From the NCBI GenBank assembly GCA_963761935.1, contig CAVXJU010000096.1, positions 104,165-168,164 of the forward strand: a stretch of DNA of 64,000 bases. Direction: 5' to 3'. This document shows, piece after piece, positions 1 to 64,000 of this stretch (positions within the stretch are counted from its first letter, which is position 1; every line of letters starts with the position of its first letter). A program made the position numbers and the translations under genes. The stretch comes from Terriglobia bacterium (GTDB lineage Bacteria > Acidobacteriota > Terriglobia > Bryobacterales > Bryobacteraceae). The notes beneath the pieces were generated by a model that was given only the letters and a program-made list of their open reading frames with translations, did not search any database and was not told the DNA's origin.

Positions 1-2
1 AG

Positions 3-653
3 GATGTCATGGTGGCGCGCGATATTTTGCTCGCGCAGCTCACCGGCGCGCGTTTCCACGTCGCGCACATCTCCTCGCGCTATTCGGTCGACATGGTGGC
101 GTTTGCTAAAGCCCGAGGCATCGCCGTTACATGCGAAGCGACTCCGCATCATTTCACTTTGATCGACGGGGACATGCCGCCTTACGACAGCAATTACAAA
201 ATGAAACCGCCGTTGCGCTCGGCCTGCGACACCGGCGCAGTGACGCAGGGAATTATCTCGGGCACGGTCGACGCGATTGCAACCGATCATGCGCCGCACG
301 CCGGCAGCGAGAAAATGCGGGAGTTCGAAAAGTGCCCCTTCGGCGTCATTGGCCTCGAAACCGCGGTGGGCCTGGCGTTGGAACGGCTGGTACACACTGG
401 AAAAATTCAGCTCACTCGCATGGTCGAACTTTTCACTTCAGGCCCTGCCGGCGTGCTAGGCCTCAATCGCGGACGCCTGGCTGTTGGCGCGCCGGGCGAC
501 GTGACCATCCTGAACCTGGAGCGCAATTGGATTTTCGATGTAAATAAATCCGCTTCCAAGAGCCGCAATTCTCCTTTTAATGGCCGGGAATTCCGCGGCG
601 GCCCGGTGGCCACCATCGTGAATGGCCGCGTCGTGTGGAGAGCCGAGAATTAG
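3..653 (+). CDS. pyrC: dihydroorotase, C-terminal part (5' end outside window)
   Basis: ORF open to window edge; cyclic amidohydrolase signatures TCEATPHHF and AIATDHAPH, with a typical dihydroorotase C-terminal half. Confidence 0.8.
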   Translation, partial: DVMVARDILLAQLTGARFHVAHISSRYSVDMVAFAKARGIAVTCEATPHHFTLIDGDMPPYDSNYKMKPPLRSACDTGAVTQGIISGTVDAIATDHAPHAGSEKMREFEKCPFGVIGLETAVGLALERLVHTGKIQLTRMVELFTSGPAGVLGLNRGRLAVGAPGDVTILNLERNWIFDVNKSASKSRNSPFNGREFRGGPVATIVNGRVVWRAEN

Positions 654-670
654 AGTACAGTTACTAATGG

Positions 671-3413
671 TTGGATCCTTCCTTTCGGCATCGTCAGATT
701 GAGGGCAGCGCCCGGCGCGGCGGTTGCCTGTGGATGGTCATCGCCGCCATCATCCTGTTCGTCGCGGCGCGCCTGATTTCTTCCTGGACCATCGACTACC
801 AGTGGTGGCGCGAGATGGGCCAGCTGCGCACCTGGTTCAGCATGCTGGCCTATAGCATGGTGCCAACGGCCGCCGCCACGATCGTCGCGTTCCTGGTTTT
901 CTGGATCGCGCACGCGCGTGGGTTGAAGCACGCCCGCACCAGCCTGGGCGAGCATCCTCTATATGCCAAGCTCTCCACAGTCGTGGTTTTTCTGATCGCG
1001 CTGGTCTTGTCCATGGGAACTCTGGACACCTGGACCGTGGTCCGCTATTTCGGCGGCAAAGGTCTGGGCGGCGCCGCGGCCGCCTGGCACGATCCCGCTT
1101 TCGGTAATCCGCTTTCGTTCTATCTGTTCGAAATCCCGTTTTACTCCGACTTACTCGGATTGGTGCTCGGCATCATTGTCATCGCCGGCTTGATTTACTG
1201 GCTGGCGGCGCGCGGCTGGCAGATTCGTTCCACGGTGGGCGACTGGAGCCGCATCCAGGAGATCAACCTGAGCGAGCTGCGTTTGGCCGGAGCGCTCGAA
1301 TCGAAATTCCTGCGCGCCATGGGCGCTGTGTTCCTGCTGGCTCTGGCGGTGCGCTTCTTCCTGGGCCGCTACGGCATGTTGCTCGATCAGCACGGCAGCT
1401 TCATGGTGGGCATCGATTATACGGACCAGAACGTCGCGCTGCCGCTGCAATGGGTGCTGATCGGAAGCTGCGTTGTCTCGGCCGCCGCATTGCTCTTCGG
1501 CAAGTGGAGAATCGCGCTCGTGGTCGTGGCGGCTTTCCTGGTGCGCAGCATCGTCCCGTCTATCGTTACGGCCACCTACGTCCGTCCCAACGAGATCTCC
1601 ATCGAGCGGCCTTTCATCGAGCGCCACATCGCGGCCACGCGCTCGGCTTTCGGCATCGACCAACGAACCAGCGAACTCGATTTTCCCGCCAAGCCGGAGG
1701 AACAGATCGATTTCGCCAAGCACAAGCCGCTGCTCGATAACGTGCGGCTGTGGGATTGGCACGCCTTTCACGACGCCATCACGCAGCTTCAGCCCTACCG
1801 TCCCTACGTCTATTCCGACACCGATGTCGACCGCTACACCATTGAGAACGAGTTGCGCCAAGTCATGATCTCTCCGCGCGAGATCGATCTGACGCAGCTC
1901 GGCGATGCGCGCTCCACCTGGATCAATCCGCATTTCATTTACACGCACGGCTACGGCATCGTCATGGCGGAGGCCAATCAGGTCTCGCCCAACGGGCTGC
2001 CGGAGCTGATCATCAAGGATGCACCTCCGGAAATCACGGTTCCCGGATTGAAACTCACGCGCCCGCAGTTGTACTACGGCGAAGTGGTGCAGGATCCGGT
2101 ATTCGTGCGCACCGCGCAGCCCGAGTTCGATTATCCGGCCGGAGAGCACAACGTCGAGACGCGTTACGACGGCAAGGGCGGCTTTCCGATTTCCTCGCTG
2201 CTGCTGCGCACCGCGGCCGCCGTCTCGGAGAGCGACTGGAACATCTTGCTCACCGGCTACCTCACGCCGGAGAGCCGCATGATGATCCACCGTAATGTGA
2301 CCGAGCGCGTCAGCACGCTCGCGAATTTCTTGGCCTGGGACTCGGACCCCTACATCGTTCTTACCGACGACGGCCATCTGACTTGGATCATCGATGGCTA
2401 CATGACGTCTCGACGTGCACCCTTACTCGGAGAGCGTGGATCTGGGAAATATCGGGTCGGTCAACTATATTCGCAACTCGGTGAAGGCCACCGTCGACGC
2501 TTACGACGGCACGGTCCACTTCTACGTTTTCGATCCCGAGGACCCTCTGCTGCAGGCCTATCGGAATCTTTTCCCGGCACTCTTTGAGCCGGCTTCTGCG
2601 ATGCCCGCCGACTTGCGCCGGCACGTCCGGTACCCGGAGACGATTTTCGCGGCACAGGCCGATATTTACCGGCTGTTTCACATGCGGGACCCGCTGACGT
2701 TCTACAACAAGTCGGATGCCTGGGACGTCGCGAAATTCACCAACCAGCAGGGCGGCCAGCCCGGGCCGTTGGCGCCCACTTATGTCGTGGCAACTTTGCC
2801 GGGCGAGAGCCAGCCGGAGTTTCTACTGATGTTGCCCTTCACGCCTCGCAATCGCGACAACCTGATCGGACTGATGATGGCGCGCTGCGACGGTGAGCAT
2901 TTGGGCGAAAAAGTGGTGCTGCTCTTATCCAAGCAGGAAATCGTTCTGGGACCGATGCAGATTGAGGCACGCATCAATCAGGACCAGAATATTTCGAAAG
3001 ATCTGACGCTGTGGAACCAGCAGGGCTCGCAAGTACTGCGCGGGCAGATGCTGGTGTTGCCGATCGGGCACACGTTTCTGTATGTAGAGCCGATCTACAT
3101 TCAGGCCTCGCAGGCCAAGATGCCGCAATTGAAGAAGGTCGCGCTCGCGATGGGGAACAATCTGTTTTACGCCGATACTTACCAGCAGGCGCTGGCGCAA
3201 CTGGCCGGCGTCAATGTGGCGCCACCCGAGCAGGCAGCCCAGCCGTCGACGGCTACAGCGCCGAGCGCTGCGCCAACCGCTTCCGCTACGCCCGATGCAC
3301 GGATCACGGAGATTCGCCGTCATCTGGATCGCTACCGCGAGTTGGTCTCGCAAGGAAAATTAGCCGAGGCGGGCAAGGAATTGGAAGCCATCCAGGCGCT
3401 GGTCGCGCATTAG
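671..3413 (+). pseudogene. UPF0182 family multi-pass membrane protein, split by one frameshift near 2405-2414
   Basis: ORFs 671..2587 and 2415..3413 together give the ~900-aa UPF0182 architecture. An N-terminal TM block is followed by WIIDGYMTS then, in the next frame, HPYSESVD...NYIRNSVKATVDAYDGTVHFYVFD. Start codon uncertain (TTG 671). Confidence 0.7.
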
Positions 3414-3420
3414 GATTTTT

Positions 3421-3487
3421 AGGCGCACGGTACACAGCAACTCGTCTGTGCCCACGCTACACAGCCGGGTCCGCATACCGTGCGCCT
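3421..3487. repeat. 12-bp perfect inverted repeat (AGGCGCACGGTA / TACCGTGCGCCT) enclosing a 43-nt loop with an inner CACAG/CTGTG stem
   Basis: Read directly: arms at 3421-3432 and 3476-3487; inner stem at 3433-3437 / 3446-3450. Lies between the UPF0182 stop and the next gene. Confidence 0.6.
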
Positions 3488-3618
3488 GCCGCCAACTGAG
3501 TCCAGCTTATAGGTCGGGGATCGGCCGCTCTGCACGCGTTATCCTAAGTCGTTCTCAGCAAAAGAAAAGAAACCACGCAACTTATGTGACTGCCTGGCGT
3601 CCAAGAAGAGGGAACTGT

Positions 3619-3921
3619 ATGCGCAAATGGGGACTATTGGTGGTAACGCTGCTGGCCGGCTACAGCGTGGCGTGCAGCCGATCGGACCAAGAGCATGCAC
3701 GCGATCAAGCGCAGCACGCACGCGAGCAGGCCAATAAGGACCTGCACCGGGCAGCGCATGACGCCCGCCAGGGATTCGACAAAGCCGATCGCGCCGTGAC
3801 GCAGGCCCTAGACGAAGCACGTCAAAAGACCAAAGACGCCGTCCACCAGGTCAATCAAAACCCGCATGACAAGAGCACGGATCGCGATCAGCGCGATTCC
3901 GGCGCATCCAGCCAGCGCTAG
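3619..3921 (+). CDS. small putative lipoprotein, charged and helical (100 aa)
   Basis: ATG 3619 preceded by AGAAGAGGGA. MRKWGLLVVTLLAGYSVAC signal/lipobox-like N-terminus, then a Q/D/R/A-rich sequence. Confidence 0.5.
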   Translation: MRKWGLLVVTLLAGYSVACSRSDQEHARDQAQHAREQANKDLHRAAHDARQGFDKADRAVTQALDEARQKTKDAVHQVNQNPHDKSTDRDQRDSGASSQR

Positions 3922-3960
3922 GCGCTTCGCCAGCCCTCAACACAGCCAGATATTTTTGCC

Positions 3961-3989
3961 TTGACGCGCCCTCCCGCAGGTGCTAATAT
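3961..3989 (+). promoter_or_regulatory. sigma70-type promoter candidate for the blaI-like operon
   Basis: TTGACG (3961-3966), 17-nt spacer, TAATAT (3984-3989), about 40 nt upstream of GTG 4028. Confidence 0.45.
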
Positions 3990-4027
3990 TTTGGCATGTT
4001 GCTAAACACTAAGCATGGGCTGAACCG

Positions 4028-4413
4028 GTGAGCACGCTCGGTGCGCTCAGCCGCCGCGAGCGGCAAATCCTGGAGATTCTCATCCAGCGTGGCAAGGCCT
4101 CGGCGTCCGAAGTCCGGGCAGCCATGGCCGACGCGCCCAGTTATTCCGCGGTGCGCGCCATGCTGCGCATGCTCGAAGAGAAGGGCCACGTGAAGCACCA
4201 GCGAGGAAGGACTGCGGTACGTCTATCTACCCACCATCGCGCGCGAGAAGGCCAAGCGCATCGCGGTCAAGCACCTGCTCGACACCTTCTTCAACGGTTC
4301 GCCCGAACAAATCGTGGCGGCGCTGCTGGATGTTTCCTCGACACAGCCTCACGCGCGAGGAGCTGGACCGTATGGCGAAAATGATCGAAAAGGCTAAGCG
4401 GGAGGGCAAATGA
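4028..4413 (+). pseudogene. BlaI/MecI/CopY family winged-helix repressor, two frameshifts (about 4201 and 4347)
   Basis: N-terminus LSRRERQILEILIQRGKASASEVRAAM...MLRMLEEKGHVKHQ. It continues in another frame as EEGLRYVYLPTIAREKAKRIAVKHLLDTFFNGSPEQIVAALLD, and in a third as LTREELDRMAKMIEKAKREGK, ending at TGA 4411-4413. This stop overlaps the next start (ATGA). Confidence 0.75.
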
Positions 4414-6391
4414 ACGAGGCAATATGGTTTGCGATTTCTGAGCGGTGTGGCGCTCAAAAGCACGGCAGTGCTGGGCGCAGCATGGCTGGGGCATTGTTGC
4501 TGCGCGGCCGGTCTGCCGCGTCGCGTCATCTGGTGTGGACCGCCGCGGCCGCGGCGGTGCTGGCGCTGCCATTGTTCTCCGTCTCAGTGCCGGCGCTGCG
4601 AGTCCCGTCTTTTGCGAGGCTCGCGCCCGGTATCGCAGTCCTCTTCGAAACCACCGCCAAGGTGGCGACCCCAGCGACATCCAGTGTCTCGCCTCGCTTC
4701 GCTGCAACGCTGCCGGCGCATTCGACATCCCGGCTTCCCGATCGGCGTCTCGCGCTAATGCTGGCGTGGTGCATCGGCGCTGCGGCCACTTGGCGCAACT
4801 GCTGCTCGCCTGCGCACGACTGCGGCGCCTGCGGCAATGCGCCCAACCTTGCCCCGATGACGGACTGGCAGGGCAACTGGAGCGACAACTCGGCATCTCA
4901 CGGCACGTAGCCGTCCTCGAGGCCGAAGAGGGCAGCATGCCCATGGCTTGCGGCTTGCTGCGGCCGGCCATCTTCGATGCCCGCCGATGCCGCGCAAGTG
5001 GACCGAGGAGCGCCGCCGCGTGGTTTTGCTCCACGAGCTGGCCCACGTGCGCCGCGGCGACGTGGCCACGCATTTGCTCGCCGCGCCGGCCTCGAGCCTG
5101 AACTGGTGGAATCCGCTGGCCTGGGTGGCCTGGCGCGAATTTCTGAAGGAACGCGAACGCGCCGCCGACGACCTGGTGCTCGGATGCGGGGCGCGCGCGT
5201 CCGATTACGCCGGCGCATTTGCTGGAAGTGGCGCGCAGCATGCAAACCTCGCCGGTGCTGGCATCGGCTGCGGTCGCCATGGCGCGCCGCTCCGAGCTCG
5301 AAGGCAGGCTAGTGGCTATTCTAGACTCACGCGTTCGCCGCGGTCGAGCGGGACGTAGTTCGGCTCTCGCGGCAGTCCTGGCCGCCATCGCGCTAACCGC
5401 TCCCTTGGCGGCTCTGCGCGCGCAGTCCACCAGCGATTCAACGCCGGTGTTGAAAGCGTCTGCCGTTCCAGCCGACCTCGACGCCACCATCCGCGCCGCA
5501 ACGGCGCAAAGCAATTACGAAATGCTGGACGAACCGGCCGCGACGTTCGAAGCGCTGCGGCAATACGACAACGCCAAGAAATTGCTCGACGCCTCTCTGG
5601 CCATCCGCGAACAAGTCTCTGCCGGCCAGAGTGTGGCTTACGGCATCGGCCTGATGAAGCTCGGTGACCTGGAGAAAAAGCGCAATCAGCCGTCGCAAGC
5701 CGTAACCTTCTATTCGGAAGCCGCCCAAGTGCTGGGAGCACGGCCGGAAGCGGCGCTCGCAATGATGTATCTCGGCGAGTACGCGCTCGGCGATAAGAAC
5801 TATCAACAGGCCATCGACTATTTAGAAAAAGCGCAGAGTCTCGATGCAACCCAAGCCGGTCCCGCGCAAATGTGGATGGCTGTGGTTCGCGAGCGCGAGC
5901 AGAACCCCGCCGAGGCGGACACCTTGTATCGCTCGGCTCTAGCGGTGGAGGACGGGAACTCGGCCGAAGCCGCCACTACGCTAGAGCTCTACGCCCGGTT
6001 TCTCGAGGACCAAGGGCGCCAGGACGACGCGAAGTTTATGTCCGGCCGCGCGTCCGCGTTGCGCCGTGCTTTGGGCGCTCAAGCCGGTCAACTCAAATCC
6101 AAGGCATTCCACATTGGAAACGGTGTCACCCCGCCGAAGCTCCTCTACAAAGTGGAACCTGAATACACGGCGGAAGCGCGCATCGCGAAATATCAAGGCA
6201 CCGCGCAGCTCTCCGTTGAGATCGGTATGGACGGCGTCGCGCGCAATTTCCGAGTCACGAAGGGACTCGGCCTGGGACTCGACCAGAATGCCGTGACCGC
6301 GGTGCAGCAGTGGCACTTCCAACCGGGGACGAAAGACGGCGCTGCGGTGCCGGTCCTGGCCACCATCGAAGTAAACTTCCGATTGAAGTGA
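4410..6391 (+). pseudogene. BlaR1-like M56 peptidase sensor fused to TPR-like region and TonB C-terminal domain; at least 6 frame changes between 4410 and 5220
   Basis: Pieces in three frames: ALKSTAVLGAAWLG, RGRSAASRHLVWTAAAAAVLALPLF, GISRHVAVLEAEEGSMPMACGLLRPAIF, WTEERRRVVLLHELAHVRRGD (HEXXH), HLLEVARSM. From 5219 there is an intact 390-aa tail ending in the TonB_C-like PPKLLYKVEPEYTAEARIAKYQGTAQLSVEI...GAAVPVLATIEVNFRL. Confidence 0.75.
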
Positions 6392-6402
6392 ACGGCTCGG
6401 AC

Positions 6403-8867
6403 TTACTCGGCCCGCAGGGCTTCTACCGGATCCACCTTCGTCGCGCGCAAGGCCGGAAAATAACTCGCCAGCGACGCCGCCGCGATCAGGCTGGCGGAGA
6501 CCGCTGCGTACGTTATCGGATCCAGCGGATTCACTTCGAACAAGAGCGACGCCATCAAGCGCGTCAGCACGGCCGCTGCAGCCAGTCCGCAAGCGACACC
6601 AATCGCCGCCAGCATCAGCCCGTGGCCAATAAACATTTTTGCGAGCTTGCTCTGTTCCGCTCCGAGCGCCATACGAATCCCGATCTCCCGTGTGCGCTGC
6701 GTCACCGAATACGAAATAACGCCGTAGATCCCCACCAGCCCGATCAGCATGGCCATCGCGCCCGCGATCGCCAGCAGCACCAGTGTGAAGGAAGTTCGCG
6801 CCAGCGATTTTTCGTAGATCGCCTGCAGCGTGGTCACATTGGCGAGCGGCAGATTCGCGTTCACCGACCATACCGCCTCCTGCACGGCCTGCATCAAACT
6901 CTGCGCCCCCGCCCGATTGCTCCGAATCACGTAGTCGAGCGTCCTCCGAAGGGACACCTTGGAGCCCTCGAAGTTGTCCATGATAATCGGCCAATATGCC
7001 ATTGTGGGAGCGGGTCGATTCACCCCTTCCTCTCGCTCGTCGTTGACCACCCCGACGACCTCGCGCCAAGTGCCGTTCAGGTTTTCGCGAACGCGCTTGC
7101 CGATGGCCGAGGCCGGATCGTGCCACAGCTCGCGCGCCAGGCTTTCTGAAACCAACGCCACCGGCCTGCGCTCATACATGTCGGTCCACGTGAAGTCGCG
7201 GCCGGCAACCAGCCTGTTGCCCATCGTCGAGAGCAAACCAGGCGAGACGAATTTATACCAACGCAGCGGAGGCATGGACTGCGGGTAAGCCCGGTCCTCG
7301 GCATATACCGGATCGTGCCAACCTGTTTCCTCCATCGGTACCACCGAACTGACCGCGGCGGATGAAACACCGGGAATCGCAGCGATCTTGTCCAGGATGG
7401 CCTGCTCCATCCGGACCACCGCGGTCGCGTCACCGACTTGCGATTCGGGAATCGAAATCTGCAACGTCTGCAACTGTTCCGGATGAGTGAAACCCGGGTC
7501 CACGCGCCGCAGCGCCTGGAACGTCCGAATCATCAGACCCGAGCTGATGAGCAGAAGCAGCGCCAGCGCCACTTGCACCACCACCAGCGCGCTTTGCATC
7601 CGGTGCCGCTCCTTGCTCTCGCTCATGCTACGCCCGCCGGCGCGCAGGGTACCCGCCAACGCGCGGCCCGGCCCCACATACTTGATCACCGGAACCAAGC
7701 CGAAAACCAATCCGGCCAGGAGCGAAACGCCCAGTGTAAATAACATGACGGCCGGATCGATCGAAATATCGTTCAGCCGCGGCAGATTCGCCGGAGCGAT
7801 CGCCAACAGCAATCGGACCGCCCAGTATGCCAATGCCAGGCCCAGCGTGCCCCCCAGGATTCCAATCGCGACACTCTCGGCCAACAGCTCGCGTGCGATT
7901 CGTCCCCACCCGGCGCCCAACGCGGCGCGAATCGAGAGCTCCTGTTGCCGTCCATCGGCCCTGCACTAGCATCAGATTAGCCACGTTCGCGCACGCGATC
8001 AGCAGCACTCCTCCAATGGTCCCCATCAGAATCCAAAGCGTCGCGCCGATGTCGCCGACCACGTCGTCTTTAAGAAGGCGAAGCCGCGGGCCGACCCGCG
8101 CATCTTCAAACATCTTGACGCTGAAGCCGGGGGAGGAGGGAATTTCCGCATCGCGATAGGAATCATCCTGGCCACGTCCGCGCTGGCTTGCGCCAATGTT
8201 ACTCCGGCTTCAAACGTGCGATGCCTCGATAATTGAAATTTCCGAGAAATGTCTTGTTCCGATCCAACTGCAATGGCACAAACAAGACCGGCTTTTGATC
8301 CAGAAACCGGAAGCGCGCCGGCATCACCCCAATGATCTCTCGAGGCGTACCATCCAGAACCAGATTCCGTCCCAGAACCGATCTGTCGCCGCCGAATTTC
8401 GCCTGCCAATATCCATAGGTGAGCATCACAGTTAACGGCGCACCGGGCGCGATATCGGCGGCGGAGAACCAGCGGCCGAGTACCGGTTGGATCCCCAGCA
8501 GTGGCAGCGCTTCCTGGGTCAGGATGACGCACCGAACCTCTTCGGGCTCGCTTAGCCCCGTTACGCTGGCGGTATCGGGCTGCCACATGGCCGTGCCTTG
8601 GAACAACCTGGCTTCATCGCGGTAAGTAAAATAGAGAAACGCCGCGGTTCCTGCATCGAAGAAATTGATTCCCGGCGCTGTATGATTCAGTGCGATCAGG
8701 CGGTCGGCGTGAGGATAAGGTAACGGCTTCAGCAGGACGCCTTCGATCACACTGAAAATCGCGCTGTTGGCGCCGATCCCCACGGCCAACGTTACCGCCG
8801 TGACAACGGTAAACATCGGCGCATGCAGCAACCGCCGTAGGACATGTTTCAATCCCATGTTCTTCAA
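6403..8867 (-). pseudogene. ADOP/MacB-like duplicated FtsX permease, three frameshifts within about 7950-8205
   Basis: N-terminal ORF 8199..8867 (FTVVTAVTLAVGIGANSAIFSVIEGVLLKPLPYP). Middle pieces GVTLAQASADVARMIPIAMRKFPPPP and MFEDARVGPRLRLLKDDVVGDIGATLWILMGTIGGVLLIACANVANLMLV. C-terminal ORF 6403..7920 has the second FtsX module (REIGIRMALGAEQSKLAKMF). Confidence 0.75.
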
Positions 8868-8936
8868 TACGGCGAATTTCCGTCAAGGTTTCAAGTGAGC
8901 TGAAAGTTTTCCCACCGCCAGCTCATTAACAACCAG

Positions 8937-10190
8937 ATGACTGCCGATCGGGTTGTGTTTGCCTTCCTGGCGTTGGCCGCGGCCGGCACTTGCGCCGCCC
9001 AAACTTACACTCTCTCCGATTGCAAGGACGGTGCCGCCCTTACAGTAAAGATCGACTCAGTGATCTCCACCTCAGGACCTTTTCCGAGCAACGGCGGGCA
9101 TTCACTCAACGTCATCTTCTTCGGCGACTTCACGCTCACGGTGAACGGCTCAACCCACACTTATCCCTCTGTGCTGGGCTCGGCAGGATTAAACTACACT
9201 CCCACGGTGGGAAACCTCACCGACTTTTTGATCGAGAGCGACGATGCCAGCGTCCGGGCGGTGGGAAATTTGCAAGCTGTCGGCGACCTGATCCCCAATG
9301 GTCTCTTGCCCCAAACCCTGCCTCCCATTTCGGCCTGGAACAATTCGACCGGCGACTACATACAGTATGGAAATCCGGTCGTAACGGACTACATCGATAT
9401 CGTGGGCGCCTGCGCGTCTGGCACCGGCGCCGCCACTCCCACCATCACCAACGTCATCACCGCCAGTGCATTTGGAGCGTTCAACGCCATCGCGCCCGGC
9501 ACTTGGATCGAAATCTACGGGAACAACCTGGCGCCCGACACGCGCCCATGGGCCAGCAGCGATTTCGACGGACAGACCGCGCCGATCTCGCTCGACGGCG
9601 TCCAGGTTACGGTCAACGGTCAGAATGCCTACCTGAGTTACATCGCCTCCAACCCCGGTCAGATCAATGCGCAGGTGCCTTATACCATCCCGATCAACCA
9701 AAAGGTGCCGGTCATCGTAACCAACAATGGCGTACCCAGCGCCGCTTACGACGTCACATCGAACGGCATCCAGCCGGGCCTGCTTGCTCCAGCCTCCTTC
9801 AAGATCGGCGCGAATCAATACGTGGTGGCGCTCGCGTCCGACGGAGCTACCTACATTCTTCCAACCGGTGCGATTCCGGGCGTCGCTTCGCGCCCCGCCA
9901 AACCCAACGAGACCATCACGCTGTATGGAATCGGATTTGGTTTGGTCTCGCCTCCCACCGCGGCCGGTGAGATCGCGCCAGCGTCGACGAGAACGCTCCT
10001 GCCCTTACAAATCTCGTTCGATCAGACGCCGGCCGAGATCACGTACGAAGGGCTTGCTCCCGGCTTCGTCGGACTATATCAGTTCGATGTGGTGGTGCCA
10101 TCGATACCCGACAACGATCTGGTTCCTTTGAAACTGACTCTGGACACCGTGGCCGGCGCTCAGACCGTCTACATCGCAGTGCACCAATAG
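8937..10190 (+). CDS. secreted protein with TIGR03437 (Solibacter-type IPT-like) C-terminal domain
   Basis: Signal peptide MTADRVVFAFLALAAAGTCAAQ. C-terminal IEIYGNNLA...GQINAQVPYTIP...YEGLAPGFVGLYQFDVVVP is characteristic of TIGR03437. Confidence 0.6.
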   Translation: MTADRVVFAFLALAAAGTCAAQTYTLSDCKDGAALTVKIDSVISTSGPFPSNGGHSLNVIFFGDFTLTVNGSTHTYPSVLGSAGLNYTPTVGNLTDFLIESDDASVRAVGNLQAVGDLIPNGLLPQTLPPISAWNNSTGDYIQYGNPVVTDYIDIVGACASGTGAATPTITNVITASAFGAFNAIAPGTWIEIYGNNLAPDTRPWASSDFDGQTAPISLDGVQVTVNGQNAYLSYIASNPGQINAQVPYTIPINQKVPVIVTNNGVPSAAYDVTSNGIQPGLLAPASFKIGANQYVVALASDGATYILPTGAIPGVASRPAKPNETITLYGIGFGLVSPPTAAGEIAPASTRTLLPLQISFDQTPAEITYEGLAPGFVGLYQFDVVVPSIPDNDLVPLKLTLDTVAGAQTVYIAVHQ

Positions 10191-11153
10191 CTATTGCGTG
10201 GGGTGTTCGCCGCCGTGCCCCTCAGCTTCGCCGATGTGGAATGCCTTGAGCAAGTCTGGCAGCGCGTAATTGCCTTCATGGCAGGCGTATTCGTACATCG
10301 GCGCGGCGGATCTCGCCATGGTCAGCTCGCCTTTCCAGGAACGCGTGAAGGCCGTGGGATCGTCCACTTCGAACCGATACAGAATCGTGTTCGAGTCCAT
10401 CAGGCTGAAGCGTTCCACAACGTGCAGATTCCGGTCCCAGCCGAAATTGCCGCCGGCGCCGTAGAAACCGCCCGCATCGTTGAAGTTGGTTGTATCCACC
10501 ACCAGCGTGCCGCCTTCCCAATGTCCCACTGAATCGCCCAGCCACAGCCTCACGCTGGACGGCGGATGCGGGCGCCCATCGAGAGCGATGATCCGAGTGT
10601 CGTGGATCATCTCCACGTTGATCAGCAGCTGATCGCCCGTCTGAATGATTTGGTAATTGCTGTTGTACGAATACGGAAGCATGGGCGGCACCGCGGTGAC
10701 GAACACCAGGCATTGATCCTGGAGACCCAGATCTTCAGCCCCATCCGGATGCCGCTGTAGTTCCATGCGGCGGCGTTTTTCGGCCGCGGCCGTGGGCGTC
10801 AGCGCGGGAATCCTGCCATCCGGCGGATCGGTCACGATAGACGTCCGCAGCGTTTTCACGACGTGAGAACCGAACTCCCGGAATAGAACGTTGTAAGTGC
10901 CGACGCTGCGCGAAGCCTCCTCAGACGACGGCTCCTGATTGCGAGCGCTCGACCGCTGTTCCCACTCGGCCGCCTCCGCGGGCGTGAAGAATTCTTTGTC
11001 CTTGAGCCGCGCGGGACGTTCCAGCGGCGTAGCGGTCGCCGAATTCCAGATGCCGGCGAAATCAGGATGCGTCGGCGCCGGAGACTGCGCAAATATGGGA
11101 CAGCCAATCGAAACCGCCGCCGCTGCAACTATAAAACTGCGATATGTAAACAA
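10191..11153 (-). CDS. secreted conserved hypothetical protein (320 aa)
   Basis: Signal peptide MFTYRSFIVAAAAVSIGCPIFAQ; balanced composition; YEYACHEGNY motif; abuts the previous gene's stop. Confidence 0.55.
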   Translation of the reverse strand: MFTYRSFIVAAAAVSIGCPIFAQSPAPTHPDFAGIWNSATATPLERPARLKDKEFFTPAEAAEWEQRSSARNQEPSSEEASRSVGTYNVLFREFGSHVVKTLRTSIVTDPPDGRIPALTPTAAAEKRRRMELQRHPDGAEDLGLQDQCLVFVTAVPPMLPYSYNSNYQIIQTGDQLLINVEMIHDTRIIALDGRPHPPSSVRLWLGDSVGHWEGGTLVVDTTNFNDAGGFYGAGGNFGWDRNLHVVERFSLMDSNTILYRFEVDDPTAFTRSWKGELTMARSAAPMYEYACHEGNYALPDLLKAFHIGEAEGHGGEHPTQ

Positions 11154-11289
11154 CTAGCTCAGTTTAGCCTATCCCGGCTCGACGATCAGCCTTTGACACC
11201 CTGCTACCGAGCGCGAATCTTTGCGCGTAAGATGGAGTGATCGACGCGCCGCCGGAGTCGAACTCGAAGAGAAAGAGAGGGTCATTCAA

Positions 11290-11751
11290 ATGAAACTCAC
11301 GCGCCGTTCCCCGATATCCTTTGGACCAGGCTTAGCCCTTGTGGCCGCCGCTTTCCTGATCGCTCAGGAGCAAGACCGCCAGCCCATGAACAACCCCAAC
11401 TTCAGTGCCACCGTCTACCAAGTGAAGGAGAACTCAACCGGAACCTTCGCCCATATTTATTTCCCGCCGGGCGCGCACACCAAATGGCATAGCCACGAGT
11501 TTGGCCAGGTCATTCTTTGCGAAGAGGGGACCTGCCTCAACGCGTTAAAAGGCGGACCCGTAGTGGAGCTGCATGCGGGCCAAACTTCTTACGCCCCGCC
11601 CAACGTGCCTCATTGGCAAGGCGCCGCCCCCAATGCAGGTGGAACGCAATTCAACACCGCGCGCGGAAAAATCACGTGGATGGATCCGGTGAGCGACGAG
11701 GAGTACAAGACCCCGGCATCGCATCTCGCCATCGTCTCACCGAAGAAGTAG
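11290..11751 (+). CDS. cupin domain protein with N-terminal signal/anchor
   Basis: ATG 11290 after GAAGAGAAAGAGAGGG; cupin motifs GAHTKWHSHEFGQV and PPNVPHWQGA. Confidence 0.65.
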   Translation: MKLTRRSPISFGPGLALVAAAFLIAQEQDRQPMNNPNFSATVYQVKENSTGTFAHIYFPPGAHTKWHSHEFGQVILCEEGTCLNALKGGPVVELHAGQTSYAPPNVPHWQGAAPNAGGTQFNTARGKITWMDPVSDEEYKTPASHLAIVSPKK

Positions 11752-11783
11752 CGTTTCCGGCCTCCGCGGCTGCCCCTATTACG

Positions 11784-12888
11784 CTACCGGAACGCGTCCG
11801 CCACTCGCAGCGCTAGTTTGGGTGCATCCAGGTCGGTGCGATTCGCCAGAACTACAACCGTCAAGTTCTCCGCCGGGAACCGTTCGATCGCCGTGCTGAA
11901 GCCACGGGTGCTGCCGGAGTGCCACATCCGCGCGCGGCCGGCATAAAGATCGAGAAACCAGCCGAAGCCATACGCCACGGGTTTTCCGGGATCCTGGTTG
12001 TCATCTCCCGGTGCATCCGGCCAATGCGTTTGCGCCCCACCGGCAAGCCGGACCGGTGTCAGCGCCGGCTGCATTTCCGCCTCGCTCAGTAGCGTGTGCC
12101 GGGCGAGCGCCTGGTCCCACTTGGCCAGGTCTTCCAGGTTCGAGTAGATGCCGCCGTCTCCCTGAGTGGCCGAGGTGGAACTCTGGTCGGTTTCCACGAA
12201 AACGCCGCGCTCCGCGGTATGGCCGAAGGCGCGGTCCAGCACGCTGTTCTTGCCGCGGACGTACACCAGCGTGCGATCCATCCCCAGCGGCTGGAAGATG
12301 CGCCGGCGCAGAAACTCCCCATACGGAACTCCCGATGTCTTGGCCACAATTAGCCCGAGCAACACGTAGCCCGAATTGCTGTAAGCCCAGCTTGTCCCCG
12401 CCGCGAATTTCGGAGCGTGGCTTCGCTTCAGCAGCGCCAGAACTTCGTCATCCTGAATTTGCCGGGACTCGGTCCACGGCCCACCGTCCATCAGGTCCTC
12501 GTAATCGGGCAGGCCCGAAGTATGGGTCAGCAGATGCCGCACCGTGATTTTACGGCTATACTCCGGGAAATCGGGAAAGAACCGCGTCATCGGGTCGTCG
12601 TAACGGAGTTGGCCGTCGTGCTTCCAGCAGCATCACCGCCATCGCGGTGAACTGTTTGGTAAAGGACGCCAGCCGGAAATTCGTCCGCGCATCGATGGGC
12701 GCGAGCGTGCGAAGATCCCGCGCTCCATAGCCGCGTTGGACCACCGTGTTGCCATTCTTCCGCACCAAAACCGCGGCCCCGGGCGATTTGGAACTCACCA
12801 GCGGCGCGAAAATCGAATCCACCGCCGCGGGAGTTGAGCCGAGCATAGCCACGCCCCAGGCAATCACCAGCGTTGTCGCGATCTTCAT
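11784..12888 (-). pseudogene. beta-lactamase-family serine hydrolase, one frameshift near 12620
   Basis: N-terminal ORF has a signal peptide and the SxxK motif (ASFTKQFTAMAVMLLE). After a 1-nt shift it continues HDGQLRYDDPMTRFFPDFPEY...LLTHTSGLPDY...YSNSGYVLLG. Confidence 0.7.
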
Positions 12889-13229
12889 GGGTTCTAACAA
12901 GCAGAATCGCACGCGCGCGGTGGATTTTCAAAGGGTGTGACGCACACCTCGGCTGGGCAAATCCTTTTGGCGTCCAACTGCGTCACGATCTCGCCCGGTG
13001 AAATCGGGCCAAACAGATGAGCGGTGTCGTTCCAGTCAGTCAGAAGCCGCGGCTCTCCGAGTGGTAAGCTGGCTTCGTTTTTTCAAATTTGACTCTGCAT
13101 CACCAGCGCCCGCGCGTACACCCTACCTGTGTCAAACGCGGCACCGTCACGCCCAGCCGTTTTTCGCGCACTCGCCGCCAAACCTTGCTACAATCAACAT
13201 TTAGCGCTCCCCCCGGGGTGAGGTGCAGT

Positions 13230-13772
13230 GTGTTCTTAAGCGTTCAGGAACTGGAAGTTAAGAAGGTCCGTTTTGAGGTGGCCTTCCCGCCCGGCGAAAT
13301 TGATTTTTCCGACGCCGGCCTCACTCAGGCGACGCCACTCGAAGCCCAAGGTTCGGCCGAGCTTCTGGCCCACACGCTGGGGGAGATCCGGGTCCGTGGG
13401 CACTTGAAGGTTCGGATGCGTTCCGAGTGCGACCGATGCCTGGAGCCGGCCGAGTTTCCGGTCGATTCCAGCTTCGATCTCTTCTACCGGCCCGCCGTGG
13501 AGGCCGCGCCCGCGGAAGATGTGGAAATCGACCCGGGCGAGACCGAGATCGGTTTCTACCAGGGCGACGGTCTCGAGTTGAAAGACGTTTTGCGAGAATA
13601 TGTTTTGCTTGCTATGCCGATGCAGCGGGTTTGCCGGGAAGAGTGCCAGGGTTTCTGTCCAGTGTGCGGGCAGAATCGCAATCTGGTGCAGTGCGGCTGC
13701 GAAATCAAACCCGAGGACGACCGCTGGGCGGCGCTGAAAAATCTTCAAACCAAAGGATCCTTGAATGCCTAA
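13230..13772 (+). CDS. yceD: YceD/DUF177 family protein (precedes rpmF)
   Basis: Position upstream of rpmF. C-terminal CxxC...CxxC (CREECQGFCPVCGQNRNLVQCGC). Start uncertain (GTG 13218 or 13230). Confidence 0.65.
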   Translation: MFLSVQELEVKKVRFEVAFPPGEIDFSDAGLTQATPLEAQGSAELLAHTLGEIRVRGHLKVRMRSECDRCLEPAEFPVDSSFDLFYRPAVEAAPAEDVEIDPGETEIGFYQGDGLELKDVLREYVLLAMPMQRVCREECQGFCPVCGQNRNLVQCGCEIKPEDDRWAALKNLQTKGSLNA

Positions 13773-13947
13773 TCCAAAACGACGACACTCCAAGCGGCGC
13801 ACTTCCACTCGCCGGGCGCATGATTCCTTGCGCGCGCTGGGGCGGGCGGAGTGTCCTAATTGTCATGAGCCCAAGTTGCCGCATCGCGCCTGCCCGCACT
13901 GCGGCCGCTACAAGGGACGCGAAGTGATCGAAGTGGCCGAGGAATAG
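13765..13947 (+). CDS. rpmF: 50S ribosomal protein L32
   Basis: MPNPKRRHSKRRTSTRRAHD...CPNCHEPKLPHRACPHCGRYKGREV. Confidence 0.92.
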   Translation: MPNPKRRHSKRRTSTRRAHDSLRALGRAECPNCHEPKLPHRACPHCGRYKGREVIEVAEE

Positions 13948-13987
13948 GTCAGCCGGATATCGCCGGACCTGATAAGATTCAACGTGC

Positions 13988-15022
13988 ATGGTGACCATCG
14001 CGGTTGATGCAATGGGGGGCGACCACGCTCCCAAGTCCGAGGTCGAGGGCTCCATCCGCGCCGCCCGCTCGCTCGGCGTTGGCATCATTCTGGTCGGCAA
14101 GGAAGAAGTAATCCGTAAAGAGCTGGCGCAGCACGAGGGCGCCGCCGGCTTGCCCATTTCGATCCAGCATGCTAGCGAAGTGGTCACGATGGAAGACAGC
14201 GCGGCCAAAGCGGTTCGCACCAAGCGCGACAGTTCCATTCGCGTTGCGGCGCGCCTGGTTCGCAACGGCACCGCCCAGGGTCTGGTTTCGGCCGGAAACA
14301 CCGGCGCTGTCATGGCCACCGCGAAAATGGTCCAGGGCATGATTCCGGGCGTGGATCGGCCCGCGCTGGCCTCCGCGTTTCCCACGCTCAAGGGCTCGCC
14401 AGTCGTAGTGGTGGATGTCGGCGCTAACGTCGATTGCTCTGCCCGCATGCTGGCCCAATTCGCCGTGATGGGCGAAGTCTATTCGCGCGCCATCTTCCGA
14501 GGCGAGCGGCCCCGCGTCGGGTTGCTTTCCATCGGCGAGGAAGAACACAAAGGCAACGAGCTGACGCGCGCCGCCACCCCGCTGCTCAAGTCGCTTCCCA
14601 TTAATTTCATCGGAAATGTGGAAGGGCGCGATATCTATACCGGGGACATCGACGTCATAGTATGTGACGGCTTTATCGGAAACGTCGCGCTGAAAGTCAG
14701 CGAGGGCCTGGTGGACATGATCTCCAAGATGCTGCGCGAATCGCTGGAAGCCACCATCACGCGCAAAATAGGATACGTGCTGTCTCGCACCGCTTACCAG
14801 GATTTCAAGAAACGCGTGGATTATTCCGAGTACGGTGGAGCTCCGCTGCTCGGCGTCAAAGGCGTCTGCATCATCGCCCACGGCCGCTCCAATGCCAACG
14901 CCATCAAGAATGCGATTCGCGTGGCCAAGGAGTTCGCCAGCGGGCATGCCAACGAGCGTATCGAAGAGGAGCTGGCTAGAGGCCCTTTCGCTAACGTGAC
15001 CGTGGCAGCAAAGGCGGACTGA
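13988..15022 (+). CDS. plsX: phosphate acyltransferase PlsX
   Basis: [29 protein letters not shown] motifs; follows rpmF. Confidence 0.92.
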
Positions 15023-15023
15023 T

Positions 15024-16910
15024 ATGTCCCGTTTCCTCGCGGTGTTCCTGCTGGCCGCGTCTCTGCTCGGCAAAGCGCCCGACCCGGTGAATTGGACGCT
15101 GACATTCGACACCGCATCCGCCGCGCCGGGCTCGCACGTGCTGGCTCGGCTGGCGGCCAAGATCGACCCGGGCTGGCATCTGTACTCCTTGACCACGCCC
15201 AAGCCTCCCATCGCTACCACCGTGACGCTCGACAATCCGGCGGTTGCGAGCGTGAAGCTGTACCAGCCGCAGCCGCTGGTCAAACTGGATCCGTCCTTCG
15301 GGGTCAACACCGAGACGTTCGGCGAAGCGGTCACCATTCTTCTGGACATCGGGTTGAAGAAGGACGCTGCGCCCGGTCCGCTCGAGCTGACCGCGACGCC
15401 ACGCTATCAAACTTGCAACGATACGATGTGCCTGCCGCCCAAGCGCAAGCCCACCTCCGCGACGCTGACCATCGATCCAGCGGCCAAGGCGGCGGCCATC
15501 GTGATTCCAGCAGGATTCACGGAGTTTCGTCCTGCGACGCAAGCGTCGACAACTGCGCCAGCTCCTGTCAGTGCGCCGCAACCTTCCACCGGTTTCGGTT
15601 TGTTCCTGCTCACCGCATTCGGCGCCGGACTCGCGGCAATTTTCACGCCCTGCGTTTTTCCGATGATCCCGTTCACCGTCTCCTATTTCGTGAATCGGCA
15701 GACGGGCAACCGGCGCGACGGAGTTTTCCACGCCGTGCTGTTCTGCGTCGGAATCATCGTGTTGTTCACCGGGCTCGGCGCTTTGATCAAAGGGATCGCG
15801 GGGCCGTTCGGCGTGGTTCAGTTGGGCAACAGCCCGTGGGTGAACGCTTTCATCGCGCTGGTTTTTATCGTGTTCGGCTTGAGCCTGCTGGGCGCATACG
15901 AGCTGACGCTGCCTTCTGGAATGCTCACCAAACTAAACCAGGCCTCCGAGCAAGGCGGGTATTTGGGAACGCTGCTGATGGGGCTCACCTTCACGCTGAC
16001 CTCGTTTGCCTGTATCGGACCGATCGTCGGCCCGCTGCTGGTCGCTTCCGTACAGACTAGCGGTCTGCAGCCGGTCTTCGGCATGGGGGCCTTCGCCACC
16101 GGTCTCGCTCTGCCGTTCTTCGCGCTGGCCTTGTTCCCGTCTTTTCTTCAGAAGCTGCCCAAGAGCGGCGGCTGGCTGATGCGCGTCAAGGTGGTGCTGG
16201 GATTCGTGGTGCTCGCGATTTCGGTGAAATATTTGAGCTCCGCCGACCAGGTGCTCCAAACCAATCTGATCTCGCGCGAAATGTTCCTGGCATGTTGGGT
16301 GGTGCTGTTTGCTTTGCCAGGCCTTTATCTGCTCGGCTTCCTGCGCCTGGAAGGAATCAAGCCGGAAGATCATCTGGGAGTGGGCCGGATGTTGGTAGCG
16401 GCGCTGTTCTTGATTTTCTCCATTAGCCTGCTGCCGGGGCTTTTCGGCGCCTCGCTCGGCAATATCGAGGCGTTTATCCCGGTGCAGGCCAAGAGCACAA
16501 TGTTCGCATCCGCCGGCGGCGAAAGCACTGCGCCAGTTTGGTTGAAAAATCAATACCGCGAGGCGCTGGCCAAGGCGCGCGCCGAGAACAAGCTGGTGTT
16601 CATTAACTTTACCGGCTACGCCTGCACCAATTGCCATTGGATGAAGGCCAACATGTTCCCACGGGCGGACATCCAACCCCTGCTCAAGGATTTCGTGCTG
16701 GTGGATCTCTATACCGACGGCACGGACCAGGTTTCCGAAGACAATCAGAAGCTCGAAGAGAAAAAGTTCGAAACCGTAGCCATACCTTACTACGCGATTT
16801 TAGATCCCGACGAACATGTGATCGCGACCTTCCCGGGGCTCACCCGAAACGCGGCCGAGTTCGCCACCTTTCTCAAATCCGGAAATTCCAAGATCGCCAA
16901 AAACATATGA
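15024..16910 (+). CDS. DsbD/ScsB-like thiol:disulfide interchange membrane protein with C-terminal thioredoxin domain
   Basis: N-terminal DsbD-alpha-like domain (YQTCNDTMCLPP). Multi-TM core with TPCVFPMIP and a second FACIGPIVGP. C-terminal thioredoxin CxxC (YACTNCHWM). Confidence 0.8.
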   Translation: MSRFLAVFLLAASLLGKAPDPVNWTLTFDTASAAPGSHVLARLAAKIDPGWHLYSLTTPKPPIATTVTLDNPAVASVKLYQPQPLVKLDPSFGVNTETFGEAVTILLDIGLKKDAAPGPLELTATPRYQTCNDTMCLPPKRKPTSATLTIDPAAKAAAIVIPAGFTEFRPATQASTTAPAPVSAPQPSTGFGLFLLTAFGAGLAAIFTPCVFPMIPFTVSYFVNRQTGNRRDGVFHAVLFCVGIIVLFTGLGALIKGIAGPFGVVQLGNSPWVNAFIALVFIVFGLSLLGAYELTLPSGMLTKLNQASEQGGYLGTLLMGLTFTLTSFACIGPIVGPLLVASVQTSGLQPVFGMGAFATGLALPFFALALFPSFLQKLPKSGGWLMRVKVVLGFVVLAISVKYLSSADQVLQTNLISREMFLACWVVLFALPGLYLLGFLRLEGIKPEDHLGVGRMLVAALFLIFSISLLPGLFGASLGNIEAFIPVQAKSTMFASAGGESTAPVWLKNQYREALAKARAENKLVFINFTGYACTNCHWMKANMFPRADIQPLLKDFVLVDLYTDGTDQVSEDNQKLEEKKFETVAIPYYAILDPDEHVIATFPGLTRNAAEFATFLKSGNSKIAKNI

Positions 16911-19009
16911 AGCCAATTTTTGTACTATTGGCGTCCGCGGCAACGCTGGCTGCGCAGGCGCCCATCCGCGGCTTTCCCCAAAGCGATTGGGCGTCCGAAC
17001 ACGCGCTCGAGCAGAAGGCCATGGCGATGCCGGAGGCCGGCCGCCAGAAGACTTATCTGGAACGCATGGCCAAAGTGCCGCATCATGCCGGCTCCGCGGC
17101 CGACGCAGCCGTCGCCGAGTACGCGCTGGGCTTGTTCAAGGAATTTGGGCTGAATGCGCATATCGAGAATTTTGAAGCGCTCATTCCGTATCCCACTTCC
17201 CGCGCGCTGGAGATGACCGCGCCCGTGAAGTTCCGCGCCGGATTGAAGGAGCCGGCCATCGCGCAGGACAGCTACACATCCAACTCCACGCAATTGCCCA
17301 CGTTCAACGCCTACTCGGCCTCCGGCGACGTTACCGGCCAGGTTGTTTACGTCAACTACGGCGTGCCGGAAGATTACGACTATCTGGCTAAGCAAGGCAT
17401 CGACGTTAAAGGCAAGATCGTGATCGCGCGCTACGGCAAGAGCTGGCGCGGAACCAAGCCCAAGGTGGCCTACGAGCACGGTGCGATTGCGTGTCTCATT
17501 TATTCCGACCCGCGAGACGACGGATATTATCAGGGCGACCCATATCCCAAGGGTCCCATGCGTCCCGCCGACGGCGTGCAGCGCGGCAGCGTGATGGACA
17601 TGCCCACTTACGTCGGAGATCCGCTGTCACCCGGCTGGGCTTCCGAGCCCGGCTCCAAGCGGCTCACCATGGCCGAATCGAAAATCTTGATGAAGATTCC
17701 CGTGATGCCGATCTCCTACGCCGACGCGACTCCGTTTTTGCAGAATCTCGGCGGCCCAGTTGCGCCCCAGGATTGGCGCGGCGCGCTGCCCTTTACCTAT
17801 CACATCGGGCCGGGACCGGCGACCGCGCATTTCAAACTGGATTTCGACAATTCCACGCGGCCGCTGCACGACGTGATCGCGACCATTCCCGGCAGCACCT
17901 ATCCCGACCAATGGGTCATCTATGGCAATCATCACGATGGATGGGTGAACGGCGCGCAGGACCCGATTAGCGGCGCCTCGTCGTTGCTCGAGACCGCGCG
18001 CACGCTGGCTCAGCTCCACAAACAAGGCTGGCAGCCCAAGCGCACTATCGTGCTGGCGCTTTGGGATGGCGAAGAGTTTGGGCTGCTGGGTTCCACCGAA
18101 TGGGCCGAGAAACATCAGGATGAGTTGACACGCAAAGGCGCGGTTTATATCAACTCCGACTCCAACTCCAAAGGAACCATGGGCGCTTCGGGATCGCACA
18201 CGCTAGAGATGTTCATGACCGAGGTGCTGCGCGATTCGAAAGATCCACAGAACGGCAAGAGCCTGCTCGAAATCGCCCGTACTCCGCGGCGCGAGCGCAG
18301 CGAAGTGTCCACCGAAGCAGGCCCTCCCGGATTTCATCTGGCGCCGCTCGGAGCCGGTTCCGACTACGTCGCGTTCATCGATCACTTGGGCGTAGCCAGC
18401 TTGAACCTGGGCTTTGGGGGGCCGAACCTGAACGGGCAGTATCATTCTATTTACGACGACCCGCAGTGGTTTGAGCGGTTCGGCGATCCCGGTTTTGTTT
18501 ATGGCGCCGCGCTCTCCCAAGTGACCACCATGACGTTGCTGCGTTTGGCCGATGCTCCGCTGCTGCCCTTTGAGTTCGGCGAGTTTTCCAGCACCGTCAA
18601 GCGCTACGTCGATCAGATTAAGAAGCAAGCCGGAAGCAAGGTGGATTTCGGACCGGTCTTATCCGCTCTCGAGAAGACGGACTCGGACGCCCGCGCTTAC
18701 GAAGCCGCCCTCAAGAGTGCGGCCGCGCAGACCGACGCCTCGCGTTTGGCCAAGGCCAATGAAGCCTTGTACGAAAGCGAGCGCGGTTTGATTCTTTCCA
18801 AAGGCCTTCCGTCGCGCGATTGGTACCGGCATCAGATCTACGCCCCCGGTTTGTACACCGGCTACGGCGCGAAAACGCTGCCCGGCATTCGCGAGGCGGT
18901 GGAGGGGTCGCGCTGGGACGAAGCCAACGCCGAAGCGAAAGATGCAGGACGTGCGCTGGAGCAACTGAACCAGCACATCGAGGAAGCCACTCGGCTGCTG
19001 GCGCGTTAG
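16907..19009 (+). CDS. M28 family peptidase, glutamate carboxypeptidase II / transferrin-receptor-like (PA domain + dimerisation domain)
   Basis: ATG 16907 overlaps the dsbD-like stop (ATGA). Signal peptide MKPIFVLLASAATLAAQA. Motifs YGNHHDGW, WDGEEFGLLGSTEW and GSDYVAFIDHLG. Confidence 0.8.
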   Translation: MKPIFVLLASAATLAAQAPIRGFPQSDWASEHALEQKAMAMPEAGRQKTYLERMAKVPHHAGSAADAAVAEYALGLFKEFGLNAHIENFEALIPYPTSRALEMTAPVKFRAGLKEPAIAQDSYTSNSTQLPTFNAYSASGDVTGQVVYVNYGVPEDYDYLAKQGIDVKGKIVIARYGKSWRGTKPKVAYEHGAIACLIYSDPRDDGYYQGDPYPKGPMRPADGVQRGSVMDMPTYVGDPLSPGWASEPGSKRLTMAESKILMKIPVMPISYADATPFLQNLGGPVAPQDWRGALPFTYHIGPGPATAHFKLDFDNSTRPLHDVIATIPGSTYPDQWVIYGNHHDGWVNGAQDPISGASSLLETARTLAQLHKQGWQPKRTIVLALWDGEEFGLLGSTEWAEKHQDELTRKGAVYINSDSNSKGTMGASGSHTLEMFMTEVLRDSKDPQNGKSLLEIARTPRRERSEVSTEAGPPGFHLAPLGAGSDYVAFIDHLGVASLNLGFGGPNLNGQYHSIYDDPQWFERFGDPGFVYGAALSQVTTMTLLRLADAPLLPFEFGEFSSTVKRYVDQIKKQAGSKVDFGPVLSALEKTDSDARAYEAALKSAAAQTDASRLAKANEALYESERGLILSKGLPSRDWYRHQIYAPGLYTGYGAKTLPGIREAVEGSRWDEANAEAKDAGRALEQLNQHIEEATRLLAR

Positions 19010-19443
19010 CGCTTTCGCACCGACTTAGCTAAAAACAATTCGGCCGCGAGTTGTTCTTGTTCCTTATTGCTTTCGGCCAGCCACGCTTGCCAGGATTTGT
19101 TATGCAGCCGGTCCAGCAGCTCGAACTGCCGCCGCGCTTCGAGTACGCGCTGGCGCTGCTCGGTCACTTTGACTTCGCACTGGCGCTCGAGATTTTCCAG
19201 TTCGGAGATGCGGCGCCGCAGGTGCTGGCGGTAGGATTCCAGACTGGTGAGCTCCAGCGGATCGATGGAGGGCTGCGAAAGCACCTGCTGGGCCGATTGC
19301 GCCACCTCGTTTTGGATGCTGGCTTTGGCGCCGGCCAGCCGCGCCTGTTCCGCGCGCAGCTGCTGCAGCTTCAGTTCTTCCAGATTGGCCTGCTCGGAGC
19401 GCCAGCGCCGCACTCGATCCAGCGAAAAATGGAAGCGCTTCAT
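19006..19443 (-). CDS. fliJ: flagellar export chaperone FliJ
   Basis: 145-aa coiled-coil protein immediately downstream of fliI. Confidence 0.6.
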   Translation of the reverse strand: MKRFHFSLDRVRRWRSEQANLEELKLQQLRAEQARLAGAKASIQNEVAQSAQQVLSQPSIDPLELTSLESYRQHLRRRISELENLERQCEVKVTEQRQRVLEARRQFELLDRLHNKSWQAWLAESNKEQEQLAAELFLAKSVRKR

Positions 19444-19453
19444 TCAGGCGTCA

Positions 19454-20764
19454 TCATACAGCGAGCTTGGCCAACTCGCGCATGCGTCCCATGGTGTCGG
19501 CAAAGGCCGAATGCGCGCCGGCGTCTTGCTTCAAGAATTCGAGCAGTTGCGGGCGCAGGCGTATGGCCGCGTCCAGCTTGGGGTTCGCGCCGCTGGCGTA
19601 GGCGCCCAGATTGATCAAGTCCTCCGAGCGCTGGTGCGTGGCCAACGCGTCGCGGATCTTCAGAGCAGCATCCTTCTGTTCCGCCGTATAGAGCCGGGGC
19701 GCCAGCCGGCTGACCGACTGCAGCACGTCGATGGCCGGATAGTGCCCCGCCGCTCCAAGCTGGCGCGAAAGAATAATGTGGCCGTCCAAGATTGCTCGCA
19801 CGGCGTCGCAGATGGGCTCGTTGAAATCGTCGCCTTCCACCAGCACCGTGAAAAACCCGGTGATGGAACCCTTCTTAAAACGCCCGGCGCGCTCGAAAAT
19901 CTTGGGCAGCATATTGAAGACCGAGGGGGTGTAGCCTTTCTGGCTGGGGGGCTCGCCCGCGGCCAAGCCGATCTCGCGCTGCGCCATGGCTAGCCGGGTG
20001 ACGGAGTCCATCACCAGTAGTACGCTTTTGCCTTGATCGCGAAAATACTCGGCCACGGCCAGCGCTACGAAGGCGGCCCGAATCCGGAGCGGCGCCGGCC
20101 GGTCCGACGTCGCAACCACCAGAACGGAGCGCTTCAATCCGTCTTTTCCCAGCTCATGATCGATGAAGTCGCGCACCTCGCGGTTTCGCTCCCCGATTAG
20201 AGCCACCACGCTGACGTCGGCCGAGCTATACCGCGACATCGTTCCCAGCAGGGTGCTTTTGCCTACGCCGCTGCCTCCAAAAATGCCGATTCTTTGTCCC
20301 TTGCCGCAGGTGAGCAGGCTGTCGATGGCGCGGATGCCGGTGACTAGCGGCTCGCTGATGCTTTCGCGATCCAATGGGCCGGGCGCCGGCGCGTAAAGGT
20401 CGTACGGTTCCTTGGCTCCGATGGGGCCCAGATCGTCCAGCGGCTTGCCGAAACCATCGATGACACGACCCAACAATTGGGGACCAACCTCCATGCGTGC
20501 GTCTTCCTTGCGCGCCATGATGGGGTCTCCCATGTGCAGGCCATCGGTTTCTTCGAGCGGCATCGATAGCACGCGCCCATCGCGGAATCCGATCACCTGG
20601 GTGCGAATGAGGCGGCCGCTTTGCGTGACGATCTCGCAGAAGTCGCCGACCGCCGCCACCGGGCCGCTCGACTCCACCAGCAAGCCCACCATTTCAGTGA
20701 CCGCTCCAGTCCAGCGGCAGGTCTCGATGCGGGCCAGCTTTTCGTAATAAGGAGTGAGTTTCAC
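19454..20764 (-). CDS. fliI: flagellum-specific ATPase FliI
   Basis: Walker A GGSGVGKST; F1/T3SS ATPase fold motifs; operon context. Confidence 0.92.
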   Translation of the reverse strand: MKLTPYYEKLARIETCRWTGAVTEMVGLLVESSGPVAAVGDFCEIVTQSGRLIRTQVIGFRDGRVLSMPLEETDGLHMGDPIMARKEDARMEVGPQLLGRVIDGFGKPLDDLGPIGAKEPYDLYAPAPGPLDRESISEPLVTGIRAIDSLLTCGKGQRIGIFGGSGVGKSTLLGTMSRYSSADVSVVALIGERNREVRDFIDHELGKDGLKRSVLVVATSDRPAPLRIRAAFVALAVAEYFRDQGKSVLLVMDSVTRLAMAQREIGLAAGEPPSQKGYTPSVFNMLPKIFERAGRFKKGSITGFFTVLVEGDDFNEPICDAVRAILDGHIILSRQLGAAGHYPAIDVLQSVSRLAPRLYTAEQKDAALKIRDALATHQRSEDLINLGAYASGANPKLDAAIRLRPQLLEFLKQDAGAHSAFADTMGRMRELAKLAV

Positions 20765-21424
20765 TTAGACTCTCCGCACCAGGTCCGCAAAGCCGCGTTC
20801 GATCTCCGCCAGTTGCGTCTCGACCGAGGCGTCCAAGGCGCCGCGCGAGGAAACCAGTATGGCCGAGCCGCGTGGCAGGCCGGGGTCCGCGATTACCTCG
20901 ATGGGCCGCGGCAGGCCCATTTTCTCCAGGTGCTGCGCCACCATCGGGGCGTCGGCGCGCGACACGCGCACACGGTGTACTTCACGCAGCTCGATTTTCT
21001 CCAGCGCCGCCTTCAGCAGGCCGAGCAGAGCCTCGGGCGCCACCGTCAATTCGCGGTGCAGTATGCGGCGGGCGATGGCGATAGCGAGCGCGATCACGTC
21101 CTCTTCGGCTTCGTGCCGGAAGCGCTGGCGCAGCCCGCCTAATTCTTCAACGGTCCGGGCCACTTGCAGAGTCATGGCTTCGATCTGAGCGGCGGCCTCG
21201 CGCCGCGCGGCGGCCTGGCCTTCCTGGAAACCTTGCTGATGGGAAGACGGGCCCTGATCGGAGTAGGCGCGCGCCTGGCCTACCGGAGACGAACCGGCCA
21301 GTGGAGCATAGGCCGCCGCCGGGTACGCGTTTCCCTCGTGTGGGTGATCGTCCAGCGGCCCTACCCGCGGCCAGGCGATCGGGTCCAGCGGGACGTCGCC
21401 GCCGCGATGCAGTTTAGACGACAT
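20765..21424 (-). CDS. fliH: flagellar assembly protein FliH
   Basis: Position between fliG and fliI; FliH-like C-terminal region. Confidence 0.7.
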   Translation of the reverse strand: MSSKLHRGGDVPLDPIAWPRVGPLDDHPHEGNAYPAAAYAPLAGSSPVGQARAYSDQGPSSHQQGFQEGQAAARREAAAQIEAMTLQVARTVEELGGLRQRFRHEAEEDVIALAIAIARRILHRELTVAPEALLGLLKAALEKIELREVHRVRVSRADAPMVAQHLEKMGLPRPIEVIADPGLPRGSAILVSSRGALDASVETQLAEIERGFADLVRRV

Positions 21425-22451
21425 ACTGCTCTCCCACCGTGCCCTTCAGGCTGATGGCCCCCTCCGCCTCCAGTTGCCGCACCACCGCGATGATCTGCTG
21501 CTGAGCCGCTTCCACTTCTTTGATCTTCACCGGTCCGAGCGCCTCCATGTCCTCGCGCAGCATCTCGGCGCCGCGCTGTGACATGACTTCCATGAAGTGA
21601 GTTTTCAACTGGTCGCTGGTGCCCTTCAAGGCCACGGTCAGGATCTTCCGGTCCACCTTGCCGAGGACTTCCTTGACGGCGTCGCTACCGAGCAGCAGCA
21701 GATCTTCGAACACGAACATCATATGGCGGACAGTGGCCACCAGGTTGGGATCGTTTTGTTCGATGACTTCCAGGATCTCCTTGCTGGTGGCCGAGTCCAG
21801 ACGGTTGAACATTTCGGCTACCGCGCGAACGCCGCCGTACGACTCGCGGCTCATCTCGCCCAGGGCTTTCAGCTTCTCGCCGATGATGGCCGCGATCTTG
21901 GAAATGATTTCCGGTGAAATCTGGTCCAGGCTGGCCATGCGCAGTGCCACGTCGGCGCGCAATTCGGAAGGCAGCGAGGTTAAAAGCCCCGCGGCTTGGG
22001 AAGCATTCAAGTGAGACAGGATCAGCGCGATGGTCTGCGGGTGTTCGTTGTGGATGAACTTGGCGAGCTGCTGGGGATCGGCCCGCTGCAAGGTGTCAAA
22101 ACTTGCGATTTCCGAGCCCAGCGTTTTCACCAGCCGGTCCAGCAGCTTGGTGGCGTGCTCAGGACCGAAGGCATTCAGCAGCATTTTCCGGGCGTAGTCG
22201 ATTCCGCCTTTGAGGACGTAATCGCGCGCCATCGACATCTGGTAGAACTCTTCCAGGATTGCCTCGGCCTGCTCGTTGCTGATGTTGGTGATGCGCGCCA
22301 CTTCTCGGCCAATGACTTGAACTTCCTCGTCGTCCAGTTGGCGCAGGATTTCGCCGCTGGTTTGATCGCCGAGAATAATCATGAGGATGGCGGCCTTGCG
22401 TATGCCGGCCAGGGTTGCGTTCGGATTCAATGCATCGACGTTTTGAATCAT
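21414..22451 (-). CDS. fliG: flagellar motor switch protein FliG
   Basis: KAAILMIILG...EILRQLDDEEV N-terminus and MFVFEDL motif. Confidence 0.9.
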   Translation of the reverse strand: MIQNVDALNPNATLAGIRKAAILMIILGDQTSGEILRQLDDEEVQVIGREVARITNISNEQAEAILEEFYQMSMARDYVLKGGIDYARKMLLNAFGPEHATKLLDRLVKTLGSEIASFDTLQRADPQQLAKFIHNEHPQTIALILSHLNASQAAGLLTSLPSELRADVALRMASLDQISPEIISKIAAIIGEKLKALGEMSRESYGGVRAVAEMFNRLDSATSKEILEVIEQNDPNLVATVRHMMFVFEDLLLLGSDAVKEVLGKVDRKILTVALKGTSDQLKTHFMEVMSQRGAEMLREDMEALGPVKIKEVEAAQQQIIAVVRQLEAEGAISLKGTVGEQYVV

Positions 22452-22551
22452 GAACGTGCCAATCGCGACGAATCGCAGCCGGGGGAGGCTGGCTGGGTGG
22501 TCTTCAGTTGGCCGTGATGGGTGCTCATCGCTGCTTTATCCGGGGCCACCA

Positions 22552-22593
22552 CTAATTCTTGCTGTCCGTCATCTAATTCTTGCTATCCGTCAT
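22552..22593. repeat. 21-bp tandem direct repeat (2 copies, 1 mismatch) duplicating the last 6 codons plus stop of fliF
   Basis: ctaattcttgctgtccgtcat (22552-22572) followed by ctaattcttgctatccgtcat (22573-22593). Confidence 0.9.
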
Positions 22594-24237
22594 CCAGGAC
22601 CGCAGGACGTGCGCCATGGCGGTGGAGTCTTTCTTGGCCTGATCGGCAATGTGTTTGGTCAACACTTCCGCTTTCTTGGTAACCGCCTGCGTCTTCAACG
22701 CGCTCAGGGCCTCCGTTTCCTGTCTTTGCCGAAGCGCGGCTTGCTCGGCCAGTTGATTCTCTACTTTCTGGTTGAAGTTGTCGTCAGCCTGGCCGGCGCC
22801 GAGTTGAGGGGCCATTTCGATGGACGAACCGGACCCGCGTCGCGCCAGCTTGAAAACCAGCACGATCAGGGTGAGCAATATGGCGATTCCTACTCCCGCG
22901 CCAACCGCCAGATACTTACTTTTGAGCGCCTGATCCAAGAGGCTGGGAGGCGCGGCGGGCGCCTGCGGTGGAGTGGTGGGAAGTTGTTCCGGGTTTAGGG
23001 TGGTTTCAAACGGCAGCGTTTCCACGACTAATTGGTCCCCTCGTTCGGCGGAGAATCCAATCACTCCCGCCACCAGGTCGTGGATGGCTTTCAGTTTCTC
23101 AGCCGAGGGTGGCTCCACGATCCGTTTGGCTTTCGGTCCGGAGCCTTCCCAGCGCACCAGCGAGTCGACCAAAAGCGACACTGACATGCGTTTTAAGGTT
23201 CCCTGGGGCAAACGAACGTGCCGGACTGTATGGCTGGACTGGTAACTGATGCTCTCGGTGCGCCGCGTCACCCCGCTGCTTCCCGAAGCAGGACGAGCGG
23301 CCGGCTTAGGTAGATTGGAAGCGGTACCGGGCACGCCAGACGCCACGCTTCCGCCGCTGATGTCTTCGGTCTTCTGGGACGTCAGCATGACCGACTTGTT
23401 GGGATCGAAGGTCTCTTCGCTCTGCTCAGCGCTGCTAAAATCGCAATCCACGGAAACGGTGGCGCGGAACTTATCGGGGCCGAGCAGCGGCTCGAGCGTG
23501 CCGTCGATCTTGGCCAAAACATCGTGTTCCAACTTCTGGCGGTAATCGATGGACTCCTCGGAGGGCTCGCCGCCATCTTCGGAGGCGGACCTACGAGCCC
23601 GATTCAGCAAATTCCCGCGCGTGTCCACGACGGAAACCGCCTCCGGCGCAAGACCTTCCACCGCGCTAGCGGCCAACTGGCAAATGGCTGAGACATTCTG
23701 CGAGGACAGCTGCGCGCCGTCCCGCAACTTGACCAGCACGCTGGCTTTGGCGGGCTGGCGCGATTCCAGAAAAACCGAGTCCTTGGCGAGTGTGATATGA
23801 ACGCGGGCCTGTTCTACTTCGGCCAGCGACATAACGGAACGCTCCAGCTCGCCTTCGAGCGCGCGATGATAGTTGACCTGTTCGGCAAAATCGCTGGCGC
23901 CGAAGTTGGTTTTGTCGAAGAGTTCGAATCCCATGCGGCCGCTTTTGGGGACGCCCGCGGCGGCCAGTTGCAGCCGCAGCTCGGCTACTTTACCGGAGGG
24001 AACCAGAACCACGGTACCGTTGTCGGAAAGCCGGAAATCCGACCCTGCTTCCCGCACTTTGGCCAGCACCGCTGCCGCGTCTTCGGGCGCCAGTTCGCTG
24101 TATAACGGCCGGAAATCCCGTTCGCGATTCCAGTGCGAGAACGAAGCCAGAGCGGCTGTCACCGCGCCCGCCACGATCAATATGGAAAGGATCTGCTTCC
24201 AGGTGAGGCTTTCAAATATCCGCTTGAGTTGATCCAT
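22573..24237 (-). CDS. fliF: flagellar M-ring protein FliF
   Basis: 554 aa; N-terminal TM; YscJ/FliF family region (ELRLQLAAAGVPKSG...GFELFD); C-terminal TM. Confidence 0.9.
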   Translation of the reverse strand: MDQLKRIFESLTWKQILSILIVAGAVTAALASFSHWNRERDFRPLYSELAPEDAAAVLAKVREAGSDFRLSDNGTVVLVPSGKVAELRLQLAAAGVPKSGRMGFELFDKTNFGASDFAEQVNYHRALEGELERSVMSLAEVEQARVHITLAKDSVFLESRQPAKASVLVKLRDGAQLSSQNVSAICQLAASAVEGLAPEAVSVVDTRGNLLNRARRSASEDGGEPSEESIDYRQKLEHDVLAKIDGTLEPLLGPDKFRATVSVDCDFSSAEQSEETFDPNKSVMLTSQKTEDISGGSVASGVPGTASNLPKPAARPASGSSGVTRRTESISYQSSHTVRHVRLPQGTLKRMSVSLLVDSLVRWEGSGPKAKRIVEPPSAEKLKAIHDLVAGVIGFSAERGDQLVVETLPFETTLNPEQLPTTPPQAPAAPPSLLDQALKSKYLAVGAGVGIAILLTLIVLVFKLARRGSGSSIEMAPQLGAGQADDNFNQKVENQLAEQAALRQRQETEALSALKTQAVTKKAEVLTKHIADQAKKDSTAMAHVLRSWMTDSKN

Positions 24238-24246
24238 GGAGGAGGC

Positions 24247-24546
24247 CTACATCTGCATCTTCATCACTTCCTGGTAGGCTGACACTACCTTGTTCCGGAT
24301 CTGCATGAATAGGTCGAATGCCAGTTCGGCTTGCTGGGTAGCGAGGGCGACCTTGTGCACCTCTTCGTCCTCACCCGAGAGGAATTTGTCGATGCTCGTC
24401 TGTGAGTTCTGCTGAAACTGTTCCACGCGGCCAATGGCATCGGAAAGCACCGACTGGAAGGCGCCGGCGGCACTCTTGGTTCCGCCATCCGGCTGGATCG
24501 ACGGGATGCCGGCCGGCATGCGTACGGGCGTGATGGGCATGGACAT
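24247..24546 (-). CDS. fliE: flagellar hook-basal body complex protein FliE
   Basis: 99 aa; FQSVLSDAI...VSAYQEVMKMQM C-terminus. Confidence 0.8.
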   Translation of the reverse strand: MSMPITPVRMPAGIPSIQPDGGTKSAAGAFQSVLSDAIGRVEQFQQNSQTSIDKFLSGEDEEVHKVALATQQAELAFDLFMQIRNKVVSAYQEVMKMQM

Positions 24547-24567
24547 AAGGGCTTATTTCCCAAGGGT

Positions 24568-25005
24568 CTATTTCATAAGATCAATGGAGTGCAGAACCAT
24601 GTCTTTGATGGCGGTCATGGCCGCGACATTAGCGTTATAACCCTGGTCGGCGCTCATTAGGTCCGCCATGTCCTCGGCGGGATTTATATTTGGAAATGCG
24701 ACGTAGCCGTCCTGATCGGCGTCGGGATGGCCGGGGAGATAGCGTTTTTGCGGCTCGCTGGAGTCTTCGATTACATCCGAGACCTGCACGCCGTTGACTC
24801 CCGAATCCATTTCGGTCTGGAAGACCGCCCCGAACGGAGAGGTCTGAGGAGAGCTGGTGAAGACCGCATCCTTGCGTTTATAAGGGCCTCCCTCGGGGGT
24901 TCGCGTGGTCTCGGCGTTGGCCAGATTCTCCACCAAGAGTTCGGCTCGCGTCCGCTGCGCGCTCATCCCCGAAGCGCTCACCGAAAGAACGGAAAGAAGA
25001 CTCAT
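24568..25005 (-). CDS. flgC: flagellar basal-body rod protein FlgC
   Basis: SASGMSAQRTRAELLVENLANAETTRTPEGGPYKRK; C-terminal YNANVAAMTAIKDM. Confidence 0.9.
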   Translation of the reverse strand: MSLLSVLSVSASGMSAQRTRAELLVENLANAETTRTPEGGPYKRKDAVFTSSPQTSPFGAVFQTEMDSGVNGVQVSDVIEDSSEPQKRYLPGHPDADQDGYVAFPNINPAEDMADLMSADQGYNANVAAMTAIKDMVLHSIDLMK

Positions 25006-25337
25006 GACTTGCCCTCCTGGATGGCCGAATTGATCAGTTTCAACTGGGTTTTCATCAGACTGGAAGCTAAATTGAACCGCAAGGCGTTTTCGGCCAGCAG
25101 CCGCGTCTCCCGGTCCAGACTCACGTTATTGCCGTCGTTGTTGACCGCCAGCCCTTGCGCCTCCACCACGTTGGGGCTCCCACCCTGTATCAGGCTCATG
25201 AATTCGAACTGGAAATCTATATCCTTGGTTTTGTACCCCGGAGTATCCACATTGGCGATATTAGAAGCCACAAGCTTCTGTCGAGTACTCAAGAGATCCA
25301 TGTATTGCTCGATCTGATTAGTGATGCGGTCTACCAC
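25002..25337 (-). CDS. flgB: flagellar basal-body rod protein FlgB (GTG start)
   Basis: LVASNIANVDTPGYKTKDIDF motif; first gene of the operon. Confidence 0.85.
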   Translation of the reverse strand: MVDRITNQIEQYMDLLSTRQKLVASNIANVDTPGYKTKDIDFQFEFMSLIQGGSPNVVEAQGLAVNNDGNNVSLDRETRLLAENALRFNLASSLMKTQLKLINSAIQEGKS

Positions 25338-25407
25338 GCACTAGCGGCAGTGCAAGCCGGACGCCAAAGACGGCGCCTTGGTTTTGAACAAGTTGGCCGC
25401 TGGCTGG

Positions 25408-25423
25408 GGCCAATATGCTGCCG
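25408..25423 (-). promoter_or_regulatory. weak sigma54-type (-24/-12) promoter candidate upstream of flgB
   Basis: Minus-strand CGGCAGCATATTGGCC compared with TGGCACG-N4-TTGCW. The GG and GC doublets have correct spacing, about 70 nt upstream of the flgB start. Confidence 0.3.
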
Positions 25424-25624
25424 CAGGGCAGGGGATTGCCGTACCGAAGTGAAACAGCGCGTGCTAGTCTGGGAACGGTCGTACTAAGTATTAGAGTCTC
25501 AGTGAAACATCGGGAGCCGCTGGGACACTAAGTAATTTAGCCCGCGGCTTCTAGGGGTTACCTGAAATTGATTACGTACCAGTACCCTCGATAGAATCGT
25601 AGTCGGGCAGTCGATAGAGCTAAC

Positions 25625-26362
25625 ATGAGCGACGGCACAACCACAATCGACAACGCGACCATACGCCCCAATCTGCTGGAGCCACGCAAGGGCAATATCC
25701 GGATTCTCATTGCTGACGATCATCCCATCGTACGAGATGGCTTGCGAAAGCTTTTGAGTCTGGAAGAAGATTTTGAGATTGTAGGCGAAGCCGCCGACGG
25801 CTGCGAAGTTTTGGAAAAGGTTCAGGAGCTCGATCCGGATGTGCTGTTGCTGGATCTTCGCATGCCCAATTTGGACGGGCTATCCGCGCTACAGACCCTG
25901 CAACAGACCAACAAGCGCACGCGCGTGATCATCCTCACCGCGTCCGAAGATAAGAACGAGTTCGTGCAAGCCATGAAACTCGGTTGCTCCGGCATCGTGC
26001 TCAAGCAGACCGCTCCGGAGCTGATCGTCAAGAGCATCCGCAAAGTGCATGGCGGCGAGATCTGGCTCGATTCTCACACCACCGCGGCGGTAATGCGTCA
26101 ATTCGCCGCTCCGGGTGAGATTGGGGGAACCGGTTCCGGGAAAGCTCGGGAACGCTCTCCGCTGAGCCATCGCGAGCGGGAAATCGTGCAACTGGTGGCG
26201 CAGGGCTACAAGAATAAGGAAATGGCCGAGAAGATGTTCATCAGCGAGCAGACCGTCAAGAACCATCTGCACAACATCTTCGACAAGCTGGGCGTTTCCG
26301 ACCGCCTGGAATTAGCGCTGTACGCGATTCACAAAGGCCTGCATCTGAACGCCGATCGTTGA
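25625..26362 (+). CDS. NarL/FixJ-type response regulator (REC + LuxR HTH)
   Basis: ILIADDHPIVRDGL, DVLLLDLRMP, and C-terminal LSHREREIVQLVAQGYKNKEMAEKMFISEQTVKNHLHNIFDKLGV. Confidence 0.88.
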   Translation: MSDGTTTIDNATIRPNLLEPRKGNIRILIADDHPIVRDGLRKLLSLEEDFEIVGEAADGCEVLEKVQELDPDVLLLDLRMPNLDGLSALQTLQQTNKRTRVIILTASEDKNEFVQAMKLGCSGIVLKQTAPELIVKSIRKVHGGEIWLDSHTTAAVMRQFAAPGEIGGTGSGKARERSPLSHREREIVQLVAQGYKNKEMAEKMFISEQTVKNHLHNIFDKLGVSDRLELALYAIHKGLHLNADR

Positions 26363-26503
26363 TCCGTGTGGGCCCGGAATGAGCGCCGGTGGGTTCCAAT
26401 CTTAGGCAACCTCTCAGTAGTTTCCCGACCCGAGACCGCATGCTTCCACCGATTGCGGAGCTAGCTATCCGGTATTAAAGTCCTGGTATTGGAGCGTACG
26501 AAC

Positions 26504-26878
26504 ATGCGATTCGTTTTTGTTCTCTCGCTACTCAGTCTCCCTCTGGCGCTGCCTGCGCGGGCGCAGGTTCCCTTGATGAACACGGTGCAGCCGGACAATG
26601 GAAAAATCGGCTCGGTGCTGCGCATTGCAGGCGTTTACCTCGGCAAGGAAAAGGTGGATGAGGTCTATCTGACCGATCACACCTTTGACATGAAGGTGAA
26701 AGTGCTGGACCAAACGGAAGACTCCATCCAGTTTCGCATTCCGCCCTCGGCCAAACCAGGCAGGCTGCAATTGCTGGTGAAGACGACGGGTAAGAAACCG
26801 CAGCTGCTGGAGCAGCCAGTCTACATCACGGTGGAGGAAAAAGAGCCGGCCGTGGAAGTAACGGCGTCGTCGCACTGA
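26504..26878 (+). CDS. small secreted IPT/TIG-like protein
   Basis: Signal peptide MRFVFVLSLLSLPLALPARAQ; a single beta-rich domain. Confidence 0.45.
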   Translation: MRFVFVLSLLSLPLALPARAQVPLMNTVQPDNGKIGSVLRIAGVYLGKEKVDEVYLTDHTFDMKVKVLDQTEDSIQFRIPPSAKPGRLQLLVKTTGKKPQLLEQPVYITVEEKEPAVEVTASSH

Positions 26879-26971
26879 CGCCGTCCAGGTTACTCCCGAC
26901 GAAGCGTGATGGTTGCCACGATCGAGAAGCCCAGGCTGGCGGGAGACTACCGCACAACGCGACACTAGAGT

Positions 26972-27725
26972 TTGTTCTCTCTGCTGCTGCACGTTTCGCC
27001 GGATCAAGAAGATTTTCTGGTCGCCGAGCTTTCCGATTGCGGCGTCTTGGGAATTACCGAGGAGCCCGGCGGCCTGCGCGCATTCTTCGACGACGCGGAT
27101 CGCGCGCAAGAATTACTCCGACGTTTCGCGCGCTATGGGCCGCAGCTCGAGCCAACGGAAACGGTCGATTGGGCTCAAGCTTTCGCGCGATGCGTGGCCA
27201 CCGCTGCTGATCGGAGAACGATTCTATTTAGTCGCGCCTTGGTCTCGAGACGAAACGCCGCCGGGGCGGCTGCGCCTGGAAATCGAACCGGGTATGGCGT
27301 GCGGCACTGGCCGGCATCCGGCGACGCAACTGTGTCTCGAAGCCTTGGAACGGTATGTGCGGCCGGGCGAATCGGTGCTGGACATCGGCACCGGTTCCGG
27401 CATCCTGGCTCAGGCGGCCAAGCTGCTGGGGGCCGCGAGCGTCGTGGGTTGCGACATTGATGCCGAGGCCATCGCCTTCACGCGTCCGCGCGCGCACGTA
27501 CCGCTGTTTGTAGGCTCGGTGGATGCGGTGCGCCCGCAGTCACGGGATCTCATTGTCGCCAACATCGATTCGGCTACGGTCGAACTGCTACGGCCGGAGC
27601 TGGAGCGCGTGCGCCGGAGCGATGGAACGCTGATTCTTTCAGGCTTTCCAGAATGGGATATTCCCGAAGGTTTCCACCCCAGAGAAACACTACGCCGCGA
27701 GGAGTGGGTGTGCCTGATTTGCTAG
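26972..27725 (+). pseudogene. prmA: ribosomal protein L11 methyltransferase PrmA, one frameshift near 27180-27190
   Basis: N-terminal frame LHVSPDQEDFLVAELSDCGVLGITEE...TVDWAQAF. Next frame RDAWPPLLIGERFYLVAPW...EPGMACGTGRHPATQLCLE...VLDIGTGSGILA...GCDID. Confidence 0.75.
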
Positions 27726-27728
27726 CCG

Positions 27729-28745
27729 TTACTGATCCGAAGGCCGGCGCTTCAAGGTTGGCCGGTCGTCTTGATCCGAGGCCGGGGTCTTGCCACTATC
27801 ATCGGCATCCACTGGGCCAGCGGTGGATCCTGGGGCGCGGCGAAGCTGCGGCTTGTTGGCGTCGCGAGGATCCTGGATCTTGCGCTTGTTGTGCATGGCG
27901 TAGAGCCGTGCCTTGACGTCGTTGAATTCCGAGGTGGTCACGACGTACTCTGGTTTTTCTTTCAGGTATTTCTCGATGTTGATCTGCGAGGCTTTGACTC
28001 GATCTTCGGTAGGAGGATGGGTGGAGAAAACTTTGGCCAGCGTTCCGGGCTTTTGTTTCTCGAGCGTCTCGATCTTCTCGAAGAAATCCACGAAGGCCTC
28101 CGGATCGTAGCCGGTCTTGTACATGTATTGGAGTCCCAACATGTCGGCTTCGGATTCCATGGCCTTGGAGAACTGCAGGAAACCGATAGGTACCAGTACG
28201 CTGGCGGCCTCATAGATACCGTACATGGTCCAGCCGCCGCCGACGAAGATCAGTGGGATCATGCCCAATTGCGCGATCTCACCACGCGTGGCCTGGCGCG
28301 TGCCGTGGCGGGCGGCGACGTGCGCGATTTCGTGCGCCATCACGCCGGCCAACTCCGCTTCGTTGTCGGCTTTCAGGATCAGACCGGAGTTTACAAAGAA
28401 GAAACCGCCGGGAAGCGCGAAGGCGTTTACTTCCTCGCTATCGATGACCTTGATGGTGAAGGGAACCTTGGCGTCTGAATTTCGCACCAGATTCTGTCCC
28501 ACGCGGTTCACGTACTCGGAGATCACCGGATCGTTGATGATCTTGGCCTGCCGCTCCACTTGCATGGCCAACTGTTTACCTAACGCGATCTCTTTTTCGA
28601 GCGAGTAGAAATTCACATGCCCGGCGACGTTACGGTTGCCAATCTGGTCTGGATCTTTTTCCTTGGAATCGCCGGCGTATGCGGTGGGCGACACAAGAGC
28701 CACGACGACCAGGAGACTGAGACTAGCTGACCACGGGCGCTTCAT
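27729..28745 (-). CDS. secreted M48 family zinc metallopeptidase
   Basis: Signal peptide; HEIAHVAARH (HEXXH); downstream ESEAD. Confidence 0.85.
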   Translation of the reverse strand: MKRPWSASLSLLVVVALVSPTAYAGDSKEKDPDQIGNRNVAGHVNFYSLEKEIALGKQLAMQVERQAKIINDPVISEYVNRVGQNLVRNSDAKVPFTIKVIDSEEVNAFALPGGFFFVNSGLILKADNEAELAGVMAHEIAHVAARHGTRQATRGEIAQLGMIPLIFVGGGWTMYGIYEAASVLVPIGFLQFSKAMESEADMLGLQYMYKTGYDPEAFVDFFEKIETLEKQKPGTLAKVFSTHPPTEDRVKASQINIEKYLKEKPEYVVTTSEFNDVKARLYAMHNKRKIQDPRDANKPQLRRAPGSTAGPVDADDSGKTPASDQDDRPTLKRRPSDQ

Positions 28746-28906
28746 GTACTAACTCCTAGAGTCAAGTATAAACCTTCATACTGTATACGTATAGAGGTTT
28801 GAATGGGTTTCGACCAGAAATCAGGCGCGGTGCTGGCGGGCGAGCCGCTTTGGAAGCAATATCGTCAATAGTTTCCCGTTACAGAGCGAGCTAATTTACT
28901 TAAACC

Positions 28907-29956
28907 ATGCCGCCGTGGCGCCGCTACCTAAGGTTTCGCTCTGCCGCGATGCAGGCCTTCGCGGACGACGCCTTGAATTACGGTTCGCTGCACTACGATC
29001 AGTGGCTGGATACGTATGAAGCGCTGCGGGGTGCCGCTGGACGCCTGATCGGGGCCGACCGCGGCGAGATCGCGCTGGTCAAGAATACCTCCGAGGGAAT
29101 AGCCACGATAGCAATGGGAATGGATTGGCGGCCCGGTGACACGATCGTGGCGTTTGCCGAGGAGTTTCCAGCCAACTACTATCCTTGGAAACTGCTCGAA
29201 GCGCAACGTTGTTACGTCAAGTGGCTTTCCATTCACGATTCACTGGAGGTCATTGAAGAAGCTTGTGAAGGTGCCAAGCTTCTGGCCGTCAGTTTCGTGC
29301 AATATCTGGGCGGCCGCAGAGCGGATCTGGAAGGGATTGGCCGCGTCTGCCAGCGTCACGGCGTCTTCTTCTTGGTGGACGCGATTCAGGGACTGGGAGC
29401 CTTTCCGCTGGATGTTCGGGCGGCTCAGATCGACGCTTTGGCCGCGGACGGGCACAAATGGATGTTGGGGCCGGAAGGCTGCGGAATTTTGTTCGTCCGC
29501 AAGCAGCGGCAGGATTCGATTTTTCCGCGCGAGTTTGGTTGGACCAACGTGGCCGGTTACAACGATTACGCCTCGCGCGACATGACGCTGCGTTCGGACG
29601 CCGGGCGGTACGAGTGCGGGACGCTGAACACCATCGGCTGTTACGGCCTTGGCGCGTCGCTGGATTTTCTGCTGGGGATCGGGATCGAGCGCATTGGGTC
29701 CGCGGTGCAGTCGCTAGCGGATCAGTTGGCCGAAGGCGCGCAACGAAAAGGTTACAGCCTGCTGGGGGACCGGACGCCGGAGACGGGCGCAGGCATCGTG
29801 GCCATTCAGAAAATCGGTGTGGACAGCCGCGCGGTGGTACGCCAGCTGAAGGATAAAGGAATCGTTGCCGCGGCGCGCCAGGGGTGGGTGCGGTTGTCGC
29901 CGCATTTTTATATCAGCCCGGAAGAGATCGAGCGGGTGATCGACGCGCTGCCGTGA
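28907..29956 (+). CDS. class V aminotransferase / cysteine-desulfurase-like PLP enzyme; true 5' end (from about 28803) is disrupted
   Basis: Fold-type I class V features (SFVQYLGGRRADL, FLVDAIQGLG, ADGHKWMLGPEG). The upstream frames encode the expected FPVTERA..YLNHAAVAPLPK N-terminus, broken by a TAG and two frame changes. Confidence 0.7.
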   Translation: MPPWRRYLRFRSAAMQAFADDALNYGSLHYDQWLDTYEALRGAAGRLIGADRGEIALVKNTSEGIATIAMGMDWRPGDTIVAFAEEFPANYYPWKLLEAQRCYVKWLSIHDSLEVIEEACEGAKLLAVSFVQYLGGRRADLEGIGRVCQRHGVFFLVDAIQGLGAFPLDVRAAQIDALAADGHKWMLGPEGCGILFVRKQRQDSIFPREFGWTNVAGYNDYASRDMTLRSDAGRYECGTLNTIGCYGLGASLDFLLGIGIERIGSAVQSLADQLAEGAQRKGYSLLGDRTPETGAGIVAIQKIGVDSRAVVRQLKDKGIVAAARQGWVRLSPHFYISPEEIERVIDALP

Positions 29957-29968
29957 GCAACACCGCCG

Positions 29969-29984
29969 GTGTACACTCGTACAC
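29969..29984 (+). promoter_or_regulatory. possible operator upstream of the brnA-like gene
   Basis: Palindrome GTGTACAC (29969-29976) and a second GTACAC (29979-29984), directly 5' of the RBS AGAGGGG. Confidence 0.3.
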
Positions 29985-29994
29985 AGAGGGGCGC

Positions 29995-30249
29995 ATGAAG
30001 AAAGAGTACGATTTCAGCCAAGGCCGTCGAGGAGCTGTGATCAAAGTGTCTCCGGGAAAGACCAGGGTCACGATCCGGCTGGACAGCGACCTGCTGGAGT
30101 GGTTCCGGGAGCGGGTGGACGAAACTGGACACGGCAACTACCAAACCTTGATCAACGCTGCGTTGCGCACATTCGTGAAGCAGAAGCAGGAATCGCTGGA
30201 GGCCACGCTGCGGCGCGTGATTCGGGACGAATTGCGAAGGACCGGTTAG
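29995..30249 (+). CDS. BrnA/DUF4415-like ribbon-helix-helix antitoxin, no adjacent toxin gene
   Basis: MKKEYDFSQGRRGAVI...TRVTIRLDSDLLEWFRERVDETGHGNYQTLINAALRTFV matches the BrnA antitoxin pattern from memory. Confidence 0.6.
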   Translation: MKKEYDFSQGRRGAVIKVSPGKTRVTIRLDSDLLEWFRERVDETGHGNYQTLINAALRTFVKQKQESLEATLRRVIRDELRRTG

Positions 30250-30755
30250 TTAGGCTTAGGTTGCTGGCCGCTTGGCCGGCGCGCCAAAGTAAGAACCTTC
30301 AACAGGGGGTTGCCTCCCGTCTCGGGCCAGACGGTCTTGGAGTGCGATTTGTCGTCCACGCAGGTGTCGTAGACCTGCTTGACACCCTCGATCTTTCGCT
30401 GTTCGGCCTCGGCTTGCTCCCGCGTGGTTGGTCCAGCGAGTTTGAACACGTCATACAGGCGCGTGAATGGGCATTGGAAAGACGCAGCCCCGATGGTGAA
30501 ATAAGGACAAGCGTTCTTGGGCGCGCCGCTCGCGTTTCGGGGTTGATTCGGATCCTTGCGCGGTCGCAGGCCGATCGGTGGAATGCGGTGCTCGCCGCTC
30601 GAATCGGGTAACTGCTGAAAGTTCTGCACCACTTGCGCCACGAACGACGAGCCGCTGCCGGCGTCGGCGAAAGATTTCAGAGTTTGGAAGCATCCGTCGG
30701 CGATGGACCGCCGGATCTTGGCCGGTTGCATGCCCAAGTGAAGTGCAGAATTCAA
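30246..30755 (-). CDS. hypothetical ORF; either a separate gene or part of a 3' extension of the patatin gene
   Basis: Same frame as ORF 30765..31013, separated by a single TGA (30765-30767). No recognisable motifs. Confidence 0.3.
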   Translation of the reverse strand: MNSALHLGMQPAKIRRSIADGCFQTLKSFADAGSGSSFVAQVVQNFQQLPDSSGEHRIPPIGLRPRKDPNQPRNASGAPKNACPYFTIGAASFQCPFTRLYDVFKLAGPTTREQAEAEQRKIEGVKQVYDTCVDDKSHSKTVWPETGGNPLLKVLTLARRPSGQQPKPN

Positions 30756-30942
30756 AGGTGCCGTTCAAATGATCGGGACTGGACGGAAAAACCGGCAGGA
30801 CGCGCGGAATCCACGATGCTGTCCAGTAGCTTTTCCGATTCCGGCGCTGACGGCCGCGCCCGGAGCGTTCAGTAATCCGAGCAGTTCGCCTAATCTCGAA
30901 TGCACGGCTTCGGATGCGTTTTCGAAGCTGCGGATCTTCTGA

Positions 30943-33900
30943 TTATTTTCGAGCAGCTTGGTCCGCGCGTTGATGGCGAAAATGGTTTCGAAAGGGACTG
31001 TCGTTTTTTCCATCGTCCTTAGGATCGTTCTCCGGGTTCACATTCAGCGATCCGGCCAGGAACAGATCGGGGCAGGCGTGACGATGCGCCAGGAAATCGC
31101 GCGCGCTCAGCGTGGTGTTTTTAGTTTTGCGATATTCCGCCTGCACCTCCGACAGAATATCGATGGCGGGAAGGAACGGCAGGTTATCGAACATGCCGCC
31201 GTCGGAATAGCGCACGTCGATCGCGCCCTGGCCGGGTGTGACGTTACTCTGGCGGCGGGGAGCAAAGACGCACGGAAAAGCGCTCGAAGACAATCCCGCC
31301 TCTACGAAATCGTATGGGACGGCGTGATCGGCGGGACGGCGGCCGAGCAGGTGCGGGGTCTTACTACCAAGGTCGGTGGTGGTGGCGAAGAACGCGATGT
31401 CCTGGCCCTTTCTTACGCCCTGGTAGGGCTGCACGCAATTCAGATCGAGAAGCGGTGCGCCCAACAGCTGGCGCGCGGTTTGTTCCAGCAGCGAGGCGCC
31501 CATGATGGCGTAGCGAATATCCAAACGCTGCAAGCTCTCCTTGCGGAGTTGATAGAGGAATGAATAGGTGGCTTTGGTGACGTGCCCGGAGATCAGCTCG
31601 GCGGCGATCGAAGCGGTCCTTCGATGGGGAATCATGAAAATGTCGGAGATCGCATCCACCACGGCGGGGGGCGCGCCGGAGACGGCGAATCCGGGGTCGG
31701 AGCGCGCTCCTTTTCGCACTACACGCCGGATCTGGGCCGGGGATAGCTTCACGGAGCGGCCGCGGACGCCCAGTTCGCGCGACGCGCTCTTCAGTGTCTT
31801 GGTGAACGCAACTTTCTCGTCGACGTGCAGGAACACATCGGTGAGAGTCGTCAGGAGCGTCCATTTCTGATCGTCCGGCACGTTGAACAACGCGCCCAGC
31901 GCTCCGCCCATGAGGGTTCCCACCGATGCGCCTACGATGACATCCGGCCGGATTTTCGCCTGCACCAACGCGGCGATCATGCCGATGTGAAATGCTCCGC
32001 GGAAGACGCCGCCGCTGGCGACGAAGACGATACGCGGGTGCTCGGCCGACAATTGCGGGAAGCGCTGGAGCATGGTTTTATCGCCCGGCGCGAGTGGCTC
32101 TTCGTTGCGTGAAACGGAGCTGGTCTTGAACCAATCTCCTAACTGCTCCTGGCTGGGGCGGGTCAATTCGCCGGTGCAGCGCGCGCAGACCTCGGGGAGG
32201 CCGCAAGCTTGGGCCGCGGTCGCCGCACCGCCCCGAAGCTGGACCAACTGTTTTAGGAAATCCTGGCAGCTCACTTTGGTTCCCGCCGAGCCGCCGGCCG
32301 CGAGCGTGCGCCGGTATAAAGTCTGCAACGTGTGCCGGCAGCCGGAGGCAACCGCGTCCAGCGATTCGGTGCGTGTCGGGCTGATGGGATTGTCGAATGC
32401 CAGATCGTCATCGGGTGCGATTTCGTCGGCGAAGATGGGAAAAAACTTCTTACCGGCCACGTGGGCCGAAGCTTTTGGAGGCCTGGATGCGGCGCCGGGC
32501 GAATCGGACGAGGAAACCGGCTGCGGTCCTAAAGTCGCGGCGGATCCGGTAGAAGCCTGCGCCGCCGATCCTGCTCCAGCAGCAACAGCCGCGGCCTTCG
32601 AAATGGCCTCCTGCCGGTCCCGAATCTCCTTCTCCACCCGGCTCATGAAGTTGGTCTGCATGACCTCCAACTGCGTGTCCCTGCGCTTGGCCAGTTTGAG
32701 GCTGGCCATGCCGACGCTGACAATGTCGGTGCTCTCCTCGGCGATGGACTGGTTAGACTGAGCGCTCGGCAGTGGCACGCTGTAGATCACATGGATGGAC
32801 GGCTCATTCCCGTTGTCAGATAACGTCTCGGCCAGCGGTTCGCGTAATCGTAGAAAAGAGAAAAGCGCGGGCAGCGGATTCTCGCGCACGGCGCTGCCAT
32901 CCACCAGGTCCAACACTTTGGGGGCGACGGCTTTGCCAATCGGCTCGACATCGCGTTTCACCCATTGCATGATGTCATCGTGCTTAGTCAGACGTGTCGG
33001 CTCGAAGATGGGAACCTTGGTCAAGGCGGTTTTGAGAGAGTCCACCAGCGGCGATCCGATGGCGGCCCAGCGCTGGTCGGAACGGAGCGCCTTGCCGGTG
33101 CGGTCGCGAAGGGTATTCAGCCAGGAAGATACCAGCAGGATCTCCATGGGGTCTTTTTTGATGGTGCTGCGCTGGCCGTCCGGCTCGAAAATCTCGGTCA
33201 GCTTGCGGCGGAGGTGAAAATCGTCGATCACCGATTTCGTCAGGCCGGTATTCTGCAGCAATAGGTTCAGCAGCGCGGTCCCATTCGTGGCGATCAGTAC
33301 GCCGGCGAAGAGGAAGACGCCGGTTTCGAATATGAAAAATATCACGGCGAGAAGCAGGGAGGGGATGAAATCGAGTGCCGGCCAAAAGACATTGATGTTT
33401 TTGAGGAAGGGCTGAATGGGTTCCCAGAGCTGCTTGGAATTGATAATATTCGCCGCCGGCGCAGCGAGTGCGACGATCAGAGCGGCCAGGCCCAGCGCCA
33501 CGATCAGGAGCGGAATGAACGAAAGCAGCCAGATTTTCCAGCCGAACAGCGGCCGGCCCCACCACCGGATGCGCTGCTTCCACGGCTCCAATTCGTAGCG
33601 GTAGGAGAAGAACTGTGGCGCGAAGGTGACGTGGCGCGCGATCCCTCCGGTGAGGCGTACGGCCCAGAAGGCGAACATGATCCAACGGAGGAACCGCGGT
33701 CCGGGATAATTTTCCTTGGCCCGGACCCACATTACCGCGGTGCTGGTGGCGGTCTTGACCTTAACGGGCAGGCCTGCGATCCACTGGCCGAGCTTGACCA
33801 ACAAATATCGGCGGCGCCGCGCTTCCTTCTCGGCGGCCTGCAAATTTTCGGGCGTGGAGGTGTCCAGAATGGGTGGAAAATCGGCGAAAAAATCGGATTG

Positions 33901-34218
33901 ATCCGGAATCGCGTCCCAGAAAATGCTCAGCGGCTGATCCGACAATGCGGTGAGGTAGCGGCGAAACCAGGCCCAGCGCGCGGATTCCTCTTGTCCGGCC
34001 TTAGCGGACTGAAGCTCCTGATAGCAGCGCTGCATGGCTGCCGCCGAGAGCGCTCCCATGGAGATGCCGGCCGCGACTTGCGGGTTAGTGCGGCGGGCCG
34101 CCAGGTAGGCGTGAATGGTCCCGGCGCCGAACAGCGCGCCCGAGAATCCAGCCGTGAAGCAGACTGCGTCTTTGCCCTCACCGGCCAGTGTGTCTTTGAG
34201 TGCCGAATCGTCAGCCAT
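30943..34218 (-). CDS. 1091-aa membrane-embedded protein with two patatin-like phospholipase domains
   Basis: Domain 1: GFSGALFGAG, GISMG (S53, 34060-34062), DGSAVRENPLP (D440, 32899-32901). It is split by a hydrophobic block at about aa 178-320. Domain 2: SGGVFRG, GASVG (S765, 31924-31926), DGGMFDNLP (D1006, 31201-31203). Confidence 0.8.
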   Translation of the reverse strand: MADDSALKDTLAGEGKDAVCFTAGFSGALFGAGTIHAYLAARRTNPQVAAGISMGALSAAAMQRCYQELQSAKAGQEESARWAWFRRYLTALSDQPLSIFWDAIPDQSDFFADFPPILDTSTPENLQAAEKEARRRRYLLVKLGQWIAGLPVKVKTATSTAVMWVRAKENYPGPRFLRWIMFAFWAVRLTGGIARHVTFAPQFFSYRYELEPWKQRIRWWGRPLFGWKIWLLSFIPLLIVALGLAALIVALAAPAANIINSKQLWEPIQPFLKNINVFWPALDFIPSLLLAVIFFIFETGVFLFAGVLIATNGTALLNLLLQNTGLTKSVIDDFHLRRKLTEIFEPDGQRSTIKKDPMEILLVSSWLNTLRDRTGKALRSDQRWAAIGSPLVDSLKTALTKVPIFEPTRLTKHDDIMQWVKRDVEPIGKAVAPKVLDLVDGSAVRENPLPALFSFLRLREPLAETLSDNGNEPSIHVIYSVPLPSAQSNQSIAEESTDIVSVGMASLKLAKRRDTQLEVMQTNFMSRVEKEIRDRQEAISKAAAVAAGAGSAAQASTGSAATLGPQPVSSSDSPGAASRPPKASAHVAGKKFFPIFADEIAPDDDLAFDNPISPTRTESLDAVASGCRHTLQTLYRRTLAAGGSAGTKVSCQDFLKQLVQLRGGAATAAQACGLPEVCARCTGELTRPSQEQLGDWFKTSSVSRNEEPLAPGDKTMLQRFPQLSAEHPRIVFVASGGVFRGAFHIGMIAALVQAKIRPDVIVGASVGTLMGGALGALFNVPDDQKWTLLTTLTDVFLHVDEKVAFTKTLKSASRELGVRGRSVKLSPAQIRRVVRKGARSDPGFAVSGAPPAVVDAISDIFMIPHRRTASIAAELISGHVTKATYSFLYQLRKESLQRLDIRYAIMGASLLEQTARQLLGAPLLDLNCVQPYQGVRKGQDIAFFATTTDLGSKTPHLLGRRPADHAVPYDFVEAGLSSSAFPCVFAPRRQSNVTPGQGAIDVRYSDGGMFDNLPFLPAIDILSEVQAEYRKTKNTTLSARDFLAHRHACPDLFLAGSLNVNPENDPKDDGKNDSPFRNHFRHQRADQAARK

Positions 34219-34322
34219 CGGGGCGCCTCGACAGAGATTTCTAACTTATTTCAGAATTCTACTCGAAAAGATAATAAAAAAGAAGCCAATAATATGTCTT
34301 AAAAAATGGCGATGCGAATGGC

Positions 34323-34592
34323 TTAATCCAGCCCCAGTGGCTTCTTGGGCACTTGGTCGCGCTGCTTGCGCCACTTTTGCTGCATGCCGGTTACTTCCAC
34401 GAACACGACCACTAGCAGCAGGATCGACAGAATAATGCTGCCGGCCAGCCACATTCCGGACAGATCGCGCGGGTTGCCGGCCGCGCGCGACCACAGCACG
34501 GCGATGATGACCAGGCTGAGAACGATCCGCAAAATGCGGCGAGGCGATAAGCGCATAGGATCGCGCAAACCAGGGCGCGAATAAGGAATCAT
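34323..34592 (-). CDS. small 2-TM membrane protein upstream of the patatin gene
   Basis: Two hydrophobic helices (ILRIVLSLVIIAVLW, WLAGSIILSILLLVVVFVEV) and a basic tail. Start uncertain (34592 or 34556). Confidence 0.4.
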   Translation of the reverse strand: MIPYSRPGLRDPMRLSPRRILRIVLSLVIIAVLWSRAAGNPRDLSGMWLAGSIILSILLLVVVFVEVTGMQQKWRKQRDQVPKKPLGLD

Positions 34593-34636
34593 AGCAAGGC
34601 CGCAGGCTATAATTGAGACTCAGCCCGGGAGGACAG

Positions 34637-35938
34637 ATGGGCAAAATTCGCTACGCGGTTGGTGCGGCGGTGGTGGCTGCGGGATGGATGCTGGCGGCGG
34701 AGCTAGGCAAGGTGGACAGCAAAAACTTGCTGACCGGCCAGAGCGCGTTCGCCGACGCCCAGTCGCTCAAGCCGGGCACATTCCACAAGATCACCGCCAA
34801 CGATCTGCCCAAGCCCTTTGACACCAAATCCACACCCAATTTCCCGCGCGTCATTGCGCGGCCCGCGGACGCCTGGCCGCAGGCTCCGGTTGGATTCAAG
34901 GTGGAATTGTACGCCACCGGCTTCAACGAGCCTCGCCAGATTCGCGTGGCGCCCAATGGCGATTTCTTCATTGCCGAAAGCCGAGCGGGACAAATCAAAG
35001 TGGTTCGCGGGCGCGACAAAGAAGGGAAGGCGGAGCAGGTTTCCACTTTCGCCACCGGCCTGAGGCAGCCCTTCGGTGTGAATTTTTATCCGGCTGGGCC
35101 CAATCCGCAATGGGTTTATGTGGGCAATACCAACTCGGTGGTGCGCTTCCCCTATCACAACGGCGATCTCGAAGCGACCGGGCCGGCTGAAACTTTGATC
35201 AGCGACCTGCCCTCCGGCGGCAACCACTGGACGCGCGATCTGGTGTTCTCGAAAGACGGCCAGCGGCTGTTCGTGGCCGTCGGCTCGAACTCCAACATCG
35301 ACGATCCCGATACGCACGAGACGGAATTTCATCGCGCCAATATTCTGGAATACACGCCCGAAGGAAAATTCGCCGGCGTCTATGCGTCGGGAATTCGCAA
35401 TCCGGCGGGACTCGGCGTGAATCCGACCACCGGCGAGCTGTGGTGTTCGGTGAACGAGCGCGATGCGCTGGGCGATAACCTGGTTCCCGATTACATCACG
35501 CACGTCCAGCAGGGTGGTTTTTACGGCTGGCCGTTTTACTATATCGGCGGGCATCCGGATCCGCGGCTGAATGGCAAGCATCCGGAGCTGAAAGACAAAG
35601 TGATCGTGCCGGATGTTCTGTTGCAGCCGCACAACGCTTCGCTGGGGCTCACTTTCTACGAAGCTGAACAGTTCCCCAAGGAATATCGCGGCGATCTTTT
35701 TGCCAGCGAGCATGGATCCTGGAATCGCGCCGTGCGTTCGGGGTACGAAGTAGTGCGCGTTCCGCTGGAGAAAGGCCACGCGAGTGGGATTTACGAAGAT
35801 TTTCTGACCGGATTCGTCACCGCCGACGGCCAAGCCTGGGGGCGTCCGGTGGGTGTAGCGGTCGGCAAGGATGGCGCGCTGTATGTCACCGACGACGGCT
35901 CGCGGTCCATCTGGAGAGTCGGCTACACCGGCAAATAA
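34637..35938 (+). CDS. PQQ-dependent sugar (sorbosone/glucose) dehydrogenase-like beta-propeller
   Basis: Signal anchor; FNEPRQIRVAPNGDFFIAE, GIRNPAGLGVNPTTGELW, ERDALGDNLVPDY, FYGWPFYY. Confidence 0.85.
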   Translation: MGKIRYAVGAAVVAAGWMLAAELGKVDSKNLLTGQSAFADAQSLKPGTFHKITANDLPKPFDTKSTPNFPRVIARPADAWPQAPVGFKVELYATGFNEPRQIRVAPNGDFFIAESRAGQIKVVRGRDKEGKAEQVSTFATGLRQPFGVNFYPAGPNPQWVYVGNTNSVVRFPYHNGDLEATGPAETLISDLPSGGNHWTRDLVFSKDGQRLFVAVGSNSNIDDPDTHETEFHRANILEYTPEGKFAGVYASGIRNPAGLGVNPTTGELWCSVNERDALGDNLVPDYITHVQQGGFYGWPFYYIGGHPDPRLNGKHPELKDKVIVPDVLLQPHNASLGLTFYEAEQFPKEYRGDLFASEHGSWNRAVRSGYEVVRVPLEKGHASGIYEDFLTGFVTADGQAWGRPVGVAVGKDGALYVTDDGSRSIWRVGYTGK

Positions 35939-35965
35939 AGCCGCCGCTGCGGGCGGACGCTGCGC

Positions 35966-37852
35966 ATGAACAGCCTGCACGAATTACAACTCGTCAACAC
36001 GCTCGGGCATTCGGCCGGCGCCATCATTTTCGGAATTTTCCTATACTTGCTGCTGCATGACCGGGCTGGCACGCGCTTGCGCGGGAGTTGGCTTTCGGTC
36101 ACCGCCGCCAGTCTGGCTTTTCTTTGGAACGTCGGATCGCTGGCGGTTTTGATCACGCCTTCGAATCGTCCCGACGAGACCAGCCTGATCGTGTTTTTCA
36201 GCTTCTCGGTGCTCAGTCTTCTGCCCGCGGTGCTGTTGCATCTTTCGTTGACCGATGGCTTCGATCCGGTGGTGGCCGCGGGCTACTGCACCAGTGCGGT
36301 CGCCATCGGCATGCACCTGTGGGAATTGCTGCATCCCGGCCTGGGGTACCAGCGGAGGGCGCTATGGCTGATTACGGCAGGCTTTTCGGTGCTCACGACG
36401 ATCGCAGTGGTAAGGGTCGCCCTCCAAGCCGCCCCGCAGCGGCGCGCGAAGGCGTCCAGGATTATCGGAGCCATGTGCTCGGCCCTGTTCGCCATGTCGT
36501 TCGTGCATTTCGGATCCGGGCATCCGTCGGAAGTCTGGTCCAAGGAATTGGTCTTCCATCACGCCGGGATTCCGCTGGCTCTGTTCGTGTTGTTACAGGA
36601 CTACCGGTTCGTGCTCCTGGACGCGTTTGTGCGATTCCTGGCGAACGCGCTGCTGGCCGGGCTCGCGGTATTTCTCGCGATACGTCTGGCGCTCGGTTGG
36701 GTCACCTTGGATCCGCGCCTGTCCGGCAATCCGCTGTACGAGGCGCTCTTGCTGGTCGGTTTTTGCGTGCTGCTCATCGCTTTCGCGCTGCTACGCTCGG
36801 TGGCGCAGCGCTGGCTCACCAAGGTGGTGTTTCGCCGGGCGGATCTTGAGCGCAGGATTCGCGACATCCAATCGCGTGCGCCGTTGTTTCGCGATGAGCC
36901 CGAGTTTCTGCAATGGTCCACCGGAGAGTTGGCCGAATTCATGAGCGCCGAGCGCGTAGCGGAAGTTCCGCGCGAACGGCTGGAGCCGGTGCTGGACGGA
37001 CGAGATCCGCTATTTCCGGCGCCCGCGTCCGACGTGCCCCGGCTGCGCCATCTGGCTGAATACGAGTGGGTGGAAGCCATCGTTCCCCTGCGCCTGGCTC
37101 ATTCCGATGTGCGCTATGTTCTGCTGGGCCGGCGGCGTGGCGGGCGCCGCTACTTGAGCGAGGATCTGGCGTCCATCGGCCGCTTGGCTGCCGCGATCGT
37201 CGAACAAGTGGAGCGCTTCCGCGACACCGAGATGCGGCGGCTAGTCTCACAAGCGGAATTGCGCGCGCTGCAATCGCAAATCAATCCTCATTTTCTTTTT
37301 AACGCGCTGAACACGTTGTACGGAGTGATCCCGCGCGACGCCCCGCAAGCGCGCCAGACGGTGCTCAACCTGGCGGAGATTTTCCGCTACTTTCTGCAGT
37401 CCGAGAAGACCTTCATTCCGTTGTCCGAGGAACTGGAGATCGTCAAAGCATATTTGGAAATCGAACGCTTGCGGCTGGGCCCGCGCCTGGAGACTCGCAT
37501 TGCGATCGACGAAGCCGCGCTAGCGGTGCCGATTCCTATTCTCTCGATCCAACCGCTGGTGGAAAATGCGGTGAAGCACGGCTTGGCCGCGAAGGCCACT
37601 CCTGGGATTCTGCATTTGACCGCAGAGGCGACTGGAAACCAGGTGGTCATCACGGTGCGCGACACGGGTCCGGGCATGCACGCCAGAGAAAACGGCTCTA
37701 AGGATAATGGCTCGGGCGTGGGGCTGGCCAACGTCAGACGCCGGCTGCAGCTATGCTTCGGACCCGAGGCGGACCTGTACATCCAGTCCTCGCCGGCGGG
37801 CACGCGCGTGGAATTTGCAGTCCCGCTTGGCGCTCGCGCGGCCTCGGTTTAG
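35966..37852 (+). CDS. LytS/YehU-type sensor histidine kinase
   Basis: Multi-TM N-terminal half; His_kinase motif LRALQSQINPHFLFNALNTLYGVI; HATPase_c (ENAVKHG, DTGPGM). Confidence 0.85.
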   Translation: MNSLHELQLVNTLGHSAGAIIFGIFLYLLLHDRAGTRLRGSWLSVTAASLAFLWNVGSLAVLITPSNRPDETSLIVFFSFSVLSLLPAVLLHLSLTDGFDPVVAAGYCTSAVAIGMHLWELLHPGLGYQRRALWLITAGFSVLTTIAVVRVALQAAPQRRAKASRIIGAMCSALFAMSFVHFGSGHPSEVWSKELVFHHAGIPLALFVLLQDYRFVLLDAFVRFLANALLAGLAVFLAIRLALGWVTLDPRLSGNPLYEALLLVGFCVLLIAFALLRSVAQRWLTKVVFRRADLERRIRDIQSRAPLFRDEPEFLQWSTGELAEFMSAERVAEVPRERLEPVLDGRDPLFPAPASDVPRLRHLAEYEWVEAIVPLRLAHSDVRYVLLGRRRGGRRYLSEDLASIGRLAAAIVEQVERFRDTEMRRLVSQAELRALQSQINPHFLFNALNTLYGVIPRDAPQARQTVLNLAEIFRYFLQSEKTFIPLSEELEIVKAYLEIERLRLGPRLETRIAIDEAALAVPIPILSIQPLVENAVKHGLAAKATPGILHLTAEATGNQVVITVRDTGPGMHARENGSKDNGSGVGLANVRRRLQLCFGPEADLYIQSSPAGTRVEFAVPLGARAASV

Positions 37853-37901
37853 TTCATACTAGAAAGATCCCGCGCACGTCTTCTATAAGCCTGTTTTGTG
37901 C

Positions 37902-40900
37902 ATGTCGATACATAAATTCCTGTTCTTCTCGGGTGCGCTGCTCGCATTTTGCAGCACAGCGCGGCCCGCGGATTTCGCGCCGTCGCTCCAATGGGTGAAA
38001 ACGGCGGGTGGCAGCGGCTTGAGCACGGCCATCGCTGCCGCGGCGGATTCGAGCGGAAATCTCTACATCGCCGGAAATACTTCGTCGATTGATTTTCCGG
38101 CCGTATCCGCCGCTCAGCCGAATCCGGGCGGATCGCCGCTGGTACGAATTAATCCGGCCACGGGCGCCGCACAAAAATTGTATCCGCCGGGGTTGTCAAC
38201 TATCGGCAGCGTCGCCGCCGACCCGCAGAATTCGAATACGCTTTACGCCACGTCGGCCAATAGCATCTGGCGTAGCCCCGATGCCGGCTCTACCTGGACG
38301 TTGCTGTACTCGTTCGCATCTTCGATCCGCGTGGTATGCGTGGCGGTGGATCCGTCGAACAGCAACACTTTGTATGCCGGCACCGATAGCCAAGGCGTCT
38401 TCAAGAGTCTCGACGGAGGCCTCACCTGGACTGCGATCAACAATGGCATTCCGCCTGATAGCAGTGGGGCCACCGATGTCTACAATATCTGGATTGAGCC
38501 GCAACCGCCGAGTGTGATCCTGGGGGCTTCCGCCAACGGTATCGTGCGGAGCGCGGATGGCGGCGCCACCTGGACGGTGGTGCTGAAAACGGACGTCATT
38601 AATAACACCCTGGCTTTCGATCCGTTGAATGCCGGCACGGTTTACGTCGCGGAACCAACCGGCCCAATCGTCAAGAGCACCGACGGTGGGCTAACTTTTA
38701 CGGCATTGCCCTCGATGCCTGGCGGCGAAACGGTGACCGCGTTGATTGCCGATCCGCTGCACGCCGGGGTTCTGTACGCCAGCGTTGCTTCCAACATTTT
38801 CCAAAGCCTGGACGGCGGCGTCACTTGGACCGCTAAAGCCGCCGGATACGCTTATCTTCTGGCCGCCGATCCGAATCAGCCGGTGCTGTACGCCGACATA
38901 TTAAACGTTGGGATCGTGAAGTCCACCGACGGTTTCAACACCGTGTCGACGGTCGGCCCGCCCAACGCGTCGCTGATCCAAATGCTCGTGGCCGGAGGCG
39001 ATCTTCTGCTCGTGGTGGGGCCGAGCGACGACGTGTTCGTCCTCAAGCTCGATCCGAATGGCAACATCTTATACTCAACCTATTTTGGCGGCAGCGGCAA
39101 CGATATGACGGGAGCGCTGGCCGTGAGCGCGGACGGCAGCGTCTACGTCGCCGGTGTCACAGAGTCTCCGGATCTCCCAGTCACAGCCGGTGCATACGAA
39201 TCCTCGCCACCGTCGCCTTTCACGACATCGGACTTTATGGTCAAGTTGAATCCCGACGGATCGCTGGGCTGGGCGACGTATTTCGCCGATTCCCGCACTC
39301 AGGTGCAGGCCGTCGCTTTGGACTCCGCCGGGAATCCCTACGTATCCGGAATGAGCACAGGCGGTTTGCCAACTACGCCCGGCGCCTATCAGACCCAATT
39401 CCAGCAGTCGGAGACTTGCACCGGATTGATCGGTTGCATCCCGGGCCCCACGTCCGCGTTTGTAACCAAGTTCAACGCAGCCGGGTCAGGGCTGATTTAT
39501 TCCACCTACGTTTCCACCGACGGCAACCAGAACCCGGTCCAGGACGGAACGGCTCTGGCGGTGGACCCGAGCGGAGATGTTTATTTCGGCGGCCAAAATA
39601 TCGTTATCAAGTTGAATCCCACCGGCTCCGAGTTACTCGCCTCCGCGGGACAACCGGGTACTTCCATCTCAGCACTCGCTTTGGACGCGATTTCGAACGT
39701 CTACACCACCGGCATTGCGACCTATTCCTACAACGGCGCCAGCCCGAGCTTCGATTTTCCTTCCACTCCAATGGCGTTTGAACCTTCCCCCCAGCCGGCA
39801 ATTCCAGCGCTGCCCAATGAAGCTCCGGCGGGTGGAGGTTCGGACGCTTTCGTGGTGAAGTGGGACAGCGGCCTTTCGCAAATCGTGGCCGCAACGCTGC
39901 TGGGAGGCGAGCTGGCGGACTCCGGAGAAAGCATCGCCATCGACGGCGCCGGGAACGTGATCGTCAGCGGCTCCACCGATTCCAAGGCGTTTCCTACGCA
40001 CGCGCCATTTCAGGTCGCGTTCTCAGCGCGCGCCGGGTTTGTTGCTGAGCTTGACTCCAGCCTCTCGCATCTTCTTTTCTCGACGTACCTGGGAGACACG
40101 CGTGCCTTCGAGGCCCGCAGCGTTGTGCCGGACGGCCGAGGAAACGTTCTGGTGGCGGGGTCGACGCTCGAAACGGGCGACCTTTTTATCGGCGGGGATC
40201 CCGGCCAATCGTATAACTCCGGCGATCTGGTGGTGGCCAACAAGATTGCGCTGCCGCAGGCGCCCGCCGCGCGGCTCGATTCGGTGCAGAATTTCGCCGG
40301 CCGCATGGCCGCGCCCATCGCGCCTGGCGAACCCATCGTCGCGGTGGGCTCGGGCTTCGGCGCTGACGCGCAAATCTTCATTGACGGCGTACCGCTTTCG
40401 ACGGTCAGTGCCAGCGCGAATGCGGTGGTGGCCGTGATGCCGGATGATACCAAGACATCCGGGGCGCTCGCGATTGAAGTGGGGACTGGCGGCGCTTTCT
40501 CGAACGTGTTGTTGGCGCCTGCCGCGCCTGCCTCTCCGGGCATTTACTCGCTGGACGGCAGCGGTTTCGGCCAGGGATACATTCTGAACAGTGACGGGAC
40601 CTTGAATTCGCCCACCAATCCAGCTGCTGCCGGCTCGGCCATCACGATCTTCGCCGCGGGCCAGGGACCATACAGCCTTTCTGGAGGCTATGCGGTCACG
40701 GCACAAATGCCGTCCGTCTTCATCGACGGTTTCTACGCAAGCGGCATCGCGGCGGTGGCGGGACCGGTGGCCGGGCTGCCTGGCAACGTGTACCAGCTTG
40801 GCGTCTACGTCCCGGACCCGGCGCTACTGGCTAGCCAGAATCCGAATCTCATCAATTTTCAATTTCCTCCACAGGTCGGCGTCAAGCTCGTCATGGGCGG

Positions 40901-40970
40901 GGTGAGTCCCGAGAATCCTGACAATTCCGTGATGATCAGCCAGCCCGGGATCGTGCTGAACGTGAAATAG
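37902..40970 (+). CDS. large secreted protein: BNR/Asp-box propeller + SBBP beta-propeller repeats + TIGR03437 C-terminal domain
   Basis: Five SxDxGxTW boxes (SPDAGSTWT, SLDGGLTWT, SADGGATWT, STDGGLTFT, SLDGGVTWT). SBBP-like YSTYFGGSGND...VYVAG repeats. C-terminal AGLPGNVYQLGVYVP. Confidence 0.75.
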   Translation: MSIHKFLFFSGALLAFCSTARPADFAPSLQWVKTAGGSGLSTAIAAAADSSGNLYIAGNTSSIDFPAVSAAQPNPGGSPLVRINPATGAAQKLYPPGLSTIGSVAADPQNSNTLYATSANSIWRSPDAGSTWTLLYSFASSIRVVCVAVDPSNSNTLYAGTDSQGVFKSLDGGLTWTAINNGIPPDSSGATDVYNIWIEPQPPSVILGASANGIVRSADGGATWTVVLKTDVINNTLAFDPLNAGTVYVAEPTGPIVKSTDGGLTFTALPSMPGGETVTALIADPLHAGVLYASVASNIFQSLDGGVTWTAKAAGYAYLLAADPNQPVLYADILNVGIVKSTDGFNTVSTVGPPNASLIQMLVAGGDLLLVVGPSDDVFVLKLDPNGNILYSTYFGGSGNDMTGALAVSADGSVYVAGVTESPDLPVTAGAYESSPPSPFTTSDFMVKLNPDGSLGWATYFADSRTQVQAVALDSAGNPYVSGMSTGGLPTTPGAYQTQFQQSETCTGLIGCIPGPTSAFVTKFNAAGSGLIYSTYVSTDGNQNPVQDGTALAVDPSGDVYFGGQNIVIKLNPTGSELLASAGQPGTSISALALDAISNVYTTGIATYSYNGASPSFDFPSTPMAFEPSPQPAIPALPNEAPAGGGSDAFVVKWDSGLSQIVAATLLGGELADSGESIAIDGAGNVIVSGSTDSKAFPTHAPFQVAFSARAGFVAELDSSLSHLLFSTYLGDTRAFEARSVVPDGRGNVLVAGSTLETGDLFIGGDPGQSYNSGDLVVANKIALPQAPAARLDSVQNFAGRMAAPIAPGEPIVAVGSGFGADAQIFIDGVPLSTVSASANAVVAVMPDDTKTSGALAIEVGTGGAFSNVLLAPAAPASPGIYSLDGSGFGQGYILNSDGTLNSPTNPAAAGSAITIFAAGQGPYSLSGGYAVTAQMPSVFIDGFYASGIAAVAGPVAGLPGNVYQLGVYVPDPALLASQNPNLINFQFPPQVGVKLVMGGVSPENPDNSVMISQPGIVLNVK

Positions 40971-41051
40971 ATCGTAACGGAACCGATGCCGCGGCCCGCA
41001 AGTCTCTTATCATGTGAGATAGGTGGAGAACCAGCGGTGAATCGCGCGCTT

Positions 41052-41798
41052 ATGAAGACTCTCATCGTCGACGACGAACCCATCGCGCGGCGCGTGCTGC
41101 GCGAGGAGCTGGAGCTTCTACCCGATGTGGCCGTGGTGGGCGAAGCCGCGGATGGACACGAAGCGCTCCAGCAGATCGCCAGGCTGGAACCCGATCTGGT
41201 GTTCCTCGATCTGCAGATGCCGGTCATCGGCGGGTTCGAAGTGGTCCGCCGTCTGGAAGGCCGTTCGCTGCCCGTGGTGGTGGTCGTCACCGCCTTCGAC
41301 CAACACGCCATCCAGGCTTTCGAGGCCGGCGCCATCGACTATCTGCTAAAACCGATCCGGCGCGAGCGGCTGGAAAAAGCGGTGGAGCGCGCGCGCAAGC
41401 TGCGCAGCCATCCCAAAGCCGTGGCTGAGAACATCGCCCGGATTGCGTCCACGCCCGACGAGGCATCGCTCAGCCGGCGCATCGTGGGCAAGAGCGGCAG
41501 CGAATATTTTCTTCTGGACCCCAACGACGTCCTGGCGTTTCAGGCCGAAGGCGAGCTGGTCTGGATCGTCACCGCCAAACACCGCTTTCTGGCGGCTCAA
41601 TCGCTCCGCACGGTGGAAGCGCGGCTGGAGAAATCGCAATTCCAGCGCGTGCATCGAAACGCGATCGTCAACGTGAATCATGTGCGCAAGATGAGCCCCA
41701 TGACCAGCCAGCGCTGGCTGCTGACCCTGACCAACCAGCAGCAGCTCATCGTCAGCAAGCGGCAGGCCCACAATATTCGCAGCATTCTGCAGTGGTGA
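41052..41798 (+). CDS. LytR/AlgR family response regulator (REC + LytTR), copy 1
   Basis: MKTLIVDDEPIARRVL, DLVFLDLQMP, LytTR C-terminus FQRVHRNAIVNVNHV. Confidence 0.88.
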   Translation: MKTLIVDDEPIARRVLREELELLPDVAVVGEAADGHEALQQIARLEPDLVFLDLQMPVIGGFEVVRRLEGRSLPVVVVVTAFDQHAIQAFEAGAIDYLLKPIRRERLEKAVERARKLRSHPKAVAENIARIASTPDEASLSRRIVGKSGSEYFLLDPNDVLAFQAEGELVWIVTAKHRFLAAQSLRTVEARLEKSQFQRVHRNAIVNVNHVRKMSPMTSQRWLLTLTNQQQLIVSKRQAHNIRSILQW

Positions 41799-41868
41799 GC
41801 CGACCGCCTCTTCCTACGGCGCGCGAAAGGATGTAGCATAATCTGGAAGACCCGACTAGGAGGCAAAT

Positions 41869-42336
41869 ATGGATCGTCGTTCAGCGCCCCGGCGCTGGTT
41901 GCAAATTGCGTGTGCGGTTTCGGTGTGCGCGTGGCTCGGCGCGGTGAAGGCGAGCGATTTGAATCCCGCGGCCATCAACATCAAGTTGCCGGACCAGATC
42001 AAATGGACGGGCAATCCCAAGGTCTCGGAGCAGGCTATTTTGTACGGCGATCCCAGCAAGCCGGGGCTGTACATCGTGCTGACTAAGTGGCACGCGCATC
42101 ACATGAGCCATCCGCATTTTCATCCCAATGATCGCTTCATCACCGTCCTGTCAGGCACCTGGTGGGTGGGAACCGGAACCAAGTACGATCCCGACAGCAC
42201 CGTGGCCGTCCCAGCAGGCAGCTTCGTGACCCATTTCGGCAAGCAGATCCACTACGACGGCGCCAAAGACGGCGACGCGGTGCTGGAGATTCTGGGAGAA
42301 GGTCCGGCTACGTCGACGCCCGCGGAAGTTAAGTAG
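41869..42336 (+). CDS. secreted His-rich cupin domain protein
   Basis: Signal peptide; WHAHHMSHPHFHPNDRF and PAGSFVTHFG cupin motifs. Confidence 0.6.
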   Translation: MDRRSAPRRWLQIACAVSVCAWLGAVKASDLNPAAINIKLPDQIKWTGNPKVSEQAILYGDPSKPGLYIVLTKWHAHHMSHPHFHPNDRFITVLSGTWWVGTGTKYDPDSTVAVPAGSFVTHFGKQIHYDGAKDGDAVLEILGEGPATSTPAEVK

Positions 42337-42483
42337 CGGCGATCCCGCTCGCCATCCTGAACGCCCCGGCTGCGGCTGTGCCTCGCTCGCCCGCGATGTT
42401 TCGCTGGTTTGGAGAAGTTTTCCGGCGTATGCTGGCGCATGCCAGACTGAAGATAGGTCTGCGGACAGCCGGGAGTGTGAGGC

Positions 42484-44409
42484 GTGCAGCCAGTTGAAGC
42501 CAGTACAACGGCGGAAACCAAGCAGCAAAGCACTGCGAATTCCGACCACTCAGAATCCAGACATTCGTTTGAATGGATCGACTATGCGCGCGTAGCGCTG
42601 GTGGCGGCCGCCGCGCTGATCGCCTGGACCGGCGTGGGGCCCAAGTTCCGGGGTTTCGATCTGGTCGCGCTGGCCGCGGCCCTGGTTGGTGGCTACCCGG
42701 TTTGGGAAGAGGCCATCTCCAATCTTTTAGCGCGCCGCATGACGATGGAGCTTTCCATGTCCATCGCCCTGGTGGCCGCGTTCGCGATCCGCGAAGCCTT
42801 CACCGGCTTGATTATTCTCCTGTTCGTGCTGGTGGCGGAGATGCTGGAGGAAATGACGGTGGACCGCGGCCGGCGCGCCATTCGCACCTTGCTCGAACTG
42901 CTTCCCAAGCGCGCTACGGTCCGGCAGGGCGGCGGGCTGGTGGAACTTCCCATCCAGCAAATCGAACCCGGAGATATCGTCGTGGTGAAGCCGGGCGAAG
43001 AAATCGCCGTGGATGGAAGCGTGACGCGCGGGCACTCCTTCGTCGACCAGGCCAGCATCACCGGCGAATCCACTCCAGCCGAAAAAAGCGCTGGCGGAAA
43101 CGTGTTCGCGGGCACCACCAATCTTTCCGGCTCGCTTGATATCAGCACCACCAAGATCGGCCGCGACACGGTATTCGGCAAGATCGTGGAAGCCGTGGAG
43201 CAGGCCGAGCAGTCCCGCGCTCCGGTGCAAAAAACCGCGGATCGGCTGGCCGGCTACCTGGTATATTTCGCGCTAGCCGCGGCCGTCGTGACGTTTCTGA
43301 TCACCCACAACATCCGTTCCACCATTTCGGTGATCATCGTGGCCGGCGCGTGCGGTATCGCGGCGGGAACACCGCTGGCGATTCTGGGCTCCATCGGACG
43401 GGCGGCGCGGCGCGGCTCCATCATCAAGGGCGGTTTGTATCTGGAGACGTTGAGCCATGTGGACACTGTGATCCTGGATAAGACCGGTACCCTGACATTC
43501 GGCGACCCGGAAGTGGAAGAAATTTGCCCGGCGCCCGGCGTTGGCGAGGAAGAAGTGATCGAGGCCGCGGCCATCGCCGAGCGGCCTTCCGAGCACCCCT
43601 TGGCGAAGGCTATTTTGAAAGAGGCCGCGCGCCGCTCGCTCCCCGTAGTTGAACCGGAGCATTTCGAGTATTCACCTGGCAAAGGAATTTTCAGCTCGTC
43701 GCCGCGCGGAATGATCGCGGTCGGCAGCCGCAGCTTGCTGCTCGAAAAAGGCGTGCCCAGGTCCCAATTGGCTCAACTGGGAGACAACGTTGGAACCATC
43801 CTGGTAGCGCGCAACGGGCGCTTGCTCGGCTCCATCCGGACCCAAGACCAGCTCCGGCCGGAAGCCGCCTCGGCGGTGCGCGAGCTACGGCAGATGAAAT
43901 TGCGAGTGGAGCTTCTGACCGGCGATTCCATCGGACCGGCCAATGCCGTCGCGGCGAAATTAGGCGTGGACAACGTGGTGGCCGAGCTGCTTCCGCATCA
44001 GAAGCTGGAGCGCATTGCGGTGCTGCGCGGAGCTGGGCGGGTGATCGCGATGGTGGGCGATGGCGTCAACGATGCGCCGGCCCTGGCCAAAGCCAACGTG
44101 GGTGTGGCCATGGGATCCGGAACCGACGTGGCGCGCCAGAGCGCGAACGTGCTGCTGCTCGGAAACAATCTAATGGATTTTGTGGAAACTTTGCGAATCG
44201 CCCGCCGATGCCGCCGCGTCATCATGACGAACTTCTACGGCACCCTGGCGGTGGACACAGTGGGCATGGGCCTGGCTGCGGTGGGGCTGCTGAACCCGCT
44301 GCTGGCCGCGTTTATCCATGTCGCTTCGGAGATGACGTTCATCCTGAATTCGGCCCGGCTCATTCCCTCTTTGTCGCGCCAGTCTGGCCGGAGTGCGAGG
44401 ACGGTATAA
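42484..44409 (+). CDS. P1B-like P-type ATPase without N-terminal metal-binding domain and with non-canonical TM motif
   Basis: TGES, DKTGTLT (from 43477), GDGVNDAPAL. GAC (43345-43353) lies where CPC/SPC is expected. HVASEM in the last TM region. Confidence 0.85.
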   Translation: MQPVEASTTAETKQQSTANSDHSESRHSFEWIDYARVALVAAAALIAWTGVGPKFRGFDLVALAAALVGGYPVWEEAISNLLARRMTMELSMSIALVAAFAIREAFTGLIILLFVLVAEMLEEMTVDRGRRAIRTLLELLPKRATVRQGGGLVELPIQQIEPGDIVVVKPGEEIAVDGSVTRGHSFVDQASITGESTPAEKSAGGNVFAGTTNLSGSLDISTTKIGRDTVFGKIVEAVEQAEQSRAPVQKTADRLAGYLVYFALAAAVVTFLITHNIRSTISVIIVAGACGIAAGTPLAILGSIGRAARRGSIIKGGLYLETLSHVDTVILDKTGTLTFGDPEVEEICPAPGVGEEEVIEAAAIAERPSEHPLAKAILKEAARRSLPVVEPEHFEYSPGKGIFSSSPRGMIAVGSRSLLLEKGVPRSQLAQLGDNVGTILVARNGRLLGSIRTQDQLRPEAASAVRELRQMKLRVELLTGDSIGPANAVAAKLGVDNVVAELLPHQKLERIAVLRGAGRVIAMVGDGVNDAPALAKANVGVAMGSGTDVARQSANVLLLGNNLMDFVETLRIARRCRRVIMTNFYGTLAVDTVGMGLAAVGLLNPLLAAFIHVASEMTFILNSARLIPSLSRQSGRSARTV

Positions 44410-44525
44410 GACCCTGGCCGCGCGGCCAGCCCGCTCGCGCCCATGAACGGTCCACTGGCCGACACCCGGAATCCGCTGGTGATTTTTCTCTCCCCAATTT
44501 TCTCTAACCGGGTAAACGATGAAGG

Positions 44526-45290
44526 ATGGCCCGGGTCCTCAAGACCTTAATCGCCGACGATGAGGAAATCGGCCGCAGGGTCCTGCGGGAAGAACTCGAG
44601 CTGTTGCCGGAGCTGACCATCGTCGGCGAGGCCGTCAACGGCGCGGAAGCGTTGCGGCAGATCCGTGAACTCGAGCCCGATCTGGTGTTCCTGGATGTCC
44701 AGATGCCGCTCATGGGCGGGTTGGAAGTGGTGCGGAACCTGAGCGGCTCGCATCTGCCGGTGGTCGTAATCGTGACCGCTTATCAGGAGCACGCCATCGA
44801 TGCATTCGAGTCGGGAGCTAGCGACTACCTGTTAAAGCCGGTAAGCGCCGAGCGGCTGAAAAAAGCCGTGGAGCGAGCCCGTAGTCTGGTGAACAAGCCT
44901 CTGGACGTGGCGGAAAATCTGGCCAAAATGGCCTCGACGCCGGAAAGCGGCAGAGCGCCCATGCCCCGCAAACTGGTAGGCCGCACGGGGCGCGATTACT
45001 TCCTCCTGGATATCGACGAAGTGCTGGCGGTGCAGGTGGAGCGCGAACTGGTGTGGCTGGTGACTCGCGAGCGCCGCTTCCTCGCCAGCCAACCCTTGCG
45101 GGCCCTGGAAGCCGGGTTGCGCAACTCCCCCTTCCAGCGCGTGCATCGAAACGCATTGGTCAACGTGAATCACGTGCGCAAGATCAGCCCCGTTACCAGC
45201 AGGCGCTGGGTTCTCACGCTCAGCAACGATGTGCAACTGGTGGTTAGTAAGCGCCAGGTACACAACATCCGGCGGCTCTTGGACCAGTAA
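44526..45290 (+). CDS. LytR/AlgR family response regulator (REC + LytTR), copy 2
   Basis: About 70% identical by eye to copy 1 over the REC domain; FQRVHRNALVNVNHV. Confidence 0.88.
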   Translation: MARVLKTLIADDEEIGRRVLREELELLPELTIVGEAVNGAEALRQIRELEPDLVFLDVQMPLMGGLEVVRNLSGSHLPVVVIVTAYQEHAIDAFESGASDYLLKPVSAERLKKAVERARSLVNKPLDVAENLAKMASTPESGRAPMPRKLVGRTGRDYFLLDIDEVLAVQVERELVWLVTRERRFLASQPLRALEAGLRNSPFQRVHRNALVNVNHVRKISPVTSRRWVLTLSNDVQLVVSKRQVHNIRRLLDQ

Positions 45291-45387
45291 GTCCGCCGAC
45301 TGCCCATTCTGTCCCACTTACGGCCTCGGCTTGGCCACCGGTTAAATTCTGTTAGGCCTGAGCACTAACCACACCCACAATCGGAGA

Positions 45388-48171
45388 ATGATGAAACTCG
45401 CTTCAGTCGAGCGCTTTTGTCTTGCCTTGTTGTTCGCATCGAGCATCTGTTACGCCCAGAGCGGCAGCATTCACGGCACGGTCCTCGATCCATCGGGCGC
45501 GGTGATTGCCGGAGCCACGGTCGAAATTCAGAACCCGGTCTCGCACTACAGCCAAACTACGAAAACCGATACGCAGGGGACCTTCAGCTTCGCCAACATT
45601 CCATTCAACCCTTACCATCTCACTGCTGCGGCCTCCGGCTTCCAGAGCATCGCGCAAGACGTGGACGTAAGATCCGCGATTCCGGCCGAGGTGAAACTCA
45701 ACCTGCCGGTCGGCGCGGCCTCGACCACAGTCACGGTGGAAGCCGCCCAGGACTTGGTCGAGAACGATCCGGTGACCCACACCGATATTGATCGCGGCCT
45801 GTTCGATAAGCTGCCGCTCGAAAGTCAATCGTCCTCGCTGAGCTCGCTGGTGACGCTGGCATCTCCCGGAGTCTCGGCCGACTCCAACGGCCTTGTTTCA
45901 TGGGCTCGGCGATCATGCGTCGAACTCATTTTCACTCGACGGCCAGCCGATTACCGACCAGCAGAGCAAGGTGTTCTCGAATCAGATTCCGATGGATGCC
46001 GTGCAGTCCATGGAAGTGATCGAAGGCGCGCCTCCGGCCGAATATGGCGACAAAACCAGCCTGGTGATCGTGGTGACTACGCGCTCGGGACTTAGGACAG
46101 ACCACGCCGCACGGCGAGATCACTACCTCCTACGGCACCTTTGGAACGACCAACGGTGGAGCGAATCTCGGCTACGGAGGAGATAAGTGGGGCAATTTCA
46201 TTTCCGTGAACGGACTGAACACCGGCCGGTTTCTGGATGGACCCGAGTTCCAGGTCTATCACGATCACGGTAACGAGCAGAACGTTTTCGACCGCTTGGA
46301 CTTGAAGCCTTCCGATCACGAACACGCTCAGCTTGAATTTCCAGTTTACGCGGTCCTGGTTCCAGACACCGAACAATTACGATGCCCAGACAGCCGACGC
46401 CTGGTCGGGGCCGGTGTGCATGAATTATCTGCGCTATTCGAACGCATGCAACGGCTTGGGCCCAACGGCCAGGTAGTCGGGCCTACGGATCAACGATCCA
46501 AGATCAGAACATTAATTTCGCGCCGAGCTGGACGCGCCTGATCAATCCGAACACCGTGTTCACCTTCGGCGGTTTCGCGCGGCAGGATCAATACAACTAT
46601 TACCCGAGCGCCGATCCATTCGCCGACCTCATACCCGACCTTCAGGGTCAGACCATCGGCCAGAATCGCAGGCTCACGGACCTCGGCGCCCGCAGCCAGC
46701 GTGTCGTACTTGAAGGGCATCCACAACATAAAGGTCGGCGTCACCTACTCAGACACAATTCTGACGGAGAAGGACACGTTCGGGATCGTCGATCCGACGG
46801 CCAACCCGGTTTGCCTCAATGCGGACGGAAGCCCGGACTTGGACCCGACGCTGACGAATCCGGCGAACTGCACCGGGAGCGCTGCAGGCGAATCCGAACT
46901 TCGATCCTCTACTGGCGTGCTACGACTTGAGCAGAACAGGGCCGCTGCCGGCCTCCGACGGCTGCCCGAGTTCCACCAGCGGCGCAATACACATACAACG
47001 GCCACGCCAACATCCGAGAGCTGGCGCTCTACTTTCAGGACACCATCACGGTAAGAAACTGGACGTTTAACCTTGGATTCCGCTTCGATTACTACGACGG
47101 AATAGTCAAGGCCAAACAGGCGGAACCTCGTCTCGGCATCGCCTACAATATCAAGCCGACCAACACGGTTCTGCGTGTTTCCTACGCCCGCACTCTCGAA
47201 ACGCCGTTCAACGAAAACCTGGTTCTTTCGAGCCTGGGATGCAACGACGCGGTGATCAACGCCATCATGGCGGCGACCATCAGCGCCGTGCGTTGGCAAC
47301 GTCCCCGCTGAGCCCCGGTTGGCGAAATGAGTTCCACGCGGGACTCTCAGCAAGCGTTTGGAAGATATTTTGTGCTGGATGGCGAATACATCTGGAAGTA
47401 CACGCACAAGGCCTACGACTTCAGCGTGCTGGGCAACTCGCCGATCACGTTCCCGATCGAATGGGCCAGTTCCAAGATCCCCGGCTTCGCGATCCGCGGC
47501 AGCATGCCGAACTTCCACGGCTTCTCCGCTTTCGTCGTCATGTCGCACGTGGCGGCGCGGTTCTTTGAACCCCAGGTCAGCGGAATAGGCTCGGCTGCCG
47601 GTGGGCAATGAGGTGTTCCGCATCGACCACGACGAGGTTTTCAATGCGACCACTCACCTTCAATATCAGATTGGCAAGAGTGGAGCCGTGGATCGGGTTC
47701 AACTGGCGCTATGACAGCGGCCTGGTGGCCGGCCCGGCACCGTGCGCCGGAGGCAACTGCGGCAACGGACCGAACGGGACCGATTCCATCGTGGACGTGT
47801 CCGGTATAACGCCGGACCAACAGTTCGAAGCCGGTCTCTTCTGCGGGCCGGTACACGCTACACCGACCACTCCAATCAGCCCCGATGAGCTTTGTCCCGG
47901 CAATATCTACGGCTCCAATCTGGTGCAAATCCCCGCCCCCGGTACCGAAGACGACGACCATAACCCGCCGCGTATCGCCTCGCGCAATCTTTTCGACCTG
48001 GCCGTCGGTGACGATAATATTTTCCACGGCGACCGGTACAAGTGGAGCGCTCGAGTTTCCGTAGTCAATATGGCGAATCAGTACGCGCTGTACAATTTCC
48101 TGTCGACCTTCAGCGGAACGCACTACGTGACGCCGCGCACCGTCACGGGATCGATCGGTTTCCATTTCTGA
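45388..48171 (+). pseudogene. TonB-dependent receptor (CarboxypepD_reg + plug + barrel) broken by at least 10 frame changes
   Basis: Fragments in all three frames can be tiled against the intact paralog at 54200..56767. From SGSIHGTVLDPSGAVIAGATV, through DGQPITDQQSKVF and EYGDKTSLV, to YALYNFLSTFSGTHYVTPRTVTGSIGFHF. Confidence 0.8.
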
Positions 48172-48326
48172 GTATCTTGCGGGTAACGCCCGCGCGGGTT
48201 CCCGCACCCCTCAGTGCGCAATGTCGCCCAGCGCTGCAGGGCATACATGCTACTGACGTGTAACGTCTCCGTTCATGGAGACAATGTACCCGTATAGCGA
48301 ATGGTCTCGGGAATGCCAAGTCACAT

Positions 48327-49355
48327 CTACTTGGCGTAGACTACGTAAGGCACGAAGCCTTTCACTTTGGTCCTTAGCTTATACATCGAAGCCCGGCCGC
48401 AAAAGTAGAGTGTTGAAAAGTCCGCGTCTCCCCACGCAAAGTTGGCCGCAGGTTCGACCAGCACGACAGTTCCTAGGTGGTTGCCGTCGGAGTCGAACAC
48501 CCAAATTCCGCCGGGGCCGGTGACCCAGACGTTTCCCCTGACGTCCACCTTCATGCCATCGGGAACGCCGCGTTTGCTGGCGTCTTCTTTGGCAAAGAGC
48601 CGTCCGTTTTTCAATTCGCCGGCGATAAAATCGTACACGCGAATCTCGCGGGCGCGGCTGTCGTTCACATACAGGCGCTTGCCATCTGGCGAAAACGCCA
48701 GGCCGTTGGGCTGGTTCATATCGGTGGCCAGCAGTTGCAGCGCGCCTGTATCCTCCATGCGGAAGATTGCCTGGTAAGGGAGCTCCTGTTTTTCGCCCTT
48801 CACCAGATCGTAAGTGGGATCGGTAAAATACAGCGCGCCATCGGGACCCAATACGACGTCGTCAGGGCTGTTCAACTTCTTGCCCTCGAATTTGTCGGCC
48901 AGCACCTCATACTTGCCGTCTGGCGCCAGCACGATCATGGCGCGCAAGACGCTGGCGGTCTCAATCAGACGATGGTGCTGGTCGAAAGTGGCGCCGTCCG
49001 GGTCGCCAATGTTCAATACCGTTTCCACCCGGCCATCCGGGTAAACCCGCACCACTCTGTTCTGGTCTTCCTCGCTGACATACAGGAACCCTCCCTTTTC
49101 ATCCCAAACCGGGCCTTCAGTGAAACTGAAGCCGGTGGCGATTTTATCCAAGGAAGCGTCTTTGTCGAGCAAGTCCCAGAACTTCGGCGATTCTGCCTGC
49201 AATTCAAACTGCTGCGGAGGGACCGGCCTATGCTGGAGTGCTGGCGGCGTAGACGTCCATGGGACTAAGGACGGAGTTTGGGTCGATGCGCTGCGAACCG
49301 CGGCTAGGAAGAGTAACGCACAGGCGGCGCTGCGGGTAAGGCTGCAAATTCGCAT
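48327..49355 (-). CDS. secreted SMP-30/gluconolactonase/LRE family protein
   Basis: Likely start MRICSLTRSAACALLFLAAV; FTEGPVWD, PDDVVLGPDGALYFTD, PNGLAFSPDGKRLYV. Confidence 0.8.
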   Translation of the reverse strand: MRICSLTRSAACALLFLAAVRSASTQTPSLVPWTSTPPALQHRPVPPQQFELQAESPKFWDLLDKDASLDKIATGFSFTEGPVWDEKGGFLYVSEEDQNRVVRVYPDGRVETVLNIGDPDGATFDQHHRLIETASVLRAMIVLAPDGKYEVLADKFEGKKLNSPDDVVLGPDGALYFTDPTYDLVKGEKQELPYQAIFRMEDTGALQLLATDMNQPNGLAFSPDGKRLYVNDSRAREIRVYDFIAGELKNGRLFAKEDASKRGVPDGMKVDVRGNVWVTGPGGIWVFDSDGNHLGTVVLVEPAANFAWGDADFSTLYFCGRASMYKLRTKVKGFVPYVVYAK

Positions 49356-49523
49356 TTCAATCTGCTGGCTTTGAGCTTTTATTTTAGAACCGAGAGAGCA
49401 TCTGCCGCAATAGAAAGATTCGCCGCCTCGCCTCCACCCGAGGCACCGTGCCCGCGAAAGCTCATTAGTGTGTAACAAATTCTCTGCTAAACTAAACCAC
49501 GGTGTTTCCCGATACCCATCCCG

Positions 49524-52475
49524 ATGCTTGGCCGTCTCTGCGCTGTTGTTCTCTTGCTACCCTGCGCTTGCTTTGGGCAGCTTGACCGTTCGTCGCTCAA
49601 CGGTACAGTAACCGATCCGAACGGTGCGCGCGTTCCTGGAGCTCAAGTTACAGCGATCCACTCCGCGACCGGTTTGACGCGGAAAACCGAGACCTCCTCG
49701 CAAGGCGCTTACGCCTTCGACGACCTGGCCATCGGACGCTACTCGATCGTCTTCAGCAAGCCTGGATTCGCGGAGCTGCGCGTTGAACAAGTGGATCAGA
49801 CCATCGGTCAGACGCGAACGCTAAATGTCGAGTTGCACGTCAGCGCGGCCTCCCAGCGGACCACCGTGATCGAGCCGTTGGTCCATTTGGATACCGCCAG
49901 CGCGGCCGTGGGCGCACCCATCGAACAGGCGCAACTGCGCGAGCTGCCGCTGAATGGCAGAAACTGGTCCAGCCTTACCGCGCTCGCACCCGGCGCAATC
50001 GATAACGGGCCCAGCGATCAGCGGACCATCCGGTTCGCCGGCCATGGCCTGGACGACAACGATTTCCTCTTCGACGGCGTGGACGCTTCCGGCATCTTGA
50101 ACCAGGCCCAGAAGGAATATGTCCGGCTCGCGATTCCGCTGGATTCGATCGCCGCGTTTCAAGTGGAATCCCAAAATTTCAACGCCGATATCGGTATGAC
50201 CGCCGGAGGCCAAGTCTCGGTGGCGTCGCCCTCCGGCACCAACAGCTTCCACGGCAGCCTGTTCGACTATTTCCGCAACACTGTTTTCGACTCGCGCTCC
50301 CCGTTTGACGGCTCTTCTCCCAGCCCCTTCCTGCTGAACCAATTCGGCGCGAGCATGGACGGGCCGCTAAAGAAGAACCGCACATTTTTCTACGCGAATT
50401 ACGAAGGCCTGCGGCAGCGTCTGGGGCAAACGCAGATCGGGCTAGTCCCCAGTCCAACTTTTCTTGCTCAGGCCGAGACCTCCACTCCGACGCTCGATCC
50501 CATTTATTCCGCCTACCCGCGCGGCACATCGCCCACGTCCAATCCGCAGGTTTGGAATTATGTCGCGGGCGCCAACCAAGTGGATAACGAGGATTCCGGC
50601 ATGCTGCGCCTCGATCAGCATTTCACCGATCGCACCACCGCGTTCCTGCGCTACAGCGCCGACGAAGCGGTCTATAGCATTCCCAGCGGCGCGCTCAACG
50701 TTCTGGCCCACACCGATACCAAGCTCAAGAACGGCGTGGTGGAGCTGTTCCACGTTTTCTCGACGGCCTTGGTCAATGAAGCCAAATTCGGCGTCAACCA
50801 GGATATTTATCACACCGCGAATCTCTCGCCGGTTCCATTCTCCGTTACCGTATCGAATCTCAGCTCGTTGACCGCGGACTCCACCACCGACGGTGTCGGA
50901 ACCACGTTCTCCTATGTCGACGACATGACCTGGGTGAAGGCGCGGCACATCGTCAAGTTCGGCGTCGAGATTCGGCGCATCGACATGAACCAGGGCAATT
51001 CGCCTAGCGGCACGCTGACCTATCTGTCGCTCGCGAATTTCCTCGCGAATGACCTGGACTCCGCCACCTACACCTCGCTGCTTCCGCTGAAGCGGCTGCG
51101 CAAGACGCAGTTCTACGGCTATATCGAGGACCAATATAAAGTGACTCCAAACCTGACCATCAATGCCGGACTGCGCTACTCGTTCTTCAACGTGTTCCAC
51201 GAAGTGTCCGATCGCGCGATCCCATTCGACTTTGCGACTTGCGGGGGATACTGTTCCCAGGGCAGTGTTTTCACCTATCCCCGGCATGACGACTTCGATC
51301 CGCGGCTGGGGATCGCATGGGCGCACGGCAAGACCGTTCTGCGCGCGGGCGGCGGAATCTATCACAGCGACGGCCAGGAAGACGATCAGAACCTGCCGAT
51401 CGAAAATGATGTTCTGCGATACACGCTGTCGTCGGTTGCCACGCCGGGACTCCGCTTCCCGATCGATCCGTTTCTCGCCAACACCACCGGCATCGTGACG
51501 CCTCGCGACCTGTACCGTCATCGCAAGGATATGTACGTCGCGGCTTGGACGGCCTCCATCGAGCGAGCCCTTCCCGGGCATCTGGTTGCAACGGCCTCGT
51601 ATCTTGGAAACAAGGGAACCAATATCCTGACCACCACCTATGTGAACACTATCAATCCGGCCACGAGCCTGCAGCCGTATCCGCAATTCGGCGTGGTTTC
51701 CTGGCGCGGCAACGACAGCAACAGCACCTTCCACGCGCTGCAGATGAACGTGCGGCGCGCGTTCCAGAAGGGATGGTTGCTCGCGGCCAACTACATGTGG
51801 TCGCATTCCATCAACGACGATGGAATCGGCGGCGGCGAATCCGATACTCCTCAGGACGTCTTCTGCCGCGCCTGCGAGAAAGCCAGCAGCGATGACGACG
51901 TGCGGCAGACATTCAATCTTTCCGCTGTGTACTCGCTGCCTTACAAATCCGGCCCGGCGAGTGGTTCCAAGCTGCCGCACGCCCTGCTGGGAGGCTGGCA
52001 AATGAGCGGAATCGCAACCGCTCGCACTGGTCTTCCCGTGAATGTAGTCTTGAACCGCGCGAACGCCTCGCTTCCCGATCAATTCGCCGTCTCCGGCTCG
52101 GAACGTCCGAAGCTGGTGCCAGGTGTTTCGCTCATCCCGCCAGGCGGTCAGACGCCCAACGATTGGATCAATCCGGCTGCCTTCGCGGTGCCTGAGCCGG
52201 GAACCTTCGGCGACGCCGGCCGTAACCTGGTGCGCGCGCCAGGTCTCTGGCAAGTGGATAGTGCCTTGGTCAAAGGCATTACATTGAACGAGAGACTGGT
52301 TTTGCAATGTCGCATCGAGGCCTTCAACGTCTTTAATCGCGCCCAGTATGGCAGCCCGCAAGCGAACCTTTCCACGCCCCTGACGTTTGGCGTCATCACC
52401 ACTCCGGTGAATCAGGGCGCCACGGGAACGGGAACGCCCCGGCAGTTCCAACTCGCTTTGAAGCTGCTTTTCTGA
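49524..52475 (+). CDS. TonB-dependent receptor, CarboxypepD_reg type (983 aa)
   Basis: Signal peptide; LNGTVTDPNGARVPGAQVTA; plug-like region; C-terminal barrel ending QLALKLLF. Confidence 0.85.
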   Translation: MLGRLCAVVLLLPCACFGQLDRSSLNGTVTDPNGARVPGAQVTAIHSATGLTRKTETSSQGAYAFDDLAIGRYSIVFSKPGFAELRVEQVDQTIGQTRTLNVELHVSAASQRTTVIEPLVHLDTASAAVGAPIEQAQLRELPLNGRNWSSLTALAPGAIDNGPSDQRTIRFAGHGLDDNDFLFDGVDASGILNQAQKEYVRLAIPLDSIAAFQVESQNFNADIGMTAGGQVSVASPSGTNSFHGSLFDYFRNTVFDSRSPFDGSSPSPFLLNQFGASMDGPLKKNRTFFYANYEGLRQRLGQTQIGLVPSPTFLAQAETSTPTLDPIYSAYPRGTSPTSNPQVWNYVAGANQVDNEDSGMLRLDQHFTDRTTAFLRYSADEAVYSIPSGALNVLAHTDTKLKNGVVELFHVFSTALVNEAKFGVNQDIYHTANLSPVPFSVTVSNLSSLTADSTTDGVGTTFSYVDDMTWVKARHIVKFGVEIRRIDMNQGNSPSGTLTYLSLANFLANDLDSATYTSLLPLKRLRKTQFYGYIEDQYKVTPNLTINAGLRYSFFNVFHEVSDRAIPFDFATCGGYCSQGSVFTYPRHDDFDPRLGIAWAHGKTVLRAGGGIYHSDGQEDDQNLPIENDVLRYTLSSVATPGLRFPIDPFLANTTGIVTPRDLYRHRKDMYVAAWTASIERALPGHLVATASYLGNKGTNILTTTYVNTINPATSLQPYPQFGVVSWRGNDSNSTFHALQMNVRRAFQKGWLLAANYMWSHSINDDGIGGGESDTPQDVFCRACEKASSDDDVRQTFNLSAVYSLPYKSGPASGSKLPHALLGGWQMSGIATARTGLPVNVVLNRANASLPDQFAVSGSERPKLVPGVSLIPPGGQTPNDWINPAAFAVPEPGTFGDAGRNLVRAPGLWQVDSALVKGITLNERLVLQCRIEAFNVFNRAQYGSPQANLSTPLTFGVITTPVNQGATGTGTPRQFQLALKLLF

Positions 52476-52627
52476 GCCGGGTTCGACGTCCTCCAGGCCG
52501 GTACCCCCCAGCGTCCGAAGCAAGCTGTAATGATTCCCCCCATTTGGGCCGATAGAAAATACGAACATCACGTTGAAGACCATGTCCTTATCTCAGCCAC
52601 CGCCGTAGCGGCTCCTGCCAGTTAACT

Positions 52628-54139
52628 ATGAACGTCGCGCCAATACAGTTCGGCATTGTCGTCAGTTTTCTATCCATCGTGTTCGCCCTGGCCGGCACCG
52701 TGCTCAAGCGGCCGCAATTCGTCTTCTCGGGTTCGGCCACGGCGGTAATCTTGTCAGGCTTTTCTTTGCTGGCCTATCTGGCCATCCACAGCCTCCATTC
52801 AGATCCGATGTTACCCATCGCCACGCTATGTTTCTTTATCGTGGCGGCAGGGTTTATATTGGCTCAAACCAAACTCGCCGGCCACGGATCCACGCTATTG
52901 GGAAGCCTGGGCATCCTGTTAGCAGGCATCGCCGCCGTTAGCGGAATCAACCTGCTCACCGTGAAAGGCGCCGGCCTCGATTGGACCAGGTTACATCAGG
53001 TAGGCTTTCAAGCCGCGGCCGCATTTCTCGCGTTAGGCATCGCCATCAGCATCACCGGCTGGAGCATGACCAAGCCCGGCATTCGGGAGCCGATCTGGCT
53101 ACCCTTCGGATCAGCCCTGCTGATTGTCGTGGTTCGACTGGCGATGTGGCACGCCTACTGGGCCGAGAACCAAGCCCCGGCCTGGCATTGGCTATCCAAC
53201 GTCACGCTGTTGGGCGGTATATCGAGCGCCGCATTGTTCGGCGTAGTGGTTCATCTGGGCCTGAAGGCGCATTTACAGCGCGAAACAGTACGGCGCGTGA
53301 ATCGAAAGCTGGAGGAAGAAACCGCCGAACGCAAGCTGGCGCAGGAATCCGCCCAAGCTGCCAACCAGGCCAAGAGCGAGTTTCTGGCCAATATGAGCCA
53401 CGAGATTCGTACCCCTATGAGCGGCGTGCTCGGGATGCTGGACCTGGCGCTCGATACCAGGCTCGACGACGAACAGAGGGATTATCTCGTTACGGCCAAG
53501 GAATCGGCGGACGGATTGCTTTCGCTCATCAACGACATCCTGGACATTTCGAAAATCGAAGCCGGGAAGTTGACGCTGGAGGAAGTGAATTTCAGCCTGC
53601 GCGAAAGCCTGGAGCAGACGCTGAAAGCGCCCGCTGTTCGCGCCCGGCAGAAAGGCTTGCGTTTCGATTGGCGCGTCGATTCGAAAGTTGGCGACACTGT
53701 CGCGGGCGATCCAGCGCGGCTCCGGCAAATCATCCTCAATCTGGTGGGTAATTCCATCAAGTTCACCAACTCGGGCGAAGTGACGCTTTCCGTCCAGCCG
53801 GAGTCCCAAGAATCTGAGCGTGCCATGCTGCGGTTTACCGTTCGCGATACGGGTCTGGGCATTCCGCCGGACAAACAAGAGTCCATCTTTTCGCCCTTCA
53901 CTCAAGCGGACAGATCCACTACCCGCAATTTCGGGGGCACCGGCCTGGGCCTGACTATCTCGCGCCGGCTGGTCGAAATGCTGGGCGGCCGAATTTGGGT
54001 TGAAAGCCAGCCCGGCCAAGGCAGCTCATTTCACTTCACGGCGCGTTTCGGCATTGCCGGCGATGCTCCAGCAAATTCGCGAGAAGTCTTTCACGCTTCC
54101 AGTTCCATTCACGTTCAATCTAAGGCCGTTCATTTCTGA
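52628..54139 (+). CDS. membrane sensor histidine kinase (multi-TM N-terminus, HisKA, HATPase_c)
   Basis: About 6 hydrophobic helices, then [45 protein letters not shown]. Confidence 0.85.
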
Positions 54140-54199
54140 TATTGGTCCGCTGACCAGAAGAACCTGAGCCGCGCCGCCCAGGCATTCGATAATAAAAAG

Positions 54200-56767
54200 A
54201 TGAGGTTAGGGGCACTCCTATTACTATGCCTTGCGGCCGCAGTTTTTCCGGCCAGCGCTCAGTCCATCAGCAGCGGTACGGTTCAGGGCACTGTGACCGA
54301 CCCTTCTGGCGCGGTAATCGTAGGCGCACAGGTACACCTGGCGAATGGCGTAACCGGATTCCAGCAAACCACCACCACCGATAGCTCCGGCTCTTACCGC
54401 TTCACCAACGTTCCGATGAACGAATACCAGTTGAGCGTCATCATGGCCGGCTTTGCTTCTGCCTCGGAGCATGTGGACGTCCGCAGCACGCTGCCGGTCG
54501 CGGTGAATATCCCATTGAAGGTGGCTACTGAGGCGACCACCGTAACCGTGGAGGCGGCGGGCGCGCAAGTGGAAACGGATACTTCCACGCACCAGGATGT
54601 CGACCGCAGCAGCTTCTCGAAACTCCCCACCTTCGATCCGGGCGGCGGTTTAAATCAGGCCATCACCTATAGCACCGGCGCGGTGGCCGCCGACGCGAAC
54701 GGTTTCTTTCATCCGGTGGGCGACCACGCCGACACCAGCTACATGATCGATGGGCAGCCCATCACGGACCAGCAGAGCAAGACATTCTCGACGCAGATCC
54801 CGCTGAACGCGCTTCAGAACATGCAACTGGTAACCGGCGCGGTGAACGCCGAGTACGGCGACAAGACCAGCCTGGTGGTAAATGCCACCACGCGGTCGGG
54901 CCTGGGAGCTACCAAGGCAACCGGAAGCATTGAATCCTCCTGGGGCTCGTTCGGAACTTACTCGGAGGACGCTACGCTAGCGTTCGGCACGCCGACTTTC
55001 GGGAATTTCATTGCGGTGAATGGCGTTCGATCGGGACGGTTTCTGGACACGCCCGAGTTCCTGCCGATCCACGATATCGGCAACAATGAAAGCATTTTCG
55101 ATCGCGTGGATTGGCAGCCCACTCCCCTCGACGTGGTGCATTTCGATCTGTTCGCGGTGCGCAACTGGTTTCAAGTGCCCAACAGTTTCGGCCAGTTGTC
55201 GCAGGATCAAAAACAGCGGGTGCTGACCTGGAACATCGCGCCGGGTTATCAACATACCTTCAGCGCCCACACCTTGCTGACGGTGAACCCGTTCGTGCGG
55301 CGGGACCAAGCCAATTACTACGCCAGCCGGGATCCTTTGGCGGATACGCCGGTGACTGCGTCCCAGGGCCGCTTCCTGACCAATCTGGGAGTTAAGGCCG
55401 ACATTGCGCATTCTCAAGGGCGGCATAATATCAAGGCCGGAGTCCAGATCCAGCAGTGGCGCTTGGACGAGGGCTTCCGATTCGGCATAACCGACCCGAC
55501 CTACAATCCAGTGTGTCTGGACGCCGCCGGGAACGCTCTGTTGCTGCCGGGAGTCACCAATCCCAACGCGTGCGCCACCATCAACCCGAGCTATATGGCC
55601 AACCCCAATTTGCAGCCGGGAATCGTGCCGTACGATCTGACACGGGGCGGGTCGTTATTCAATTTCCACGCCCTCCACAATATCGGTGAATACAGCTTCT
55701 ATATCACCGACGAGATCCATCTCGGCAAGCTAACCTTGAATGCCGGGCTGCGGGACGATCAGTACAACGGGCTGACATCGGCCAACGGGGTGCAGCCGCG
55801 CTTAGGCACTTCCTATCAGATTTTGAAGGATACGGTGATCCGCGCATCCTACGCACGCACGTTTGAAACTCCCTACAACGAGAATCTGATCCTGTCGAGC
55901 GGAACCGGCGGAGGGGGCCTGGCGACGAACGTTTTCGGCTCGCAGTCGGCCGCCCTCAAGCCGGGCAATCGCAACGAATTCGATACCGGGCTTCAGCAGG
56001 GCGTGCATGGCTGGTTTATCGTGGACGCGGATTACTTCTGGAAATACACGCACAACGCATACGATTTCAGCGTGTTCTTCAACACACCCATCACGTTTCC
56101 CATCGCCTGGCATAACTCTAAGGTGGACGGTGTGACGGGACGCGTCAGTACCGTCAATCTGCATGGATTTCAGGCCTATATGACGCTGGGACACACGCGG
56201 GCGCGGTATTTTCCGCCCGAAGTCGGCGGATTGATTCCGTTGAGCGGATACCCGACCAATGTGTTCCGCATCGATCATGACCAGGCTTATCAGCAGAATG
56301 TCGTGTTGCACTATCAACGACCGAAGAACGCCGAGTGGATCGACTTCACCTGGCGCTACGACAGCGGATTAGTGGTCAGCGGAGTTCCTGACGTGGCGGC
56401 CGCGCTCACTTTGACCGCGGCCGAGCAGGCCGACATCGGTTTTTCCTGCAACGGCGTGTTCGCGACCTACACCACTCCCATCACTACCTGCAATGGCGTA
56501 GGAAAGTCTACTTTGCTGACGCTGCCCCAAACCGGGACCGAAAACGACGACCATAATCCGGACCGTGTTAAGGCCCGCAATTTGTACAACGCCGGCATTG
56601 GCACCGACAACCTGTTCCACAGCGAGAAGGGCGGGCGCGTAACCTTGCGATTCACGGTCGAGAATCTCACCAACAAAGTGGCGCTGTATAACTTTCTGTC
56701 CACTTTTAGCGGCACCCATTTCGTCGCGCCGCGGACTTACCAGGCAGCCCTCGGATACGCCTTCTAG
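54200..56767 (+). CDS. TonB-dependent receptor, CarboxypepD_reg type (855 aa), intact paralog of 45388..48171
   Basis: SGTVQGTVTDPSGAVIVGAQV, DGQPITDQQSKTF, EYGDKTSLV, terminal LGYAF. Confidence 0.85.
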   Translation: MRLGALLLLCLAAAVFPASAQSISSGTVQGTVTDPSGAVIVGAQVHLANGVTGFQQTTTTDSSGSYRFTNVPMNEYQLSVIMAGFASASEHVDVRSTLPVAVNIPLKVATEATTVTVEAAGAQVETDTSTHQDVDRSSFSKLPTFDPGGGLNQAITYSTGAVAADANGFFHPVGDHADTSYMIDGQPITDQQSKTFSTQIPLNALQNMQLVTGAVNAEYGDKTSLVVNATTRSGLGATKATGSIESSWGSFGTYSEDATLAFGTPTFGNFIAVNGVRSGRFLDTPEFLPIHDIGNNESIFDRVDWQPTPLDVVHFDLFAVRNWFQVPNSFGQLSQDQKQRVLTWNIAPGYQHTFSAHTLLTVNPFVRRDQANYYASRDPLADTPVTASQGRFLTNLGVKADIAHSQGRHNIKAGVQIQQWRLDEGFRFGITDPTYNPVCLDAAGNALLLPGVTNPNACATINPSYMANPNLQPGIVPYDLTRGGSLFNFHALHNIGEYSFYITDEIHLGKLTLNAGLRDDQYNGLTSANGVQPRLGTSYQILKDTVIRASYARTFETPYNENLILSSGTGGGGLATNVFGSQSAALKPGNRNEFDTGLQQGVHGWFIVDADYFWKYTHNAYDFSVFFNTPITFPIAWHNSKVDGVTGRVSTVNLHGFQAYMTLGHTRARYFPPEVGGLIPLSGYPTNVFRIDHDQAYQQNVVLHYQRPKNAEWIDFTWRYDSGLVVSGVPDVAAALTLTAAEQADIGFSCNGVFATYTTPITTCNGVGKSTLLTLPQTGTENDDHNPDRVKARNLYNAGIGTDNLFHSEKGGRVTLRFTVENLTNKVALYNFLSTFSGTHFVAPRTYQAALGYAF

Positions 56768-56840
56768 CGGACCCGGCCAGGCTGGTTAAGGTTAAAGGGG
56801 GTGGCCGCTTGTGCCGATGAGATGACTTGGGACAAGACCC

Positions 56841-57974
56841 TTGTCGAAGACCGACGACCTCAGCCTGATCAAGCGCCAGTTCTTGGCAAGTCTGAACCAC
56901 GAGATTCGGACCCCACTCAGCGGCATCCTCGGCATGACCGATCTGCTGCTGGAAACACAGCTCACCTGCGACCAAAAAGAGTATGTGGACTCGACCCGCC
57001 TCTGCGCTGAAAACCTGCTTCAGATTATCAATGGCGCGCTCGAGTACTCCGCGCTTTCCGCCAATCATGTTCGGGTAGAGGAGACCGAGTTTCCGCTGCT
57101 CGAGACTCTGGAAGGCATTACGGCGGAATTCTTGCCCAAGGCCGAATCCAAGGGCCTGAAGCTAACACGGAATTTCGATCCGAAGCTTCCCGAAGCCGCC
57201 ATTGGCGATGCGGTTCGTCTCCGGCAACTGCTGGTGAATCTGCTCGGTAATGCCATCAAATTTACCGATAAGGGCGAAGTTGAGCTCAGTGCTTTTGGCA
57301 GCCAGAACGACCAATCCACCGTATCGCTCACCATCGTGGTGCGTGACACGGGCATCGGGATTTCGCCCGACCGCGTCCGGTCCATTTTCGAAGGATTCCA
57401 AAGGCTGCACGATCCCGTCAGCGATCACAGCGGCCTGGGGCTTGGTTTGGCGGTCTCGCAGAAGTTGGCGATGTTGCTCCATGGCGCGATCACAGTTCAA
57501 AGCGAGCTCGGGCGGGGAAGTACGTTCTTCGTCGACATACCGCTCAGGCTGCCGTCGGAAACCGCAAAACACGAGCTGGAGACGGAAAAGGCGGGCGGCC
57601 GCATCCTGGTTGTGGACGACAACGCCATCGCGCAAACCATCGCCAGCCACGCGCTGGGGCGCAGGGGCTACAAGGTGCAGTGCGCCGGCGACGGGCTAGC
57701 GGCGCTGGAAGCTGCCTCACATGCTACTTTCGACCTAATTCTTCTGGATTTGCAAATGCCCGGTTTGGATGGCTTTGAGACGGCCGAGCGTCTGCACCAG
57801 ATGCCGGCCTACGTTCAAACGCCCATCGTGGCCGTGACGGCCAACTGCTCGGACGACTATCAGGAGCGATGCCGTCAATACGGCATGCAAGGATTTCTTG
57901 CCAAGCCGGTCCGCACCAAGGACCTGGTTGAGACCGTCGAGCAATACTGCACGCCGGTCTTGGCGCCTAACTGA
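56841..57974 (+). CDS. sensor-less hybrid histidine kinase (HisKA + HATPase_c + REC)
   Basis: The protein begins about 10 aa before FLASLNHEIRTPLSGILGM. Also DTGIGI, GLGLGLAVS, and REC ILVVDDN...LILLDLQMP...KP. The TTG start has no RBS. GTG 56801 with AAGGGGG lies in another frame. Confidence 0.8.
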   Translation: MSKTDDLSLIKRQFLASLNHEIRTPLSGILGMTDLLLETQLTCDQKEYVDSTRLCAENLLQIINGALEYSALSANHVRVEETEFPLLETLEGITAEFLPKAESKGLKLTRNFDPKLPEAAIGDAVRLRQLLVNLLGNAIKFTDKGEVELSAFGSQNDQSTVSLTIVVRDTGIGISPDRVRSIFEGFQRLHDPVSDHSGLGLGLAVSQKLAMLLHGAITVQSELGRGSTFFVDIPLRLPSETAKHELETEKAGGRILVVDDNAIAQTIASHALGRRGYKVQCAGDGLAALEAASHATFDLILLDLQMPGLDGFETAERLHQMPAYVQTPIVAVTANCSDDYQERCRQYGMQGFLAKPVRTKDLVETVEQYCTPVLAPN

Positions 57975-57998
57975 GCATTTGGCGAGCTACAATGAGGG

Positions 57999-58673
57999 TT
58001 GTTTCGCCTGGACCCTGGTCAAGTTTTTCGGGCCGAGATACTGCAACAGTTTGAGTGGCTGGAACACGGTTTCGGCACCCGCCACAGCCCAGCTTGGCCT
58101 ACTGGCGAGAACTTGGCTACGCTTCGCCAAATTCATTCCAACAAAGTGATTCTGGCTGATCGGCCGGGCGACTTGGGTGAAGGGGACGCCCTGATCTCGA
58201 ATACCCCTGGCCTCACTTTGGTGATCCGCACCGCCGACTGCCTGCCTATTCTGATCGCCGATCCTGAAAACCGGGCCATCGCAGCCGTCCACGCCGGCTG
58301 GAGAGGCACGGTCCAGCAGATCTTGCTCGAAACGGTCCGGGCCATGTCGGACCGCTTTGGAAGCCGTCCCCAGGATCTGGCGATCGCCGTTGGGCCTGCC
58401 ATTGGCGAGTGTTGTTACGAAGTGGGTGCGGAGGTCGCGGAACAGTTTTCCGGCTTTTTTCCCAAGCTTCAGAGTCCGAAGGGAAAGGCCAGAATCAACC
58501 TGGCTGAGGCGTCCATTCGGCAGTTGAGACGAAATGGCGGCAGTTTGGGACAAATCGACCCCAGTGGCTTATGCACCCGCTGTTTGCGGGACTTGTTCCA
58601 CTCTTATCGTAGGGATGGCAATGCAGCCGGAAGGATGTTCAGCGGAATCGGGATTCGACCCAGGAACCAATAG
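57999..58673 (+). CDS. pgeF: YfiH/PgeF (DUF152, laccase-domain) family protein
   Basis: HGFGTR, GDALIS, TADCLPIL, HAGWRGT, CCYEVG, CT.C....FHSYRRD. Confidence 0.8.
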   Translation: MFRLDPGQVFRAEILQQFEWLEHGFGTRHSPAWPTGENLATLRQIHSNKVILADRPGDLGEGDALISNTPGLTLVIRTADCLPILIADPENRAIAAVHAGWRGTVQQILLETVRAMSDRFGSRPQDLAIAVGPAIGECCYEVGAEVAEQFSGFFPKLQSPKGKARINLAEASIRQLRRNGGSLGQIDPSGLCTRCLRDLFHSYRRDGNAAGRMFSGIGIRPRNQ

Positions 58674-58683
58674 CTGGCAGGAA

Positions 58684-58713
58684 ACATAAAAGGCGCGAGA
58701 CTGTTCTCGCGCC
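58684..58713 (-). terminator. Rho-independent terminator of the dksA-like gene
   Basis: Perfect 9-bp stem GGCGCGAGA/TCTCGCGCC (58692-58700 / 58705-58713) with a 4-nt loop, followed on the minus strand by TTTTATGTTT. Confidence 0.7.
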
Positions 58714-58737
58714 CTCTATGCGAAGACCGGTTGAAGT

Positions 58738-59121
58738 TTAAGCCGCGTTTACAAGGATGTCGTCGAGGCTCTCCGTGCCTTCTTCCTGATTCTTATCAGC
58801 GATTTCCTGACACTGGATGCAATAGGCCGCCCAGGGCACAGCGTGCAAGCGCTTGATGCTGATATCTTCTTCGCAGTGCAGGCAGGTGCCAAAAGTGCCC
58901 TCATCGATGCGGTGCAGGGCCGCGCGAACGTTGCGCAGCAGGTTAGATTCGCGGTCCAAGTTTCGGATGGCGAGTTCACGCTCAGCGGCGTTTTGAACCT
59001 CGTCCAGGGCGTCGGGGCTCTTCTCGATGGTGATCCCTTCGCGATTTCGTAGCACTTGGGCCAGTTCCGCCTGTTTGGTTTCCAGGACTTCTTTAAATTT
59101 GTTTAACTCGGTCTTCGTCAT
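58738..59121 (-). CDS. dksA: DksA/TraR family C4 zinc-finger protein
   Basis: Coiled-coil N-terminus with PDALDEV tip; CLHC-N17-CIQC zinc finger. Confidence 0.8.
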   Translation of the reverse strand: MTKTELNKFKEVLETKQAELAQVLRNREGITIEKSPDALDEVQNAAERELAIRNLDRESNLLRNVRAALHRIDEGTFGTCLHCEEDISIKRLHAVPWAAYCIQCQEIADKNQEEGTESLDDILVNAA

Positions 59122-59520
59122 AAGCTTAGCTCTCCTAATTCTTTTCTGCTTCTCTCATCAACACGTTTAGACGCGCGAGCCTTCAGAAAGGTTCAAACCG
59201 TTGCAGGTGATGACTGAACTATAGTGAACTCTGAAGTTTAGCGACCGGCGGCAGCGCCCGTCGGCCGGAGAGGTCAGCAGTCTAGCTCCAAAAATCATAC
59301 CACAACGGCTAAGCAATTCAAGTACCACCCAAAAAAAATTTTGCACCGGCCATCCCGATCCCAAAATCCTCATCCTTCCAAACCCCTAGTCCTGCTTCTT
59401 ATCGTCTCGATGCCATAAAACGTTTATGGCTTTTGTCACGAAAAATTGCGGTCTGCGATCCAGACCAGGATATACTGTTGTCCTTGTAAAACCTGCCGCG
59501 CCGAGTACCATCGCTTAACC

Positions 59521-61140
59521 ATGCCGTCACCCAAATCTAAACAGCGTAGGTGGGTGGGCTACTTCTGTGCTCTCATCTTTTTTTTCTTGGGATGCGTGAT
59601 TCTACCCTACCCGGGACTTCAAAACGATGAAGTGATCTTCGCTCCCTCCGACTACCAGGTCCCCGGCAGCTCGGTTTTCCACATTTTCAACGGACACGTC
59701 CCCGTCATGCTGATGAGTTACCTGGGAGCGCTGAAAACTTGGCTTTACTCCGGGATACTGGATGTCTTCCCGCCTTCCCGCTGGACCGTGCGGTTGCCGG
59801 TCTTGTTCCTGGGAGCCGTTACGGTCTGGCTTTTTGTCGAACTGCTGCAGGAGATCCAAGGCAGCTGGGCGGCCTGGCTGGGAGGGCTGCTGCTGGCCAC
59901 CGACACCATGTTTCTGGTCACGGCTTGCTTCGATTGGGGCCCGGTAGCGATCCAGCATCTTCTAATCGTCGCCGGGCTGCTGCTGATAGTGCGATTCGTG
60001 CTGCGCTCCGGCCGCGCCGTTTTATTCTGGGGCTTCTTCTGCCTGGGCCTGGGGCTTTGGGACAAGGCGCTGTTTGAGTGGAACCTGAGCGGTCTGGCGG
60101 TAGCGGCGCTCATCGTGTATCCGGCTACGGTGCGGGCGCGGCTGACCATCCGAAACACGGCCCTGGCCGCCTGCGGGCTGGCCCTGGGCGCGCTGCCGTT
60201 GATCGTCTACAACCTGGTTTCCGGATGGCCCACCCTGCGTTCCAACTCGACGTTTCGCTTCGACGAGTTCGCATCGAAGTTCCGGTCGCTGCGCGGGACT
60301 TGGAACGGCAGCGCGGTGCTGGGCTATATCGCCAGCGTGCCGGGACAGGCGGGTCAGCCGCGCGCTGCCGGGAATATCCTGGAGCGCCTTTCCTACGCTC
60401 TGCACTCGCTCACCGGCGATCATCCCAAGAACCGCCTGGAATGGGCCTTCCTGGCGGCCGTCATCCTAACCGCGCTGTTGTGGCGAAGCTCGGCCTTTAA
60501 GAAGCTGCTATTTTTCTTGCTGGCGATCGCGGTGGCCTGGTTCCAGATGGCCATCACCAAGGACGCTGGCGCATCCGCCCATCACGTGGTCTTGCTGTGG
60601 CCGCTGGCTTATCTTTTTCTCGCCGTGGCGTTCGCCGCAGCCGCATCGCGCTGGGGCCGCGTGGGCGCCGGACTGGTAACTGTGGCCGTAGTCTATCTGG
60701 TTGCCCAGAATCTGCTGGTTACCAACCAGCATTTCTATCTATTCGCGCGCTACGGGTCCCCGCGCAGCTGGACCGACGCCATCTACGCGCTCTCCGGCGA
60801 TTTGGGCCAAGCGCGAGCCTCTCAGATCGTGGTGGCGGATTGGGGAATCGTCAATTCGCTGATCCTGCTCCAGCGCAACCGGCTGCCGCTGGTCCTGGCG
60901 GATGAAAATTTTCTAGCGCCTTCCGAGAGCGGCTCCGAACGCCAGCGCGATCGCCAAAGGCTGGAGAGCGGCCTCTGGGTGGGCCACACACCGCCTTACC
61001 GGGAGATCAACCAAGTGAACGACAGCGTCATGAAAGCCGCGGCGATGTCTGGTTTTCACAAGCAAATCCTGCGGCTGGTTTCAGACAGCCACGGCAGCCC
61101 GGCCTACGAAATCTTCCGCTTCGCGCCTGGCGCTAATTGA
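59521..61140 (+). CDS. multi-pass membrane glycosyltransferase, GT39/ArnT-like
   Basis: About 10 or more TM helices and a soluble C-terminal domain. The early DE motif (LQNDEVIF) is typical of GT-C enzymes. Assignment is tentative. Confidence 0.5.
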   Translation: MPSPKSKQRRWVGYFCALIFFFLGCVILPYPGLQNDEVIFAPSDYQVPGSSVFHIFNGHVPVMLMSYLGALKTWLYSGILDVFPPSRWTVRLPVLFLGAVTVWLFVELLQEIQGSWAAWLGGLLLATDTMFLVTACFDWGPVAIQHLLIVAGLLLIVRFVLRSGRAVLFWGFFCLGLGLWDKALFEWNLSGLAVAALIVYPATVRARLTIRNTALAACGLALGALPLIVYNLVSGWPTLRSNSTFRFDEFASKFRSLRGTWNGSAVLGYIASVPGQAGQPRAAGNILERLSYALHSLTGDHPKNRLEWAFLAAVILTALLWRSSAFKKLLFFLLAIAVAWFQMAITKDAGASAHHVVLLWPLAYLFLAVAFAAAASRWGRVGAGLVTVAVVYLVAQNLLVTNQHFYLFARYGSPRSWTDAIYALSGDLGQARASQIVVADWGIVNSLILLQRNRLPLVLADENFLAPSESGSERQRDRQRLESGLWVGHTPPYREINQVNDSVMKAAAMSGFHKQILRLVSDSHGSPAYEIFRFAPGAN

Positions 61141-62119
61141 CTTGCGGCGCGGCTTTCTTGGCCGGCGGACGATTCGGGCGCTGCAGGTTCTGGAAAAGCT
61201 GCTCCAGTTGCGGCTCGGGAATTGCCAGCGACATGCTCATGACGTTGCCGGTGGTTTTCGTATCCAACGTGTCGAGCAGGCTGGAGACTTGTCCGGCCAC
61301 GGCGTTGCCCTGACGGTTGGCCTGCAGCATACTGGCCACAAACCTGACCACGTCCACCAGCGCCTGAGCGTCTTTTTCGGATCGCGTGATGGCTTCGGCC
61401 GAAATGGTCACGGTGTCGCCGAAGCGAACGCCGCCGCTGGCCTGGTTGATTCCGCTGAGCACGTTGCCTTGCATGGCGCTGCCCACTCTGGGATCGGGCA
61501 TCGCGCCGGCGAACTCGGAGAGCGGCACCAGCGTGACGAACCAGAAATCGTTCTTGGCGCTGACGTCGCCCACTTTCTTGACCAGGTCGCTGGGGGCGGG
61601 CGTACTGCTGCGCTGCCTGGTAAGCGCGGCCTGGACCGATGTCATGTCGCCCATCACAGCGCTGGATGCGTCCAGAAATGCGATGGCGTTGTCCGAATCG
61701 GGCGACGTGCTTCCGGAATAGGAATAGATGGCCGTTCCCTGGAAATTGGTGATGGCCGCGCCGTTCAGTTGCGCTGCTTTCTGGATCTTTTCGAGATCGA
61801 ACGTCCCCTTGCCCAGCACCAGCCAACGGCTCTCGGGCGAACTGGATGCCCAATTCGACGCAATCAGCAGTTCGGTCACGTCGCGGCGCGGATCGAAGCC
61901 GGTTTCGGCGATCAATTTCTTGAAGCCCTCGTCGTTGAGTTGCATGTGCGAGAGCACGAACTGGCCGAATGCCGAGTCGCGCGTGCGATTCACTTGCAGG
62001 CCCGCGATCACTTTCGCGTCCGGCATAACCAGGCGCAGCAGGCCGGCGTCGGCGGCGCAAAGCGCGGCTGGAACGAGCAGGACGGTCAGAATCGGCAGGA
62101 AAAAGCGTGGCTTCGGCAT
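61133..62119 (-). CDS. secreted hypothetical protein (328 aa)
   Basis: Signal peptide MPKPRFFLPILTVLLVPAALCA. It is the only one of three overlapping long ORFs with protein-like composition. Confidence 0.55.
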   Translation of the reverse strand: MPKPRFFLPILTVLLVPAALCAADAGLLRLVMPDAKVIAGLQVNRTRDSAFGQFVLSHMQLNDEGFKKLIAETGFDPRRDVTELLIASNWASSSPESRWLVLGKGTFDLEKIQKAAQLNGAAITNFQGTAIYSYSGSTSPDSDNAIAFLDASSAVMGDMTSVQAALTRQRSSTPAPSDLVKKVGDVSAKNDFWFVTLVPLSEFAGAMPDPRVGSAMQGNVLSGINQASGGVRFGDTVTISAEAITRSEKDAQALVDVVRFVASMLQANRQGNAVAGQVSSLLDTLDTKTTGNVMSMSLAIPEPQLEQLFQNLQRPNRPPAKKAAPQVN

Positions 62120-62207
62120 AAAACCTCTCGTCTCGCACTACGAGCGTAGCATGCTGGAAGTTCCTTACTTGGTGCTCAGGTTGGAAGCCGCGACTAGTAG
62201 AGCAGCT

Positions 62208-63320
62208 TTACTTGATGGTTACTTTGGTGACGTTCCATAGGATCGCCGAACCGAGATAAACCACGTCTGGATCCTTGCAGCCGATCTCGTGGATTAGCCG
62301 TCCAGCATCGTCCTCTCCGCGGCCCAGGCTGGTCTGCGCCCACCCGACCACCTTGGCGCTGTCGAGATCGATCTTGTACAAGCGGCCGGACGTGCCGTCG
62401 GAGCTAAAGATATATTGCTTGCCGCCGGCGTCGGCTCTTGGGATGCACACACCCCAGGGCGCGCCAATGCCGGTGATGGATTTCTTGAAGTTGAGATTGT
62501 CGTCATACACCTGGATGCGGTGATTGTTGCGGTCCGCGGCGTAGACATTGTCCTGGTTATCGACCGCAACGCTGTGAACGATGTTGAACTGGTTGGGACC
62601 CGTGCCCCATGTACCTACCCATTTCAGCCAATGGCCGCCGGGCGCGATCTTCACCACGCGTGAATTGCCGTAGCCGTCGGTGACGAAGACATTGCCCGCG
62701 GAATCCCAAGCTACATCGGTAGGGCGATTGAAAGTGCCCACCCCGCCGTCCGGGTGCAGCCTTTTAACCATTTCCACAGGGTGTTCCTCCCGGCGCGCGG
62801 GGCCTTCAAAGCCGCGGCCCTCTTTTTCCACGCTCGCTTCCAGATAATCGATGGCTTCCGGCGTGCGTCCGAATTGTTCGAGCGGAACCGCCTGGGGACT
62901 GTATTTGACGATCATGCCCGAGCCTTCGTCAACCTGCCAGACATTGTCGTTCTTGTCAACCCGGACAGAGTGAGCGAAGGACGCGGCGTAATTGTGCGGT
63001 CCCCATTCCTTAACGAACTTGCCGTTCGGGTCGAACTCCCACAGCATAGCCGCAGTGCCACCGCGGGCGATGCCCTGCGGATTCGTGCGGGAATAAACAA
63101 AAATATGATTTTGAGAATTGACGTCGACGCCGACCGTTTCGCCCATGGTCATGCCAGGAACAAGAAGCTGAAGCACTTCTTCGGTGTAGTTCAGCTTGGG
63201 AGTCTTCGCGTCCAGCGCATTCTGCTCCTCTTGTTGCTGCCGGGTGGAAATCTGCGCCTGAGCATCCGTGAAACCACCTGCAATGAGCAGTCCAACCAAC
63301 AGCGTGGCGAGTTTTTTCAT
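62208..63320 (-). CDS. secreted NHL-repeat six-bladed beta-propeller protein
   Basis: Start MKKLATLLVGLLIAGGFTDAQA; NHL-like VAVDNQDNVYAADRNNHRIQVYD and GNVFVTDGYGNSRVVK. Confidence 0.7.
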   Translation of the reverse strand: MKKLATLLVGLLIAGGFTDAQAQISTRQQQEEQNALDAKTPKLNYTEEVLQLLVPGMTMGETVGVDVNSQNHIFVYSRTNPQGIARGGTAAMLWEFDPNGKFVKEWGPHNYAASFAHSVRVDKNDNVWQVDEGSGMIVKYSPQAVPLEQFGRTPEAIDYLEASVEKEGRGFEGPARREEHPVEMVKRLHPDGGVGTFNRPTDVAWDSAGNVFVTDGYGNSRVVKIAPGGHWLKWVGTWGTGPNQFNIVHSVAVDNQDNVYAADRNNHRIQVYDDNLNFKKSITGIGAPWGVCIPRADAGGKQYIFSSDGTSGRLYKIDLDSAKVVGWAQTSLGRGEDDAGRLIHEIGCKDPDVVYLGSAILWNVTKVTIK

Positions 63321-63448
63321 CGTTCTCCTTTCCTGGTACTTCGTCATTGTTGCAAAACGCGATGCGCCATAGAATCGGTCATCCGCCATCGGCTTCAGAC
63401 GCTGTCGGGAGTGCGGGCCGCACTATATAATTTAGGACTGGTGTTCCG

Positions 63449-64000
63449 ATGAATCGCCGCAATCGACTAGCGTTGCTGTTCCTCTCGCTCGCCGCTCCAT
63501 CGCTCTATTCGAGCGACACGGTGCTGATTAACGGCCACATTTACACTGGGAACGCGCAAAACCGGTGGGCCGAGGCGCTGGCGATCAGCGGCGATAAGAT
63601 CGACGCCGCCGGCTCCAATGCGGACATCGCGCGCAACCGCTCAGCCAACACCAAGGTTATCGATCTGCACGGCAAAACGGTGATTCCGGGCATCACCGAC
63701 GGCCACGTCCACCTTTGGTTCGGTGCGCTGGCGCTGCACGGATTTAATCTGTCCACGCCTGAGTCCAACATCACACCGAAGGATTCGGATTTGCTGCTCG
63801 GCAAAATCAAGAGCTACGCCGCCAGTCATCCCCAGGACCCTGTGATCTTCGGCAGAGTCAACTTCATCACCGAGTACATCGCTTCCGGCACCTCCTACAA
63901 GAAGCCCACGGTCACTCACGAGCTTCTCGATCGCGCCGTTCCCAACCGTCCGGTGGTGATTCACGACACCAGCGAGCACGCTTTGTGGGTGAATCAGAAA
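63449..64000 (+). CDS. secreted amidohydrolase family (YtcJ-like) protein, N-terminal part; runs off the window
   Basis: 184 open codons from ATG 63449: signal peptide, DTVLINGHIYTG, VIDLHGKTVIPGITDGHVH. Confidence 0.7.
   Translation, partial: MNRRNRLALLFLSLAAPSLYSSDTVLINGHIYTGNAQNRWAEALAISGDKIDAAGSNADIARNRSANTKVIDLHGKTVIPGITDGHVHLWFGALALHGFNLSTPESNITPKDSDLLLGKIKSYAASHPQDPVIFGRVNFITEYIASGTSYKKPTVTHELLDRAVPNRPVVIHDTSEHALWVNQK

Follow-up and report, generated by a model that had tools for sequence, protein, structure and literature searches.

The 1091-aa open reading frame (ORF) on the minus strand at 30943..34218 of the window, that is, of the whole 64,000-nucleotide stretch of DNA analysed here, carries two sets of patatin catalytic motifs. 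An earlier note saw in it a two-headed membrane lipase which, with a small membrane protein and an AT-rich control region, could form a membrane-remodelling or abortive/defensive effector module. To our knowledge, patatin-type lipases have a single catalytic domain each, whether they work as soluble enzymes, as secreted toxins or as effectors in defence. The locus raises the question of what this gene encodes, how far it extends and whether it acts with its neighbours. The answer that we hold to be probable, with some reserve, is that of one stand-alone gene for an inner-membrane-anchored protein of about 1322 aa, in which two patatin-type Ser–Asp acyl-hydrolase domains would face the cytoplasm and hydrolyse or remodel lipids, the stop that ends the ORF being an assembly error. 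All features described below lie on the minus strand.

Extent of the gene and origin of the stop at 30943

The 1091-aa ORF is present in the ORF list of the window; gene callers gave the same product, and it is identical to the database protein P0001. However, tblastn searches with the intact homologues P0002, P0003, P0004 and P0006 run on past its end, through three reading frames, to 30255–30267, and the ORFs 30765..31013 and 30246..30755 encode the C-terminus of the tandem-patatin protein. The suggestion that downstream ORFs may extend the protein was therefore well founded, the gene reaching 30246 by way of four single-base (+1) insertions. These are confined to a patch at 30735..30997, with sites at 30997, 30842–30844, 30802 and 30735–30739, and they are seen in DNA alignments to a homologous locus (L001) and, separately, to the locus of a strain that is 97.2% identical over 15.5 kb (L085) and encodes an intact 1322-aa protein. 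Without the four bases the gene (30246..34218) measures 3969 nt, or about 1322 codons, and is equal in length to the intact L085 gene. A 93% relative has 1316 aa, and the homologues measure 1150–1650 aa.

The premature stop most likely reflects errors of the metagenome assembly, which is prone to indels and would have gained four single bases here, because the 97%-identical strain is intact, the changes in the corrected frame are nearly all synonymous and the PrmA gene in the window is broken too. Over codons 1073–1165, synonymous and non-synonymous differences number 12:2 against L085 and 14:3 against L001. The PrmA gene is split over two frames, and the window differs from L085 by 77 mostly 1-nt gaps, which are clustered in patches. 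In L085, for its part, a histidine kinase gene is shortened and a GSDH gene split, both being full length in the window. Single-base indels in the assembly thus distort several neighbouring genes as well as this ORF, which as delimited in the earlier note would be an artefactually shortened form of the protein of about 1322 aa.

If the insertions were real mutations, the locus would be a true pseudogene, yielding at most a 1091-aa protein that lacks its C-terminus. The deposited sequence does contain them, and P0001 was called from it; they lie outside long homopolymers, in a patch richer in substitutions than its surroundings, and truncation at 30943 costs the protein its near-invariant residues H1149, C1175, C1236, C1248 and C1285. 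Yet four +1 events inside 263 nt, with none in the remaining 3.7 kb, do not resemble neutral decay, and the 12:2 ratio, the match of the corrected length to the intact gene and the clustered 1-nt indels elsewhere in the same assembly, PrmA included, also speak for assembly errors. Truncated copies of the gene in several long-read-style metagenome-assembled genomes (MAGs) point the same way. A pseudogene is accordingly unlikely. Programmed frameshifting was rejected, as four separate +1 insertions that the 97%-identical strain lacks do not amount to a recoding signal.

The two patatin-type domains and the membrane insertion

The six motifs quoted in the earlier note are all correct, as are their residue numbers, the codons of the catalytic residues lying at 34060–34062 (S53), 32899–32901 (D440), 31924–31926 (S765) and 31201–31203 (D1006). 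Domain 2, the C-terminal of the two, is a patatin domain of the canonical RssA/PlpD type, in which GGxRG, GxSxG and DGG are all intact. It spans aa 728 to about 1157 of the corrected protein, and its first-frame part (aa 728–1072; 31003..32037) contains the Gly-rich loop S735-G-G-V-F-R740-G, with the canonical G-G-x-[RK]-G, as well as GAS765VG and D1006GG. Residue conservation was counted over 86 family members, and G736, G737, R740, S765 and D1006 are each present in all of them. Pfam PF01734 matches aa 733–1019 with an E-value of 6.4e-24 and 85.6 bits (cutoff 27.7); the best PDB sequence match is PlpD (5fqu; E 3.4e-4). A Foldseek search with the AlphaFold2 (AF2) model of the intact homologue P0074, which is 38% identical, likewise retrieved PlpD (E 2e-5, prob 1.0, TMt 0.58), along with VipD and CapE.

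The patch that carries the insertions (30735..30997) encodes a long helix and the VLPVFPxDxxHLNGTFxFC strand region, which complete domain 2. It is followed by a C-terminal Cys-rich subdomain (30246..30734), read in another frame (ORF 30246..30755) and delineated by tblastn, conservation and the P0074 model, with the residues C1175, C1236, C1248, C1285 and H1291 (P0093 numbering). In the model it is made up of helices and a small sheet, predicted with pLDDT > 90.

Domain 1 is, as judged from its conserved residues and predicted structure, probably a genuine but highly divergent patatin domain. Its first part (aa 17–172; 33703..34170), recognised by Pfam, conservation and the AF2 model, comprises strand 1, the Gly-rich loop and G51-I-S53-M-G55; its second part (aa 330–498; 32725..33231) comprises the block LVDSLKTALTKVPIFEP, which resembles patatin block III, and LDLVD440GSAVRENPLP. 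G51, S53 and G55 occur in 86/86 members, D440 in 85/86 and G441 in 82/86, and N447 and P448 are invariant. Pfam Patatin matches domain 1 of the window over profile positions 2–109, below the cutoff (23.9 bits against 27.7; E 5.5e-5); among N-domains of the family, 20/20 match PF01734 at E < 0.01 (best 1.3e-12), over the first half of the profile only. The AF2 model of the N-terminal half (pLDDT 86, and > 90 over aa 17–172) has the order strand–Gly-loop–helix–strand–Ser–helix, followed further on by strand–Asp. The top enzyme matches of this model in Foldseek all belong to the patatin/FabD superfamily (PlpD, VipD, iPLA2-beta and ExoU), the best of them being PlpD at E 0.19 and prob 0.80. Nothing was found by Foldseek at E <= 1e-3, and matches to ABC transporters reflect the long helices only. 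A search of PDB sequences with an N-domain profile from which the insertion had been deleted gave nothing significant, the best relevant match being the nucleophile elbow of FabD (E 0.56). When the N- and C-domain profiles were compared by hhalign, the LVDSLKTALTKVPIFEP block was paired with the FVEAxLASSAFPxVFAP block of domain 2; at 23% probability, this shows a correspondence of motifs and is no proof of homology. The claim of two patatin-type domains is nevertheless supported, since the N-domains of the family match Pfam Patatin and S53 and D440 are conserved in 86 and 85 of the 86 members.

The domains differ in the Gly-rich loop. That of domain 1 is T22-A-G24-F-S-G27-A (T-A-G-x-x-G-A), the canonical G-G-x-[RK]-G being absent; at the Arg/Lys position, Gly is found in 73/86 members and a basic residue in none. 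Without this Arg, domain 1 could be something other than a phospholipase. The same loop, together with the sub-threshold Pfam and PDB similarity and the tight packing of both domains implied by a high pTM, would fit an inactive pseudo-patatin, serving as membrane anchor or as intramolecular dimer partner or regulator of a single active C-terminal lipase. We think this rather unlikely: retention of Ser in 86/86 and of Asp in 85/86 sequences that are just 35–45% identical overall is unusual for dead domains, and mammalian PNPLA-type patatins likewise do without that Arg (GxGxxG).

The cap region between Ser and Asp of domain 1, the domain taken here as a divergent patatin, is replaced by a membrane insertion, which reaches up to about 470 aa in relatives. 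The hydrophobic insertion described in the earlier note between S53 and D440 is indeed present, at aa ~173–329 (33232..33702), where both hydropathy and AF2 helices place it. Its strongest hydrophobic segments are aa 234–252 and 291–321, and the helices of the model cover aa 234–259 and 280–311. Probably, on the strength of sequence and model, the insertion is a hairpin of two transmembrane (TM) helices (aa ~228–259 and ~280–311) with a short outside loop. Ahead of the hairpin, basic residues prevail (6 K+R, 2 D+E), whereas neither of the remaining flanks carries a net charge. Over the family the insertion measures 123–473 aa; its length was taken for comparison rather than the number of TM segments, a hydropathy count of which double-counts overlaps.

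A long single helix (aa 499–557; 32548..32724) leaves domain 1 in the AF2 model, and the P0074 model has an equivalent at residues 455–492. It leads into an A/S/G/P low-complexity linker (aa ~558–595; 32434..32547), which is evident from the translation, is not conserved and has no consensus columns in the family alignment (A2). Next comes a conserved middle region (32119..32433), to which no Pfam family matches. C627, C651, C678 and C681 in this region are each present in 86/86 members, and these four invariant cysteines probably form a structural metal site. The C-x5-C-x2-C cluster of the earlier note is correctly located, the codons of C672, C678 and C681 falling within 32176–32205; family conservation holds for C678 and C681 but not for C672, which is found in merely 5/86 members, 71/86 having Pro instead. 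The whole protein would be compact, since AF2 predicts the intact homologue P0074 as one unit with pLDDT 91.1 and pTM 0.91.

Flanking sequences, distribution and the defence and toxin readings

Upstream of the gene, on the same strand, there is indeed a 2-TM ORF. It extends to 34592, which gave the 89 aa previously reported; the gene probably starts at M13 (34556), to judge from the starts of its orthologues, and would then encode 77 aa (34323..34556). Pfam has no family above threshold for this protein. Synonymous differences outnumber non-synonymous ones in its gene (13:3, 19:10 and 18:9), and GC3 is 79%. The orthologues, which are 87–96% identical, were found by tblastn only in the loci L007–L009.

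The AT-rich intergenic region (34219..34322) contains a candidate promoter and is specific to this clade. As the earlier note had it, it contains a 73-nt stretch (34237–34309) with 17 G+C (23%) and a TAGAAT on the minus strand at 34256–34261. This is the sole 73-nt segment at or below 30% GC in the 64 kb (mean 60%, sd 6%), and its core, TTTCGAGTAGAAT-CT-AAATAAGT, is invariant in L007–L009. Three promoter-like sites, two of them on the gene strand, occur in the AT-rich region against 0.3 expected, and a GAGG Shine–Dalgarno sequence stands 7 nt ahead of the tandem-patatin ATG. Assignment of a promoter is tentative, because the candidate for a sigma-70 −35 element 17–18 nt from TAGAAT (TTCTTT) is unconvincing, and because the TATTAT hexamer used by the two gene-strand matches of the promoter scanner is not conserved in L008 and L009.

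Neither element belongs to the family as a whole. The proposed 2-TM 'partner' and AT-rich 'control region' occur at only three loci, those most closely related (identity 81% or higher): among the other 33 family loci, 32 have no same-strand TM ORF upstream and one (L042) has an unrelated 148-aa ORF, and the AT-rich region is absent upstream of the other family members. The conserved linkage to the small gene for which the earlier note had proposed to look, and whose absence it had named as refuting its reading, was not found across the family, and the gene is a clade-specific neighbour, not a family partner.

The family itself is small and restricted to the Acidobacteriota. In an exhaustive search of representative clusters with a fragment from the window as query, it was represented by 231 of 1.84 billion clusters, the complete matches all having 1140–1680 aa. 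Over 34 family loci, no neighbouring gene family occurs in more than 5, synteny being limited to sub-clades. In the window, the neighbours are housekeeping genes (flagellar, PrmA, peptidase and two-component genes), and an orphan antitoxin gene, BrnA, lies directly against the 3′ end of the tandem-patatin gene; at the homologous locus L002 the adjoining gene encodes a type VI secretion system (T6SS) Tle1-like lipase domain. The tandem-patatin protein is best read as a vertically inherited, lineage-specific cellular enzyme of the Acidobacteriota and no member of a multi-gene module.

Patatin lipases are effectors in CBASS and other defence systems, which lends some appeal to the idea of an anti-phage or abortive-infection module, in which the lipase, together with the small 2-TM protein, would destroy the cell's own membrane on a signal. 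A weak PADLOC match to 'Effector phospholipase' (E 2.9e-4), the Foldseek match to CapE (9iom; E 1e-3) and the BrnA gene would be in keeping with it, but both similarities are confined to the generic patatin core. Moreover, no cyclase, sensor, SAVED or TIR partner lies within ~8 kb on either side or in L001, L002, L004, L005, L006 and L085; the 2-TM gene is missing at 33/36 family loci, the context is housekeeping, and the 34 loci share no conserved neighbour, the distribution being vertical in a single phylum. The suggestion of a defensive or abortive effector is accordingly very unlikely to be correct. Even less probable, to the point of being hard to credit, is a secreted or injected phospholipase toxin such as ExoU, VipD, PlpD or Tle. 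The closest solved structures are indeed those of PlpD, VipD and ExoU, and the L002 homologue adjoins the Tle1-like gene. However, the resemblance extends no further than the catalytic core (TMq <= 0.20), the protein has no signal peptide, POTRA, beta-barrel or chaperone gene, and no secretion-system genes are linked to it in 34 loci. Furthermore, it has TM helices in its interior, and it carries invariant Cys4 clusters, a type of metal site usual in cytoplasmic proteins.

Proposed function and relation to known patatins

The stand-alone cellular enzyme that we favour would have both catalytic domains facing the cytoplasm, because a signal peptide is lacking, the halves of domain 1 must co-fold and basic residues precede the hairpin. 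Domain 1 would have a transmembrane 'lid' of its own, which keeps its active site at the surface of the membrane. The most likely substrates are lipids in the cytoplasmic leaflet, which the protein would deacylate or transacylate in the service of membrane-lipid turnover or remodelling. The two sites are not equivalent and may attack different ester bonds or work one after the other, say as a phospholipase A and then as a lysophospholipase. For the family as a whole, we infer substrate, type of reaction (hydrolase or transacylase) and topology.

A bolder proposal, which we consider improbable, is that of a dedicated lipid-remodelling machine with two active sites, unique to the Acidobacteriota, in which the TM-gate lid extracts a lipid and passes the product to the canonical site or transacylates it. 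Such a machine might handle the unusual lipids of the phylum, for instance by building or turning over lipids that span the membrane or are atypical in other ways, and would, if real, represent a mode of intramembrane substrate access new for patatin enzymes.

Under the more modest reading of a cytoplasm-facing lipid hydrolase, too, a membrane-embedded lid that works as proposed would give the patatin class a new route to bilayer substrates. The family joins two non-equivalent patatin domains in what is predicted to be one rigid protein, with TM helices within the first cap. The Acidobacteriota, abundant in soil and still little understood, have unusual membrane lipids, and the cultured isolate Granulicella sp. 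S190 has an orthologue, so that the function is testable.

The two-patatin membrane architecture is a new arrangement within a known kind of enzyme, being covered by none of the solved structures, curated family models or literature searched; a literature search on tandem or double patatins, patatins of Acidobacteria and integral-membrane bacterial patatins returned nothing relevant. The earlier view that the protein is not CapV-, ExoU- or RssA-like is borne out. In databases the family goes by the annotation 'predicted acylesterase/phospholipase RssA', and RssA/YchK (COG1752; PF01734) does share domain 2 with its SGGVFRG, GASVG, ASSAFPxVFxP and DGG. However, RssA-type proteins are single-domain, soluble and of about 300 aa, whereas the tandem-patatin protein is about 1000 residues longer and contains, besides domain 2, two Cys clusters and a divergent patatin domain into which a membrane insertion is built. 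With the NCBIfam RssA model it scores 23 bits, where the cutoff is 272.

PlpD of Pseudomonas aeruginosa (type Vd; 5fya/5fqu) is the best PDB match of both domains. It consists of one patatin domain and, as its means of secretion, a POTRA domain with a 16-strand beta-barrel, whereas the tandem-patatin protein has no Pfam match to POTRA or barrel, opens directly with the patatin strand instead of a signal peptide and has alpha-helical TM segments. ExoU and VipD share, according to Foldseek, the patatin core and extensive helical additions, both between the catalytic residues and beyond them; their single catalytic domain, host cofactors and delivery by type III or type IV secretion with chaperones have no counterpart here. 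CapV and CapE have the patatin fold in common with the protein, but they are single-domain proteins of ~300–350 aa that are switched on by a nucleotide signal and adjoin a CD-NTase, in contrast to the two catalytic domains and TM helices in ~1322 aa found here; neither within ~8 kb of the gene nor in the six homologous loci screened for defence partners was a CD-NTase or other defence sensor detected.

A working analogy is offered by the eukaryotic NTE/PNPLA6 and cPLA2, membrane-associated lipases of the patatin/cPLA2 type in which a Ser–Asp hydrolase, tethered by a TM segment of its own, acts on bilayer phospholipids in lipid homeostasis. No specific sequence relationship to either was detected, and human GIVD cPLA2 is a weak fold match to the P0074 model (rank 30, E 1.7). 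In cPLA2, too, Ser and Asp are separated by a large cap. The one TM helix of NTE lies at the N-terminus, and its single patatin domain is accompanied by cNMP-binding domains, whereas the tandem-patatin protein would carry its TM helices inside a patatin domain and has two catalytic domains.

Extent of the gene and integrity of the assembly

The 1091-aa ORF described in the earlier note is present at 30943..34218 (minus strand), and every motif quoted for it lies at the residue numbers given there, the codons for S53, D440, S765 and D1006 occupying positions 34060-34062, 32899-32901, 31924-31926 and 31201-31203 of the minus strand and those for C672, C678 and C681 falling within 32176-32205 of the same strand. 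All 92 homologs found are either longer than this ORF or fragments; the complete ones measure 1150-1650 aa, and P0002, which is 93% identical, has 1316 aa. In tblastn searches with intact homologs the match runs through three reading frames to about 30255-30267, and DNA alignment with the syntenic locus L001 reveals a single inserted base at each of four separate places in the window (30997, 30842-44, 30802 and 30735-39); the 7.5 kb of coding sequence that the two share contain no other indel that breaks the frame. Because the matches cross frames and the four insertions account for the shifts, the ORFs 30765..31013 and 30246..30755 are, on sequence grounds, the C-terminus of the same protein, as the suggestion that downstream ORFs might extend it had anticipated. 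Another assembly from this species, L085 (97.2% identity over 15.5 kb), carries an intact gene for a 1322-aa product, P0093, and removal of the four inserted bases brings the window gene to 3969 nt, exactly the length in L085. In codons 1073-1165, where the gene is broken, synonymous differences outnumber non-synonymous ones by 12 to 2 relative to L085 and by 14 to 3 relative to L001; in the corrected frame this stretch has therefore been evolving as a coding region.

The premature stop is thus most likely an assembly artefact. The window and L085 are separated by 77 gap openings, mostly of 1 nt and grouped into patches (24-27.5 kb and 30.7-31.0 kb). The housekeeping gene for PrmA (ribosomal protein L11 methyltransferase) is split in the window over two overlapping frames (26913..27725 and 26972..27460), and in L085, conversely, the His-kinase is shortened and GSDH is split, both being of full length in the window. 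Truncated copies of the tandem-patatin gene also occur in several long-read-style MAGs. A true pseudogene, arising from a real and very recent inactivation in this strain, would be an alternative source of the stop; given the largely synonymous divergence of the broken stretch and its position within a patch of indels, we regard this as unlikely.

Between 24300 and 27500, and especially at PrmA, the window differs from its 97%-identical counterpart L085 by dozens of 1-nt indels. Such a pattern points to patchy errors in the consensus of one assembly or of both, and ORF calls in that region are therefore untrustworthy. The class-V aminotransferase (ORF 28907..29956) has two single-base insertions relative to L085 at its 5′ end, at 28889 and 28938; its product is 349 aa long in the window and 383 aa in L085, and its Pfam match begins only at profile position 42, so that its N-terminus in the window is probably frameshifted as well.

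Two patatin-type domains and a membrane insertion

The protein has two conserved Ser-Asp sites. Domain 2, from aa 728, is a canonical patatin (Pfam E 6.4e-24; E 3.4e-4 against PlpD by sequence), in which G736, G737, R740, S765 and D1006 are invariant. The N-terminal half is far more divergent. Alone, the N-terminus of the window protein scores 23.9 bits against Pfam Patatin, below the 27.7 cutoff, and covers the first half of the profile; when the membrane insertion is excised from diverse family members, however, 20 of 20 N-domains match PF01734 at E < 0.01 (best 1.3e-12). Among 86 members sharing just 35-45% identity, G51, S53 and G55 are conserved in all, D440 in 85 and G441 in 82. The blocks follow the patatin order (Gly-rich loop, GxSxG, A-L-x-A-A-L-A-x-P-x-L-F-x-P, D-G), and hhalign pairs the nucleophile elbows and third blocks of the two domains, at low probability. 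The AF2 model of aa 1-560 (pLDDT 86.3, pTM 0.82) opens with the expected strand-loop-helix-strand-Ser-helix, and another strand ends at D440. Foldseek returned nothing for this model at E ≤ 1e-3; its enzyme matches all belong to the patatin/FabD superfamily, namely PlpD (prob 0.80), VipD, iPLA2-beta, ExoU and malonyl-CoA:ACP transacylase. Taken with the model, these data argue that domain 1 is a genuine, strongly divergent patatin-type domain that retains its catalytic dyad and could be a phospholipase in the strict sense, in agreement with the earlier reading of this half as a patatin. One patatin-defining feature is absent: the Gly-rich loop, T-A-G-x-x-G-A, has no conserved Arg/Lys, and the phosphate-binding Arg of site 2 is missing from site 1. 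Domain 1 could accordingly be viewed as a dead pseudo-enzyme; with the Ser and Asp kept in nearly every member this seems rather improbable, and it would be compatible with the picture drawn here apart from the two-site step.

The hydrophobic insertion reported between the Ser and Asp of domain 1 was recovered by hydropathy at aa ~173-329, with the strongest segments at 234-252 and 291-321; AF2 places helices at 234-259 and 280-311 of the window protein. In patatin and cPLA2-type enzymes the cap or lid is located between Ser and Asp. The insertion, which is part of the same polypeptide, occupies this cap position at site 1, and its length ranges from 123 to 473 aa over the family. In a sub-family comprising P0008, P0010, P0018 and similar homologs, an insertion of 400-470 aa with many hydrophobic helices replaces that of ~160 aa (family alignment A2, columns between reference aa 172 and 330), and the lid thus looks, in sequence, as if it can expand into a full polytopic membrane domain. 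The flank preceding the hairpin is basic (six K+R, two D+E), which agrees with a cytoplasmic location; the inter-helix loop and the post-hairpin flank carry no net charge. Since the window protein has no signal peptide and domain 1 can fold only if its two halves come together, the simplest topology would be an in-in hairpin that leaves both catalytic domains on the cytoplasmic side.

The middle region holds four invariant cysteines, C627, C651, C678 and C681. The previously described C-x5-C-x2-C cluster therefore stands for its last two members, but C672 is Pro in 71 of 86 proteins. In the C-terminal part, broken in the window, H1149, C1157, C1175, C1236, C1248, C1285 and H1291 are kept in 75-86 of 86, and two structural metal sites, one in each region, may reasonably be predicted. 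The AF2 model of P0074, an intact 1144-aa homolog, has a pLDDT of 91.1 and a pTM of 0.91, for which reason the whole protein is predicted to pack into a single compact, fixed unit and not to resemble beads on a string. Foldseek matches to this model are all patatin domains (PlpD at 2e-5, a 2025-26 lipase cryo-EM entry, VipD, CapE and ExoU), and any one solved structure accounts for at most about a fifth of it (TMq ≤ 0.20). Pfam and NCBIfam searches with the window protein, and Pfam searches with intact homologs, returned nothing besides patatin.

Distribution and genomic setting

With one genome scanned per species, full-length relatives are restricted to Acidobacteriota (Bryobacterales, Terriglobia, Acidobacteriaceae, Thermoanaerobaculia, Ca. 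Angelobacter and Solibacter), one being carried by the cultured Granulicella sp. S190 (NZ_LMUD01000039, locus L020, 3968-7468). Matches in other phyla run through the generic patatin motif only; two fragments derive from bins labelled as other phyla. When aa 1-560 were compared exhaustively by phmmer with 1.84 billion cluster representatives, 231 matches were obtained, 119 of them at E ≤ 1e-30. Because every complete match is 1140-1680 aa long, the divergent N-domain seems to exist solely in the tandem architecture, and the family is small; that architecture is retained in P0202 (27% identity), the most distant of the full-length members examined. Neighbourhoods vary between genomes: when the flanking ORFs of 34 loci were clustered, no neighbour family recurred in more than five, and all recurrences lay within sub-clades. 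The gene is thus inherited on its own inside one phylum.

The 89-aa ORF upstream does contain the two hydrophobic segments ascribed to it, and, with a synonymous excess and a GC3 of 79%, it is a real gene, probably of 77 aa from a start at M13. By tblastn, orthologs occur only at three loci (L007-L009, at least 81% identity); of the 33 other loci, 32 lack an upstream TM ORF on the same strand and the remaining one carries an unrelated ORF of 148 aa, so that the idea of a conserved partner has to be abandoned. The 73-nt stretch at 34237-34309, with 17 G+C (23%) and TAGAAT at 34256-34261 on the gene strand as reported, is the sole window of that size at or below 30% GC in the 64 kb (mean 60%, sd 6%). 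It is confined to the clade of the small gene, where its core, TTTCGAGTAGAAT-CT-AAATAAGT, is invariant. The island is plausible as the promoter of the lipase gene, TAGAAT being the candidate -10 and GAGG the ribosome-binding site; a promoter scanner found three promoter-like sites where 0.3 would be expected, a good -35 element is not apparent, and the region scanned around the small gene holds no terminator-like site. As a control region it is hence credible in its own clade but is not a family feature, and island and small gene alike are lineage-local and do not count among the defining traits of the protein family.

The small gene and the divergent GSDH-type dehydrogenase gene (34613..35938, plus strand) are only ~20-55 nt apart, depending on the start codon (gap 34557-34612), and their promoters must therefore overlap if the small gene has its own. 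At several Bryobacterales loci (L012, L013, L015, L017, L035 and L051), a conserved (G/A)GTATGATCG(G/A)AACC directly abuts the tandem-patatin start codon, which is provisional at these loci; it might serve as a -10-like box for leaderless transcription, or the gene might really start somewhere else.

The window setting is ordinary chromosome and no defence island: the neighbours encode FliF, response regulators, PrmA, an M48 peptidase, the class-V aminotransferase, an orphan BrnA, the GSDH-type dehydrogenase, a LytS-type kinase, a repeat protein and a LytTR regulator. A two-headed membrane lipase might be pictured as a defence or abortive-infection effector, as had been proposed; in this setting, and with no conserved neighbour, we consider that highly unlikely, and a secreted toxin, for a protein with no signal peptide, still less credible. 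The module of partner gene, control region and defence thus falls, and part of what had been observed was most likely assembly artefact.

The BrnA-like antitoxin ORF lies at ~29992..30249 (plus strand; region 29986-30249). In L001, a 93% relative, a BrnT toxin gene (PF04365, 13087-13346) sits between BrnA and the aminotransferase; it is precisely missing from the window (junction 29986|29987), and L085 likewise has BrnA without BrnT. Between the LytS-type kinase and LytTR regulator, a 1024-aa SBBP/BNR beta-propeller repeat protein (37896..40970, plus strand) occupies the slot held in L001 by an unrelated 1156-aa CarboxypepD_reg/OMP beta-barrel protein, making this a variable slot within a two-component locus. 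At the L002 locus only, the tandem-patatin gene (P0045) faces a convergent gene (9414-11696, minus strand) whose 760-aa product contains a T6SS Tle1-like lipase catalytic domain.

Possible role and relation to known enzymes

A cytoplasm-facing, membrane-anchored two-site lipid enzyme is the reading that we moderately favour; we hold its architecture and gene extent with considerable assurance and its specific biochemical role only tentatively. With the catalytic domains facing the cytoplasm, the insertion would keep site 1 at the membrane surface, and the substrates would be bilayer lipids. The two non-equivalent sites might act on different ester bonds or sequentially, through deacylation, lysolipid hydrolysis or transacylation, in membrane-lipid turnover or remodelling.

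In databases these proteins already carry a generic name, 'patatin-like phospholipase family protein'. Our literature search found no paper on a tandem or membrane-inserted bacterial patatin or on this family, in keeping with the remark that the architecture was unrecognised. The protein represents a new architecture of a well-known enzyme kind and not a new kind of system. In sequence and fold it is closest to RssA-type proteins and to PlpD, and the nearest working analogy, as a membrane-tethered enzyme, is NTE/PNPLA6.
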